From Salisapilia sapeloensis CBS 127946 (Eukaryota > Protista > Oomycota): 64,000 nt of DNA. The stretch lies in contig JAADVB010000005.1 in assembly GCA_023334545.1 (NCBI GenBank), positions 62,001-126,000 on the forward strand, read 5' to 3'. Below are positions 1 through 64,000 of this stretch, in pieces. Made by a program: the position numbers and the translations under genes. Under the pieces are notes generated by a model. The model was given only the letters and a program-made list of their open reading frames with translations, was not told the origin of the DNA and made no database searches. Position 1 is the first letter of the stretch. Every line of letters starts with the position of its first letter.

Positions 1-1
1 G

Positions 2-1003
2 ACGTCCATACCGACGTTATCATCCACCTTCCTCTCCTCTTCCTCGAGCAACTATTATTATGATTCCGCGCCGATCAAAAAGCAGGAGCCACCAGAGCAA
101 GACGACTATGGCGTCGTTGGCAGCCTCGAAAGCGCTTCCCAAGAAGCTGTCATCAAGCTCAAGACGCCGCTTAAGCGCAAGTACTGGCGCAATGGACGAC
201 GGAATCTACAGTGCTTCCCTACCTGCAAGGTCTACGGAGACTACTCGGACATCAAGCTCGAGGACTTAAAGCAGCATGACTTTATGTGGGGCAAGTGCCG
301 TGGCTCGGTCGTCACTGAAGTCACATTGAACACGAACGTCAATTTCGACGACGTGCTCCTCTTGGCACGCGTCCATTCACTCGAGAACCTACCCGTCCCG
401 TTCGAAGAAGCTGTCGTGCGCGAGTGCATGCTCGGTCGTATCGTCGAACCAGATGCTATGGACGCGATGAAAGAAGCGTGGATCACTGGCGAGCGTCTTC
501 CAGACTTTGTCCAGCAAGACGCACACGTTGCGTCGTTCGAATTCAAGCCGAAAGTGTGGAAGTACGCCGAGGACATGGCGCAAGGCAAGTGCAAGCGTCG
601 AAACGTCCAGTACTACGTTCAGTTCGAAGCCTTCGTCCTCATGCGATCGGGTGAAAGGAGTTACTTTGCGTGCATCGGATCCGGTATGAGCACTCCGTTC
701 GAAGTTGGGTCGAGTCGAGTCCTTGCTCGTCAGAAACGTAAAGCTGCGGCGAAGGAGGATGCGAGACAAAGTCTATTAACTCCACACTATTCTTTCTACA
801 ATCAGTCGCAATCGAGAGGGTATGTCGGGTATGAAGCCATGGGGTACACTGGTCAACTGGAAGCATCAGATGACGCTGCTATTGCAGCAGGACAATTGCT
901 CAATGTCGGATCGAAACGAAGGTTTAGTGAAGTAGAGAGAGAGGATGCCGAGTGGAAGAATGGAAGTAAGTCAGCACGACAACCGTCGCTGCAGAGTGTT
1001 TAA
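2..1003 (+). CDS. 3' part of a conserved hypothetical protein (KYWRNGRRNLQCFPxC motif), possible DNA-binding protein; truncated at the window edge
   Basis: The frame is open from base 2 to the TAA at 1001-1003 and extends the 284..1003 ORF upstream (…KLKTPLKRKYWRNGRRNLQCFPTCKVYGDY…HDFMWGKCRG…). It contains basic NLS-like clusters RQKRK and KRR. Confidence 0.7.
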   Translation, partial: TSIPTLSSTFLSSSSSNYYYDSAPIKKQEPPEQDDYGVVGSLESASQEAVIKLKTPLKRKYWRNGRRNLQCFPTCKVYGDYSDIKLEDLKQHDFMWGKCRGSVVTEVTLNTNVNFDDVLLLARVHSLENLPVPFEEAVVRECMLGRIVEPDAMDAMKEAWITGERLPDFVQQDAHVASFEFKPKVWKYAEDMAQGKCKRRNVQYYVQFEAFVLMRSGERSYFACIGSGMSTPFEVGSSRVLARQKRKAAAKEDARQSLLTPHYSFYNQSQSRGYVGYEAMGYTGQLEASDDAAIAAGQLLNVGSKRRFSEVEREDAEWKNGSKSARQPSLQSV

Positions 1004-1070
1004 GAAGTCAATGTGAATGAAGATAGTTGCGTTTACAACCATGTGTACGATTCAGTTTGAAAGAAGAAGA

Positions 1071-1951
1071 CTAGCCTTCCTTGTACTCGTCTCCCATCTC
1101 TTCCTCAATACGTCCCTTCCATTCCAATCTAACATGTAGTCGTTTATGTTTCTTATTATGACACGAAGAAGGGTATGTTCATACCGGATTTCAGTCGCTT
1201 CATCGCCTTGGAGGACATCTTTTACGAATTTAGCGTCGACACGTAGATGGACCATCTCTAGTGCTCCACGAATGACACCACACAACACGTTCGAGTACCA
1301 TAACTCGCCATAAGCATTCGAAGGGAGTTCCACGAACTCTATAGGACCGTGAGAACGAATAGATGAAAGATATGAGAAGTATGTGTTTATACCAGCGAGT
1401 GGGTTGTCACTTAAGAAGAGACTGCAAGCCGTTCCATCGTTATTCCAGAGGGAGAGATCGACGGATACGCCCAAAAACATTTTAAACGCGACATGTGCAA
1501 TCACTTCCGCTGTCTCGCGAAAGTCATGGCATGTTGTGATACCAGACTTTGCCAGGAACTCATCAATCAAACGAATGCCAATGTTGTAGCCCCTGGAAGT
1601 CGATTAAAACATCGTCAGCAGCCACTTCGATACATACACATGCCGAGGCATACATTTTGTCAAGCTGCTTATTCACTTCTCGAAGGTCTTCATGGTCCTT
1701 TACCAACTATTGCAAATGGGGAGTGAGATACAAGTCTTTAGATATGTATGCAGGATGACAGATACCTGCGTGACCATGGCACCGTACGTGAGCGCAAAGA
1801 ACTCCCCGTTCTACTCATAAAATGCATCAATGAGAGTCGTCTTCAAAGTGTAGCACGTGATAGATGCACACAAGGTAAATCAACGTACAACTTTAGGCAT
1901 TTTAGCCCATGCGACCTCCCCAAGACGCTCATTCGGCTTCGCATTCGCCAT
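1071..1951 (-). CDS. BET3: TRAPP complex subunit BET3/TRAPPC3 (multi-exon)
   Basis: Spliced by eye: MANAKPNERLGEVAWAKMPK | NGEFFALTYGAMVTQ | LVKDHEDLREVNKQLDKM | GYNIGIRLIDEFLAK…NPL | EFVELP…LWYSNVLCGVIRGALEMV…TEIR | LEWKGRIEEEMGDEYKEG*. These are canonical BET3 motifs with GT-AG introns. Confidence 0.95.
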
Positions 1952-2049
1952 CTCGATTTATATGTCGGAAGTGTGCCAATATCTAACAAATTCCAAACTA
2001 GAAAACCAAACTTGTTATCTATAGCTACTCGCCAGCTACATTTCATTTG

Positions 2050-5000
2050 TTAAAACAGTCCTGGTAATCTCCTCTGCGATCCTTTCCGTCGCAGGTTCCA
2101 CACTCGAATCGATCCATCGGCATTCGCGGACACAAAGACATTTCCATTTGAACTCACAGAAACGGACGTGACTGCGGACTTGTGATCACTTTCACTATCG
2201 TAAATCAACTCCTTCCTCTTCGCACCTTCCAAGTTCCAGAACATGAGATGACCATTCGATGTACCACCCACCGCCGTCTCTCCATCCGTATCAAAGCATC
2301 TGTCATCCGCATTAGAAACCATCTTTTAAAGGCTAGATTGATTGATAGATACCTTAATGTACCAGTCATCTGAGCTTCAAAGCCCAGAACTGGTGTCCCA
2401 TCGACGCAAAAGACTGCGATTTCATTCGCGCCGGTGGCACATGCGACTCGGTCCAAGCCACAGAACGTTAGTGACACGACTTCAGCTCGATACATTGGAC
2501 TTGCTGTCATCGCCATGAGCTTTTCGCCCGTTCGCAGATCAAATACATACACCATGCCATTGCCCGTCGCACTCGCGCCCATTAATCCATCGTAGCTCGC
2601 ATGGACACACCGGACGGACTCGTCACAATCGTCAAACGTCGTCACAGGTACCTTTGTGAATCCTGATGAGGTAAAGTGCCATACTTTAACGGAAGAATCC
2701 CACGATCCAGAGATCAATCGATCGTCCACGACATACAGAGCAGACACTTCATCCTCATGTGCTTTCACTTGGTCAATAACTCGTCCAGCTTCCATCGAGT
2801 ACATGTAGATACAGTGGTCACTTGATCCAATGAACACCACCTTTTCATCCGAAGACACGGCACAGCACGTCAATGCTGCGTTTATCGTTAAACTACGCGA
2901 TCGTGTGCCATCCTCTAGCACCGTCACCTTCATCGTCATGTCCTTGGAGGCTGAGAACAGCACACGGTTGTCTCTCGCAATAGTCATCGACGTCACTTCC
3001 CCCGCATGGGTGTAATGGATACTCGGTCCAAGCCACGCATCTGAGTCCGTCACGTTCTCACCGACCGTCCAGTTCCACTTCTTTAGTGGCGTGTTGCTCA
3101 TTCGACGCTTAATAGTAGCTGTCAGTCCTCCCACAAGTCTCTGTGCTTGCTTTGGTACGCCAAACGTTGGCCGTTGAAACCACGATCCATTACCTTTCGT
3201 CTGATCACAGTCGTCAACCACGTCCGTGGGTGCTTCCATAACAGACGTGAAAGTTCCTCGGTCACTTTCCATCATCGAAGAGCTTTCACTGCCCGTTGCG
3301 TCGAGTGAAAAGTCTCGTTGACGATAACTATCCGGTTTGGCAATATCCACTGCCTTGCCAATATCGTTTCGAGACGGATGGGCACTCGTAAACAACAACG
3401 TCGGTGTCTGTCCAAACTCCTGGATCTGTGCCTCCAACGAACATTTTTCCACTGGATCCGTCACGGATTCCAAGTCAACCGAACCTTCATAGGACAAGTA
3501 GTAGAAGAGATTATCAGCTTTCACGGCCTCTTCACCACGCTGTTGATAGCCAAAGATGAGATTAATCCATTCATGCAAATGCTCTGAGACGTAATCACTT
3601 TCCAAAGCTTCTCGATTCGTACGGACAAAATCGGATGGAGAACAAGCCCATGGAGGCAACTCGACATCGGCGACGCGAGACATGTTTTGCGTCGTCCCGA
3701 GATTTAGATTTTTCTGGTTCTTTAGCCATTCATCTGGACGTAAGGACTCGTCAAAGAAAGCAGGGATGAGTTCCTTAAGGTCTGCTGGATTCGTTAGACA
3801 ACTACGCCACGTTGATGGAATGCTCTTGAAGAGTCGATCTGCTGCATCAAACTTGCCATTCTGTAGACACAACATGTACTCAGGTGCCATTCGAACGAGA
3901 TAGTACAGGACATAGCCAGGTGTCGAGTAGTGAGTGCCATAGAGGAATGGAGGTGGTATACCCTCTGCTTCCATTCCTCTCGGCATCGCCTCGAATCGCT
4001 GTTTAAACGCTTCTAACCGATCATGGTTCAAAGCACCAATGGGCTTCGACAGATCTCGATAGACACTCGGATCGGACAAGTCAATGGTCGGACTGTCATA
4101 GTCCTGGAGTATCCATGGAAAGACAGGGTATTGCGTCAGATCGTTTTTGGTGCGACCTGCCGTGTTGTTCAGATAGAGCAAATAGTCAAAGTTCGAGATC
4201 TCTCGCTTCTGCCATCGCAAGAGCACAGACTCCAAGTCCGTTTGAGTCAGGCGCTTTAAGTCTGGTTGACTGACCATTCGATTGTACAAATCATCTCGGT
4301 CACGAGATGTGCGAAAGGAGAAGAAGAATCCTTCACCTGTACGCAAAAAGATTTCGAGACCTGTTTGCTTTAGCATGTGCCGACGTTTGTACATGTATTC
4401 AATAGCGTTGTAAGGGAAGTTTAACACTGGATCACCGACGTTGTTTACTTGCGCTGGTTGAAAATACAGACGTTGGTTTGTAAGCATAAGACAGCCTGGG
4501 TGTTTTAGCAATGGAACGATTCTATCGACGACCATGCCTTTGGAAAGCAACGGACGTTCACGAAAGTCGACTAAGAGACTAGAATCGAATGCATCTGTCA
4601 GACGAGAGGTGAGTACACTCTCGAGCATTTGCTCTTCTTCCACTTTATTAAGAATGCTGTCGTCGTGAGCTAGTTGCCAGCAAGGCTCGACGTCTTTTAA
4701 AACAGCATCCAACGACGAATGGACTAGAGCAAAAACGTGCTTGGTCTCCTTTTCACGAACAATGTAAGGATGGTCGACGTCCCGGTCTTTCATTTCGATG
4801 ACAGTTTTGCATTCGAATGTAAGATACAGGGACTGATCGCCATCCTTTGCGATAATGAATTCGCCATTCGGTACTTTTGCCATATCACGATAAGGAAAGC
4901 GTAAGATCGGAAGATTCGAGTCGGAAGGCTCGAAGAAGAAACTCCTTGTACAAACTTTCAATCGACCTTGGTTTTTCCTAGAGGATCTATGAGTCATTCA

Positions 5001-5250
5001 AATGGTATGAGAGTGATAGGAGTGCTACATACCGACTGCCATTAGGCTCTGGGTCATGATACCGATAGGCACTGTAATCCTAAATATATAGAATGGTTAA
5101 TACAATCCGTCCGTAGCACTTGACCTGTGATAGTGGCTTGACAATTCCATGCAATGATAGACGTACATCGAGGAAGAACTCGCCGTCTTCCAGCAAAAGC
5201 AGCGTAAAGCGAGTCTGTGGGCCCTTGAGGCTCGACTTGCGTACTAACAT
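2050..5250 (-). CDS. NSMAF: FAN/NSMAF-like protein: GRAM/PH-BEACH + BEACH + WD40 repeats
   Basis: BEACH motifs (ISNFDYLLYLN…AGRT…DLTQYPVFPW, YGTHYSTPGYVLYYLVR, ELIPAFF, WINLIFGYQQRG, QEFGQTP) and C-terminal WD40 repeats. A short first exon from the ATG at 5250 reads MLVRKSSLKGPQTRFTLLLLEDGEFFLD, resembling the FAN N-terminal RFSLLLL motif. The last exon is in ORF 2050..2322. Confidence 0.85.
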
Positions 5251-5516
5251 CAGTGGTCTCTCAAGTTGCCAATGAAGATTTAAGGGAGAGGAGATAGAGT
5301 CGAAGCAGACAAAAGCTCGAGCGTCTGATGTGGCGTGAGGTGTTCAGGTGGTACACACGTGGTATATTGGTACGCAAACGGTACATGGTAGTCAAAAGGG
5401 CTGCCGACAGCGCTATAGAGGACAAGTATGTGTTGCGTACTCGATTAATCAAGCTACAGCGATGGAGAAATGAAATTGACTAAGGCCGTATGTTGTATTG
5501 ATCTATCCTCGGGTGA

Positions 5517-5827
5517 TTACTTTGCTGCGGAGATGTAGAGCACTATATCCAATCCAGTAAAAAATTAATTCATCGTCACTCTCATACTACCTCATAAACC
5601 GTACCGTTGTTGCCACGAATAAAGCAGTCACCATACTGTGTCTTGAGCTGTCCGTTCACGTATTCTTGCGTCTGCTCCATCGCAATGTTCATGAAACCAT
5701 CCAAGCAAGCAAGCACGCCTCTGTACTCGACACCATCATTGAGCTTCACCTCCACGGGTCGACCTAGCACACCTTTCAGGAAATCCGAAGGCGTCCTCTT
5801 GCCACTCGCGTCTCCCTTTTGCTCCAT
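5517..5827 (-). CDS. LSM6: U6 snRNA-associated Sm-like protein LSm6
   Basis: TPSDFLKGVLGRPVEVKLNDGVEYRGVLACLDGFMNIAMEQTQEYVNGQLKTQYGDCFIRGNN, then an intron, then VLYISAAK*. Sm1/Sm2 motifs are typical of LSm6. Confidence 0.93.
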
Positions 5828-5924
5828 GTTCCTTTGATCTCGTCTTGTATGCTAAATGCAAATGTTCGAAATGTTCGGAATTTATTTGTAATTTACGTGA
5901 ACATCTATCCGAACACAATTCAAA

Positions 5925-6397
5925 ATGGACGAGTTCGCACCGCAACTAGAGCGTGATCTACGCGCTCAGTACAGCCATTTGATGTATCAATGGTATGAAC
6001 TGGTAGATTGGACAGAACCACTGATAGTCAGTGCCATTGCATCGCATATTACACTTGCTATCATCATCTTTGTGACGCGAAAGCACCTGCCGACGCAGTT
6101 CGTGCTTTTCATACTGCTCATCCTCCTTATCTACGCTGCAGAACCGCTGAACAACTACTGCCGAGATCATTGGCAGGACATCGCTACTCAGCAGTACTTT
6201 GACCGGAACGGTGTGTTCATCGGCATCTTCTACGCCGCACCACTGTTGTCCATTGGCTTCTTCCAACTCGTACTTGATCATCATATCCATCTACCTCCCT
6301 ACCTAACACATACACGTAGATCCTCAGCATGAAACAAGCAGTGAATCTGATCATTATCGCGAAACGAGCTGAAATACATAAAAGCAAAGAAGAGTAG
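5925..6397 (+). CDS. TMEM18: Transmembrane protein 18 homolog (2 exons)
   Basis: VDWTEPLI…NNYCRDHWQDIATQQYFDRNGVFIGIFYAAPLL matches the TMEM18 family. An intron at about 6270-6319 is followed by ILSMKQAVNLIIIAKRAEIHKSKEE*. Confidence 0.85.
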
Positions 6398-6458
6398 AAT
6401 CAATGTCCAAAGTCAAAGTATCGTTTTCATGGCGTCTCATTCTACCACTTGCACCTTC

Positions 6459-8380
6459 TTACTCAAGTTCTCGCACCGGGAACTCTTTCAACCACAGCTC
6501 ATGGATAAAGTCATACAGGGCCGACGAGACAGACACCTTGTATGGCGTCGGGTTCAACTCACGCACAACGTCTTCACGGATAAAGTCCAACTGTTGCTTC
6601 ACAAACTCCCGGCGCTCTTCCAACGACGGCATGTCCGCCACGATCCCACCGTTAGAACCGTCCCAGACGAGGTGGTGCAACGGCACAACGTCAGATGGAG
6701 TCACATATGCCCGACGGAGCTCATCAAACGGATTACGGCAAAGGAGTTTCTCGCCAACCTTGGGAGGCTCCTCGTCGCATCCGACCATCAGGTCGAGCAA
6801 CGGCTTTCCATTGCCTCCAACGAGTCGGTACGCTTCCTTCCGTCCAGGGATCGTGACTTTGCTCACATCCTGCGACAGCTTGATGCGAGGCGATCCATCG
6901 ATCTCCACTAGCTTGTAGACCATGCCCAACGCAGGTTGCGCTTGGCACGTCACCAAGTGCGTTCCGATACCATACGAGTCAATCGAGTGACCCTAGTCAT
7001 TCGATAAGTACATATACATGATAAATAGACAGATGAAAGCGTACCTGGTCATTAAGTGATAAGAGGACAGCTTCGTTAATATCATTGCTGGCGGTGATCG
7101 TGAGCGACTTAAACGACTCGATGCCGTACTTGTCCGCAACCTTTGTGAACTCCTCTCGAACGCGTTTGGACAAGTAGGACAAGTCACCACTGTCGAGACG
7201 GATGCCAAGAGGCTTGTATCCTAATTCATGCAGTGCCAATGCGACGCACAAAAAGTTATGCGTACCAGACTATCCCTTGACATGAGTACACACTTGTTTC
7301 ACATACAACAAGAGGTCTTACCGCGATGGTTTCGTAGGTGTCAATAAGCGCCAAGAACGATGTCGGGAACGCGACAGCATACGCAATGAATGCAGCTAGT
7401 TCTCCCTGTCGAAAGAATTTAGACGAAGTATACGAAAGAGTAAAAAAGACAAAGTACCTCGTTGGTCGTGAGGCAGTCGAGTTCCTTGCGGTACTTGAGC
7501 ACGATCTCCATCATGTTCCTGTCGTTCAATTTCAGGTCTTTCACTTCGTCTAGACACGTATGTGCCTGGACGAACGCGTGGGCGTGCGTTCCTTTAATCG
7601 GGATGCCATGCAGCTTTCCAGATAGCACGTTGCTGGATCCGGCAAAGCCAGCCATGTACGAGTAGCGAGAGGCACTGAGACCACCGTCTGGACCTTGGGC
7701 ACGACGCAGTCCGAACTCGAGCAAATTTTTACCAGGTCCAGCAGCTCGTTTGAATCGAGTGGCGTTCGTCGTGATGAGACTGGCAAAGTTAAGCAGGTTG
7801 AGCAACGGCGTCTCGAGTAACTGTCCGACACCCAAGTTGCCTTCAATGCGTAGGAGAGGGATGCGAGGGAATACGACGGATCCTTCCTACGGTCTGTATG
7901 AGTACTTCCGATGGAGTTTATAGCATGTTAAAGTGTACTTTGATGGCGTAGATCTTGATACCGGAGCAGTCAATGCTGCTGAGCCAGTCGAAGAATCCGT
8001 TTTCTGCGTCCGGGAGTACCGTTCGGAGGTACGCAATGTCTCCATCGGTGAAACGGAAGTTGGAAATGAGTCCCATCGCCTAATATAAGACCTATTAGAC
8101 TTGTGTGCTAGTACTGAGTGATAGTTGGAGGTACCTCTTCGAGACCACCAAAGACGGTGTATTCACCCTTGAACGGGTTCTTACGGAAGAAGAGGTCGAA
8201 CACAGCATTCTCATTATGACGTCCAACCTTCCAGTACGCGTACACCCTGTTCAGATGCTCATTAGAGGGTTCCTACGACGTCGAGACCAAAGTGACTTAC
8301 ATGGTGATCTGGTACAAGTCCGTGAGCATGGGGGACACCAAGGAGTTGGTGGGTGAGATCTTGTACGACTGGCCGTTCAT
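6459..8380 (-). CDS. NAPRT: Nicotinate phosphoribosyltransferase (multi-exon)
   Basis: Motifs [93 protein letters not shown], joined by GT-AG introns. ATG at 8380. Confidence 0.95.
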
Positions 8381-8629
8381 CCTTCTCTAGTTATGTGTAT
8401 CTATTGGAATGACGAGAAAGGAGCAATAGACGTTGTGTCGTTGCTACCGTCGCCTCCGATTGAGTTGTGGATGAAACCAGCCTTTCTTATGTACAGACGA
8501 GGGGCCGCTGATTGTACCAACAATGTGCCGTTTGACGATCATACGGTTGATGGGTTCACATGTCTATCCCAGCTACATGCGCACCTCCGAGCGTTTGTAG
8601 ATGCTCGATTGGATAGGTGATATGGACTC

Positions 8630-9430
8630 TGTAGGAGATGTTGCATCATTTGTTGATGTGGAGTAGAAAGTTGATGTCGTTGAGGAAATTGAAAAGTATA
8701 GAGATGGTACACTGGAAACCGCAACACGTGGGCTGACGACAGTAATGTCTTCGAGCTTAAGCGTCAAGGTTTGGGTGCGCCGCACTTGATTGTGGACGGA
8801 TTAATTGCGATGCCAAGTGTGTGAATTGTGTAGGCATTTATCCACCACGACCGATGCAGACGACGGCTACGTTTCTATTCGTCATGCTATCGTCGCCTCG
8901 AATGATTTATCAGTGTGACATGTGGTAACCCACGTTGACAAGGCTCTACACAGCTTTTTATCCCGTAGTTCTCTGGATGGAAAAGATATACCTCTGCTTT
9001 ATGACGAGAAACTTCTAAGCAGACTGCTACGATCATTAAAGAGCAATTTGCATGCTCATGCTCGGCTTTCAATAGACGAGCAAGGTCAGAACTTGAGCAG
9101 TTACCGTCACATCCAGGGCGCCCAGTCATTGCGTTTGATATCATGTTGCTGATGTGGAATCGCACGAGTATCTTCATCAAGCTCTACAAAGCATATTTTG
9201 TAATATCAAACCAGCAGCAATAAAGCCAAGCGATGTACACGAAATACCTCGACAAACTGATGTACATGAACCTCGAAATGCTCCAACGCAATAGTCAGCC
9301 ATCTCAGCCTACCAACTTCCACATCTAACACAAATACATCGGATAGCCCATTGCAGCCAACTAGGTAAACATTTTCATTCTTTGCCAGCAAAATGAGCAT
9401 GCAAAGTAGAAGTACACCTCTTCATCTACA
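8630..9430 (+). pseudogene. Unresolved coding-like fragments (degraded gene or small-exon gene)
   Basis: Protein-like runs (MDSVGDVASFVDVE*KVDVVEEIEKYRDGTLETATRG…; THVDKALHSFLSRSSLDGKDIPLLYDEKLLSRLL…; DVESHEYLHQALQSIFCNIKP…) are interrupted by stops and frame changes. I found no clean splice model. Confidence 0.2.
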
Positions 9431-9518
9431 AACCTAATGTCGTCAATACTAGCGTCCTACCGTCTCACAAAATACAGGTTCGACAACGGAAGACATTCGA
9501 TTTGAAGTTCTCGACGGA

Positions 9519-9532
9519 TCATTTTCCTATTC
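9519..9532 (+). promoter_or_regulatory. Possible oomycete Inr/FPR-like core promoter
   Basis: TCATTTTCCTATTC ends 15 nt upstream of the ATG at 9548 and resembles the oomycete YCATTYY initiator. Confidence 0.35.
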
Positions 9533-9547
9533 GATCAACTACAAGAA

Positions 9548-10744
9548 ATGGCACAAACAGATTGGGAATGGCGCTTGGCAATCGCCATGACGCTCGTGGC
9601 AACCTTCACGGGTGGTCTCTACGCCATCAATAGCCTCTTTACGAACCCGCCAACCTTTATGCGTTCTACACCAAAGAGGTCGCTACGTGAAATGCAGCAA
9701 CAGAAGACGCCATTGTGGGTCGCTGTCTGTGGCACAGTCTTTGATGTCACGCAAGAAAGCGTCTTCAATCCACACACAGGCGCATACATTGACTGGATTG
9801 GTCATGATGTAACCTTCCAGCTCCTGCAGTCCAGTGTCGCTGGTGACGTCGCACCAGAAGCAATGCAAAACCATTATGACAAGGACATTTCGACCGACAT
9901 GGTCTACTCTCCAAAGACGTCTTCTACTACTCCGGATGAAAACAGTCCAGAGTACTTACGCTATTTGATTTTAAAGGAATGGTACGTTCGCTTCCACTCT
10001 CGCTACCCTGTCGTGGCTCAGCTAAGCGATCTCTTCGCTGGTGGTCAATGGGACCGTCTCCGGTCGGAATTGACGCCTACGTCCAAGCCATCGTGGCATC
10101 CACAGTCGTCCGCTGGATCCAGAGGCAAGTGTCCACTTGGCTTTGGCTCTGGTGCGCTAAAGCACAGTATCTCCAAGGCAGATGCGAACTCCAAGGATGT
10201 GCGCTGGATCACCTTCCTCGGAAAAAAGTATGATGTGACGAACTCGAGTCTTTTCCAAGACCAGGGACAGTTTGCTCATCTCGTAGGTCATGACATCACC
10301 CATGCGCTAGCCACGCAGTCGATTGAAATGAAAGACTTGGACGTACAAGCGACTCGACCATACACGTACGACGAGCAAGTGATGCTAGAGACGTACCGTG
10401 TCGCGTTTGCAAAGGAATTTAATGTATTGGAAGATACGGAGGCTTCTACCACATCGGACGATGTGCATGCTTTGCTAGATAGTGGAGACGATACGTCGAT
10501 AGCGAAATTGAAGACGATACTAGCAAACGGACATGCCCATGTGAACGAGATGTGTGTTCGCACGAGCATGACGCCATTGCATAAAGCAGTGGAGAAGCAT
10601 CAGGCTGAATTGGTACGTCTTCTCTTGGCTGCAGGTGCCGATGCAAAAGCAGAAGCTTCACTCTACGACGATGAGACGCCATTGCAGATGGCTCAGCGTT
10701 TCCATTATGACGACATCATCCAAGTACTCGAGTCTCATAACTAA
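9548..10744 (+). CDS. Membrane-anchored protein with two MAPR-type cytochrome b5-like heme/steroid-binding domains and C-terminal ankyrin repeats
   Basis: N-terminal hydrophobic helix (LAIAMTLVATFTGGLYAI); LWVAVCGTVFDVT…GAYIDWIGHDVT; WITFLGKKYDVT…GQFAHLVGHDIT; ankyrin TPLHKAVEK…LLLAAGAD and ETPLQMA. Intronless, 398 aa. Confidence 0.8.
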   Translation: MAQTDWEWRLAIAMTLVATFTGGLYAINSLFTNPPTFMRSTPKRSLREMQQQKTPLWVAVCGTVFDVTQESVFNPHTGAYIDWIGHDVTFQLLQSSVAGDVAPEAMQNHYDKDISTDMVYSPKTSSTTPDENSPEYLRYLILKEWYVRFHSRYPVVAQLSDLFAGGQWDRLRSELTPTSKPSWHPQSSAGSRGKCPLGFGSGALKHSISKADANSKDVRWITFLGKKYDVTNSSLFQDQGQFAHLVGHDITHALATQSIEMKDLDVQATRPYTYDEQVMLETYRVAFAKEFNVLEDTEASTTSDDVHALLDSGDDTSIAKLKTILANGHAHVNEMCVRTSMTPLHKAVEKHQAELVRLLLAAGADAKAEASLYDDETPLQMAQRFHYDDIIQVLESHN

Positions 10745-10764
10745 CATAGAAATCCTTTCCTAGT

Positions 10765-11754
10765 CTACGTTTGTTTTTCTTGCAGTGTACAATAGATGTC
10801 AGCAATATACTCTGGTCCGATGCCACAGCAGCCGCCGATGATCGTCGCACCTAGTTCCATCCACTCAAGCGCGTACTTAGTATAGACCTGTATGCTCAAG
10901 TCCGTGCGCATCGGTTGAGCGTCCGCTGCGTCTGCAAGAGCCCAGTCGGTCTGTATCTCCGTCAGCCGATTTGCATATGCACCGAGCTTTATACCTTTAC
11001 TAGCAAGCATTTCAATCATATTATTATCTCGAAGCTCTTGCAACGCAACGGAGATGGCTTCTGGCTCGGAACAGTTAAAGCAGACTGCATATAAACCTCC
11101 GTCCTTTGTGCTTTCGATCGAAGTGTTCACCGCTTGAGTCGCACTTTCACCACTCCGGATCTTGCCGTCTCGCTGGAGTGTGAAGGATACTAGTAAAGGC
11201 TTTGGAAGAGTAGACACTGCTTCGAACACCATCTCTGCTTCGGCAATGGACGACAGCGTTTCCGCTAGATAGCCATCTACTAGAGGCAGCATGCTTTCAC
11301 TAATCATCTTGTAAAGAGAGACACCTCTTTTATGGTCTGGAATGATATCTGGGCGATAGCTTTCTAATAGAGGTGGCAATGACGCTAGGATACGAGCATT
11401 TGGCTTGTTCGCTTGATCTCGCGCTTGCTGTGCGACCTCAGCCGACAAGCGTGCAAATCGAGAGATATCAGGATCACTAAATCCAACGCCAGGGGTGATG
11501 CCGTAGTTGTTGCAAGTGATCATGTCAGAGCCAGCGCGCAGGTAGGAAGCGTGGACGTCGATGAGCAGGTTGTGGTATTGACTATCGGTCAGTGCAAGCG
11601 CTGACCATGTTTTTCGGTCATCCGGAAGCCCTCGACGCATAAGCTCTTCGCCCGTTCCTCCATCCAGAAGCTCAATATGAAATGTGGTAGCTGTGGGAGT
11701 GATCATAGAGCGAAAGGCACGAGAAGTACGGTGATAGACTTTTTGCATGGACAT
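10765..11754 (-). CDS. Homocysteine S-methyltransferase family protein (Zn-dependent, MmuM/BHMT fold)
   Basis: LLDGGTGEEL, WSALAL, HASYLRAGSDMITCNNYG, FNCSEPE (Zn Cys), GAYAN, IIGGCCGIGPEYI (Zn Cys-Cys). Confidence 0.92.
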   Translation of the reverse strand: MSMQKVYHRTSRAFRSMITPTATTFHIELLDGGTGEELMRRGLPDDRKTWSALALTDSQYHNLLIDVHASYLRAGSDMITCNNYGITPGVGFSDPDISRFARLSAEVAQQARDQANKPNARILASLPPLLESYRPDIIPDHKRGVSLYKMISESMLPLVDGYLAETLSSIAEAEMVFEAVSTLPKPLLVSFTLQRDGKIRSGESATQAVNTSIESTKDGGLYAVCFNCSEPEAISVALQELRDNNMIEMLASKGIKLGAYANRLTEIQTDWALADAADAQPMRTDLSIQVYTKYALEWMELGATIIGGCCGIGPEYIADIYCTLQEKQT

Positions 11755-12017
11755 CTTAATTCCCGATGGTTGTCAAATATATTTTCCACCAATCCACAAC
11801 ACGTATTTATATTAAAAACCAATCATACCGATCGTGGGAGACACAAGTAGCCAAAATTTAGACATTTGATACTCGAGTACTAGCTCGAAGCTTGTCGACG
11901 AGTATATTGGACTAGAAGATCTACTAGACTTTATACAAACTTAGGTAAAGAACTATGCACCTGCAATACCTAGTATCCTCAATTTATAGCATATTGTGGT
12001 AATTTGATAAAGTTAGA

Positions 12018-13215
12018 ATGACATTTGCGTGGTCATGGATGCAGCTCGCAAGTGGCGTTGGGGCTGCCGTACTCGTACCTCTCGTTCTCCACCGCGTCTT
12101 TTTTCACAAGCGAGACCGCCGAAAGACGCGGGATGAATTCTTCTGTTCCAAACGAGACTACATGCGCGAAGTACATATTCCTATTTCTCTACCACTCTCC
12201 ATCCAATAACCTCACTTGTCAATCACCACTAGTACGGCTTCAACCAAGAAGACGCCGAGTTCCAAGTAGCCGTCGACTTTATATCTCGTCGTGGCAAACA
12301 TCTCTCCAACGATAAAGTCTCTTACCTCCACTCCCATCCTTTTACACGTCCTAACGTCATGCAATACATAGCGTCTGACTTTGTACGCCTTATTCAAACA
12401 AGCTCAGATCGGTCCGTGTGATATCGAGAAGCCTTCCGCTGCTGACCTCGTTGCATCCTCAAAATGGTACGCCATCATCTTGTCTCTAGCAACTTGGACA
12501 ATCCTCACAACCGCAGGCAACATTGGCATGCGCTAGGAGACATGGATGCTCACATCGCCAAGCAGCAGTACATTGCATGCGTCGAAGATCTCTTCCCGGA
12601 CTTTGATATCGAAGCTACAGAGCCGCCTTCAGACGTCCTGGATGTGAGTGACCAGATCAACAAGGCGATGCAACGCCCCGACAGCGTCTCTACCGTCGGC
12701 CCCGTCAGCACTCCTACCATCGACATGTACTCGACTATTTTCTTACCACCCATAGAGATACTTATAAATATTACTAGGACGACAGAGGAATGGCAAGTGA
12801 AGCATGATGCATTCCACTACGCTAGCACGGGAGATATGGACAAGATCCATGAGGCACTCCAAGAAGACTCGGCCATCGACCAAACTGTAGTATCTTCCTC
12901 CTGCTTCATTATGACTGTAGTTGACGTCGAGAGTAGGATGATGAAGGTCGGACGATGCTGCACTGGGCAGTCGATCGCGAACAAGAGAGCGTCGTCCAGA
13001 CGCTCTTGGCGAAAGGAGCATCCGTCAACGTCCAGGACAACGAAGGCATGACACCTCTCCACTACGCCGTGAACTGCGATAGCGAAGAGGTAGCTCAGTT
13101 GCTTCTATCTCATGGAGCTGAACGAGATATTAAAGACAACGATGGCGAGACCCCGGTCACATGCGCTGACTCGAAAACCATGCAACAGATTCTGTCGATG
13201 CACTCGACCTCGTAA
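12018..13215 (+). CDS. Acyl-CoA-binding protein with N-terminal TM helix and C-terminal ankyrin repeats (multi-exon)
   Basis: Spliced ACB domain: EFQVAVDFI…| RLTLYALFKQAQIGPCDIEKPSAADLVASSKW | QHWHALGDMDAHIAKQQYI. Ankyrins: MLHWAVDR, GMTPLHYAVNC, GETPV. Confidence 0.88.
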
Positions 13216-13246
13216 ACGAAAAAATTCGGTCTTTTATTCTTGTTGC

Positions 13247-14134
13247 TTATATGAACTGCTCATCTTCATCCAGTTGAGCTGCATACTGGATCAAATCGAC
13301 AGACTCCTTTAGTGGCTCTGGTCGAGGGGATAGCGTCGTCAGTTCTTCCATCGCTCGAGCAAAAGACGCTCGTCGGGCTTTCTTACAGGACAAAAGAGCA
13401 TTTCGACTTCTAGTAATCTCTTCTTCCGCAGATGCGATGGGCGTTACGTGCAGAGCTTGGACGCGAGAGTCGTCTTTAGCACAAGCAAATTCGACCGTGC
13501 CGCCAATGGATAATTCCATTCCGTTGCTTGATGGCAATTGGAACGGAATGACGAGCGGGACGTCCGGCGTGTACGTCTCGACTTTCTTTGCGACTTTCTT
13601 ATTTTCCAATTCGTGACGCATGATAAATCCTTGGGAACCGTTTAAATCGATGACGGTTCCGCAGTGGACGACTTCCAGTCGTTTGCTCGTCTTCGTCTCA
13701 CCTGCATACTCCAGCGTTGGCATGTGGACGGGCGGATACGATTGGGTTTCGTTGGTAGACACTGACGGTACGTTCGGGCTCATGAGACTCGGTTCATGCA
13801 CAACGACCGGTACGTCGGACGCATCGACTTGCTGCTGCTTACGTGTTTGTGAGAATTCATAGACAGAGCTCGCGACCGTTAAGAGGACGAGTGCGAGTCC
13901 TGCGGCTGTCAAGTAGATCTGGAATTGGCCGATGAAATGCATCGCAAAGTAGACGCCAATAACGAGCGTCGCACCTGCGGCAGCGACGCGAACAAAGGTG
14001 ACAGCCATTTCGGACGATGGCTTGATTAAAGCGTCTGCATCAAAGTGTCCTGAGCTAGCAGACGCAGGGGCACGGACAGCTCGCTGAGGGAGCTGCTGCG
14101 ACGCCCGGCGTGCTTTAGTGGCGTTGCTTCGCAT
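13247..14134 (-). CDS. Hypothetical two-TM protein with a C-terminal cold-shock/OB-like domain
   Basis: 295-aa intronless ORF with two hydrophobic helices (FVRVAAAGATLVIGVYFAM; IYLTAAGLALVLLTVASSVY). CGTVIDLNGSQGFI…IPF…LSIGGTVEF…VQALHVTPI resembles the CSD strand pattern. Confidence 0.65.
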   Translation of the reverse strand: MRSNATKARRASQQLPQRAVRAPASASSGHFDADALIKPSSEMAVTFVRVAAAGATLVIGVYFAMHFIGQFQIYLTAAGLALVLLTVASSVYEFSQTRKQQQVDASDVPVVVHEPSLMSPNVPSVSTNETQSYPPVHMPTLEYAGETKTSKRLEVVHCGTVIDLNGSQGFIMRHELENKKVAKKVETYTPDVPLVIPFQLPSSNGMELSIGGTVEFACAKDDSRVQALHVTPIASAEEEITRSRNALLSCKKARRASFARAMEELTTLSPRPEPLKESVDLIQYAAQLDEDEQFI

Positions 14135-14299
14135 TGGTATTTATAGGTTGCGAGCTCTATTGATTATGCTTTGTTGGCACTCGATCAAACCCAGCTTGAA
14201 GAAAATTCTGCATTTGGTTTCAAACCGACTGGCTCGTTCGACCGTATCGTCTCAAAATATACAAACGTTAAGTGAAAAGACCAAATCCTTGATGCTGAA

Positions 14300-14900
14300 G
14301 GATTAAACTGGTCTACTACGGCTTGAACGTTTCCGTCAAAGCAGAGGAGAAAATTTTTATCGTTTCTGAGTGTTTCAGTGCACATTGCAAAGCGATGCAG
14401 AAGTAGATGCTGTGGTACGATCTTTGGTGCCTTCACTTTTACTTGAGCAGGGACAACCGTGTCACAATTCCGAAGATCGCTGGACGATTTGTCCCAAAAT
14501 GCGAAACTAATCTCAAATGTCCCATTACGCGGTCGACAAACCCTAATGCGTCGATCAAGTAATGCAGATAAACTGATATTTCAGCATGGACGGATGACAC
14601 TTTGCCGGCCAATCGTCGTGATATCGTATACAATTCTCTAGCATCACATGTGCGATCTTCCTATCTCTTGAGTCTATGTGTCAATCCTTTCGACTTTAAG
14701 CTATTGCCACTTGGAAATGCGACTGGTGCACAAAGCTGCGTGTTGTCGACTTAGACATGGGAACGTAGCCTACAAACGGACAGTCTGCTGTAGCTGTCGT
14801 TTACTCAAACGTATCAACCACACTGAGAAACTTTCATTCGCGATTTTGTACGCCCGACGGAGCCTTTGAGTTTGTTGTTTTCTTGTTGAGATCTCTGTAA
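14300..14900 (+). pseudogene. Possible decayed coding remnant
   Basis: One frame reads protein-like (…QSDAEVDAVVRSLVPSLLLEQG…WKCDWCTKLRVVDLDMGT*…FCTPDGAFEFVVFLL) but has many stops. No family recognised. Confidence 0.15.
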
Positions 14901-16439
14901 CCCTTTAGATCCGATTAGGTCTGGCTCATTAGAAACACCACGAGGCAAGCGAGTACTAGCGAATGTCACGCGATACACAGGTCCTAGGTGCAGCGCCTCT
15001 TGATGTGATAATCCTGCATCTAACATGGGAACCATACACGACGGACCATTTCTCGGCGTGGGTACCTACTAACCGGCCATCTGCACCGAAGGTCACAGTT
15101 TGATCGCAGACATGTGGTCACCAAGGCCCGTTTGTGTTTAAAACGTGCTGACAACCAATAATTACCCTTGAGTCCTTTGGATGGACCGCTGTGGTGAAAT
15201 GGTAGCGAGCTGATGAAACCAATGGAGATGAGGAATAACAGGTGCTATGCCCTACATTAAAGGGATGACTTTGACCTTTATTAAGTTCCAAAAGACTGGA
15301 TGAGGATCCGTACTCTTGGTGACGCTAACTGAAGAGAGATTGGCCTATTCGTTTCAACCTTGATGGAGGCGAATGTAATTCTGGGAATCTGGATATATTA
15401 GCCCTACATAAGCTCCCGACCATCAGTGTTCTATGATAGCAATCATAGGATAGCTTCAGTGAAACGTGGCATCAAAGGGCGTGCCATTCAAAGCTCACTA
15501 ACCTTTCAGAGTTTAGCTCGCTGATGTTTAAACTGTAAATACTGAATGTTTATTGATGCATATTCATCAAACTAGTACAGTAACTTGACATAGCTAGCAA
15601 AAGAAACGCATCTGAAGTCCAGTATCTAAATTAAGTGCACTCTATGCTATTCATATTGTCAATCCAAGTTGGGATAAATCGATATGACTACTTAATTCCG
15701 TCGTTGATACTCTGGGCAATTAGCTAGTTGCCCTTTTATAACTAGATGCTAATGGTGGAGAAAGGATCCTCTGTTAAATCTTCGGATACTGAGAGTGTGA
15801 TTATGGATTAAAAGGTATGGCTCGGTATTTATCGCCTACATTGTTGGTAATCTGGATGAATACATCGTGATTTGATGATCAAATAAAGGGATGAAGTCGT
15901 CTCGCATTTATTACAGCCATCAATTTGTAGCACGCCTCTCTTTATACCACCAATGCTTTCGCTAGTGCATCATTCAAGCTAACTGCTAAAAAGAAGCATT
16001 TCCTATTTGTATCTTGAGCCCACATTTGCCACGAATAACTGCAAAAGCAGCATAGCCACATCTTCAAGTATTATCAAGTAGAGAAAATTTTGCGTCCATA
16101 TATGTCCAGACCATAAAACACCCACAGAAAGGAAAATGTCGTCGACTAAAAGTTATAGAATTGCTGCTTCAGCATCAGTATGAGAAGTAATTTGTATTTT
16201 ATCGCGTCAAACACGATAATCCATTTAGACATTTTTTATGGGACAATAATCATTTAGACTAGTTTTAGGTGTTATAATTTTACTCCAAAATAAGTTACAT
16301 TTCCTTGAAGTTGAAGCCGCAATCTTAAAAAGTCGCTCGATGGATCGTTTCGGATACTTTTCGTATCGCGTCTCCTCATAACCCGTCGAGATCCACGGCT
16401 GGAACATACTTCTTTGGTCATTAAAGTACTGTAATAGCC

Positions 16440-19400
16440 ATGTTTATCTTCTTGAGCAAGAAGATTGCCGTCCCGAACAACCTTAAGCTGCAATGTCTCG
16501 ACTGGAATTCAGAGCAGGGGTACATCGCATGTGGTGGTCAAGAAGGATTATTAAAGGTCCTCCGGCTTGAAGCTGCTGACCCAAACGTTTTAAAGTCCAA
16601 GGCAGATATGAGCGGTTCACGAGGAATTGCTGCACCAAGCAATCTCACGATGAACCAGACGCTCGAAGGTCATCATGGTGCTGTCATGTGCGTGACTTGG
16701 AATGCTAGTTTTAAAAAGCTCACTACGAGCGATGAAGATGGTTTGATCATCGTTTGGGTCATGCATCGCGGCATGTGGTATGAAGAGATGATTAATAATA
16801 GAAACAAAAGTGTTGTGAGGGATATGAAATGGACGACCGACGGAGAGAAGATTTGCATTGCCTATGAAGATGGAGCCGTCATCGTCGGCTCTGTGGATGG
16901 TAACAGGCTATGGGGAAAGGATATGAAGACCCAATTGGAGTTTGTTGAATGGGCTCCAGATAGCAAAACTCTTCTCTTTGTGTCCAAAGATGGAGAAGTC
17001 GCGGTACACGATGCACATGGAAACAAGCAGAGCACAGTGAATCTCTATGCCGTTGAGGCTGACAGTCTTGGATATCGAAACACTGACAGCTACAAAATTG
17101 TTGGGCTGCACTGGTATGATGGATTAGAGGGTCATATTTGCGAAGACGTTCCAACTCTGGCTATTGCGTTTCGGGACGGTAAAGTCCAAGTGACTCGTGG
17201 TCGCTTCGACTCTCACCCTGTGCTTATTGACACTGGACTTGAACTTTCAAGAGTCCGCTGGAACAATGACGGAAGTGTACTTGCTTTGGCAGGAAGTCAA
17301 AAAATAGATTCACGTTCAGGGAAAGAAGGCAGTATGGTTCAGTTTTATGATCCGTTCGGTCGCCACTTGAGGTCACTACGCGTTCCTGGTAGCAAGATTG
17401 AGGCACTCGCATGGGATGGATCTGGTTTGAGGATCTGTCTTGCCATCGACTCGTACATATACTTTGCCAACGTCCGCCCAGATTATAAATGGGGGTTCTT
17501 TGCTGAAAACACCGTCGTGTACACATTCAACCGCGTTGATCAAGCAGAAAATTGTGTAGTGTTTTGGGATACCAAGTCCAGTGGCAAGTATGTCAAGTAC
17601 CACAAAAACCTTTTGGGAATCAAAGCAGCGGGAGACAACTGTGTACTCGTTACCCAAATATACAATGAAACAACTTCTAATGGAGTTACCGGTCCGGAAG
17701 ATACGACGCATGGCTCGAGTGCACCTTCAAAAGAGGTACAATATCAGTTGCTGTTGTGTGATACGATCGGCTCGCCGATTGAGTCCAAGATCGTGGACTT
17801 TGAGCCCTTGCACGTATGCATGACACCACGTCACATAATTGCTGCATCCTCTGATGCCATCTTTGTTTGGCAATACCGCAATTCCAACGCAAAACTAACC
17901 GGTTTGATATCAAGTGGTCCTACCTCGACCAGTGGTGATACCTCGGCCATCTCGCAGTTGCTTTCCCAAACGGGAGGAAGCGTTGGTATTGGTAGTGGCA
18001 ACGTATTCGGAGGTAGCAATACAGAGAAAATTTTCTACGTAGATGAGACGCAGGGGAATGACGTTTCCAATTTCCACTACATGGAGCGCAACCTCGAAGA
18101 TCCGATCTGCGCTATCTGCGCCTCAGATAGTTGGATCGTAGCTGCACGCACAAGTGGGCTCTTGCATTTCTTCACACTGCCACACATCTCGCTCGAGATG
18201 AAACATCTCTTGCAGTGCAGACCACAAAAGATCAGTTTGAACTGTAACTCGACCCGACTCAGTGTCATTGACATCAATGGTATCATGACACTAGTGGAAG
18301 TTGGATCACCAGGTTCTCTTAGTGTGCTGCCAGCAGAAACCCTGGACTTCGAGCGAAAGGATGCATGGGATATGCTTTGGGCTGATGATAACCCAGAGCT
18401 TTTCGTCGTGATGGAGAAAGCGCGTATGTTTGTCTTCCGAGGGCTTGATAGTGAAGAACCTTTGCCATCGTCCGGGTACCTCTGTAGCTATAAAGAGCTT
18501 CAAGTAAAAGCTGCGTTGCTAGATGAAATTCTGGTAAATCCGGATGAACCAAGCACGTCCATGCTACTTACCTTCAACACCAGGTCGCTTCGCGAAGCAA
18601 AGGAGCTGCTAGATAGTGCTGGAATTAGTGACGCTAGCAATTACATCCAGGAACACCCTCACCCTCGACTCTGGAAGCTACTTGCTGAGGCAGCACTGGA
18701 ACAACTCGATTTTATCACAGCAGAGAGAGGCTTCGTCAAGTGTCAAGACTATGGAGGCGTTCACTATGTAAAGAGGCTTCAGCGACTTAATGACCGGACG
18801 AAGCAGAAAGCTGAAGTTGCAGCATACTTCCAGCGTTTTGATGAAGCGGACGAGTTGTATCGTCAGATCGATCGAAAAGATTTAGCGATCGAACTGCGTG
18901 AACGTCTTGGTGATTGGTTCCGTGTGGTGCAACTAGCTCAAGCAAATGGTGGTAGTGCCGGGGCCGATGATCTATTAAAGAAGGCTTATTCTCGGATTGG
19001 AGATCAGTTCGCTGACAAGCATGAATGGCAAAGTGCCATCAAGTACTATTCCCAAGCTGGCAATAATGAGGCACTTGTCAGCTGCTACTATAAGCTCGGA
19101 GACTTTAATCAACTCGAATCGATTGTAAGTGATCTGCCAGAGTCTTCGCCGTTGCTTAAAGACATGGCGATAAAGTTTACACAAGCTGGTATTAGCCGAG
19201 CTGCTGCAGAGACATATATTCGCATGGGTGACATTAAAGGAGCGATTGACGCATGCGTGCTTTTAAATGAGTGGGAGCAAGCTGTGGCACTTGCGGAAAC
19301 CCACTCTTTCCCACAAATCGAAAACATCTTGGCCAAATACGCTAGCTCACTGCTTGCAAGCGGAAAGATCATGCAAGCAATTGAGCTGTATCGTCGAGCT

Positions 19401-20198
19401 CATAAAAGCTCTGATGCAGCAAAGCTCTTGTCGAAACTAGCGAAAGAAGCATGTCATAATCCACTACGAGCAAAGAAGTTGCAAGTGCTGGCAGCGTTTG
19501 AAGTAGAGCGTATGCGAAAGAAGATGCTGGATCAGACGACTGCGCTCATGACATCGTCCACTGGAGCTGGAAGTACAAGCACGAGAGCAACTGCTGCGCA
19601 AATGACAGCGCAGACATTGGACACTTTAGTACAGCATGATGCTGCTACCGGTGAAAATAAGTCCCTAGATAACCCTTGGAGAGGCGCAGAAGCGTACCAC
19701 TTGTATCTACTGGCCCATCGTCAGCTCTATGCTGGACATTTAGATCGAGCGATGCGCACAAGCCTTAAACTCCGAGTGTACGAGGATGTCTTGGATGAGC
19801 GAGATGTGTTTTCACTTGCAGCTCTGACAGCATTCTACACCAACCACTTTGCACAGTGCTCCAATGCTATGATTAAACTAGAGACAATGCATGGGGTTGA
19901 CGAAGCCGATACGAAGAAGATGACAGAATTAGCGTTGAGCATTTTCAGCACTACACCTCCGAAGGATCCGAGCGCAAGTTCTAATGAATGTCCATCGTGT
20001 CGAGCTTCAGTTCAAGAATGGGATAGTCGCTGCGATGGATGTGGGCGACAGTTCCAGACTTGTATGGCGACTGGTGCAACTGTGTTGGACGAACGAACGC
20101 TCAATTGCCGTACCTGCCGACATGTGACGATTGAAACAGAGGCGAAGAAACTCAAAACCTGCCCACTATGCCATGCCCCGTGGTCTCTCTCTTTATAA
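16440..20198 (+). CDS. WDR35: WD repeat-containing protein 35 / IFT121 (IFT-A complex)
   Basis: MFIFLSKKIAVPNN…GYIACGG..GLLKVL, NLTMNQTLEGH, KLTTSDEDGLIIVW…WYEEMINNRNKS, TPR-like helical region and C-terminal CxxC zinc-ribbon motifs. 1252 aa, intronless. Confidence 0.97.
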   Translation: MFIFLSKKIAVPNNLKLQCLDWNSEQGYIACGGQEGLLKVLRLEAADPNVLKSKADMSGSRGIAAPSNLTMNQTLEGHHGAVMCVTWNASFKKLTTSDEDGLIIVWVMHRGMWYEEMINNRNKSVVRDMKWTTDGEKICIAYEDGAVIVGSVDGNRLWGKDMKTQLEFVEWAPDSKTLLFVSKDGEVAVHDAHGNKQSTVNLYAVEADSLGYRNTDSYKIVGLHWYDGLEGHICEDVPTLAIAFRDGKVQVTRGRFDSHPVLIDTGLELSRVRWNNDGSVLALAGSQKIDSRSGKEGSMVQFYDPFGRHLRSLRVPGSKIEALAWDGSGLRICLAIDSYIYFANVRPDYKWGFFAENTVVYTFNRVDQAENCVVFWDTKSSGKYVKYHKNLLGIKAAGDNCVLVTQIYNETTSNGVTGPEDTTHGSSAPSKEVQYQLLLCDTIGSPIESKIVDFEPLHVCMTPRHIIAASSDAIFVWQYRNSNAKLTGLISSGPTSTSGDTSAISQLLSQTGGSVGIGSGNVFGGSNTEKIFYVDETQGNDVSNFHYMERNLEDPICAICASDSWIVAARTSGLLHFFTLPHISLEMKHLLQCRPQKISLNCNSTRLSVIDINGIMTLVEVGSPGSLSVLPAETLDFERKDAWDMLWADDNPELFVVMEKARMFVFRGLDSEEPLPSSGYLCSYKELQVKAALLDEILVNPDEPSTSMLLTFNTRSLREAKELLDSAGISDASNYIQEHPHPRLWKLLAEAALEQLDFITAERGFVKCQDYGGVHYVKRLQRLNDRTKQKAEVAAYFQRFDEADELYRQIDRKDLAIELRERLGDWFRVVQLAQANGGSAGADDLLKKAYSRIGDQFADKHEWQSAIKYYSQAGNNEALVSCYYKLGDFNQLESIVSDLPESSPLLKDMAIKFTQAGISRAAAETYIRMGDIKGAIDACVLLNEWEQAVALAETHSFPQIENILAKYASSLLASGKIMQAIELYRRAHKSSDAAKLLSKLAKEACHNPLRAKKLQVLAAFEVERMRKKMLDQTTALMTSSTGAGSTSTRATAAQMTAQTLDTLVQHDAATGENKSLDNPWRGAEAYHLYLLAHRQLYAGHLDRAMRTSLKLRVYEDVLDERDVFSLAALTAFYTNHFAQCSNAMIKLETMHGVDEADTKKMTELALSIFSTTPPKDPSASSNECPSCRASVQEWDSRCDGCGRQFQTCMATGATVLDERTLNCRTCRHVTIETEAKKLKTCPLCHAPWSLSL

Positions 20199-20400
20199 CT
20201 TTGGCAAGTTTACGCATTATTAATGAAATTCAATTCTCGTTTAAGTAGTTCTTGCTCAACTAGAATCAGTATTACATGGGAAGTTGTAAACGTCCGACCT
20301 CACAGAGAGGCGGGTAATTGTAAACCGTAGGAGCGAGAAAAAGTTTCCATTCGTCGACTATTCGGTGAGCAATTCAGCCAGAGTCCGTGCGCATACATCC

Positions 20401-23238
20401 ATGAAGGTAGGTGCTGCATAGTTGGATACATGGTATCGTTGAAATAATGTTACGTTTATATGAATTAGACCGCTGTGAGTGCTGATACGAAAGGGAAAGA
20501 AGATGAAAAGCGGAAGGAGGAAGACATCAATGATGCGGAAGAAGAGGAAGATGAAGATGAGGATTTAGATGAAGATGATGAAGACGATGATGATGAAGAT
20601 GTCGAAGAAGACACAGGGCTAACGGAAAACCAGAATAGATTATTGTATCTTATTTCGTTATATTCCAAGCCAGCGATTCGAGCAACCGATAAAGAAGAAT
20701 GGATTCGAAAGCCAGCTTTGCTCGTACTGCTGTATGAATGCATTGTTGCGAAAGCACTTGATTATGACTATGCTCCATCTTCTGAAGTGGTAGAGAATAA
20801 ACGCAAATACTTTAATATTTCTCAAGAAGGCAAGTCTGATCTCGACTTCTTACGTGAAGAGGATCTCGTGAATGGACTAAAACTGTCGTCGAAAAGCTAT
20901 CAACCGGTAACCTGCTTCCAGATATCGGAGAAAGGACTGGAAATCATTGGAAAGATTGGCAAGGCCGATAAAATTGCGGTCAATGATTGTGCCTATGCTC
21001 CTAGCACATTAAACTTACTTCGTGTTGATTGGGATGGGGATGAATACTGGTTAGTGGATGATAAAGGTGAATATCGAAGACTGTCTTCGGTCACAGAGAC
21101 AGAGGACGTGTCTTACGTCTCGAGTGCATATATTCCGCAATGTCTTCGATTTGGCGGACGTCCAACACTGAGTAACGCTCATCGTGCACATGAGTGTGGT
21201 GTCAGTGACTCAACTATTCGCGACCAGCTTGATGAAATCATCACACTAAACTCTGTTTCGCTTATCGTTAGCGAGTTCATTCCGTTTGGATCAAACCAAA
21301 TCGTTCAACTGAATAGTAACTTGGGATCTACTGAAAGAGTACAAGGAGGATTCTTTACTGCGGTAGTCGACGATGATTCAAGTGGCACACAGATCTCCGT
21401 AGATCCTGGGTTGACATCAATCAATATCCTCGATTACACGCCAACAAACCATGTCAACTTTGAAGCGGACATCCACTTTCCAGAGGCACCTGGCGTCGTG
21501 CAGGTCGAGACATTTGGCGTTTCACTCACTGCTGCAGGCTCGAGCTTTTACGGAATGCAGGTCGAGGCAATCATGGACCGCATTAAGGACAACATCTCTC
21601 TCGATCACTTGTCTCGTCTTCTGGTCGATGTTCATATGGACTCTTCCAAAATTGTCGACAGTGTCTTATCTGCGTACCAGAGATCGTTATTATCTCTGGT
21701 TTACTCTGGACAAGCAGAGAGCCGAAATAAAATCAATCTCATCGTTGCCAACGAAATTACACCTCATCTTACTGCTGAGGAGTACTTAGACAAGGGAGAA
21801 TATGAAAACGAATTAAAGCAAGTCGTTGGGGATACACGTGCTGCTTTCGACATAAGTGAGCATGACACTCTTGTCTTCGGTGCTTACGGGCTGCTCTTGG
21901 CCGGACCAAATAGTCGTCATCATGAACCACTCTTGTGTAGCTTCCTTCAATTTGAGTCCATGAATCTCTTCACACAAAACTTCTTTGGCAGGCTCTTTAT
22001 CTTGGTGGATGATATGACTCAGGTTCGAAAGCTCATTAGTGAAGCGGAGAAAGACCCAAACCGATTACACGAGATTCGATCAAGACTTGCTGCTCTCGCA
22101 AAAGAAGTCATCATGTTGGAGGAAACACTCGGATACTTGAAAGAATCGCTTGATGAAGCTATAGTACCAAAAGAGCCACCAGAGCAAGCTGGCCGCAGTC
22201 TATATGAGAGACTCCAGCTTAATATACTAAGCAACCAGCTAAAACGACGGGCTCGAGATCTGTATAAGAATATGGCTGGCGCCCGACACGAACTCGAAGT
22301 GTTGAATGAAATGGCCAACATCGTATCAAGTGAAAAGCAGTTCCAACAGCAAGAAGCAATTAGACTGCACTCAAGAACTCTCTGTGAGCTTCAGAAAACG
22401 AATGAGCACAATGCAGTCACTTTGATCGTCATCCAGTTTGCCGTGTGTGGTGGATTGGCTTTCCAAATGCTCGATCGAGTAACAGGAGACTGGACTGTCA
22501 CAGACACCGTATGGATGCAAAGCTTCCTTCAGACGATGATGTATGGTAACCCTGGCCTTTGGTTCTTCTTCAATTTGCTTGTCTGGGCCATTGTAGCCGG
22601 AGGCGTGTTATACTTGCTTTATTACTACAAGTTCGTCAATGAAGGCGTTATCACAATCCGAGTTGAAAAACGCGTACCGATCATCCTAGCAAACCTCTCA
22701 ACTTTCTTGCGACCCAAACTGCTTTCGGTACAATTTGTCGCTTGCATCTACTTCATCTTGTATCTAACTTTGCTTGAATGTGTACAGGAAGAGGGTCATC
22801 ACTTTGATGGCGGGGTAAGAGTTGCCAAGGTAGTTTGGACTGAGAAGGACAAGAAACAGTGGGGAGGTACCGTACCAACGATCGAGGTACATTTTCAGTG
22901 TGTTACATCCTAGATGAAATCTTATCATAGCGCTAACACGAATCCTGTGTCTGTAGCTTGAGTACGACGAAGAAAACGCGTTCATGCTTCGGATGGCTAT
23001 ATCTTACAAAAAACGCCAAGCTGCAAAAGCTCTTGCATTCAATTCAAATGAGCTATACACACGAATGTTACAAGATCTTGATAAAGCCAAAGTCTTCGTC
23101 ACACCTGAAAGTAAGGCGTCTACGATGAGCTCCAATTCCCCAGGTGCATCCCTTCCAGCAGTAACCCCCAAGCCTTTGACGAATGAAGATAAAAAAGCTG
23201 AGGAAAAGTCCTTGCCAGTGGATACCAAAAACGTCTAG
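20401..23238 (+). CDS. Conserved hypothetical membrane protein (acidic tract, wHTH-like DYDYAP domain, helical bundle, two TM helices)
   Basis: ATG AAG|gtaggt…ag|ACC GCT GTG joins a 6-nt first exon to ORF 20475..22913. Two further introns (about 22727 and 22886) join to ORF 22984..23238 (LEYDEENAFMLRMAISYKKR…). Two hydrophobic helices lie near the C-terminus. Confidence 0.8.
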
Positions 23239-23314
23239 CTAGTGTACAACGGCAATCCAGTCTTGCTTATAGATCATGAACAACATGAAATAGCTTATTG
23301 TCACGACTAGCTTT

Positions 23315-26300
23315 CTATTCAACTCTTGTTCCAACATCTTTCTTCATCTCATCAAAGACACCGCGCAAATAATGTACTTCTGCTGGATGTGTAACCTGCT
23401 TGAAGAAATCAACAACGCTAGTCGCAGAATACTGACGCAATATGTTAGCTAGCAGCTTTTGCATCGCAATCACATCTTCCTGTAGCGCGCTTTCACCATC
23501 CAACTCCACTTCTTTCCATCGATCGATAATTTGCTCAATTAGGAAAGCTGTCGTGGAGTTACCTAGTTCTTTGTCACTGTCCAGGAGTGCATAACACATC
23601 GTAGCTAAATTCTCTCGGTCTTCTTTAAGCTCATCATCATCGTCAATGACCACATCATCCGTCTCCGCATCACTCGAGTGGACACAACGTGAGAGGAAGA
23701 AGACAATTTCCGAGTCATTCAGTTGATGCGACGATTTCTCGTCGAGGCATTCCTCTAGCAATGGCACAAGTTGGTTACTGTCGGCGTTGGCACAGAACGC
23801 AGCGAGAGCGATGGTGGCATTGTCCCTGTCCATATCACTAATAGCACGCAGCAAGACTTTTTGTCCACGATCTCTATCATCTAATTCAGCTGCTAATGCC
23901 GCGAAGCCAGTCGCGAATGATTCAGACCAGTGCATTTTGTCTCGTCCATCCGACCCACGTGCATTTTCCACCATGTCGATGACCAATGTAGAATGTGCAG
24001 CCTCCTCAGATAGCCTCATGTAATATTCTAACGCAAGAGCATCAGCACCCATGCGTTTGTTGTGCATTTCCTCCAGAATTTTTCGACTCATAGGCGTAAT
24101 GTCCTCTAGCGTGTACGTATCACTTCCATCCACTGGTGTTGTTTTCAATGTCAGCAACTTGCGTACTGCTGATAAAGACTTGTGCACTTGCATTTCATCT
24201 AAACCTTCCAAGATCGATAGATGTCGTAGCATTGCTCGATAGGTAAATCGAGTAGACTTGGAAGTCGATGCAGCCATCTCATTTGCCCACAGAACAAAGT
24301 TATCCGGATCATCTGACCATGAAGCATACAGTCGTAGCATCAAGCTATACGTCATACTATTCGGCTGAATGTTCATCTCGAATTGTGCTTCCCGAATCAT
24401 TCGTTCTGCTAGCTCAGATCCTTCTTGTCCACCTACAGCAACAACTTTTTCTAATAGCGCATTCAACACACGTGGGGTGACGCCAGGTGTGTCTTTATTC
24501 CACTGCTGGTGGAGTTGCTTCATATTTCGAAAGCTTCGCCATAGCTCTGCTGGCTCGGCCTCTGGTAGCATTTGAATCAGTCGCACGGCGGAGAAGTCTG
24601 CGATCGCCACTTGCTTTGTCATCACGGCACTCAGCAGTATTCGAGCTCGATCCGATGTCTCTTTATCAATTTTACGTAGCTGATACGCAGCCTTGATGAC
24701 TGCATCCCACACCATGGAGCATCCTGCTAGTTCATCATCGGTAAACAGAGGCTGCAAGTGATCAAACAAAAGCAAAGCTTTTTCCGGTGTACCCTGCTCG
24801 ATGTACGCAAACATCGCATGAGCATGTACATAAATATTGGGCTCCATACCGTGCATCTTCATGCGTCGAAAGACGTTTAACAATTCATCTGTATCATGGA
24901 TACCACCTAATGCAACAGCACGGTGTCCTTGTATCCGATCGTCATTTAGCAGTACTTCAGACGCTGGTCTCAAGTCTAGACTAGCGGAGTCGTTCGACAC
25001 ATTCGTGTCTAGATTCTCTTTCCAAAGACTGTCATATCGCTGCAGCACTCGCTTCCATTTGTGGTCACGACTGGGTACTAACAAATAGGCACTGTAAATA
25101 TCGGCGGTAGGGATTACTTCATCCACCAACATTTGATTAAACAGCTCTTCCGATGCTGACACGCGCCACCCACAAGCATTAATAGCGCCAGTATATGAGA
25201 CTGCATCCGGCGTTAGTCCATACTTGTTTCGCATCATGTCTAGAATGTCCATCGCAAACGAGTAGTGCGAGTAGCGACCAAGGCCATGCAATGCAGCGTT
25301 AAATACTGATCGAGGGATGTCACCAGTTTGTTGGTCCAGTTCGTTCATTGTCCACATGATCAAATTGCGAACTGGAAACTTGGCGTTATGCGTATAAGGT
25401 GAGACAGTGTCTGGGAAGTATCTCATGAACGCTTCTTTCGTTTCCTCCCACTTCATTTGCGCCATGAACGTGCATACGAGTTCAAAACGTCGATCCCCAT
25501 CGATTTCACCGCCTTGCTCCACGATGTTAGATGCCAATAACTCGGCTGATTCGCCTGCACCAGTCTGTATCGCATGGTCGAATAAGTCCGTCAAGATAGG
25601 CTCCAACTCTTCCACGTCCCACTCATGCCACTGGACAAGCTGATTGAGCAATTGCTTCGTCGCTGTCGTCTCACCCGCAGACATGCATAGACGAATGGTG
25701 TCTTCATGCAGCTCTGGTGATGGAAGAAATTTTTTATTCATCGTCATCTCTTCTAATAATCTCTTTGCTCTGATCCACTGAGTTCCTTCGATGCAAGCAC
25801 GAACTCCGTTTTCATAGACGGACTGCAGAGGATGCATCATGTCGGGAGCATCGTTCATCACGCGGACGATCTCTTCAGCTACTTGCCAATCGCCAAGAGG
25901 TGCACAAGCCTTTGCTGTCAATTCGATAGTGAGAGGAGACACGGAGACACCTGCATCACGTAGCTTTAAGTATACATTCACGACCAATTGTGGGTCTTCT
26001 AGACCATCACCGACCATGGACATGACGGTGGACTCCTGACCGTCCATTTCAGCGTATACGTGATGCGACAGCATCTTGTCAACAAGCTCTCGAGCACGAG
26101 CAGCCTCCGGATGGGAAGCCGACGGGTCATTTAGAAAACTTTTCAACTCATTGAGTTCGGTCATTGGAAGCTGCTCATGCTCACCCGATTGCGTAGTAGT
26201 ATTACTACTTAGAGACCGAAACTGATCTTTTCGGCGGTTCTGTGGCTGTCGAGTCCTGCGTAACACTGGCCAGTGTTCTGCCGAGACTCGATGCAATGAC

Positions 26301-26410
26301 CTTCTCGTGATTGCAGAGAAATGACGTATTGAAAAGGCTCCGGAGTGTCCAATTGCACGGTGCGTCTGATAGACGTGTGCACGCGCAGCAGTGGCAGCTC
26401 GTCGTAGCAT
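23315..26410 (-). CDS. Pentatricopeptide-repeat (PPR) protein, probably mitochondrial
   Basis: PPR motifs such as FNAALHGLGRYSHYSFAMDILDMMRNKYGLTPDAVSYTGAINACG, VIPTADIYSAYL, MEPNIYVHAHAMFAYIEQG and IQPNSMTYSLMLRLYA. The Arg-rich, acid-poor N-terminus from MLRRAATAARAH (ATG 26410) resembles a mitochondrial presequence. Confidence 0.88.
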   Translation of the reverse strand: MLRRAATAARAHVYQTHRAIGHSGAFSIRHFSAITRRSLHRVSAEHWPVLRRTRQPQNRRKDQFRSLSSNTTTQSGEHEQLPMTELNELKSFLNDPSASHPEAARARELVDKMLSHHVYAEMDGQESTVMSMVGDGLEDPQLVVNVYLKLRDAGVSVSPLTIELTAKACAPLGDWQVAEEIVRVMNDAPDMMHPLQSVYENGVRACIEGTQWIRAKRLLEEMTMNKKFLPSPELHEDTIRLCMSAGETTATKQLLNQLVQWHEWDVEELEPILTDLFDHAIQTGAGESAELLASNIVEQGGEIDGDRRFELVCTFMAQMKWEETKEAFMRYFPDTVSPYTHNAKFPVRNLIMWTMNELDQQTGDIPRSVFNAALHGLGRYSHYSFAMDILDMMRNKYGLTPDAVSYTGAINACGWRVSASEELFNQMLVDEVIPTADIYSAYLLVPSRDHKWKRVLQRYDSLWKENLDTNVSNDSASLDLRPASEVLLNDDRIQGHRAVALGGIHDTDELLNVFRRMKMHGMEPNIYVHAHAMFAYIEQGTPEKALLLFDHLQPLFTDDELAGCSMVWDAVIKAAYQLRKIDKETSDRARILLSAVMTKQVAIADFSAVRLIQMLPEAEPAELWRSFRNMKQLHQQWNKDTPGVTPRVLNALLEKVVAVGGQEGSELAERMIREAQFEMNIQPNSMTYSLMLRLYASWSDDPDNFVLWANEMAASTSKSTRFTYRAMLRHLSILEGLDEMQVHKSLSAVRKLLTLKTTPVDGSDTYTLEDITPMSRKILEEMHNKRMGADALALEYYMRLSEEAAHSTLVIDMVENARGSDGRDKMHWSESFATGFAALAAELDDRDRGQKVLLRAISDMDRDNATIALAAFCANADSNQLVPLLEECLDEKSSHQLNDSEIVFFLSRCVHSSDAETDDVVIDDDDELKEDRENLATMCYALLDSDKELGNSTTAFLIEQIIDRWKEVELDGESALQEDVIAMQKLLANILRQYSATSVVDFFKQVTHPAEVHYLRGVFDEMKKDVGTRVE

Positions 26411-26672
26411 GTTTGTCTTAACCACCAGAAGCTCACTCGCTATATGCACACCAGAATACTCTTAATTACACAAGTACTGTGAAGCGCTTTACACCTGACC
26501 AAGCCTGGCAGATCCTCGAGCCCAAGTTTCCACAGGAAGAAGCACAGTGAGAAACGTATGACGTGAAACCAGATGATTGAAATTGACGCGGGCTGATTAT
26601 TCTATCTCCGCGGATTCCTTCACATCTTTTGCTCTGTCAAAAGTCTCACTTTCGAATTTGCCTCCATCCATT

Positions 26673-28346
26673 ATGGGCAATTCCAATAGCACGCCGGATC
26701 TCACGTGCAACTCGTACTCGGAAGCACTTGGTAAAAATATTACTGGTGTGTGCGTCTGTACGGTCGAAAAACCATGCCCGACAATCTCGAACGACTACTT
26801 GACGATCGAAGATGACGAGTCGATGATGTTCACGACAAGTCGTGCTGGTCTACGTCTTGCGCCGTCCAGCCATGGTTTCTCTACGAATGAAGACATTACG
26901 TCGTCGAATGCCGATTATGTTATGGATGTTTCGACCGAGTACCAGACGATCATTGGTTTCGGTGGCGCCATGACTGATGCGACAGCCATCAATGTCTATG
27001 CTATGGATGAAGAGTTACAAGACAAGATCATCGACCATTATTATGGCTCGAATGGCATCCAGTACACTACCGGTCGAATCCCGATTGCATCAACCGATTT
27101 CTCTACCAGCATCTACTCGTACAATGATGTTGATGGCGACCTGGAGATGGAAAACTTCTCCATTGACATTGACCGAGAGCCGACTTCCCACAAACTCTCG
27201 CTCATTCATCGCATATTGAAGAAAACGTCTCGGGAGCTCTCGCTCTTTGCCTCATCATGGGCACCACCTGCATGGATGACGGAGGAACAATCGACTCTGA
27301 ACTGTCATCTGAAAGGTGAACCTGGTAATGAAAACGGAGAGTATTGGCAGGCACTTGCCCTCTACTACTCCAAGTTCTTAAAAGCGTACATCGAGGACGA
27401 AGGCATTCCGATTTGGGGAATGACAACCCAAAATGAGCCACATGACCCTGGTATCCACTTAAACTCTTGGCAAAGTCTTCGCTTCTCGACAGAGACAGAG
27501 CGCGACTTTATCAAGTACCACCTCGGTCCGATGCTAAAGGAGAACCATCCGGAGGTGAAGCTGATTATGCTGGATGACAACAAAAACTTAATCTCGGACT
27601 GGCGAGCTGCAATGGAAGATAAGGAAGCGGCACAATACGTGAGTGGACTCGGCATTCATTGGTACAGCAACTATGATTTTGTGCTGAGCACTGACGGTAA
27701 CTTTGACGACGTCGCCGATTTCCATGAGGACTACCCAGACGTCTTTATCCTCGGAACAGAGGCTTGCGAAGGGTATATCTTGGAGTTCATTGGCACCGGG
27801 TCTGGGGTTCAATTGGATAACTATAATCGAGTCTGGTGGAGAGCTCGCAACTACGCTCTTGACATTGTCGGTGACCTCCAACACTTTGCGTCTGGCTGGA
27901 CCGACTGGAACCTGGTGCTTGATGCAGCCACTGGAGGACCGAACTGGTACATGACTCTCTTTCTGTGTCTCCCCGTATATATTTGTCTATGATATGCTAA
28001 CTGCCGAATGTGGTATTCATACGATAGGGCCAAAAACTTTGTGACCGCTCCTATTCTTACGGACACGCAAGGTGGCTCGGAGTACTACTTGCATCCGATC
28101 TACTTCGTCATGGGCCAATTCTCCAAATTCCTACCTGCTGGCTCTAAACGCATTGGCCTTAAGGAGCAAAAGTCACGCAAGGATGTGTACGTGGCGTCAT
28201 TTGTGACACCGGATGATCAATATGTGACCATCCTATTCAACGATGGTGACTCTGCTGTTGACGTCAGCGTTTGGACTCCGAAAGATCAAGCTCTTGAGCT
28301 GAATCTAGCAGCAAATGGCGTCCACACCGTCATTTTTAACGCTTAA
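26673..28346 (+). CDS. Glycoside hydrolase family 30 (glucosylceramidase / beta-1,6-glucanase type), 2 exons
   Basis: YQTIIGFGGAMTDA, GRIPIASTDFS, ASSWAPPAWM, TTQNEP (acid/base Glu), ILGTEAC (nucleophile Glu), GWTDWNLVLD..GGPNW|AKNFVTAPI, YFVMGQFSKFLPAGSKRI. Confidence 0.93.
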
Positions 28347-29429
28347 GATGCATGCCTCTTTTTAAATAAGAATGCATCATGGCATATGAAAGAGCAAAAT
28401 TAACTTTGAATTCACATTTTACCTTTTAATATCGAAGTAATTAGACTTGCATTCGTGGTGACATTTTATTTAGTAGTGCAACATACTGACCTTTTTGGTT
28501 GGAGATGTCCCAGAAGATGGGTAAGGCAGGTGGCATTGAAGCAAGTCAACTTCTATGATCTGCTCCTGACCTTAGATGCGCTATTATTTCTTAGTTTTAA
28601 TATGATTCGAATGTATTGAATCTAAGTTTGTCTTTAGGGATATCAATTACATGTGGGAGCATATCGAATGAGCGTGATTCTAGGGATAGTTGAACGCAAA
28701 ATGGCATTAATATGCAGAGGCAAGGCCACTGGGCCAGCACGCGCTAGAAAAGTCCTTGGGATCTAGGGAGGAAGCCGTTAGAAGTGGGCTAATTTGTAGA
28801 GAGCGCCGAATTGGTAAGCTGGCGCGCTATGCAGAACGCGCTGAATGGAATTTAAACATGCTAAGAAGATGAACATTAACAAAAGAAGGTGCCCATAATC
28901 TTTCTTGTAGTTGTATATAGATCTTCCGGTCATATATTGCAGCACAAAGTATATCACGTAGGCGGTTGTGCTCGGCTGACTGAAGTGCATTAAGAGAGCA
29001 CCTCTAAGTTGTCTCCTTGACGGCCTAGTATATATCCTTGGAAACTTAATCTTCCGTCACCACTTCCATAGGCTCGCATAAAACCTTGTAATGCGTTCTC
29101 TGCGAAGACTTTCGCACTGAAAAGCAGTGAGCTTTTGACTCTTTTAGACTGTCCAACATCGACTATGGATACGTCCAGATCGATGCCTCTGTGCGAAGTT
29201 GATCATCTCCTTGCAGATAATCTCAAAATCCACTTGAACGCGCTGCCCTTCGATACGATTATCTCACGAGGACTTCAAGCTGTAGCTATTTGCCATTCAA
29301 AGAAGATAGGATCTATGGCCTATTTATAGTGAACAAAGGGACATTTATCAGCGAATATGTGGCAGCGGTAAGGTTGTACAGCGCTTGCGTGGATAATTAT
29401 GTATGCAGCCATTATCATTTATCACCAAG

Positions 29430-30043
29430 ATGCCGCGTCGTAATCAACGCCGAAAAGCTTTCGCAATTCGAAAGAAGTTTATACCAGTGGAGATTGACCA
29501 GAGATTTATTTCGCTGTATGAAAGCCAACGTAATCCGGCGACGTGTCCATCAACTTCACCGTTGCATGTAGCCGTGCTGAATGGCGACTACGAAAGTGTT
29601 TCACATTTACTTCATTCATGTGCCTCTGCTACGCCTGTGGACAGCGTACGAACCAAAATACGTAAATGTCGATTTCGTGCTTATTTCATGTTTAATCGTA
29701 GACGGGATACTCTCCTTTACATCATGCTGCATTACTAGGACATCTCGATATATGTGACTTGCTACTTCAAAATGGAGCCAATCCCAATGCTGCAGCACAC
29801 GATGGGAACACACCACTTCACAAAGCAGCCTTTGGACAGCAAATGGAAGTAGTGCATCTCCTACTTAAAGCAGACGCTGATGTCTCCACGAGAAACCAGG
29901 TAACTCAAGCAATTCCAGCTCTTCATTCTTAGAAAGAGACTTCAATTGTATTCATTTCTCGATAGAAACATCAAACCGCTCAAGATATAGCTGCACGAAA
30001 AATGAACTGGGGGTTGGTACAAACCCTTAGAGGAGAAACGTAG
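29430..30043 (+). CDS. Small ankyrin-repeat protein (3 exons)
   Basis: [11 protein letters not shown]… | [40 protein letters not shown]…[14 protein letters not shown] | [25 protein letters not shown]. The start is uncertain and exons from about 29290 are possible. Confidence 0.75.
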
Positions 30044-30175
30044 TGGTAGCGTAATAGCTCGAATGAATCGAAGAGCCATTTAGATCCATTTTGCATGTGT
30101 TTGAAGTTGTACTCATGGTGGCTACACCGGTGGAGAAAGGGAGGGACAGACGCGGATACAAGTCAAACGAAAGAG

Positions 30176-31612
30176 ATGACGACGGAGCAGGAGCGTAAAG
30201 ATCATCAGGAGACTCCTGATCTCCGACAAAGTTCGGCCGATCGAAAGAGACTTGAAGATAAAGTGGATATGCTAACCGCACGGAACAGTGATCTCGCCCG
30301 AGCATTGGTAAGTTTAGTTTTCAAATGAAGACAAGACGATGAGTACATGACACTATGCTTCAAGAACCAGACAAGGGTGGAGCTTAGCCGAAGTAAGGAT
30401 TTGAATAAATTGCTCAGATAGCACTAGTCATTTAAAGCTTTATATGTAGTTCGAGAAGCATACGAGAGCCTCCAACGCGAAAATGGTGTCTACATAGCAT
30501 CCAGAAGACGATATATTCATCTTAACGTCAGTTAAACGTATATCTATATATATAGTGCGGTCACATATGAAAAGACAAAAGAAAGGTAAATAGTAGTCTT
30601 CAGTCCACCACATAAATGCTCGTCTTCCACAGCTTTTGTGTCATCGAATAGACTGCGGAATCCAGTGTGATATCGAAAAAGACATGGAGCTGCAATCGGA
30701 AAACAAACAAAACCACCCCACCAACAATCGTAAACGGACGGATAGAAACGAAAGTGTCCAGCAGCGCAAAGTGGGTGAAAGATTCCTCTTGATATAGTTC
30801 GATTTATTGATTCAAATGGAAACTTAGTCGAATGAAGTGCGTCGAGAATTAAATATGACGTATGCCGGCTTAAATGAGGTAATGAGTAGCATCTCTATAG
30901 CAACTGACTTACTAAGTCACATCTAAAGGCGTGCATGACAATGGATCAGCAGGAAGCTAGTGACAAGACTAGTCAGGCAGTTGACTCTCATTCTAAAGCG
31001 ATACCGACGATCATTGAGGTATGTATGTATTGACATCAACGAAGCCTACTCACTTTGAATACGTCGACAGAGTGCTAGAAGCTCTCAAGAACATGTACCT
31101 GCACCAGCGAAACGTCAATCGGTAACTTTGCGAAAGTTTCTACCAGATCATACCTATTCATTCATGCTATAAAAGCCAAACAAAAACTCTCGCAGTTTAC
31201 GTTGCCGTGATAAAAGCACAAGTTACGTCGAGCCCAAGCTTAACAGTAAACTCCGACAGGTAACCGACAATGTACTCAACAGATATAACAATTGTCTAAT
31301 GTCACTCTAGGGAGATCGTTTCGCTTTCGGCTTTCAAACGCCTGTGAAAAACCGAAATGGAAAGAAGCGAACTCGAGTGGACAAAACCATCCATCCGCCT
31401 CATCCAACTGCGGATTCCGTCAGCGAGGAAACGAGCATCGAGCCGGAGAAATCGCCTTCACCTGTCAGACGTCGCCGGCCTCGGATCTCCTACGCCGAAC
31501 CCAAGCTCAACCGGAAACTTCGCAAGGTCTAGATCTTCTCATAAATATACACTAGAGCACACAACTAACTTTTGAGTACGGATAGGGCGACCCATTTACG
31601 TTCACGACCTGA
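30176..31612 (+). CDS. SGO1: Shugoshin-like protein (about 9 short exons) with N-terminal coiled coil and two SGO motifs
   Basis: The coiled coil RKRLEDKVDMLTARNSDLARAL|NQTRVELSR|IREAYESLQRENG|LLCHRI resembles the PP2A-binding N..LA.AL region. The C-terminal motifs RSLRCRDKSTSYVEPKLNSKLRQ|GDRF and RRRRPRISYAEPKLNRKLRK|GDPF match the SGO consensus SY.EP.L..KLR.GD.F. Middle exons are approximate. Confidence 0.85.
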
Positions 31613-31888
31613 TTTTTGAAGTTTATGCGACTGTTGACAGTTCCTAAATAACAATGGCACGACGTTGTCTTGGCATAGTCAGTTCCAGTGTCGTTACTAC
31701 TTGTCGCCTAGGTTTATACAAAATTCTGCACGTTCGGTACGAAGTCACTTAGTGCCAGCGCTCTTTGCTAGCAGTCATCCATTCCGTATCTCTTTTCCAA
31801 TAAGTCTGAATTGCCATGGGCTGCCGACACTCGAAACATGTATGCTTAGCTTATTGTCAACTTGGAAATATCGTCTTACAGGAAGTAG

Positions 31889-33169
31889 GTGGATGACACG
31901 GCGCATACACGGACCAAATTGTCGCCAAGTGGTGCAGTTCGTCGCAGTTGGGACCACCAGAATAACTCTCCGGACCCAAACAGCTTTGAAGAGCAGTACG
32001 AGCTCGGAAAAGCCATCGGATCGGGTACATTTAGCGTCGTCCGACTGGCTACACATAAACCCACTGGCCAACAGTATGCGATTAAGTGCATCAAGCGCAA
32101 GGGATTGTCGCCAGAAGACATTGAGGCCTTGACAACCGAAGTTGCCATCCTGAAACAAGTATGTCTTCTTATTTATAGAGCCAGAAGATAGATATGCTAA
32201 TCTCTATCTAGATGAATCATCCGAATATCATGATCTTGCATGATTTCTTTGCCGAAAAGGAATACTACTACTTGGTCACGGAGTTCATGGCGGGTGGTGA
32301 ACTCTTCGACCGGATCGTTGAAAAGGTATACACTCGCATGACGCCTAAAGGAAGCAAAAGCTAAGCATGGTACAGGTCTACTACAGTGAACGCGAAGCGA
32401 GAGACCTAGTCAAGCTATTGCTAGAGGCGATCAAGTATTGCCATGATGAAGACATTGTCCACCGGGATTTAAAACCGGAAAATCTGTTACTTACTTCGAA
32501 GGACGACGACGCATCGATTAAAATCGCAGACTTTGGCTTTGCCAAGAAGATCGAGTTCGATGGCGAGGGACTTGTGACGGCATGTGGAACGCCAGGGTAT
32601 GTTGCTCCTGAAATTATCAGTCAAGAGCCGTATGGCAAAGCAGTGGACATTTGGAGTATCGGAGTTATCACGTACATTCTTTTGTGTGGATACCCTCCAT
32701 TCCATGATGACAACCACCGAGCGTTATTCCGTAAGATTCGTACTGGTAAATTCGTCTACGATGAAGCATACTGGAGTCACGTATCGGACGATGCAAAAGA
32801 CTTGATCAATCAAATGCTCATAACGGATCCTACAAAGAGGTATGTCGAATGTAAATGAACCATAAAAAAGTTGCTCACGTGATAAATAGAGCAACGGCGG
32901 GTCAACTATTGGAGCACCGATGGATCACACGCTCGGAAGTGGCGACTGTCCAATTGACGAGCGCATTGGAGGAACTTAAGAGGTTTAACGCGCGTCGAAA
33001 ATTCAAGGCGGCCGTCGGCACGGTGCAAGCAACGATGAAGATGGCCAAGGTGCCAAGTCGAGCTTCCACGGATGCAAGACCTGTGGAGATAGAGGAAGAG
33101 AAGCAAGAGAGCGCAGAGAATATCGACTTGTACATACCAGAAGACGGGAAAGAGCATAGCAAGGAATAA
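31889..33169 (+). CDS. Calcium/calmodulin-dependent protein kinase (CaMKI/IV-like), 4 exons
   Basis: IGSGTFSVV, YAIKCI, HPNIMIL, EFMAGGELFDRIV, HRDLKPENLL, IKIADFGFAK, TACGTPGYVAPE, and the C-terminal CaM-binding segment LKRFNARRKFKAAV. Confidence 0.93.
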
Positions 33170-33298
33170 ATACATTTCGCTTCATTTCATTCTGTCATGG
33201 AACTGAGACGATACCAATGGGTACATAAACCCTGCAAGTTGAAGTAGAGGTGATTTGTTAAGACAGACAGTCATGCACACACCTCGTTAGGCGAGTAC

Positions 33299-34313
33299 GT
33301 GCTATACGAGTATCTTTGTACCCACGAGTTGAGCATGGCAGATGTGCATGCACATATACAACGACAGTTATCGTCGAAAGATAAAGGTCGGCGAGCTCAT
33401 GAACGATACGTCGTTCGATGCTTTGCACCGCATTTGACGAACAAGACGTTGCGTCAACAAGAGCAGCGATATGCACTTGTGAAACTCCTTCGTGTCCTTT
33501 TGGCACTGGTACTTCCAACAGTAGCAGTGCTGTATCTAAGGCAGTGGAAAGTATCACGATATCCTGGAGAAATACCGATATATGTCTTCGCTGCATCCAT
33601 CTCACTCGTCCAGCTCGTCAATGTTATGGCAAGGATGTCTGACTATCCTACTTGTATCTCTAGTTTCTCATTCATTTCTATAGCATCGACATTTCATTCT
33701 ATGGCCAGAAGGTCGTCGGATGCGTGGGATCTACTGGCAAGAGGTATTTTACTCGTCTTGTTCGAACTTCCAATTCCTTTATCCGTGTGGTAGATTGAAA
33801 TGGCCGAGGATGCGTATGATCTAAAGATTCTAGGATACTACCACCGCAAGATTGCTCACTTTGTTGGACATTTCCCACCATCAATGACGTCACCTGACAT
33901 TCAGCACTACTATCATCGTCGTGCAGCTTTACAAATCTTCATTTTCTCCTTTGCGTACTGCATTGCCATGTCATTGATGCTTGCTGCAACGCCAAAAACC
34001 TCTACCAAGGTTTGGATTTTGTATGCCTTTAGCGTCGGAAGTGCTTTCATCGTCTGCCGTTACGTCAAAATGGTGGCAGTCGAACTACCTCAAGTCCTCG
34101 CCCTTCGTCTCCATCCACAAGTAACATATATGCTAACGAGAACGATTGCAATCCATATTCACTTTGCATGTGTAGTTCATTGTGAATTTGGATGAAGAAG
34201 CTGCTGCAGAGATTCCACTCGCTAGACCAGTCACAACGTATGGAAATGTAGGAACGGATAACTCGATGACGGATGAGAGGAGAAATGCTTCGGCACCAGT
34301 ACTCCATCCATAG
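33299..34313 (+). CDS. Hypothetical multi-pass membrane protein (multi-exon; start uncertain)
   Basis: ORFs 33299..33793 and 33800..34195 carry four hydrophobic helices and GT-AG boundaries. The last exon reads EEAAAEIPLARP…PVLHP*. Confidence 0.5.
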
Positions 34314-34666
34314 TAACCTGGCGCCTAATCAAGCTTTGCGTTCATTTGCTTTCGCCTATCATCCCACTTGTCTTTGCTATAAATACATGTAGTAATTAGA
34401 TAAGAGGACGAAACATAATATAAAATTACATTTTATTGTATATGTATAGTAAACAGAGGATGTGTTTTTATACAACACAACTTGGCGCCACAATTCTAAG
34501 TTCCATACTATCGTAGCGCGTTTTCCGGTGCACATCGTCCTAGACTGCATTTAACATCACTCTGCAGCTCTCTTATACTTCCCATCAATAGTGTCGTTGC
34601 CTTTGCATCATTGCTAGTCTCAATATTGCACTACTACGACTATAGTAGTCTTTCAAGCAGTAATCG

Positions 34667-36099
34667 ATGGCAGGAGTGCATGACGAGCAGGTGCCATATG
34701 AAGGAATAAAGCCTGAATGGGTGGAAGAAATGCGCCAAGCATATGCGTCAACCAACCAGTCTTCCACAGGATTTTTAAATTATATATTTGGCGTTCTTCT
34801 TACGGAAGACTTGCAAGTTAGCTCCCGCCCGATGCTACCAGACACAGTCGATGAGATGCATGAAAAGCGATTGGAAGGAAGATGCATCCTTCAAGTATGT
34901 ACATATATAGTATAGCTGATGCATGTACGCATACGAATTATCATGAATTAGATTGTTGATATTGTGAACATTGGAGCAACTCACGAGCATCGAACGGAGA
35001 ATACACGAGGACCGACACGGACACTAAAGATGAGCCTCACCGATGGCTATCAACTAGTCTATGGCTTTGAGTACCAATGGATGCAAGATTTTAGCGTCGA
35101 TACTCCACGAGGAGCCAAAGTAAGTATCTCCATTTTCTGGTGATATTGAATAAGATGCTTAACTGTTTTGCATAGGTTGTCGTACAGGATGTGGATGTAC
35201 GTCATGGTCTTCTTCTTCTCACTCCCCACAACTGCAATCTACTAGGCCATTCTGGTAATGAGTCTCTTGAACAGCCAGTGAAGAGTCGACGACAGAACAA
35301 ACGCAACGGCGTGAACAATGACGTCGATGCATATTCCTCTGCCTTGCGCTCGAGAGACGCCATCATGGAGCATAAAGGCACACCCGAGAAACCTCCAGAG
35401 CCATCCAAAGTGGTAGCTCCTGCACCTGTTAAACGCAAAACCGTCAGCACACCACCACGCACCGCTGCAGACTTGATAACCAGGTCTTCTAAACCCCAAG
35501 CACCAGTCACACAGGCCCCAGCCAAAGACCGTCCAAAGGATCCATACGTCGACTTACTATCCAGTGATGAAAATACTAGTCTAAAGACCAATTCAGCAGT
35601 GCATCACCACTCGAATGGCCAAACATCTCAGGATCCGAAAAGCAGAAAACGATCTCGACCATCGTCCTCCGTCTTTACGCACGAACCTTTTATCTACTTT
35701 CAAACTTCCCTTCCGAACATGTCGGTATCCTCCATGGCTCCAAATCAAGTCGTACATATACGAGCACTCTTACAGTCCGTCACGAATTTTCAATTCGATA
35801 CAGGCGAATACAATCTACAAGTGCAAATAGAAGACTGCACGAGTCTACAGCCGGCGTTAGTGGAGCCAGCGTATGTAGGTGACTTGATGGGCGTCACATG
35901 TCCCGAATTCCTACGTACGATGCAACAGAACCAGACGTTGGCATATCGCTGGATCGCTCGTATGCAGTCGAAGCTGATGAATCTAGAAGGTGTGATGACG
36001 CTCAAGTGGGGAGAGACAGGATGGACACTCTTGAGCTGCCGAGAGATGTCGCATGCAGACGCGACGTCTTTGTTAGAACGTGTGAAGCGGTATAAGTAG
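34667..36099 (+). CDS. RMI1: RecQ-mediated genome instability protein 1
   Basis: LLTEDL…LEGRCILQ | IVDIVNIG…RTLKMSLTDGYQLVYGFEY | VVVQDVDVRHGLLLLTPHNCNLLG (N-terminal OB fold). The C-terminal OB fold reads PFIYF…YNLQVQIEDCT…VGDLMGVTCPEF. Confidence 0.9.
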
Positions 36100-36110
36100 A
36101 AAATGAACGT

Positions 36111-37411
36111 CTATTTGGATTGAAAGAGCACGGACACAATGTCCTCTTGATTCCATTCGATGTCACATGGAAGAGAGATGGAACGAGGACTTTCGTTCGG
36201 TATACCGACGAGAATGTCGTTCTTGGGTGTTGCATGCGCTGGATGCATGACAAAGAGGTGGGTTCTATAGTCTGCTTCAAAAGCTCTTTGGCTCCGATCT
36301 CCTTCCAACATTGTTTTGCACGCTCGGCGGTGGCGATGGACGTCAGCGGAGTAATCTGGGGACACGCCATGGCCAAAGTCAGCAGCCTTGGCGAGTACTT
36401 CGAACTCTGGGCGAGAGTAGAGAGACGATAGGTGGGAAGACCGAGGGTAGGATAGATCGCTGAGCTTGACTTTTCCAACGCAGCATGGCGCCATTACGTA
36501 GGATGCTCTTGCGTCAAGACATTTCTGTATGGCCATATCTGTCGCCTTTGATAGAAGACGTTAGTAGCTGCCATTGGTACAAATTAGAACTTGGTGGCGT
36601 TACCTCGCCACAAGCGTGGAGTGCGATGCCGACGTCGAATGGAGAAGTATAGTCTAAAGGTATCGCAATTAGAAGCTGAAAATAAATAGAGTACTTAACG
36701 ACATGGAATACCATCGACAAAGCCACTGAAGATTTCCACGTTGATCAAGTTGGCTGCTGCAATGCGTTCACGTCCTAATGATAGTGATAAGTTGCCTGGA
36801 TTATAGTCATACTATAGATTGGAGACCGTACCTATTGCAAGAGAAGGCTCCTTCTTATCTAGTAGAACGAAATGGCATTGTGGGAAGAGGTAGGCAAGAG
36901 GCAGAGCGACGTAGCCCGAGCCAGCGCAGAACTCGACGACGACATCTCCAGGTCTGGTAGTTAACAATTAGGGATTTGCATGGACGTAGTATATTGGCTT
37001 GATTTTGTACCGGAGAATCTTCTGCAGGAATATTATCAGGTTTTCTACTTGCAGTTGCTTGTTGAGCGCTCGAGTAGTGTTGAGATGTCCTCCTGACGGA
37101 TGGAGGCATACAGGCAAATCTTTCCACTGCAGGGCAGGTTGCTCATTCTCTTTTATCTCGGGGTTGTGGATGCAATGCAATGGGTTGCAACGATAGCCTT
37201 GCAATACTTGATCATGCTGCAATCGAGCCAATAGCTCCTCAAACCATCGCTTGTCCTGGACTGACGACGACAAGATGCCCCGTTTGACACGCTTGCGATG
37301 CCTCCTGGAAGCTGTATGCTCCACTGGTTGACACGCATTGTCTAGAGGTTTTGAAGTCGACGCGAAGCTGTCCCACGTCCCCCATGTTAAAGACGATAGT
37401 ACTCCATTCAT
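36111..37411 (-). CDS. SAM-dependent methyltransferase of the GSTCD C-terminal (Methyltransf_32-like) type, multi-exon
   Basis: KQLQVENL, VGIALHACGEV..DMAIQKC, YVMAPCCVGK, YPRS, KTMLEGDR…ATPKNDILVGIP. Confidence 0.75.
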
Positions 37412-37766
37412 TTTGTCGTGTAAACTGGTCGAGTTATTACACCTCCGTTTGGGATAGAGTTTTCATCTTCGGTTTTCTATAGGCGCAAAATCGCGTGTTT
37501 GGACGGGGTTCTTATTCATGTTTCTGCGTGTTCGAATTTCTTTCTCGTGGAATATATATCTAATATCGGAGGTTCACATACGAACGCTCTTCTTGCGCAA
37601 CTTTCCCTCATCATTGTACTCCAACGTGCTACACAATACCGAATTAATCTCTTTTATCCATGCCTATACGTTTCAATAAGCGTCTAGCCAGCGCGTCCGT
37701 ACATTCCGCCAACTGACAAAATGTATTGACATCATTCATTGGAGCCACCACACACATCTTCTTCCG

Positions 37767-37828
37767 TTTGATTGGCTGAAATTCACCAGTGGCTGTCAAC
37801 CTCCGTGCTTCCGCTCATTTTCAAATTC
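37767..37828 (+). promoter_or_regulatory. Oomycete-type core promoter of SAM synthetase: reverse CCAAT box plus Inr-FPR
   Basis: TTTGATTGGCT at 37767-37777 and GCTCATTTTCAAATTC at 37813-37828 (14/16 match to the GCTCATTYYNCAWTTT consensus), ending about 50 nt before the ATG. Confidence 0.7.
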
Positions 37829-37879
37829 GCGCCGAAGACCTCAAGTTGATCTTTCTCGACCATCCGCATTGCCTATAAA

Positions 37880-39043
37880 ATGTCGACCGACCGCTCGTTC
37901 TTGTTCACGTCTGAGAGTGTCAACGAAGGACACCCGGACAAGCTCTGTGACCAGATCTCGGACGCCGTCTTGGATGCCTGCATCGCCGAGGACCCCAACT
38001 CCCGCGTTGCTTGCGAAACGTGCGCCAAGACCGGCATGGTCATGATCTTCGGTGAAATCACCACCAAGGCCGTTGTCAACTACGAGAACGTCGTGCGCGA
38101 GACCATCAAGCAGATCGGTTACGACGACCCGGCTAAGGGCCTTGACTACAAGACGGTCAACGTCATTGTCGCCATTGAGCAGCAGTCCCCGGACATTGCC
38201 CAGTCTGTCGACTCGCAAGCCCCTGAAGACACTGGTGCTGGTGACCAGGGTATCATGTTCGGTTACGCCACGGACGAAACCCCGGAGCTTATGCCGCTCT
38301 CCCACGTCCTTGCCACGCAGCTCGGCCACAAGCTTACGGAGGTTCGTAAGAATGGTACGCTTGACTGGGTCCGCCCGGACGGTAAGACGCAGGTTACGGT
38401 CGAGTACAAGCAGGTGGATGGCCGTATGGTCCCCCAGCGTGTGCACACGCTTGTGATTTCCACCCAGCACAACGACGATGTGTCTAACGAGAAGATTGCG
38501 TCGGACTTGATGACGCACGTCATTAAGACGGTTGTCCCGGCTAAGTACCTCGACGACAACACGGTCTACCACTTGAACCCGTCTGGTCGCTTCGTCATTG
38601 GTGGCCCGCACGGAGACGCCGGTCTTACTGGCCGTAAGATCATCATCGACACGTACGGTGGATGGGGTGCCCACGGTGGCGGAGCCTTCTCTGGCAAGGA
38701 CACCACCAAGGTCGATCGATCTGCCGCGTACGCTGCCCGTTGGGTCGCCAAGTCTCTTGTTGCCCAGGGTTACTGCCACCGTGTGCTAGTCCAGCTGTCG
38801 TACGCTATTGGTGTTCCGCACCCGTTGAGCGTACACGTTGACACGTACGGCACCGCCAAGGAAGGCACGTCGGACGAGAAGATTGTTGAGCTTGTCAAGA
38901 ACAACTTCGACCTCCGCCCTGGTGTCCTCCAGCGCGACCTGAACTTGAAGAGGCCGGTGATGCAGAAGACTGCTGCGTACGGTCACTTTGGCCGTGACGA
39001 CCCGGACTTCACGTGGGAGACGGTCAAGGAACTCAAGGCCTAA
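37880..39043 (+). CDS. MAT: S-adenosylmethionine synthetase (canonical MAT, not MATX)
   Basis: [92 protein letters not shown]. Strong codon bias. Confidence 0.99.
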
Positions 39044-39387
39044 ACGTAGTTGTATGGCTTATGGGGGAATCGTCTCGAAGACTGCTTGGGTGGCATCGTA
39101 GTTTGTTTTTGTCTGAACTATTTCAATTTCATAGGAGAAGAGGTCGATGAGTAGCTACCGACATGATTTGTGTCGCGTGGTTCCTCATGGCAGTAGAGTT
39201 TTTGTAGCTCTATTTGGGATCGGAGCGCTTGCGTGCAATCTCCCGTTCCACACTCAAGAATGAAATTCCCCCTTTTATCATCAATTCTTTTGTTTCCTTG
39301 TCCTTTGCTTTGTCTTTTCTTTGTCTCGTCTTGATAGTTTGATAAACATCATGGGTGAATCAGAAAATCTTTGGATTTGTATTGGAA

Positions 39388-42300
39388 ATGGCATCAAGTA
39401 AGGCGTATGACGTCTTGCGTGTCGAGACGGACCGCGCCATGAAGCGACCGTCGCAAGTGGTCGGTATACACTCGAGCCATCATCCTACGACCGGTCTTTC
39501 ACGTTCGCCGCTTACATTTTATATTGCTTCGTCGGACAATTCGGTGCACTCGTATGCTCCCTCTTCCGGGTCGCTCACAGAGCTCACTTTCTGGCGTTGG
39601 CACCAATCGTATCCGTCTATTGGTAGCCACATCCACGTATTAAACTCTTGGGGTGTGCTCCTAGCTATCAACACTGGACGTATCGTAGCTCTTGCACTCC
39701 CACTGCATCACAATCCAAGCGTCGAAGGTGGTCAGCGGTCTCGAGACTTATCTGGGAGAAATCATATTAGCACCACCAATTCATCCGGGTCATCTGCTTC
39801 TTCTGTCATTAGTCGACGTCGACGGAGTACCCAGCCTGCAACAAGAGGTGCTGAGCCAAAGACAGTCGTGGAATTTGCAAAAGATATCCAAATATTAACT
39901 GCAGATGAAGAAAATGGCATTGCCTGTGCCGTGTCCAAACAATCCGAGCTATTTGTATTCCACTGGTCATCCCGTCGTCTACGTCTAGAACTGCATACTA
40001 AAGTATCTCTTCAAGACATGTATAAGGACTTGTTGCCAGTAACGCGCCTTCTTGTCATCGACGATCGGTACCTGTGTCTCGTCTTCCAACACGAATGGAA
40101 AATTGTGGACATGGAGAACGGAGAGGCAGTTATATCAGTGTTTCCAGGTGAAGGCAACAAGGACGAAATGAAGGATCTAGAAAAGATAGATGGAAACATC
40201 TATTGTACGACGCCACTTCCTTCCGGTGCTGCACGATGCGCATACTCTCACACGTCCACCGACCGTGCATCTCCATGGATGGATGGCGACGACATACAGC
40301 GAAAGGATGTGTTTATTGCTAATACGAAAGAAGCAGTCGTCCTCTCCTTAATCTACACGGACGAGCATCCGGATGACTCTAACGCATTCAACCGTTTCGC
40401 CACCAACTCCAACGTTCGTGTGAAAGTCTCGAAAGTCCTCGAGTATAACGAGCCTCCTCGTCATGCTTTCGTCCATACCCCTTACCTCCTTCTCGACTTT
40501 CGTTCCTGCGTCCGAGTGTACAGCCTCGGGAGTATGGCTCAAGTCCAAGAGGTGTCCATCAGCTCTCTCTACGGTGGCGTACCAGCCGTCCCATTGGACT
40601 CAACTACGACTTCAGTCATATCCGACACAGCATCCGTCCGTTCATCGCTTTCAGCAAAAGCTCCCACGTCCGAGATGGAGCTACCACCATCCTTTTTCAC
40701 CATCTCTCCATCTACCACACTTCACATGCTCCAGATGCAACCACTTCCATCTATAGTCGAGAAAGCGCGTCAGGAAAATCGATTGGAGGAAGCAGTGTCG
40801 ATATGTGAACTATGTCCATCTCATAGTGGTGTCTCACCCATCGAGAAGCAAGTGCTCTATTCTCAATACGCAAATGATGTTTTTCATAAGAAACAGGACT
40901 ATCCACTCGCCATGCGCTTCTTTCGTCAAAGCCAAACACCTATTGAGACGGTGCTGGAGCTATATCCTCGTGAGCTACTTCCTCGATCATTGGATGTAAA
41001 GGAAGACCACACGTGTGAATTAGATGGAGAGGAGCTCGTAGCTAGTCTCTTGGCGCTTGTTACATTCCTTCAGAAACATAAACGTAGCAGTGGTAGCATG
41101 CAGGAAGATGATACTTCAGCATTCACAGCAACGTCGGACAATGAGAATATAATCGAGGATGAATCAACGTCGGAAGTGGCGATCATCGATACAGTACTCA
41201 TGAAAGTGCTGGTGGCTCTATCGGAGAAGCCAGAGCTACAGCGTAGTGCAGAGGAAGAGCTGAAAGCTCTCGTGACTGCACCCAACCTGTGTGACGTCAG
41301 TGAGACGGAGCTTTATCTTCTCTCACACCACTTGGATGAAGCTCTACTAGCCTTTTACGCTACTCGACACTTGCATCAGAAAGCGTTGGAGTTACTGGAG
41401 GATAAACATCGATGTGCCATATCAGAGGAAGATACTAGGAAAGCTCACCAGCTTCAGATTCAAATTGCCGAGTACTTGCAATCTCTCGATCGACATGAAA
41501 CGGAACTTATATGTGCCTTCTCTCGAGGTATCATCGCTACAAACCCACCGCTTGGTCTTTCCATCTTTACACAACGAAAGATTCCATTCGCAGAAGATGA
41601 TATGGAACCAAGCGATATCCTAGAGCACTTGAAAACATGCTCGATCGAGGCGACAGAAGATGTAGATGACAAGCATTCGATGCATCGACTACCTCTTATA
41701 AACAGTCGGTACCTTGCCATCGAGTACTTGCTCCAACTAATCGTCAGTCGCCAGCGTCTCCTGCCCGTATCCATGCATGATGAAGCCGTCTACCTCCTTC
41801 TAGACGCGATTAAAAGCAAAACTAAAAAGGATCCAAGCATCAAACTAACACCTCGAGTATCCGATCAAACAGGTCTTCTCGGTATCTTACGCAGAAGACT
41901 GCTTCAGTTGATGGAACTACCGTCAGCTGCCTACCGTCCAGAACGGATGCTGGCAGGAAGTCCGGCTTCTATGGTCGACGAGCGTGCTGCTCTCCTCTCT
42001 CGACTCGGCCGTCATGATGAAGTGCTGGAGTTATATGCTATCGGTATGCAGGACGCGTCGTTGGCGGAAGCCTACTGCAATCGGTGCTTTGAAACGAACA
42101 CGACAGATGCGTCCGTGTACTCAACGCTGCTTCGACTGTACCTCGCTCCAAGCTCTTCAGTGGGGAATAAAGTCGGGGAAGCAGTTGCTCTCTTGAACAA
42201 GTATGCGGATCGGATCGATGTGTCAACGGCGCTGGAGCTGATTCCGTCAGACGAAGTTTCATTGCAAGCGTTGTTAGCGTTCTTTAAGAGAGTACTGGAG

Positions 42301-42525
42301 ACACAGGTAGAGCGACATCGAAACGGCCAAGTGCGAGTCCAACTGGCGAAAATGGGCAACTTTAAAGTTCGACAGCAATTGGCTGCGAAGAGAAAGCAGA
42401 GCGTGACGATTTGGACATCGCAAGCGTGTCATCGGTGTGGCGATCGACTGGGCACTGGAACGTTCGTACGGATGCCGAATGGAACACTGCTGCATTATGG
42501 ATGTCGACCAGGAGCGTACGAGTAA
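39388..42525 (+). CDS. Vps39/Vam6 (or TGFBRAP1/Vps3)-like HOPS/CORVET subunit
   Basis: CNH-like N-terminus, IIDTVLMKV…NLCDVSETELYL…LLAFYATRHLHQKALELL, ERAALLSRLGRHDEVLELY…AEAYC, and a C-terminal CHRCGDRLG…LLHYGC zinc finger. The first in-frame ATG is at 39388. Confidence 0.85.
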   Translation: MASSKAYDVLRVETDRAMKRPSQVVGIHSSHHPTTGLSRSPLTFYIASSDNSVHSYAPSSGSLTELTFWRWHQSYPSIGSHIHVLNSWGVLLAINTGRIVALALPLHHNPSVEGGQRSRDLSGRNHISTTNSSGSSASSVISRRRRSTQPATRGAEPKTVVEFAKDIQILTADEENGIACAVSKQSELFVFHWSSRRLRLELHTKVSLQDMYKDLLPVTRLLVIDDRYLCLVFQHEWKIVDMENGEAVISVFPGEGNKDEMKDLEKIDGNIYCTTPLPSGAARCAYSHTSTDRASPWMDGDDIQRKDVFIANTKEAVVLSLIYTDEHPDDSNAFNRFATNSNVRVKVSKVLEYNEPPRHAFVHTPYLLLDFRSCVRVYSLGSMAQVQEVSISSLYGGVPAVPLDSTTTSVISDTASVRSSLSAKAPTSEMELPPSFFTISPSTTLHMLQMQPLPSIVEKARQENRLEEAVSICELCPSHSGVSPIEKQVLYSQYANDVFHKKQDYPLAMRFFRQSQTPIETVLELYPRELLPRSLDVKEDHTCELDGEELVASLLALVTFLQKHKRSSGSMQEDDTSAFTATSDNENIIEDESTSEVAIIDTVLMKVLVALSEKPELQRSAEEELKALVTAPNLCDVSETELYLLSHHLDEALLAFYATRHLHQKALELLEDKHRCAISEEDTRKAHQLQIQIAEYLQSLDRHETELICAFSRGIIATNPPLGLSIFTQRKIPFAEDDMEPSDILEHLKTCSIEATEDVDDKHSMHRLPLINSRYLAIEYLLQLIVSRQRLLPVSMHDEAVYLLLDAIKSKTKKDPSIKLTPRVSDQTGLLGILRRRLLQLMELPSAAYRPERMLAGSPASMVDERAALLSRLGRHDEVLELYAIGMQDASLAEAYCNRCFETNTTDASVYSTLLRLYLAPSSSVGNKVGEAVALLNKYADRIDVSTALELIPSDEVSLQALLAFFKRVLETQVERHRNGQVRVQLAKMGNFKVRQQLAAKRKQSVTIWTSQACHRCGDRLGTGTFVRMPNGTLLHYGCRPGAYE

Positions 42526-42726
42526 GGCAAGTGAATATGAAAGGAGGCATTGTAGTTGATAAACGTGGGCATTTGAATGTATATTTGTGGTTTAATACAA
42601 ACTCGAGTCCAGATCAAATATTTCTAACAAGATTTCCAACATTTTACTTTAATGCCGAAAATATAAAACAAACCAGTCGGATCAATTCGAGAATAGAATA
42701 TAGGGGCTGCTAGCATATAGCAAATC

Positions 42727-42916
42727 ATACCTTCTCGGCCTTATGGCTAAGATCAAGTGTAGTATCTGTTCTAATCAGTGTGAAAACTGATTTCCGGAAT
42801 ATTTTCCGGATCTATTTCACATTCATTTTTAGAATTGGTCGACTCGGGTTCAGCTTGCTGTGCTCGTGTTGACACCGGTCTCAACAGGCTTACACTCCTT
42901 CCTGTTTGAGGCCACC
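42727..42916 (+). ncRNA. U2: U2 spliceosomal snRNA
   Basis: ATACCTTCTCGGCCTTATGGCTAAGATCAAGTGTAGTATCTGTTC matches the U2 5' end, including the GTAGTA branch-point-recognition sequence. The Sm site ATTTTTAG is at 42825-42832. The terminal stem-loop pairs GGTCTCAACAGG with CCTGTTTGAGGCC (42877-42913). Confidence 0.96.
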
Positions 42917-42999
42917 CCTCCATTATCTCATTACCTCTACTTCCATTATGTATTCTTTTTCTCTGGATTGTTACCTGATGTACTCCTACTACTCCCCGT

Positions 43000-44150
43000 G
43001 TTTTTGTCTTAAGCTTATTCAACTCCGTTACGAGAAGTGCTATTCGTGGTATGTTGGACTGGGCTAATGGATCAGTATGACATTGTTCCGATCGGTCAAT
43101 GCGTAATAGACGATTTTTTAAGCGAGACTAAATGTCGGAGCACTGAGAGTTTGAAGCTACAATTTCTTGTGTGGCAGACTTTGTTCATCTTGCTTCATGA
43201 AGCACTTGGCTTTGTCCGTGCTGAATTTTTTTAATTAAGGCGCCGAAGCACGCTCGTGTCACTTTTTCGAGTACTTCGCTCACGCTGCCTTGACCGAGAA
43301 TAGTCGACCTGCTTTGTGTCATTTCGTAAAGATGCTTTGATAGAAGATCAAGTTTTATTTTCCTGGCTGTGGCTGAATATATGTACAAGTACTGAATGCT
43401 AGTGATAGGCATACCATTTCATACCTGCGGATAACTTCACTCACGATGCTGTATCCTCTCCTTAAATTGCCAAATCTGTGGTGCTCGTTGCAACTCATCC
43501 ATATAATAATTTTGAAGGCTAGACAAGGTTTGCTAGATAAGCATGTATTGCATTGAAATACCCTGTGCTAAGAGACAATTCTCCAGCTTCATCCATACAT
43601 ACATTTTCGCTGCATCGCGGTAGATTCATTTCACCTAACTGTTACGGTCTCATCGCTACGTTTCCATCACCACTCTACAATGAGCACCTCTGCTTGGCTA
43701 ATATGCTCCAGAAAATGACACAAATTTTCATTTGTACGTGCACCCACTCTTTGCGCTTCAAAATGCGCGAAGTTCAGAAATTTGTCTAGGTTACCATTCA
43801 GACCGAAAATTGTTTTTGGTGTTTATTCGATGTCATCGAAGGTAGACGTTATCTTGCTATTTTATGCCCTGCTCATCGACTTCAACGCAGCGTTTCGTGA
43901 AATTTTATGCTGATTAGAGCAGGGACAATCGCGGATTGCGCTTTGAATGGACAGGTTATGCGTTCCTATCCCTTGCATAATTTTCTTCTGCATCTCTCGC
44001 GGGAAGCCGCATGCATCAATACGATACAAAAATGATACAATGATTATCATTACCTTCTCTAGGAGGTTACCATGACGTCTGATTTGTTGGTTCTTGCTCA
44101 ATTTGGTTTGGTACAAGGGATCAGCTGAGCTATTAAGGCTATAGGAGATT
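43000..44150 (-). other. Unresolved coding-like fragments downstream of U2
   Basis: Short ORFs 43185..43412 and 43862..44116 have splice-like boundaries, but I could not build a consistent gene model. Confidence 0.15.
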
Positions 44151-44236
44151 ATGCAATGTAAGATTTATCTTGAAAGTGTTTGGAAGAGAAAGTCGATGCT
44201 TTGCTAACACTCTTGTTCTAATCTCATTCACCAATT

Positions 44237-47200
44237 CTATGTTTTCTCTCTCCTCTCTGGTCTCTTCAACTCCAAATCGTGCTTCTTCAGCAAAATCGGT
44301 TTCTTCCACGACGATTCTCCTGTGACTTTATCAAAGTAGTAGCACTCTCGATTTACTGTATCCCACAGCTTTTCAACACGGTTATGGAGATTTCGATGTA
44401 GCTCAAGTCGAGCATGTACATATTGAAAGAAGTTTTGAAGTACACTTGCAGCTTCTTCACGATTGATGATGTGGTACTCTCGTTGGCGTTGTCGCCGAAC
44501 TCGTACAAACATGCTTGCCAACAACGCAGGCTTTTCCCATCGTACATCTCCAGTTTTCGTGTTGTGGTAGTAAAAGTGACGGGTCACAGGATCAAATATC
44601 TGCTCATACGCATCTGCAAGAAGTTCCTGTACCCGCTTCTGAGCCATCCTTGATCGTAGCAACGATTGAATGGCTGTCGCTGCAGTATCCGGTGTCAATT
44701 GTTTCCGGTAGTTTTCCAAGTGCTGCCATTTTCGCTTGCGTCTTGCCCTTTCACTCATTGTCGACTGCAGAAGACGAGATGGGTCCTCAAGGTCACGGGT
44801 ATCGACTAGCTCTGGTAACTGCTTTCTTCGACTCGTAAATGTGTTTGGTGCCACCGACATAGCATCAAAGGTTAAATCCCAGTGTCCAAGTAAAAGTGGT
44901 TTAATCCAGGAAGATGTTCCCAATACCCGATCGTAATAGTATGACTGCTGACTGCTATTATCTACTAACTTTCGATAACGATGGCGAAGCCGCTCAAATA
45001 AATGTTGGCGGGTAAGATATTGCCGAGCTAATGCCTGGATTGTGGAGGCCGCATAGTCCATCGGATCTTCGTACAAAGCCATCCTTTGCTCTCTCCGAGC
45101 CTTAATTTCACGGTATCTCTTATTCGTCATTCGTTGTTTGCGACTGCGTCGAAGTATCTTGTTGCCGCGTTCTCTGAACAGTATTGGCTTAGTCCAGCTC
45201 GATTCATACGTGAAAAGATTGTAGTAGTAATGTCGCTTAGACACCGTGTCGTATATCTTTCTGTAGCGAGAACGAGCTAAGCGACGTATAGCATTCAAGG
45301 CGCGATGAGTCCGGAACGCACGTTGAATCATTTTTGCGGCTGCATCAGTTGACATGCGGGCTAAACGCTTTCGCCGTTGTATTTCAATCGGATCACCCAA
45401 ATTATACAAGCGTTTACACAATGCCGGTTCCTTCCAAATGATGGCAACTCTTTTTTCGTTACCACTCTCTTTGTCCTGTTCATTTGCCAACGTGTCGAAG
45501 CTATCGGCTTCCTCTGGCAATAGCGCCCGTTTTCGTTTGTAATAAACCTCTCCTGTCTCCATGTTACAGTGCTTGTCGTACATTTCCATAAGTTTATGCC
45601 TGCACAACTGTCGCGCTTGACGTTGTCGCCAATAGCTCTGCAATACGACTGCAGCGTCTTTTTCTGTCAGTGGTGGGAGTATAATTGGTATTTCATCCGG
45701 ATCTCTCATAGGGATATCGACATTGGATGGCAAACCTTTCGGCAGTTCCCACGAAGTCCGATTCGTCCAGTGATTGAAGTAAAAGAATGTGTCGTGCTTG
45801 ATACTATATACCTTTTGGTAGTGACCTGCCTTTAACCGCTGCATAAACCTTCGTGCACGCTTGGCACGATACATACATTGTAGCTTTCGAATTGCTTCAT
45901 ACTCGCTGAGTGGTATCTCTGGGGGCCTTTCGCCGTGAAGATCTCGATCGTGACTGCACTGCCTGCAACGCCATATCTTCAACGGAGCAGGATTGAACCC
46001 ATCGCACCTCCAGCAGACTCGGCACAAAGGATGAAGCAAAGTTTCCATGTCAATCGCATCAATGTTTGCTTCTACTGTTTGCTTCTTCCGTTTTTGTGCA
46101 ATTCGATCCACCGCTGGTGCTAAACGTGTCGGTGGTAACGGCTTTCGATGGTCCCTCTCGCCACTGAAGCATGAAGAGGTAAGCGGAGGTGGGGGGATAC
46201 GGCCCAGATCCAAACGAGGCACTTCGACGGGCTTTACCCGCCACAACCGTGCGACTTCCTCACCTTCATAGCTTGCTTCAGTGCGAGCAGCAGTGTTAAA
46301 GACCGTAAAATTTCGCCCACAAGATAGTGATACGACTCGATTAAAAGTTCGATAGTCCGGTAGTTCTAGTCTAGTTGGTGTCGGAGAATAACCCACGTAG
46401 CTTCCCCATGTGTACACTCGATTTTGCGAAGTAAGTACTGCTGTGTGGTGCTGCCCACAGGCAATTTGAATGGCAAATTCCTCATCTAATACAATTTTGT
46501 GTGGTATTCGAACTACTTGAGGTTCATGCAGCAGTTGCGTCGATCCGGTTCCAAGCTTACTTGTGTATACATCAGAGATAATAAGATGAAAGAGATTGAT
46601 AAAGGTTTAAAGTATGCTTACTTGGCCGTAGATACCAGTTCCCCATGTATAGACCCTGCCACCCAAGTCTATCGTTGAATTTCTCTTTTCTCGTGCAATA
46701 CAAGCATTGTGCCAAGTACCACATGCTATATCAACAGCAATCCTGTCGCGAAGACAGCCCTCCACACGTGATGGCATTCGCTTATTCTGGCCAGCAAACT
46801 TTGTCCCATGTCCTAAACGGCTTCCATCGTTACACCCCCAAGTATAAACGCGCCCATCTTTCGACAATGCTAGCGTGTGTAGAGCTCCACAAGCAACTTT
46901 GGTTATTGGAATACACTGAAGGCCATCTACTTGGCAATAGTAAAATGGTTTTGGAAACAACTCCTGGACCGTTCCTTTATCTTTAAAGCCGGTAAGAGAA
47001 GATGGAGGCTCTTTTTTGGCAGCAGATGATGGAAGAGATAAAGCTGCAGTACCTCCGAGCGATGCTGTTGTTGGGGCTACATGAAATTTACCTAGTTGGC
47101 CGAACGTATTATTTCCCCAGCAGAAAACTACACCATCATCCCCAGCGACGCCATTGCAGATTGCTACCCCATGCAAGCTCCCACATGCAATCCCAACGCT

Positions 47201-48328
47201 CTTGTACCGCGAAATCGATAGCACAACGGTTGGTGGATTACTTGTCACTTCGTCTGCGGTCTCAGCGCCAAACCCGAGTTCGCCGTGCGGATTGTCACCC
47301 CAAGAGAAGATCTCATCATCGGTTAAAGCGAGTCCATGTGAATCACTTGCTTGGACATCTCGCACATGCTCCGTCTTAAGAGACCGAAGGAATACTGGAG
47401 GTACGAGCCACTCCGGCGCTCGCTCGGTTTTAGGTGGTGGCGTCGGCACAGATAGCGATGGGCTGTACTTGCCCAATGCAACTGCCGTCTTTCGAATAGT
47501 TTTAGATGCAGTCATACTAGGTGCTTTTGTTGTTGAGGATGGTAATGTGATAGCTATACCCTTGGGTGACATTAGAGGTTTTGATGCTGCAACGACTTGA
47601 GCTTGTGAAGCGGACCCTCCAGATCTGCATAGCCATGAAGACCCTTCATCTGCATCAATTGCGTATACAGCATCAGAGTTGGATGACTTCAAAGTAGGAT
47701 ATACATCAAGTTCACAAGGTTAGTTCGAGGTATCGAAATCAATATTAATTTTGTCCACCGTACTGCAGAGATCCGAGTGAAATGCTTTCCTTGCAGTGGC
47801 CGAATTTCAGTCAACTCTGCATCAGGACGTGCTTCACAATAGTATACATCTCCTTGAGCTAATGCCGCAACAGGTTTAGTTTTAGCAATTGCATTGAGAA
47901 CAATCAAAAGTACCTTTGGCGTGTTTGTGTCGGGCAACAGCAGCGGCCTGTCCTGCTAGATCATTCGCTCGAGCATGCTGATCTAGCCATCTTTGAATGC
48001 GCCCTATGAGAAATATCTTTTTGCCGGTGGATGGCAGGTTTAAGGACAATGCTAGCAAGCGAAGTTCGTCATATGACTTGGTCCGAAGGTCAATGCGACG
48101 CCAGTGACCTCGTGCACGAACACGATGGAAAGCTTGAAGCGATCGAAAAGTGCTCTTAACATCTGCACGAGTCATTTGAAAAGCACTTCGCAGTAGATAG
48201 CTCCGGAACCTCTTTTGAATCATCGTTGCAGCAATTTCCCGCCGGCGTTTAGCCCGGCCAGGTTTCCATCCTACATCCAGCTTTCTTTTGACTTTTTTCC
48301 GACCGTCACTTGCACCACGATTCCACAT
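44237..48328 (-). CDS. Multidomain protein: IQ + SAP + RCC1 repeats + CxxC/His zinc-finger-like motif + six IQ-WW modules
   Basis: ORFs 47882..48328 (IAATMIQKRFRSY; DLRTKSYDELRLLALSLNLPSTGKKIFLIGRI), 46607..47692 (RCC1: FSWGDNPHGELG, IACGSLH, FCWGNNTFGQLG, VACGALHT, YTWGCNDGSRLG) and 44237..46417 join through GT-AG introns (…GIYGQ|LGTGSTQ…IACGQHHT…VYTWGSY). Confidence 0.8.
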
Positions 48329-49868
48329 GGAGTCTTTGTGATGTCATTTGAAGCTAAAATGTTTATCGTCCGTTTCATTCATGCTAAGTGGCTCATGAAC
48401 ACCGCCTACAAATGAAGGGCTGTTTCAGGTTCCTAATAGTATGCTCGTCAACTTTGTCGCGAACTCTTATGATTTGAGGATGTCGAGACATGATAAGTGC
48501 AGTTTGTCGAGCGAAGATTCTAATTTAGTAGTCTTCTACATCCGCATATTAAGGCCGTGTACGATGAGCGGATACTCAAGTATGATGCAAGGCATTCAAG
48601 GCATTCAAGGCATTATGTGAACAAATACACAGAAATTGTAATAGGATTGAATACCCAAGTCTTTGGCGGTTCATCCTATTCTTACGTCGCTATCCACCTT
48701 TTCCTTCCTATCCACGTACATCGACCGTTTCTCTGTCGTGCTTTGGTGGGAATATTGTCGAGCGTATCGCGGTGTATCAACGAAAGTCACTCAGGTTGAA
48801 GTTTCATTCGATTTACTTGCAACATTGAGCTCTTCGCTGTTTTACTGGGACGAATACAGTACGAGTTGTAAATATTGATCAATTATGTCATCCACCACTG
48901 TACTACGTCTGTTCCGAAATAATAGCGAAGAGTTAACTAGCGCAAGTAAAGCGAAGAGCTCACTTAGTCTTTCGCGCACTTTTTCAATTTTGCACACTTC
49001 GAACACCAGGCATGCCTTGAAGGCTTCTCGAAGATGGTTTCCTCACGATTGCATCAGAGACGAAGACCCTGATATAGACTAAGGCTATGAAGCGGCACCT
49101 CCATTGGTACCATCGATCACTTGCATGTTTACCCCACTTTCGAGAAAAGTTGTACTGAAGTACTACGTTGGGTTTCCAATGACAAGTGGCAAAGCAAATT
49201 CGGCTACTGTCAGCGAATGCAGAGTTGCCCGATTCGATCATCATGAGTAGAATGGCAAGAGATGAATGCCCAACCTTGCCGAACCGGTATTTAGCGTGAG
49301 CATGGTCTAAATGTTTTGCGTAAGTGTGTTTAAGGGTACGCCAAGGTCAAATCAAGGCGATAACAGACGACTTAACTGGCTTAGCAAAGAGTTACTCTAT
49401 TGAGCAGAAGCAAAAGAATGGCATGGGAAAATGACGACAGTAGGTGTACTCGATATAGCTTCCGACTAGTAGCTTGGTGGGAAAACTAAACTCATAAAAG
49501 ACAAATCGTAAAGATAGACCAAGTCCAAGTATCTTGACATGTTGATTTCCGTATATAGTCCAGTATGAAATCCTCAAGTAAAGTGATATCTTTCAGTTTT
49601 AAAGTGGATATTTTCGAACAATTTTGATTCCAATCTTTATAACTCAGCAAACAACGCCGTCTTGAATCATTTTTGCTTAATAAAAAGGCTTCACTACCGC
49701 CCTCGTCCTCTACGACTACCCTGTATCTAGTTCAAACTCGATCACAATTCTTTAGTATTCTCTCGAACGAATTCATAGTCAAGCAAGTTTCACTCGTAGC
49801 AAAACTGGTCTTCCTTTCATCCAAACTTCTACCAATCTTTCAAAACCAAACGCCATCTTCTAACTCTG

Positions 49869-52800
49869 TTAAAAGACACCGACGCACCAGCGTTGGTACC
49901 GGTCATACCAATTCGTTCGCCAATTATCCAACGACGCATCAATCAGATCGTGGACAAAGTCTTCACAGGCGCTAATATCCAAATCCGGTCGGAACCGATC
50001 CGCCAGCTTCTCCACGGCAGCAATCGGGTCTCCTCCAAAGCACGGAAGATGTTCATTCCCAGGAATCATCATCTCCACCAGCAACAGCAGTCGATGCCGA
50101 TACTTTCTCGCGACAAGGAACGCTCGTAGACACAGCGATCGATACCTTCTAAACGTCGCTGAGCGAGGCCCGCCCATGAGTTCGACAAACTCAGTCGTGA
50201 GTTTAAACGGCGCCTGTTCAAAGTCCATATTCCCCGGATTATTCCCCAAGAAGAAACCAAAGTCAATATGGATGATATGTCCTTCTGCATCTACGAGCAA
50301 ATTGCCATTATGCCGATCCTTCACCTGTAGCAAGTAGCAGACGATCGAGTATCCCGCGAGACTACTCACAAAGTTCGCTCGAGCGCGTTTAAAGCCAGAG
50401 GATCCACGTGGACCAAAGCGTCTCGTGAAGAAATCTAACAGACTCGTGTACTCGAGATCATTGCGTTTCAGCGAGTCGATGGAAATCGTATCCGAGATAG
50501 CTTCTACTAGTCCTGCAGTCGCTGATGTTGCGATCACATCGTAGGGACGTAAGAAGACCGAGAGCTTGGCTTCATCAAAGAGTTTCGAGAACTGTCGAAT
50601 CAACTGAGACGCAAGTTGCTCCTGTCTCAAATCGTCATTCGCTTTGACGATGACAGGCAAGAGTCTCCATCCCGGGAGATCACCAAAGGGAGAAGTCGCT
50701 TGGATACGTCGCTCCTTCTCTGCCCAGCGCTCTTTGAAGATGACAGCTGGAGGTTGATCTTTACGACGAACCATGTCCATGGACGGAGAGAAGACACTGG
50801 ATGCATCTTCATCTTCCGCTAGTTTCGAATCCCTTTCGGATAAAGACAGAAGGAATCGATCCGTGCTGTCGTATCGAGCTAGTCCTCTCGGAGACGACGC
50901 TTTCGAATCTGCTGATCGAGGCGACAGTTCATCACCATCCGACACTTGTGCCCACGTCATGTCGTTCGTCAAGTCATTCGAGTCCTGCGGCATATCCTGA
51001 CTCCATACGTTGCCACTATCCTGTGCATACGAGTTGTTCGATTGGAATGTATGTGGTGTCTCGGACGTCGCTCGTCTCGGGAATGGTTCGATAGATGCAC
51101 CTGCGCCTATCTCGAGTCTCGACATGGCAGACGATGATCTTGAATTCGTTGCCGAATGGCTTTGCGATCGACCCATCGTCGGCTGGGACAATGGTGGTGC
51201 ATCCTCTGTCTTCTGTTCAAAGTCATCCGTCCTCCTGCGTGGACGCTGTGGTACTATATCTTTATCCTGTTCTCCTATCCACTGTCCTCCAGCAGTCATA
51301 CCGACAGACGCACGTCGTACGAGGTTATCTAGAAAGCCATTCAATATCTCCGTTGACTGTGCCATGGACGAAGAGATCGTATGTGAAAGAGATCTCATGC
51401 GTGGAATACGTGCTGGTTGACTTTCACTCCAGAAACCAAGTGTCGAGTCGTCAGGTGTACCATTGTTAGTCGTAAAGGCACTGCTTATATGACCCTGACG
51501 AGGTGTCAGCATATCATGATGTCCTTCGCTTGTTTGTGAATGATCGAATAAAGATCCGAATTTAAAACGATTCTTCTTGTCTGCTGTAGCTTTTGACAAA
51601 TGGTCCGGAGACTCATAGTCAATGACTTCAGCACATAGGAGAAAAGGGACACGCTCCCTCGTACTAAAGGTAAAGCTTTCACCGACGTGAATGTGTTTAA
51701 TCGTATGACGAGAGTTACCCACAGGGATGTAGAGTGCATTGCTTGGAAGGTATTGACTCTGTAAGTCTTCCAACCACGCACGTAGCATGTCGTTACGACG
51801 ATTGATACTGATGGAACGGAGGTTGGATGAAACGTTCGCGAGAGCGTTCAAGAAAGTCGTCTCCTGTTCAAACGGATTCCTTTCTTCCTCTTCACTTTCG
51901 CGACTCGAATGGCCACTTTCGAGCGACATACGAGCGTCTGCAAATGTGTTGTACTTTTCTTCCGTTGACGTTAACAGCGCTTCGGATTCTTGACTACTGC
52001 CAGAATGACGAGATGGACGACTTGTCTGTTGAGCTCTCTGCTTCTGTAGTCGATGTTGCAGCATCGTATTCGCTGCTTGTCGAGCGATACCACGTGCTGG
52101 ATCTAGTCCTCGATCAGATACTTCTTCAATCAGCATATTGACTCGCTTTGAGTTCTCGTCACTCGCAAACGACTTGTTGTCGAGACAGTAGGACTGCAAG
52201 TACCACAACATCTTGTGCGCAAACACATGCGACCTATACACCTCGTTAGATATTAGTCAAAGTGTGTCAAGTAGAGCTTACGTACGTGCTGCATTTCTCC
52301 AAGAGAAGGATACCGAGCTGCGGACTTTGCATAAATGCTCCGAGTAGTAGGAAACTACACATCTGAGGAAGATAGAACTCGAATTCAGACGGATGCTGTT
52401 CATATGCGATAGTCAGTCCTTCCACAGCGCCTAATTCATTCTATTAGACAAGTCGATCTATGTTTATACACTAGAAGAGCATACCGTCTCGATGAGCGTA
52501 TAAACGCACGAGCGCTTCGAACGTCGGGTCTGTCTTTCGTCGTTGAAACTGCTTGACGAGACGCGTCCACTTTTGCTGCCATCGTTCTCTTCGAGATAAA
52601 CCACCTTCCTCCTCTAGCTCTTCTTCCGTCGGAACGGCTAGTTTTTCATTTAAAACGTCTTGGAGCAACGAATCGTCTGCTAATCTAGCTCGACTCTTGT
52701 TGAGCCGGAGGAAGTAGACCAACTGGATGGAGCAACTAAGCACCGCGAGCGTCGAGAGTAACAAGAGGTACTGCAGTCCCCACTTTTGCTGTCGTAAGAG

Positions 52801-53118
52801 TGCAAAGCTGTCTTTTTCCTGCCAATACACCAAGACTGGGGAGATGCTAAAAACTGTCAAGGTCAATTGAAATAGCACAACGAGGAGGAGGAAACGGCGC
52901 GTCGCCGGCGCACGCTTCCCCGCTCGACGCACAGCGAGGAACCAGATGAGACGAGCAACGGACAGGACAACGACTGCACACAAGGACTGGTGAAAGTGTC
53001 GAGCGCTTTGCAGATCATGCTCGACGAACGCATAGTCGCGATACAAGGCTGGCAGACCAAAGTACACGACGGGTATTAAGAGCTCTGAGAAGACGGCGGA
53101 GAGGCCGAACGCTCCCAT
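49869..53118 (-). CDS. Phosphatidylinositol 4-kinase (type III-beta/PIK1-like) with an N-terminal four-TM segment; 3 exons, 1047 aa
   Basis: Kinase domain: IVKANDDLRQEQLASQLI, SLAGYSIVCYLLQVKDRHNGNLL, HIDFGF, FEQAPFKLT. LKU-like FEFYLPQMCSFL…SHVFAHKMLWYL. Exons 53118-52485, 52430-52286 and 52233-49869 splice in frame through 54- and 52-nt GT-AG introns. Confidence 0.9.
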
Positions 53119-53378
53119 ACTAAGCTTTAATATCTAGATGAACCTACGACTTGGAGATAAATAGGGACGGCGTGAAGGACAGCAAGGTGGGCGTGGTAGA
53201 GAAATAGATCGCTTGCCTTGCTTTCGACGTTGCAAAACACCCGTGATCGACAAAAATAGCATCATATCACAACAAAAGATATAGAAATGAACACCGCATT
53301 ACGAGACATCAACGCACTTCGGCGCTTCAACACCCGACCAGCCACTTGCCATGGCAACAAGACATGTATTTACCAAGT

Positions 53379-54112
53379 CTATCGAGGACCGTACTTCCCT
53401 CCGCCACGGCCTCCACCTCGACCGCCGCCACGGCCGCCTTGCCATCCACCTGTAGGAGGCTTGGGCTTCCCAGCTAGCTCTACCTTGATCGTCTGCTCTC
53501 GGAACTCGGAGCCTAATGTCATACAAAAGTTAGTACAAGTACCAGTGGTATTGTATGGAGAGAAGTACCATTGAAAAACTGTGGCGCGGTGCGTGCAGCA
53601 TTCGCGTCTTCATACGTGATCACAGCGTCTCCTTTGACCGCACCACTATCGTCCGTGTAAATCTTGATCTTGAATGGCCATTGATCCTTAAATCCTCGCT
53701 TCTGCTTTTCACGAGCAATGACGCCGAGTGCACCAAACGTTTCTTGGAGTTCATCCACTGTGACGTCTGTGGGTAGACCAGAGATGTAGATCCTGGACCA
53801 GGTCGGATCCTTTTCAGCCTCTTTTTTCGGATCCCAATCATCCGACGTCTCCGGCTGCTGTTCCCGTGGAGGATTGTCTTCGCGCGGCTTTCGCACTGGA
53901 GATTGCCTCCGACCATCATCCCGATCCCTTCTGCTGCGATCGCGATCACGATCACGGTCCCGATCGCGAGACCGTTCTCGAGGTCGAGGCCGTTCCCGAG
54001 CTTCTGGAGATCGGTCGCGACTGTGACGCCGATCTCGCGACCTGTCAGACCTACCAGACCTACCACGGTCACGGCTGCGACTGCGTGGACGATCCCGACT
54101 ACGTTCGCTCAT
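53379..54112 (-). CDS. RNA-binding protein with RS/RD-rich N-terminus, FET (FUS/EWS/TAF15)-type RRM and RGG tail
   Basis: RIYISGLP…FGALGVI…KIKIYTDDSGAVKGDAVITYED…AARTAPQFFNG | SEFREQTIKVELAGK…GGRGGGRGGGRGGGKYGPR*. Confidence 0.85.
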
Positions 54113-54416
54113 TCACAACAGTAGCTTGTAGTACACTTCCCAACCTTGTTGGCTGTGCGCTATGTACATGACATTTTCCTATTTCTATCCATTTCATATA
54201 TACTCGGTACATGTACATATAAATAAATTGCAAGCTGTCCGGCGTATTGTTATCGAGACAAATTGACACAAATTACTTGTGGACGAATGAAAGACCTAGA
54301 GTCAGCGCGTTTTACGACATAAACCGGAAGGCGAGTCCATAAAAAGCGAAGGAAGAGGAAGAAACGCCTCGTGCCTCCCCACCACCTCCTTTCGATCCTT
54401 TTAGACGGAGCTCAAG

Positions 54417-55791
54417 ATGACAAGCGAGACGGATGAAAAGACACGAAAGCCAGAAGGTATGCACTTGTCTTCACTCTTCTTACGGCTGTATATGCTGATC
54501 TATATGGCTTGCAGACACACCGTTTAAGCAGCAAAAGCTCAAGGCGTGGCAACCCATTCTAACGCCAAATTGGGTCATTGGCACCTTTGCTGTCGTCGGT
54601 CTTATCTTTATACCCATTGGCGTCATTCTCCACTTTGAATCAGAAGGGGTATATTTCATGTGCATGCATATCATTCTATCTGTATACTTAGGTGCATTTT
54701 GGATCTAGGTGGTCGAGTACTCGATCCAATACGATGGAAATGGAATGAAAGATGCGAACTCGAGTAATATTGAAAATCTCGGGAGTGGATGCTACTTGGA
54801 TGAGGAAGATGATGGAGATACGTTTAACGTGACGAAGAGAGGGTGTCTCGTGAACTTTAAGATCGACAAGGACATGGTGGCTCCAGTCTACGTCTACTAC
54901 CAACTTGACAACTTTTATCAGAACCACCGTCGATACGTCCAATCTCGGAGTGACTCGCAGCTGCGTGGCAAGTATGTCGAGGACCCAACGAACTGTGATC
55001 CGATGAAAGAGACGCCAGACAAAGTCTACAAGTACAACAGCACAGGCGATCGTATCGATGATGATAAGAAAAGTTACCGTCTCAACCCATGTGGACTCAT
55101 CGCCAACAGCCTTTTCAATGGTACAAAACTTTTCTATCAAGTAACGACACGAGTGCTAACGACTTGAGGTATAGATATCTTTTGGGTGAACAGTCTGACG
55201 CTTCCGAATGGCAACATCTACTACCAAGAGAACGAGTACGATGGGGATGACTTGGTCAACGTCATGGATCAGACTGGCATTGCATGGAAAACGGATGTAG
55301 ACACGAAGTTTAAGAACTTGCCGGAAGATGAACGCAACGAGGAGGAAGAGCTGTACTTGTGGGAGAATGAAAAGTATCGGTACATCGTCCCGAAGTACGA
55401 AGGACAGGAGCCGATTGCGAACGTGACGGCATGGACGAAACCGGCACCATCCTTTGGTGTCCAGAACGAGCACTTTATTGTATGGATGCGGACGGCTGGG
55501 CTTCCAAGCTTCCGTAAGTTATACGGTCGCATCGATCAGGACTTGGATGCTGGCACGGAACTTCAGTTCCTCGTCTCAAGCAACTTTGTCGTGTCGACGT
55601 TTGAAGGCAAAAAGTCGCTCGTGATATCGACGACGTCGTGGTTTGGCGGTCGAAACCCGTTCTTAGGCATTGCCTACATTGTCGTGGGTGCATTGTGTAT
55701 GGTTCTCGCCATCCTCTTCTTTGCCAAGCATAAACTCAGTCCTCGGAAGCTCGGTGATACTAGTTACTTGGTCTGGAAGAACAACCATTAA
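54417..55791 (+). CDS. CDC50: CDC50/LEM3 family P4-ATPase beta subunit (4 exons)
   Basis: TPFKQQKLKAWQPILTP, VYVYYQLDNFYQNHRRYVQSRSDSQLRG, PCGLIANSLFN, NEHFIVWMRTAGLP.FRKLYG, SWFGGRNPFLGIAYIVVG. Confidence 0.96.
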
Positions 55792-55977
55792 ACTCTCTTT
55801 CTCTACTTTTTCTTTCTTTTCGACTTGTAGTATGTCCTATTGGAGATTCCTATGGAAGAAGAATGGAAATTACATTTGTACATGCTTCCAGTTAGTCTTT
55901 CTCTTACTTTGTATCATGTGTCTGGAGGATCTCATCGACGTGACGGTTCATGAACTTTATCAGAGAATTCCTCAGAC

Positions 55978-57259
55978 ATGGCGACGGACTACGCTTTGGT
56001 CGATCGAATTGGCAATGGGTCTTTCGGAGAAGTTTGGAAAGCGACGAGGATCGTGGATGGAGAGACTGTCGCGATTAAAAAGCTACGAGTACCGGATGAT
56101 GAACGTTTGAAGACACTCCCAGCGGCTATCTTCCAAGAGATCGAGGCCATGCGCCAGTTGGAACACCCCAGTGTACGACTAGAGCTTTATTTTGTCCATA
56201 TCCACCTCTTAGAGCTACTTCTAGATCGTCAGGTTAGAAGGCATACACGCTGAAGACTCTTACGTGTGTCTGGTGATGGAGTACCTGCCATTGGACTTGC
56301 ACACGGTAAGACTAGTCGACGCATACATATCGGAGACTTATCTGATGAAGCGTACTGGTGGGCTGTAGGTCATACACCGAAGCAAAGTCAGGTTTGATGA
56401 AAATGAGATTCGATGCATTATGAAAATGCTTTTGGAAGCTGTCGCCTGCTGCCATCACCACTCAATCATGCACCGGGTACGGGCATACCGCTCAGGCAGA
56501 AAATTCGACCAGCTATAACTTTCTTCTACGTAGGATATAAAGCCTGGGAACCTACTGCTTCACTTGGATGGAACGATGAAGCTGAGTGACTTTGGCCTTG
56601 CTACAGTCTACGTCGGCTCCGACGTCACTTACAATCACCAAGTTGCGACGAGGTGGTATCGGGCTCCCGAACTCTTGTTTGCAAGTAGGTGCTATGACCC
56701 AAAGGTGGACATTTGGTCCGTCGGCGCCATCTTCGCCGAGTTACTTAACCATGCTCCCCTCTTTGCTGGTCTCAGTGACATCGATCAACTCAATCGTATC
56801 TTTCAAGTATTAGGGAGCATCGAAGACCAATGGCCAGTACGTTTTAAAGACTACAAGCCCAGCTGCCATCTTACACATTGTGATCCTAGGAAGTAGTTCA
56901 TCTGCCAGATTACCACAAAGTAAGCTTCCCAGAATATCGATCCATCCCATTCACAGACGTGCTCCCAGACGCGAGTAAAGATGCACTCGATCTTTTATCA
57001 CGACTCCTAGCGCTAGATCCAAATCAACGTCTTTCCGCTAGCCAGGTATAGCTCCATCTCATCCTCTTTCTCCACATTTGTCTTAATGGAAACTTTGTAG
57101 GCACTACAGCATCCTTACTTGTCCTCAACGACACCCAAACGTCTTCTCTCCTTCCCTAGCGACCTTTCTATTGTATCACCTGAAAGCAGCAACCACTCTA
57201 TTGATGAACAAGAGTGGTCTCACCTCTTCTTTAACAACCCACTCCAAGCAACAGATTGA
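55978..57259 (+). CDS. CDK20: Cyclin-dependent kinase 20 / CCRK-like (multi-exon)
   Basis: IGNGSFGEV, VAIKKL, IMHR|DIKPGNLL, KLSDFGLA, HQVATRWYRAPELLF, VDIWSVG.IFAELLN..PLF.G.SDIDQL. The HQVATRWY loop is typical of CDK20. Confidence 0.8.
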
Positions 57260-57306
57260 GACATTTAAATGCAAAAAAACTTTGTAATTCTCCATTTACC
57301 ATACCT

Positions 57307-59874
57307 CTACCTCCCATTCATCTGCGTCGCTTCTTCCATACGTTGTAACCACACATCACGTCCGACGCTCGCAGGTGCTCGAAAACGTAGCATTTCACCT
57401 GCTTCTGGCGGAACTAGCTTCATCTTCATTTCGTCCGTCCGACTCTTTTCGACCCGATAACCAGTTAATTGAATTGGACGAGCCGCCGGTTTCTCCCGCT
57501 CTTCAAAAGCACTCTTCGATCGATAGCACTTGAGCGTCCCATGGTCCAGGACGAAATAATACTGCCGCCATCGCTTCGTCATGAGGAACGCTCGACCTTC
57601 GTACCTTTCCAAGTACCCTTGGAAGACTCGATTACGATCCACCACACGTTCCCTCGTATCTTTCGTCTGCCTCATCGCCTGCACCGTACTCGCGTTGAAC
57701 GTATTTCGTTCCTGCATCGCTTGCTCCATACGCCGATGGATCTCTTCGATCTGTACCTGGACTTCATTGAATTTCTCAGAGTAAGTCGCTCGGAGCTGTG
57801 CTAGAGCCTCTTGCTGCTGCTCTGCATACACTCCGTCCCTCTTACTCATCGCTTTCATGTCATTCTTCTTCCCTTCCAAAGTCTCTTCCAGCTCATGGAC
57901 CTTATCTTCTTTCATCTCCATAACATAAGCGAATCGATCGTACTCCTTTTCACTCAAACTTTCCAATCGCTTCCTCACTGGTCCATCAAAGAACTCGAGC
58001 AAGAGTCGAGATGACATCGGACCTTTGGCTATGAAATGGTATTGAGACACCATAGCCTCGAGATTATTCTTGTACGTCAAGAGTTCAAAAGGAACTCTAG
58101 TTAATGGCGCCACTGGCTCCTTTGAGTTCGTATCGATTTGAATGACTGACATGCCGCGACTCACACGCGAGTGAGCGTTCTCTTGCTTCGACAGTTTGTC
58201 CGTCTCGGTCTTGGCGACTACGACGGAATGCAAATATCGGAGAAGTTCACCACAAAAGAAAGCTGACGCGGTCTTATTCGCAACTTCAAAACGCTCTTGT
58301 ACATGCTTAATGCGCTTCATCAAGTTCTTTTTACCGATGGAAAAGTCCAAGCGAGACGCGAGTTCAGCTAACGGCATGCGAGTGCAGTTTAAACCAGTCA
58401 CAAAGGAAGACAGAGGTTTGTTCATCTCGCCCACGGCTTCGTCATGCAACGCATCGAGCTTGTTTGTATCAAATGGCATCTTCTCGCTTTTCATATCACT
58501 AAATGCGTCTGGTACAGTGTACTCTTTTATCGGTGCATTCACTTGCTGCAATACAAGGTTCAAGTCGGTTGGAGCCGTGTCTTCCTCTACTTCCGATGGC
58601 ATGTCCTCTGGCGTTCCATTTAAGACAGTCTTTTGATTTGCTGATGGAAAGGTAGAGAAACGACTTTGGAAAGCCTTCTCAGCTCTCGTCTTGAGGTATT
58701 TGAAGATGCCAGTGTTCAGTGGTGTGTTATTGAGCGATGTGTCGCTTGTGATAGATGACGTGGAACTGGTGGGTGATGGCATCGGCTCTGTCTTCTTGAC
58801 CAAGTTACCAAACTCGTCGAATGCAGAGAATTTAGACTGTCTCGCATCGGATGTCTGACCTGTTTTCTCTAGTTTGCGTTCTGTCATGTCCACGAGGTAC
58901 TGGGCATCCACTTCCATACGTTCGTACACTTCGATACGAGCATGCATCACGTTACAATATCTAGCATATGCTTCTTGTAATAGAGCTTTCCAACACTGCA
59001 TCTGTACTTGTTCCACTAGTAGTTGTAAATTCCACTTTTCCTCGTCTTGGGAGATACAAGTCGCTAGTGCATGGCACAAAGAGGCAAACATGGACCCATT
59101 CATAAAGCGTCCGTAAAAAGCTTTCGTGTCAATATGTTCCTGTACGTGCCCAAGGACTTTGGAAGACGTCCATGGGAGTTGAGCTGATTCTGAAAACCCA
59201 GCACAAGGACGTAGACTAGAGGATTTGACGATGATACAGTCTCGAGTCGGCAGCCACTCTCCGACCATCATCTGTGCTTCCAACGCTTTCAACTCTTCCT
59301 CTGGCGTATATGCCGAATCGATGTTCTCCAAAACACTTTCAAAGTACTTGGTAGGCGATTCCGATCCATTCATGTGCTTGATCTTTAGGTCGATCGCAGC
59401 CCATGTGAGTTTCGGCATGAGTGCCTTGAGTAGATGCATTTCCTGGTCATTTTCTGGATTCTTGACAGGCTGAATAGCCTCTAGAAAGTGGGAGATGCAA
59501 GACAAAGCTTGGAAATGCCGCGTTTCCATCGGACTACCACTCACAACGATGACATGAGAGCTAAGCGCGAGGAGGAGACTTCCCCAAAAAGGTTCCGTCT
59601 GAAGGTCTACGTTTCGAAGGGTACAGACGAATGCAAAAGAGCCTTGACGCTGGACTTGGATGGGTGAACTAGATATGTAAAGACCGCGTTCGTCTACCAA
59701 ATCCGTATCGGTCGAAGCAAAGCAGTCTCCTCCACCATCTAGGACACCAACTAACGCAAATTTCTCCCGGCTGTATTTATCGCTCTCTAGTATCTCTCGA
59801 GCATTATCATGCAGGCGAATGGAGTGAAAATCATCGTCCGTGCATGTGCACAGCGGAACAAAAGCTTCCTCCAT
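57307..59874 (-). CDS. Guanylate-binding-protein-like degenerate GTPase fold + helical/coiled-coil region + C-terminal PH domain
   Basis: GBP-like segments: FALVGV, RGLYISSSP, LLLALSSHVIV, MPKLTWAAID, SPTKYFESVL, LPTRDCI, GRFMNGSMFASL. PH domain: FQGYLERYEG…KRWRQYYFVLDHGTLKCY…IQLTGY…WLQRME. The first ATG is at 59874. Confidence 0.7.
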   Translation of the reverse strand: MEEAFVPLCTCTDDDFHSIRLHDNAREILESDKYSREKFALVGVLDGGGDCFASTDTDLVDERGLYISSSPIQVQRQGSFAFVCTLRNVDLQTEPFWGSLLLALSSHVIVVSGSPMETRHFQALSCISHFLEAIQPVKNPENDQEMHLLKALMPKLTWAAIDLKIKHMNGSESPTKYFESVLENIDSAYTPEEELKALEAQMMVGEWLPTRDCIIVKSSSLRPCAGFSESAQLPWTSSKVLGHVQEHIDTKAFYGRFMNGSMFASLCHALATCISQDEEKWNLQLLVEQVQMQCWKALLQEAYARYCNVMHARIEVYERMEVDAQYLVDMTERKLEKTGQTSDARQSKFSAFDEFGNLVKKTEPMPSPTSSTSSITSDTSLNNTPLNTGIFKYLKTRAEKAFQSRFSTFPSANQKTVLNGTPEDMPSEVEEDTAPTDLNLVLQQVNAPIKEYTVPDAFSDMKSEKMPFDTNKLDALHDEAVGEMNKPLSSFVTGLNCTRMPLAELASRLDFSIGKKNLMKRIKHVQERFEVANKTASAFFCGELLRYLHSVVVAKTETDKLSKQENAHSRVSRGMSVIQIDTNSKEPVAPLTRVPFELLTYKNNLEAMVSQYHFIAKGPMSSRLLLEFFDGPVRKRLESLSEKEYDRFAYVMEMKEDKVHELEETLEGKKNDMKAMSKRDGVYAEQQQEALAQLRATYSEKFNEVQVQIEEIHRRMEQAMQERNTFNASTVQAMRQTKDTRERVVDRNRVFQGYLERYEGRAFLMTKRWRQYYFVLDHGTLKCYRSKSAFEEREKPAARPIQLTGYRVEKSRTDEMKMKLVPPEAGEMLRFRAPASVGRDVWLQRMEEATQMNGR

Positions 59875-59953
59875 GCTTGTCGTGAATTGTGTTTTACACT
59901 TGAACAAAGTATTCGGTGAACCTATCTAAGAAATTATATTTTATGCCTTTTCT

Positions 59954-62900
59954 TTAATCTTTCTTAAGATGTCGATTCCGCTGCGGACCATGTAGTCGTG
60001 CTTCGATGCGACCCAGGAGGTTCTCAGCTGAGGCTCGATGACGCATTTCGGCATGTGATGTCGCCACCGTGTCTATCTGCCATGTATGTGGCTGGTAGTC
60101 GTATTTCTCGGTCCTGGAGTTGAACTCGCCAGCTCGTTCGCCTGCTACCGTCCAGAGCGACACACTACCAAATTCGAGCACAGCAGCTAGTAGTGTCGAC
60201 TCTAACTCATGCTCTTGGTCGAATCGTACAACTTGCAGCTCTCGCACACGGAAACTCGAGTGTACTCTCCAGTAACTCACTCTTGTGATGAGCTGAGGAG
60301 GTAGGAAATCTAGCGGTGCGATACTCTCTGAATCATTCATTGCACCCGTTCGTAGCTTTTCCAAACGATCCACGAGTTTGTGCATGTCGTAGACAGCAAT
60401 TCCACTTTGGTTATCGCCTAAGCAAAGCAACTTTTTGTCGTTTGCCTCGCCACAAATCCATGCGACGGACGTTATGATACATTGTACTGCCATTCCTTTG
60501 TCTTTCGTTTGATCATGTTCCGTCAAAAACACTTTCTTTGCTTTTTCATCTACCTCTCTAGCATCTTTCCAACCGCCAACAGCTCGTTTGCGACTGCTAT
60601 GTGGAAATTCAAACACGATCTCGTATGGATACTTGGTCAATGGTGGTACGGCCGTAGAGCTCCAGATTGATACACAAGAGCTGCCATCGCCAACGCAGAC
60701 AAAGTATGGGAATGGATCTAAATACGTCAAAGATTTGACGCCAGACTCTTCATCGTTGCGAAAGCGATTCGATAGAGAAGTCAGTCGGTTCCGCGCGAGT
60801 AAAGCGCCATTCCGGAGGTTCCATACATGAACCATATTCGTTTCCGATGATGTAGTAATCATCATCTGCCGATCACATTGCGCTGCAAGACATGAAACTG
60901 GAAGCCTATTCGTAGCTGTGGAACGCGCAGCCAAAGGATACGTCTTGTCCGATTCTTGCATACAGTCTTTGAGAATGTTTAAAAGCGTGACGAAATCAAT
61001 GCATGCACCAAGACTGTCCTTTTTGTTGGTCGGCACAAGTGTCGAAGCGGAATTCGCTATCGAAGGCTTTTTGGACAGCATTTCGCGCAGCAATTTTGGT
61101 AATTTGTGCATACCGACGGCACCGCAATGGTCTCGATCTGCGCTTTGGAAGATAGTACGAAGTCGTGCAACCTCCGGGTTTCCAAAGTACCGTTCTAGAT
61201 GCTGTGGTACTTCGTACAATGAAACTCCTTCTGCGTCTTTAGAGTCTATGTGAGGTTTGTTTGGGCTTTTTATTGAGCTTGGAGCAGTCGTACGAGTTTG
61301 GTTCAGTCGTAAGATGACAGAGAAGTCAAGAGCGTTTGTGATTAAGATGCATCCAGCATCATCGCTCGATACAAGTCGATCACCTTTCTTCAGCGCCTGA
61401 ATAGCAGTCACTTCATTCGCTTCATGCACGTTTGGCTGGGAGGATAAAATAGAACCTGTCGGGATTGCTACCCGGCCAAGAGACCCGTTCGCGGTACCCA
61501 CACAGCACTCGAACCCTGTCTCTCGCTCTGCAGCACACGTCAAAGGTCCATTAATAGACACTATCGTTGAGTTGGTAAGTACTCCTGTGCCAGCATCCCA
61601 GCACTTCAGTTTCCATGGCGTTATCACCACAAACAAGTGTTGTTTGCGGTTATAAAAGAGATGCAAGACGGACGGTATCTCTTCAGTTTCCATATGTATA
61701 GTTGAGCCTCTGGTCTGCTGATGACGACCAGACATGCCGTTTGTTCCAATTTCGTGCTTATCTAGGAAATATACGGACGAGTGACCAATAGCTAGTCTCT
61801 CCGTAGATGTCATATACGTCATTGATCGCATAGACCTGCCACCAGTAACTGCTCGATTGCCATTTATGCGCTCATAATGCTCACGGCGGACGGTCTGGAC
61901 GGCAGCAAACTTCCGAAGATCCCAGATCTTGACCGTTCCTTTTTCATCTGCAGTCACGACAACATCGTCGGAGGAACTGAGCGTTTCAATACCAATGATA
62001 GGCGCGTCGTGCCCAGCTAGAAACCCAACGTTCTGCTCTAACCTTGGATTCCATACTTCAACTCGTTGATCTAACCCACCACTCACGAGATACCCGCTGC
62101 TTTGACAGTAAGCTAGCTGCGTCACGACTTTGCCTCGCCCACGCAGTGTCTTCGTCAAGCGGTTACTATTCAGGTCGATCATGTAGATATTGCCATCCAT
62201 ACTGGCATTTGCTAGCTGTGTAATGGGATCTAACACGAGCATTTTTGTCGTCACTGCACTTCCTTTGCTGAAAAAGGTGTTTAAACAAGTCAAGGTCTCG
62301 GTATTCCACGTGTGTACTTGACCCGTGGAACTGGAAGAGTACAAGATTGGAAAACAAGTATCATTGTGAGCAGCTAGTGTTCGTTGGGGAGATTCGGTTG
62401 GAATCTGTTGCTCAATCTCGAGCTGTTCCACATCGTAAAAAGTTAAGACTGGGGAAGTAGATGCAGTCACAAATGCTCGATGATTGGAAGAATAGGCGAC
62501 GTCCAGTACAAAGTGACTAGAACGCGATATATATCGTTAGCATGGTAAGTTCGATGATAGATTGGTGCTTAATACCTTGAGTGCAGTGATGTATGGGATT
62601 CAAGCTTGCAGCTAGCTGGGTTCATAACTTGGAAGCCTCTTGCTTTCTCGCTGAAGATAACCATCTTGTCTGGTTCATGAAAGTATTTCTACAAGAACAT
62701 ACATATCAAGCAAAGATTTTGTCATAAGCGCGATCAAAGTACCATGTTCAATAGCTCTGTCGTCAATTTACATACTGGAGGAGCAGAGTCCGGTACAAAC
62801 TATTTGCATACAAAATTTATTATTTGAGCACGCCAAGTATCGTTGTATCGCTGGTACCTTGGGAGTAGATTGGACATCCGACGCTAGTTTGAGCAGTTAG

Positions 62901-63806
62901 TAAACGTACATGAGTGGTGTTGCAAAGATTGGTTCTACCTTGAGATTGAGCAAGAAAGTCACTGAAACGATCCCAGGAAAGAGTGCCCTTCGTATTGATC
63001 TCTGCTTGATGAAATAGACATTGCAGCCGACTCACCAAGATCACCTGCAGGTACATGTGCTTTAAATAAACGGCATTGAAAGCTAGTATTATGTCACGTA
63101 CACGATCACTCTGTTGTATCTTCTCTTTTGGAAGTGCGCCTAAGAACTCTGCTACAAATTGCTCTTCATCCATCATACCATACTCTTCGAAAGCTTGCTG
63201 AAGACTCCTTAAGCCATCCATATCTGTTCAAATCTAAGATACATCTCCATCTATTCATCAATTCCAAATGTACCTAGCCAAGAGAGGACCGTTTCCAACG
63301 AGATTTTCTCACGTGCGTCCGACTTGTCTGAAAGTTGATTTCCTCCAGTGCATTGGGAACCACAGTCTAGGACATTCTTCACGACGCGTTGTTTCCGTTG
63401 CTGACGACCGCATTTCTGGCGTGGAGAGTGCTCAATTGCATGCTCCATTGCAAAGTCCATGACATCATTAGATGACTCCGATTGAGGCAAGGCAAGTTTG
63501 CTAAGATCTCGCAGTATTGGCAACCCTTGAATTTGAGGAAAGTAACTCGTGGTTTTGGCCAGCACCTTTTCGGCGTTTAAACCACTCCTCTTCATAGGCA
63601 CACTCGGGACGATGTCGAAAGTAGCGATAGGTTTTTTCGTTGACTTCCATTTCCACTGAATCTGTGTCCAGATGAGCAAAAGATGACAAGAAACAAATCA
63701 AACATCAAACCTGCTTCAATTGGTGTATCTTTCTTGAGTCATTCAAAAAACCCTTGGACTTGTCTCCTGGCGTTGATGCCAATGGCCGCTGAGGCAATTT
63801 GCTCAT
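59954..63806 (-). CDS. EF-hand + WD40-repeat protein (WDR49/EFCAB8-like), multi-exon
   Basis: First exon MSKLPQRPL…HQLKQ|IQWKWKS…; EF-hand-like LFHQAEINTKGTLSWDRFSDFL; WD40 repeats (LVSGGLDQRVEVWNP, VVTADEKGTVKIWDLR); internal EF-hand LRTIFQSADRDHCGAVG. An Inr-like CTCATTTTCC lies just upstream of the ATG. Confidence 0.65.
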
Positions 63807-63927
63807 CTTTCACTTGTTGATGAGGAAAATGAGGGAGTAATATCTCAAACATAAAGTAAAAATAGAATACTGATATCGTTTGCAACCGCTTCTCATGTTG
63901 CTTGCGCTTGCTTTAGTTTATACAAGT

Positions 63928-64000
63928 CTAGACTTCCGGTTCTAGTGTCTGATGATCCGTTTTTTCTAAGATATCTGCTGCTTGCATCTTCCAATCGCGG
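63928..64000 (-). CDS. Possible 3' end of a gene entering from beyond the window
   Basis: Open frame RDWKMQAADILEKTDHQTLEPEV* ending at 63928. A second frame is also open, so the assignment is ambiguous. Confidence 0.25.
   Translation of the reverse strand, partial: RDWKMQAADILEKTDHQTLEPEV

What the first reader, a model, noticed from the sequence alone, without database searches (positions are those of the whole stretch)
49869..53118. Integral-membrane PI4-kinase: a four-TM module spliced onto a PI4KIII-beta-type kinase
Seen: the ORF track shows a separate 215-aa membrane ORF (52471..53118). A GTATGC donor at 52484 and an AATTAG acceptor at 52431 join it in phase to a hidden exon (…LYAHRD/GAVEGLTIAYEQHPSEFEFYLPQMCSFL…), which splices in phase to the kinase ORF, giving one 1047-aa protein. 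Exon 1 has four hydrophobic stretches (LSAVFSELLIPVVYFGLPAL; SLCAVVVLSVARLIWFLAV; FLLLVVLFQLTLTVFSISPVLVYW; LQYLLLLSTLAVLSCSIQLVYFL). Known: animal PI4KB and yeast Pik1 are soluble enzymes recruited by Arf1, ACBD3 or Frq1/NCS-1, and oomycetes have other receptor-lipid-kinase fusions (GPCR-PIP5K). Inference: this is a self-anchoring, possibly sensor-coupled PI4K and a further member of that fusion repertoire.
Basis: partly seen in the sequence, partly recalled or inferred. Interest (0 to 1): 0.72.

Follow-up and report, generated by a model that had tools for sequence, protein, structure and literature searches.

The report
Membrane-anchored PI4-kinase beta, oomycete PIK-J
The three-exon gene is real and encodes a type III-beta PI 4-kinase with four membrane helices at its N-terminus, but it is the orthologue of the catalogued oomycete gene PIK-J, and similar N-termini occur in a diatom-like and a brown-alga PI4KB, so it is conserved and shows no receptor features.

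Summary
Observation confirmed. On the minus strand, exons 53118-52485, 52430-52286 and 52233-49869 join in phase across GT..AG introns of 54 and 52 nt. The product is 1047 aa.

Contiguous orthologue proteins align collinearly across both junctions. The only gap is exactly the 18 codons of intron 1. The last 16 residues of exon 1 already belong to the PI4KB accessory (PIK) domain, so exon 1 cannot be a separate gene.

The kinase is type III-beta: 285 bits to human PI4KB against 179 to PI4KA. The N-terminal 195 aa form a four-helix bundle in a topology that puts the kinase in the cytosol.

It is not new. More than 50 public oomycete proteins carry the same module, including P. infestans PIK-J (PITG_13775).

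It is probably not oomycete-specific. Diatom-like and brown-alga PI4KBs carry a similar N-terminal module, and they are the nearest clade in the kinase tree. The same genome also keeps a soluble PI4KB paralogue.

The module has no GPCR or other family signature and only short outer loops, so "sensor-coupled" is unsupported. An acidic residue in helix 1 and an Arg in helix 2 are conserved, which hints at more than a passive anchor.

I found no paper describing the anchor. The scan had read this same stretch twice before, and no other DNA.

The parts
52485..53118 (-). Exon 1 (634 nt, ATG at 53118): four-helix membrane module, cationic juxtamembrane helix, and the first 16 residues of the PIK accessory domain
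   Evidence: Aligns end to end with orthologue N-termini.
53044..53115 (-). Membrane helix 1 (aa 2-25), with a conserved acidic residue at position 12
   Evidence: Kyte-Doolittle segment 1-26. AlphaFold2 helix 2-25. Position 12 is E in 49 and D in 3 of 52 sequences.
52921..52980 (-). Membrane helix 2 (aa 47-66), with invariant Arg56 and Phe60
   Evidence: R56 and F60 are each present in 52 of 52 sequences.
52819..52905 (-). Membrane helix 3 (aa 72-100), preceded by the K/R-rich cytosolic loop 64-76 and opening with invariant Thr73-Arg74
   Evidence: The loop holds 6 K/R and no D/E.
52708..52779 (-). Membrane helix 4 (aa 114-137). The helix runs on into the cytosol to about aa 160. Conserved Gln132, Asn140 and Arg143.
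52537..52593 (-). Amphipathic cationic juxtamembrane helix (aa 176-194) with invariant W180, K183, W184
   Evidence: AlphaFold2 helix 176-194. Hydrophobic moment 0.57, net charge +7, and conservation.
52486..52533 (-). Start of the PI4KB accessory (PIK) domain inside exon 1 (aa 196-211, the TDPTFEA..RLYAH motif)
   Evidence: The equivalent stretch of orthologue P0020 aligns with the soluble paralogue's PIK domain, which matches PF21245 just under its cut-off (26 v 27 bits). The motif is also conserved in the proteins from outside the oomycetes.
52431..52484 (-). Intron 1, 54 nt, GTATGC..AATTAG, phase 1
   Evidence: It appears as an exact 18-codon gap with three stops in tblastn of contiguous orthologues.
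52286..52430 (-). Exon 2 (145 nt), the core of the PIK domain (the EFEFYLPQ motif)
52234..52285 (-). Intron 2, 52 nt, GTACGT..TATAG, phase 2
   Evidence: Orthologue residue 250 ends at 52288, residue 251 is the split codon, and residue 252 starts at 52232.
49869..52233 (-). Exon 3 (2365 nt including the stop): end of the PIK domain, a long Ser/Thr/Gln-rich linker, and the catalytic domain
50064..50657 (-). PI3/PI4-kinase catalytic domain (PF00454), with the VIVK, DRHNGN and IDFG motifs present
   Evidence: PF00454 at 141.9 bits against a cut-off of 27.1. Best PDB match is human PI4KB. The motifs are read in the translation.

Best explanation
This is one three-exon gene for a 1047-aa integral-membrane type III-beta phosphatidylinositol 4-kinase. 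It is the orthologue of oomycete PIK-J.

Shown: the gene structure; the type III-beta kinship; intact catalytic motifs; a conserved N-terminal module of four hydrophobic helices; its fusion to the kinase in all full-length orthologues; a single copy of the module in this genome; and a second, soluble PI4KB paralogue in the same genome.

Inferred: the four helices span a membrane with both ends in the cytosol. The K/R-rich loop between helices 2 and 3 and the K/R stretch after helix 4 point to that topology. Helix 4 continues into the cytosol. A strongly cationic amphipathic helix then lies on the membrane surface. After it come the PIK helical domain, a disordered linker and the kinase, all on the cytosolic face.

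The enzyme would therefore be tethered permanently to one membrane and make PI4P there, without needing adaptors such as Arf1, ACBD3 or Frq1. The soluble paralogue would cover the recruitable pool. The membrane is probably in the Golgi or secretory system, by analogy with PI4KB and Pik1, but this is untested.

The conserved acidic residue in helix 1 and the invariant Arg in helix 2 suggest a specific packing or partner site rather than a featureless anchor. The architecture is probably older than the oomycetes.
For: Gene model: phases, lengths and GT..AG introns. Five contiguous orthologues are exactly collinear. Exon 1 ends inside the PIK domain. Exon 2 has no in-frame ATG before its conserved PIK motif.

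Kinase type: PF00454 at 141.9 bits. Human PI4KB scores 285 bits against 179 for PI4KA.

Module: four Kyte-Doolittle segments and the positive-inside charge pattern. AlphaFold2 helices at pLDDT 82.5 and pTM 0.67. Conservation across 52 distinct sequences, with R56, P23, S45, F60, R74, F105, N140, W180 and K183 present in 52 of 52 and E or D at position 12 in 52 of 52.

Distribution: a profile search of 1.84 billion representatives found only 17 hits. Every hit long enough to reach that far, except the fragment P0055, runs on into the PIK motif. The module is present in every full-length PIK-J-type protein fetched and absent from all soluble PI4KBs. It occurs once in this genome.

Paralogue: a 1116-aa single-ORF soluble PI4KB on contig C823, 62% identical in the kinase domain.

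Tree: the membrane-type oomycete clade has support 100/99 and the soluble clade 99/92. The membrane clade joins the clade holding all other helix-bearing PI4KBs at 95/90.

Module outside the oomycetes: three to five N-terminal hydrophobic segments, and in most of these proteins the same Asp in helix 1 and juxtamembrane Trp helix; the Arg in helix 2 is in all seven. hhalign gives probability 85% and E 6e-6, against E 0.06-0.29 for reversed-sequence controls.

Transcript-level hints: an MMETSP transcript-derived protein of 1495 aa carries both module and kinase. A full-length oomycete ORF lies on mRNA-sized contigs from two sequencing runs.
Against: There are no RNA reads for this genome, so splicing rests on comparative evidence. 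No dedicated membrane-topology predictor was available, and insertion and topology are inferred from hydropathy, charge and a predicted model. An alternative internal promoter giving a soluble isoform cannot be excluded: several metagenomic and other database models outside the oomycetes start just after the module, although most look like ORFs truncated by introns. Module homology between oomycete and non-oomycete proteins rests on a moderate profile score over membrane helices. Which membrane it sits in, and whether adaptors are really dispensable, are untested. Exons and contiguous orthologues were used instead.
Confidence: 0.78

Rival explanations
1. The four-helix module is a sensor or regulator, not just an anchor. 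It would detect a luminal or extracellular cue, a lipid or a membrane property, and gate kinase activity.
For: Charged and polar residues inside the predicted membrane core are conserved: E/D12, R56 and Q132. So are residues in both short outer loops: D35, Q44, S45, F105, R109 and W113, across 52 sequences. The Arg is in all seven non-oomycete N-termini aligned and the Asp in five of them. A passive anchor would not need these.
Against: There is no Pfam or profile similarity to any receptor or channel family. The outer loops are about 20 and 14 residues. Structural matches are generic four-helix bundles: Foldseek E above 1, and Z 10.6 in the structural alignment search, where about 13 is needed for helical bundles. 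Buried charge pairs can also be purely structural or an oligomerisation site.
Confidence: 0.15
2. These are two separate genes: a small 215-aa membrane protein and a soluble PI4KB that starts at an internal ATG. The in-phase junctions would be coincidence.
For: Mechanical ORF calling gives two ORFs. Some public annotations split them the same way, for example the adjacent Pythium insidiosum tags PINS_up007896 and PINS_up007897.
Against: Exon 1 ends with conserved PIK-domain sequence that the soluble paralogue also has. More than 40 orthologues, several of them on one uninterrupted ORF in assembled contigs, carry both parts. The gap in the orthologue alignment equals the intron exactly. The module is never found alone, except as truncated fragments ending at an intron position or a contig end. 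The first in-frame ATG downstream lies inside the PIK domain.
Confidence: 0.03
3. The hydrophobic helices do not span a membrane. They would form a soluble or peripherally bound helical bundle.
For: Only hydropathy and a predicted model were available. Structural search also returns soluble four-helix bundles at similar Z.
Against: There are four segments of 20-26 residues with mean Kyte-Doolittle hydropathy of 1.8-2.3, and the flanking charges follow the positive-inside rule. The pattern is conserved across oomycetes at only 23-45% identity, so hydrophobicity itself is under selection.
Confidence: 0.04

Closest known systems
Oomycete PIK-J (P. infestans PITG_13775 / XP_002899470; Plasmopara halstedii PHALS_12332), listed among the oomycete phospholipid modifying and signalling enzymes
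   Same: Orthologue. It has the same N-terminal module (27-45% identity), the same PIK-linker-kinase layout, about 56% identity over exon 3 and 69-81% in the kinase domain, and the same neighbours.
   Different: Only lineage divergence. This genome's copy has two short introns, and their positions are shared with several other lineages. I found no paper in the searchable library that describes the membrane helices of PIK-J. Meijer and Govers 2006 could not be read.
Canonical PI4KIII-beta (human PI4KB, yeast Pik1, plant PI4K-beta)
   Same: The catalytic domain is closest to PI4KB, at 285 bits. The PIK/LKU helical domain lies upstream of a disordered linker. The catalytic motifs are present.
   Different: By textbook knowledge the canonical enzymes are soluble and recruited by Arf1, Rab11, ACBD3 or Frq1. 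This protein has four predicted membrane helices and a cationic juxtamembrane helix in place of the adaptor-binding N-terminus.
PI4KBs outside the oomycetes with N-terminal membrane helices (Ascophyllum nodosum P0130; P0139/P0160, whose cluster holds a Ditylum brightwellii member and an MMETSP transcript)
   Same: Three to five N-terminal helices. Arg in helix 2 is in all seven aligned, and most also have Asp in helix 1, a Trp-containing juxtamembrane helix and then the RL(F/Y)A PIK start. They are the nearest clade in the kinase tree.
   Different: Too divergent for the oomycete HMM to detect. Loops and linkers are longer. The homology is probable, not proven.
GPCR-PIPK 'GPCR-bigrams' of oomycetes and Dictyostelium RpkA
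   Same: A lipid kinase carried on an N-terminal multi-spanning membrane domain (PMC5784254, PMC6033456).
   Different: Those have a seven-helix GPCR domain and a PIP 5-kinase catalytic domain. This protein has four helices with no GPCR signature and a PI3/PI4-kinase-fold catalytic domain. They are unrelated fusions.
Four-helix (tetraspan) membrane proteins: synaptophysin/synaptogyrin (MARVEL), MS4A/Fc-epsilon-RI-beta, tetraspanin, claudin, connexin
   Same: An up-down four-helix bundle. Synaptophysin scores Z 10.6 with rmsd 3.4 over 130 residues, and CASP-like proteins score TM 0.48.
   Different: No sequence relation. The scores lie within the range of generic helical bundles. No large outer loop is present.

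Membership tests
Type III-beta PI 4-kinase (PI4KB/Pik1) | PI3/PI4-kinase catalytic domain above the Pfam threshold | tested here: met
   PF00454 at 141.9 bits against a cut-off of 27.1, residues 526-723 of exon 3.
Type III-beta PI 4-kinase (PI4KB/Pik1) | Catalytic domain closer to PI4KB than to PI4KA or the PI3Ks | tested here: met
   Human PI4KB 285 bits, PI4KA 179, Vps34 135. It falls among PI4KB-like proteins in the tree, with PI4KA-like P0036 as outgroup.
Type III-beta PI 4-kinase (PI4KB/Pik1) | PIK/LKU helical accessory domain upstream of the kinase | tested here: inconclusive
   Orthologues score 27.5-30.3 bits on PF00613 against a cut-off of 31. The region aligns at 48% identity (E 4e-24) with the paralogue's PIK domain, which itself scores PF21245 at 26 bits against a cut-off of 27. 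A profile of the region found no PDB sequence. It is homologous by alignment but just under the curated thresholds.
Type III-beta PI 4-kinase (PI4KB/Pik1) | Catalytic Lys, DRHxxN catalytic loop and DFG motif intact | tested here: met
   VIVK, DRHNGN and IDFG are read in the translation. Which motifs matter comes from established knowledge of PI4KB.
Type III-beta PI 4-kinase (PI4KB/Pik1) | Soluble enzyme recruited to membranes by adaptors | tested here: not met
   Four predicted membrane helices at the N-terminus. Adaptor binding itself cannot be tested here. This is a trait of the studied members rather than a formal family criterion.
Type III-beta PI 4-kinase (PI4KB/Pik1) | Converts PI to PI4P | not testable with these tools
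   Needs an enzyme assay.
Oomycete PIK-J orthogroup | Conserved N-terminal four-helix module directly followed by the PIK domain and kinase | tested here: met
   Alignments. The HMM hits all full-length members. Collinearity.
Oomycete PIK-J orthogroup | Groups with PIK-J proteins and apart from the soluble paralogue in a kinase tree | tested here: met
   18-row clade at 100/99 support, with the window inside a 12-row clade at 99/93.
Oomycete PIK-J orthogroup | Conserved gene neighbourhood | tested here: met
   The RRM gene upstream and the IQ/RCC1/WW gene downstream match the extra parts of merged public models from Peronospora, Aphanomyces and P. ramorum.
GPCR-bigram / GPCR-PIPK | Seven-helix GPCR domain | tested here: not met
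   Four helices and no Pfam hit on exon 1 at E up to 0.1.
GPCR-bigram / GPCR-PIPK | PIP 5-kinase catalytic domain | tested here: not met
   The catalytic domain is PF00454, not PIPK.
MARVEL / MS4A / tetraspanin-type four-helix families | Sequence-profile membership or a clearly outstanding fold match | tested here: not met
   No Pfam hit. Foldseek E above 1. Best Z 10.6 in the structural alignment search, below the level of about 13 that is common for helical bundles. ESM Atlas feature scores are 0.83 or lower.

The most novel reading that the evidence does not exclude
Type III-beta PI 4-kinases with an integral four-helix membrane module form an old clade shared by oomycetes and ochrophyte algae, and the literature has not described it. 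In this reading the module, with its conserved intramembrane acidic-Arg pair and conserved short outer loops, is a regulatory device that couples a membrane or luminal cue to PI4P synthesis rather than a passive anchor.
Probability: 0.15. Interest if true: 0.75.

Novelty: new member of a known kind. Interest (0 to 1): 0.45.

Why it matters
Type III PI 4-kinases are taught as soluble enzymes whose location is set by adaptor proteins. A conserved clade that is built into the membrane, next to a soluble paralogue in the same cell, is a natural experiment on how fixing the kinase in place shapes PI4P pools.

PI4P at the Golgi drives OSBP-type lipid exchange. The oomycete ORP1 exchanger is blocked by the compound oxathiapiprolin (abstract of PMC13538951, listed; not read further). 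PI4KB is, from my own knowledge, a validated drug target in other parasites. A lineage-specific membrane module on an otherwise conserved kinase is therefore of practical interest.

There is also a practical annotation lesson. Several public models split, truncate or merge this gene.

Tried and rejected
- Pfam on exons 1 and 2 returned nothing.
- A word-index protein search with exon 1 alone found no stand-alone relatives of 116-369 aa.
- A profile of the junction region against PDB sequences gave only a spurious coiled-coil hit.
- Foldseek against the PDB gave no match with E below 1.
- The ESM Atlas gave only generic bundles by shape, and by features scored 0.83 or lower, below a useful level.
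- The wide structural alignment search returned generic four-helix bundles only.
- Eight literature searches and a look through several oomycete papers and supplements gave only the name PIK-J and its gene ids, with no description of membrane helices. These covered PIK-J, PITG_13775, and PI4K combined with oomycete, stramenopile and transmembrane. Meijer and Govers 2006 is not held.
- The poly(A) check on the mRNA-sized contigs was inconclusive.
- Rejected: a GPCR-bigram relation; two separate genes; an oomycete-specific invention.
One script read the exon 1-intron 1-exon 2 stretch through, without removing the intron, only to find where a retained intron would stop translation. Another script computed only exon lengths and the two junction codons.
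- The organism could not be named. The tree places it among peronosporalean oomycetes, near Globisporangium and Phytophthora.
Full report
**What is in the sequence.** The minus strand holds a 215-aa ORF (52471-53118) and a 790-aa ORF (49869-52241) with a PI3/PI4-kinase domain.
- Exon 1 ends at 52485, followed by GTATGC.
- Intron 1 is 54 nt and ends AATTAG at 52431.
- Exon 2 runs 52430-52286.
- Intron 2 is 52 nt, GTACGT..TATAG.
- Exon 3 starts at 52233.

The exons sum to 3144 nt, which is 1047 codons plus a stop. The junction codons read HRD-G-AVE and KCS-T-SHV. Both introns carry CTAAY branch-like motifs, and intron 1 contains three in-frame stops.

Exons were searched by reference, and contiguous orthologues stood in for the whole protein.

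**Is it one gene?** Three independent lines say yes.
- *Orthologues carry both parts.* A search with exon 3 returned about 1000-aa oomycete proteins, with the P. infestans one named "phosphatidylinositol kinase (PIK-J)". Their first 180-205 residues align end to end with exon 1 and run straight into exon 2 and exon 3 sequence.
- *The alignment is exactly collinear.* I ran tblastn of five contiguous orthologues onto the window. The only gap is 18 codons, equal to intron 1. Orthologue residue 250 ends at 52288, residue 251 is the split codon, and residue 252 starts at 52232.
- *Exon 1 ends inside the kinase's own domain.* Its last 16 residues (TDPTFEA..RLYAH) are already part of the PI4KB accessory domain. 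The same genome has a soluble PI4KB paralogue, a 1116-aa single ORF at L013:2227-5577. Its PIK domain matches PF21245 just under the cut-off (26 v 27 bits) and aligns with this very stretch in orthologue P0020.

Exon 2 has no in-frame ATG ahead of its conserved motif. Intron positions are also shared: several truncated public or metagenomic models stop exactly at the intron 1 site or read through the intron 2 site.

There are two hints at transcript level. A full-length oomycete ORF lies on mRNA-sized contigs from two sequencing runs. An MMETSP transcript-derived protein carries both module and kinase. No RNA data exist for this genome itself.

**What kind of kinase?** PF00454 scores 141.9 bits. 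The best PDB sequences are human PI4KB at 285 bits, ahead of PI4KA at 179 and Vps34 at 135. The VIVK, DRHNGN and IDFG motifs are present. The PIK domain scores just under Pfam's threshold in orthologues. "PI4KIII-beta-type" is therefore correct.

**The N-terminal module.**
- *Helices.* Hydropathy gives four segments: 1-26, 42-66, 74-99 and 115-137. AlphaFold2, run with a 14-sequence alignment, gives mean pLDDT 82.5 and pTM 0.67, with helices 2-25, 47-66, 72-100 and 114-160, a short loop helix 29-40 and a helix 176-194.
- *Topology.* The loop 64-76 holds six K/R and no acidic residue, and K/R residues follow helix 4. Both ends should therefore be cytosolic, which puts the kinase on the cytosolic face.
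- *Juxtamembrane helix.* Helix 176-194 is amphipathic, with hydrophobic moment 0.57 and net charge +7. This is typical of a helix lying on an acidic membrane surface.
- *Conservation.* Across 52 distinct sequences, R56, P23, S45, F60, R74, F105, N140, W180 and K183 are invariant, and position 12 is always E or D. An acidic residue in helix 1 and an Arg in helix 2 are unusual for a plain anchor.
- *Outer loops.* They are only about 20 and 14 residues long.
- *Family.* No Pfam family matches. Foldseek finds nothing with E below 1. The structural alignment search gives synaptophysin at Z 10.6, then LRRC8, PRPH2/ROM1, sarcospan, connexins and Fc-epsilon-RI-beta. The tool's own notes call this range common for helical bundles. 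It is a generic four-helix membrane bundle.

**Distribution.**
- A profile of the module was searched against 1.84 billion representative proteins and found 17 hits. Every hit long enough to reach that far, except the fragment P0055, continues into the PIK motif.
- No stand-alone relatives turned up in the word search.
- The module occurs once in this genome.
- Locally, the HMM hits every full-length PIK-J-type protein fetched. These come from Phytophthora, Peronospora, Hyaloperonospora, Bremia, Peronosclerospora, Nothophytophthora, Globisporangium, Pythium insidiosum, Lagenidium, Achlya, Saprolegnia, Aphanomyces and Thraustotheca. It also hits the truncated Albugo model.
- It hits none of the soluble PI4KBs.
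- A divergent copy on a 38-kb metagenome scaffold is also followed by a kinase ORF on the same strand. That kinase is the first branch of the oomycete membrane-type clade.

**Beyond oomycetes.**
- A hydropathy scan of the other PI4KBs fetched showed three to five N-terminal helices in Ascophyllum nodosum (P0130), in P0139/P0160, whose cluster holds a Ditylum brightwellii member, and in several unnamed proteins.
- Aligned, most show the same pattern: Asp in helix 1, a conserved motif after helix 4, a Trp-containing juxtamembrane helix, and then the RL(F/Y)A start of the PIK domain. The Arg in helix 2 is in all seven.
- A profile-profile comparison of the two module alignments, cut before the PIK domain, gives probability 85% and E 6e-6 over 101 columns. 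Reversed-sequence controls give E 0.06-0.29.
- A careful maximum-likelihood tree of 79 kinase domains gives these clades:
  - the oomycete membrane-type clade, supported at 100/99;
  - the oomycete soluble clade, supported at 99/92, which includes this genome's paralogue;
  - a 95/90 branch joining the membrane-type clade to the 28-row clade that holds all the other helix-bearing proteins, apart from the soluble clade.
- Many "helix-free" rows in that 28-row clade are visibly truncated models that start inside helix 4 or at the Trp helix.

The fusion is thus probably older than the oomycetes, although the module homology is probable rather than proven.

**Mechanism.** The best reading is a permanently membrane-tethered PI4KIII-beta working beside a soluble, recruitable paralogue. 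Which membrane it sits in is unknown. Golgi or secretory membranes are an analogy only. The conserved buried charges and loop residues keep a regulatory or partner-binding role open, and I give that about 0.15.

**Novelty.** The gene is the orthologue of a catalogued class. PIK-J equals PITG_13775 in P. infestans and PHALS_12332 in Plasmopara halstedii (Additional file 11 of PMC4594904). Full-length models are public. Eight literature searches and several papers and supplements gave no description of its membrane helices. The founding inventory, Meijer and Govers 2006, is not held, so I cannot say it is undescribed. Relative to textbook PI4KB the architecture is a variant. As a finding in this window it is a new member of a known group.

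**Earlier notes of this scan.** Two earlier notes, s1-296351 and s1-303642, are reads of this same stretch.

Noticed in passing
L013:2227-5577 (-) = G000:C823, about 52726-56076: A second PI4KB-type gene in the same genome. It is a single 1116-aa ORF with a Ser-rich N-terminus and no membrane helices, has sub-threshold matches to PF21245/PF00613 and a full PF00454 match, and is 62% identical to the window's kinase domain. It is orthologous to the soluble oomycete PI4KBs at 79-85% identity.
   Followed up: yes
window 53534-53863 and 44276-48304 (both minus strand): The gene order RRM gene, membrane PI4K, IQ/RCC1/WW gene is conserved across oomycetes. Merged public models from Peronospora belbahrii (P0011), Aphanomyces astaci (P0042) and P. 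ramorum (P0023) contain the neighbours' sequences.
   Followed up: partly
public proteins P0024, P0022/P0046, P0007, P0107: Public models of this gene are often wrong. The Albugo candida model starts inside helix 4. Pythium insidiosum has the gene split into adjacent tags PINS_up007896 (module) and PINS_up007897 (kinase). P. kernoviae keeps only about 80 residues of the module. Lagenidium giganteum has it merged with an upstream protein-kinase gene.
   Followed up: partly
proteins P0148, P0141/P0147, P0129, P0101, P0110, P0134: Several helix-free protist PI4KBs near this clade start with Cys-rich N-termini such as MGCCSSCC, MSFLCRCC and MACCRK. These look like acylation motifs. If so, fixed N-terminal membrane attachment by lipid or by helices may be a recurring theme in these PI4KBs. 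This is untested.
   Followed up: no
L014:10001-12901 (+), ENA metagenome scaffold of 38 kb: A divergent membrane PI4K, with the module ORF followed by the kinase ORF, on a eukaryotic scaffold of unknown organism. Its kinase branches first in the oomycete membrane-type clade, so it may come from an early-diverging oomycete or a sister lineage.
   Followed up: partly
L013:5997-9785 (-): Next to the soluble paralogue lies a 1262-aa ORF with Stealth CR1-CR4 regions, a Notch LNR domain and a weak EF-hand match. From my own knowledge, the Stealth-plus-Notch-LNR combination recalls GlcNAc-1-phosphotransferase (GNPTAB).
   Followed up: no
G000, whole genome: PF00454 gave 19 matches in a 22.4-Mb assembly, all above the curated cut-off. 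This fits the large PIK repertoire of 17-27 genes reported for oomycetes in supplement tables of PMC3681718 and PMC4594904.
   Followed up: no
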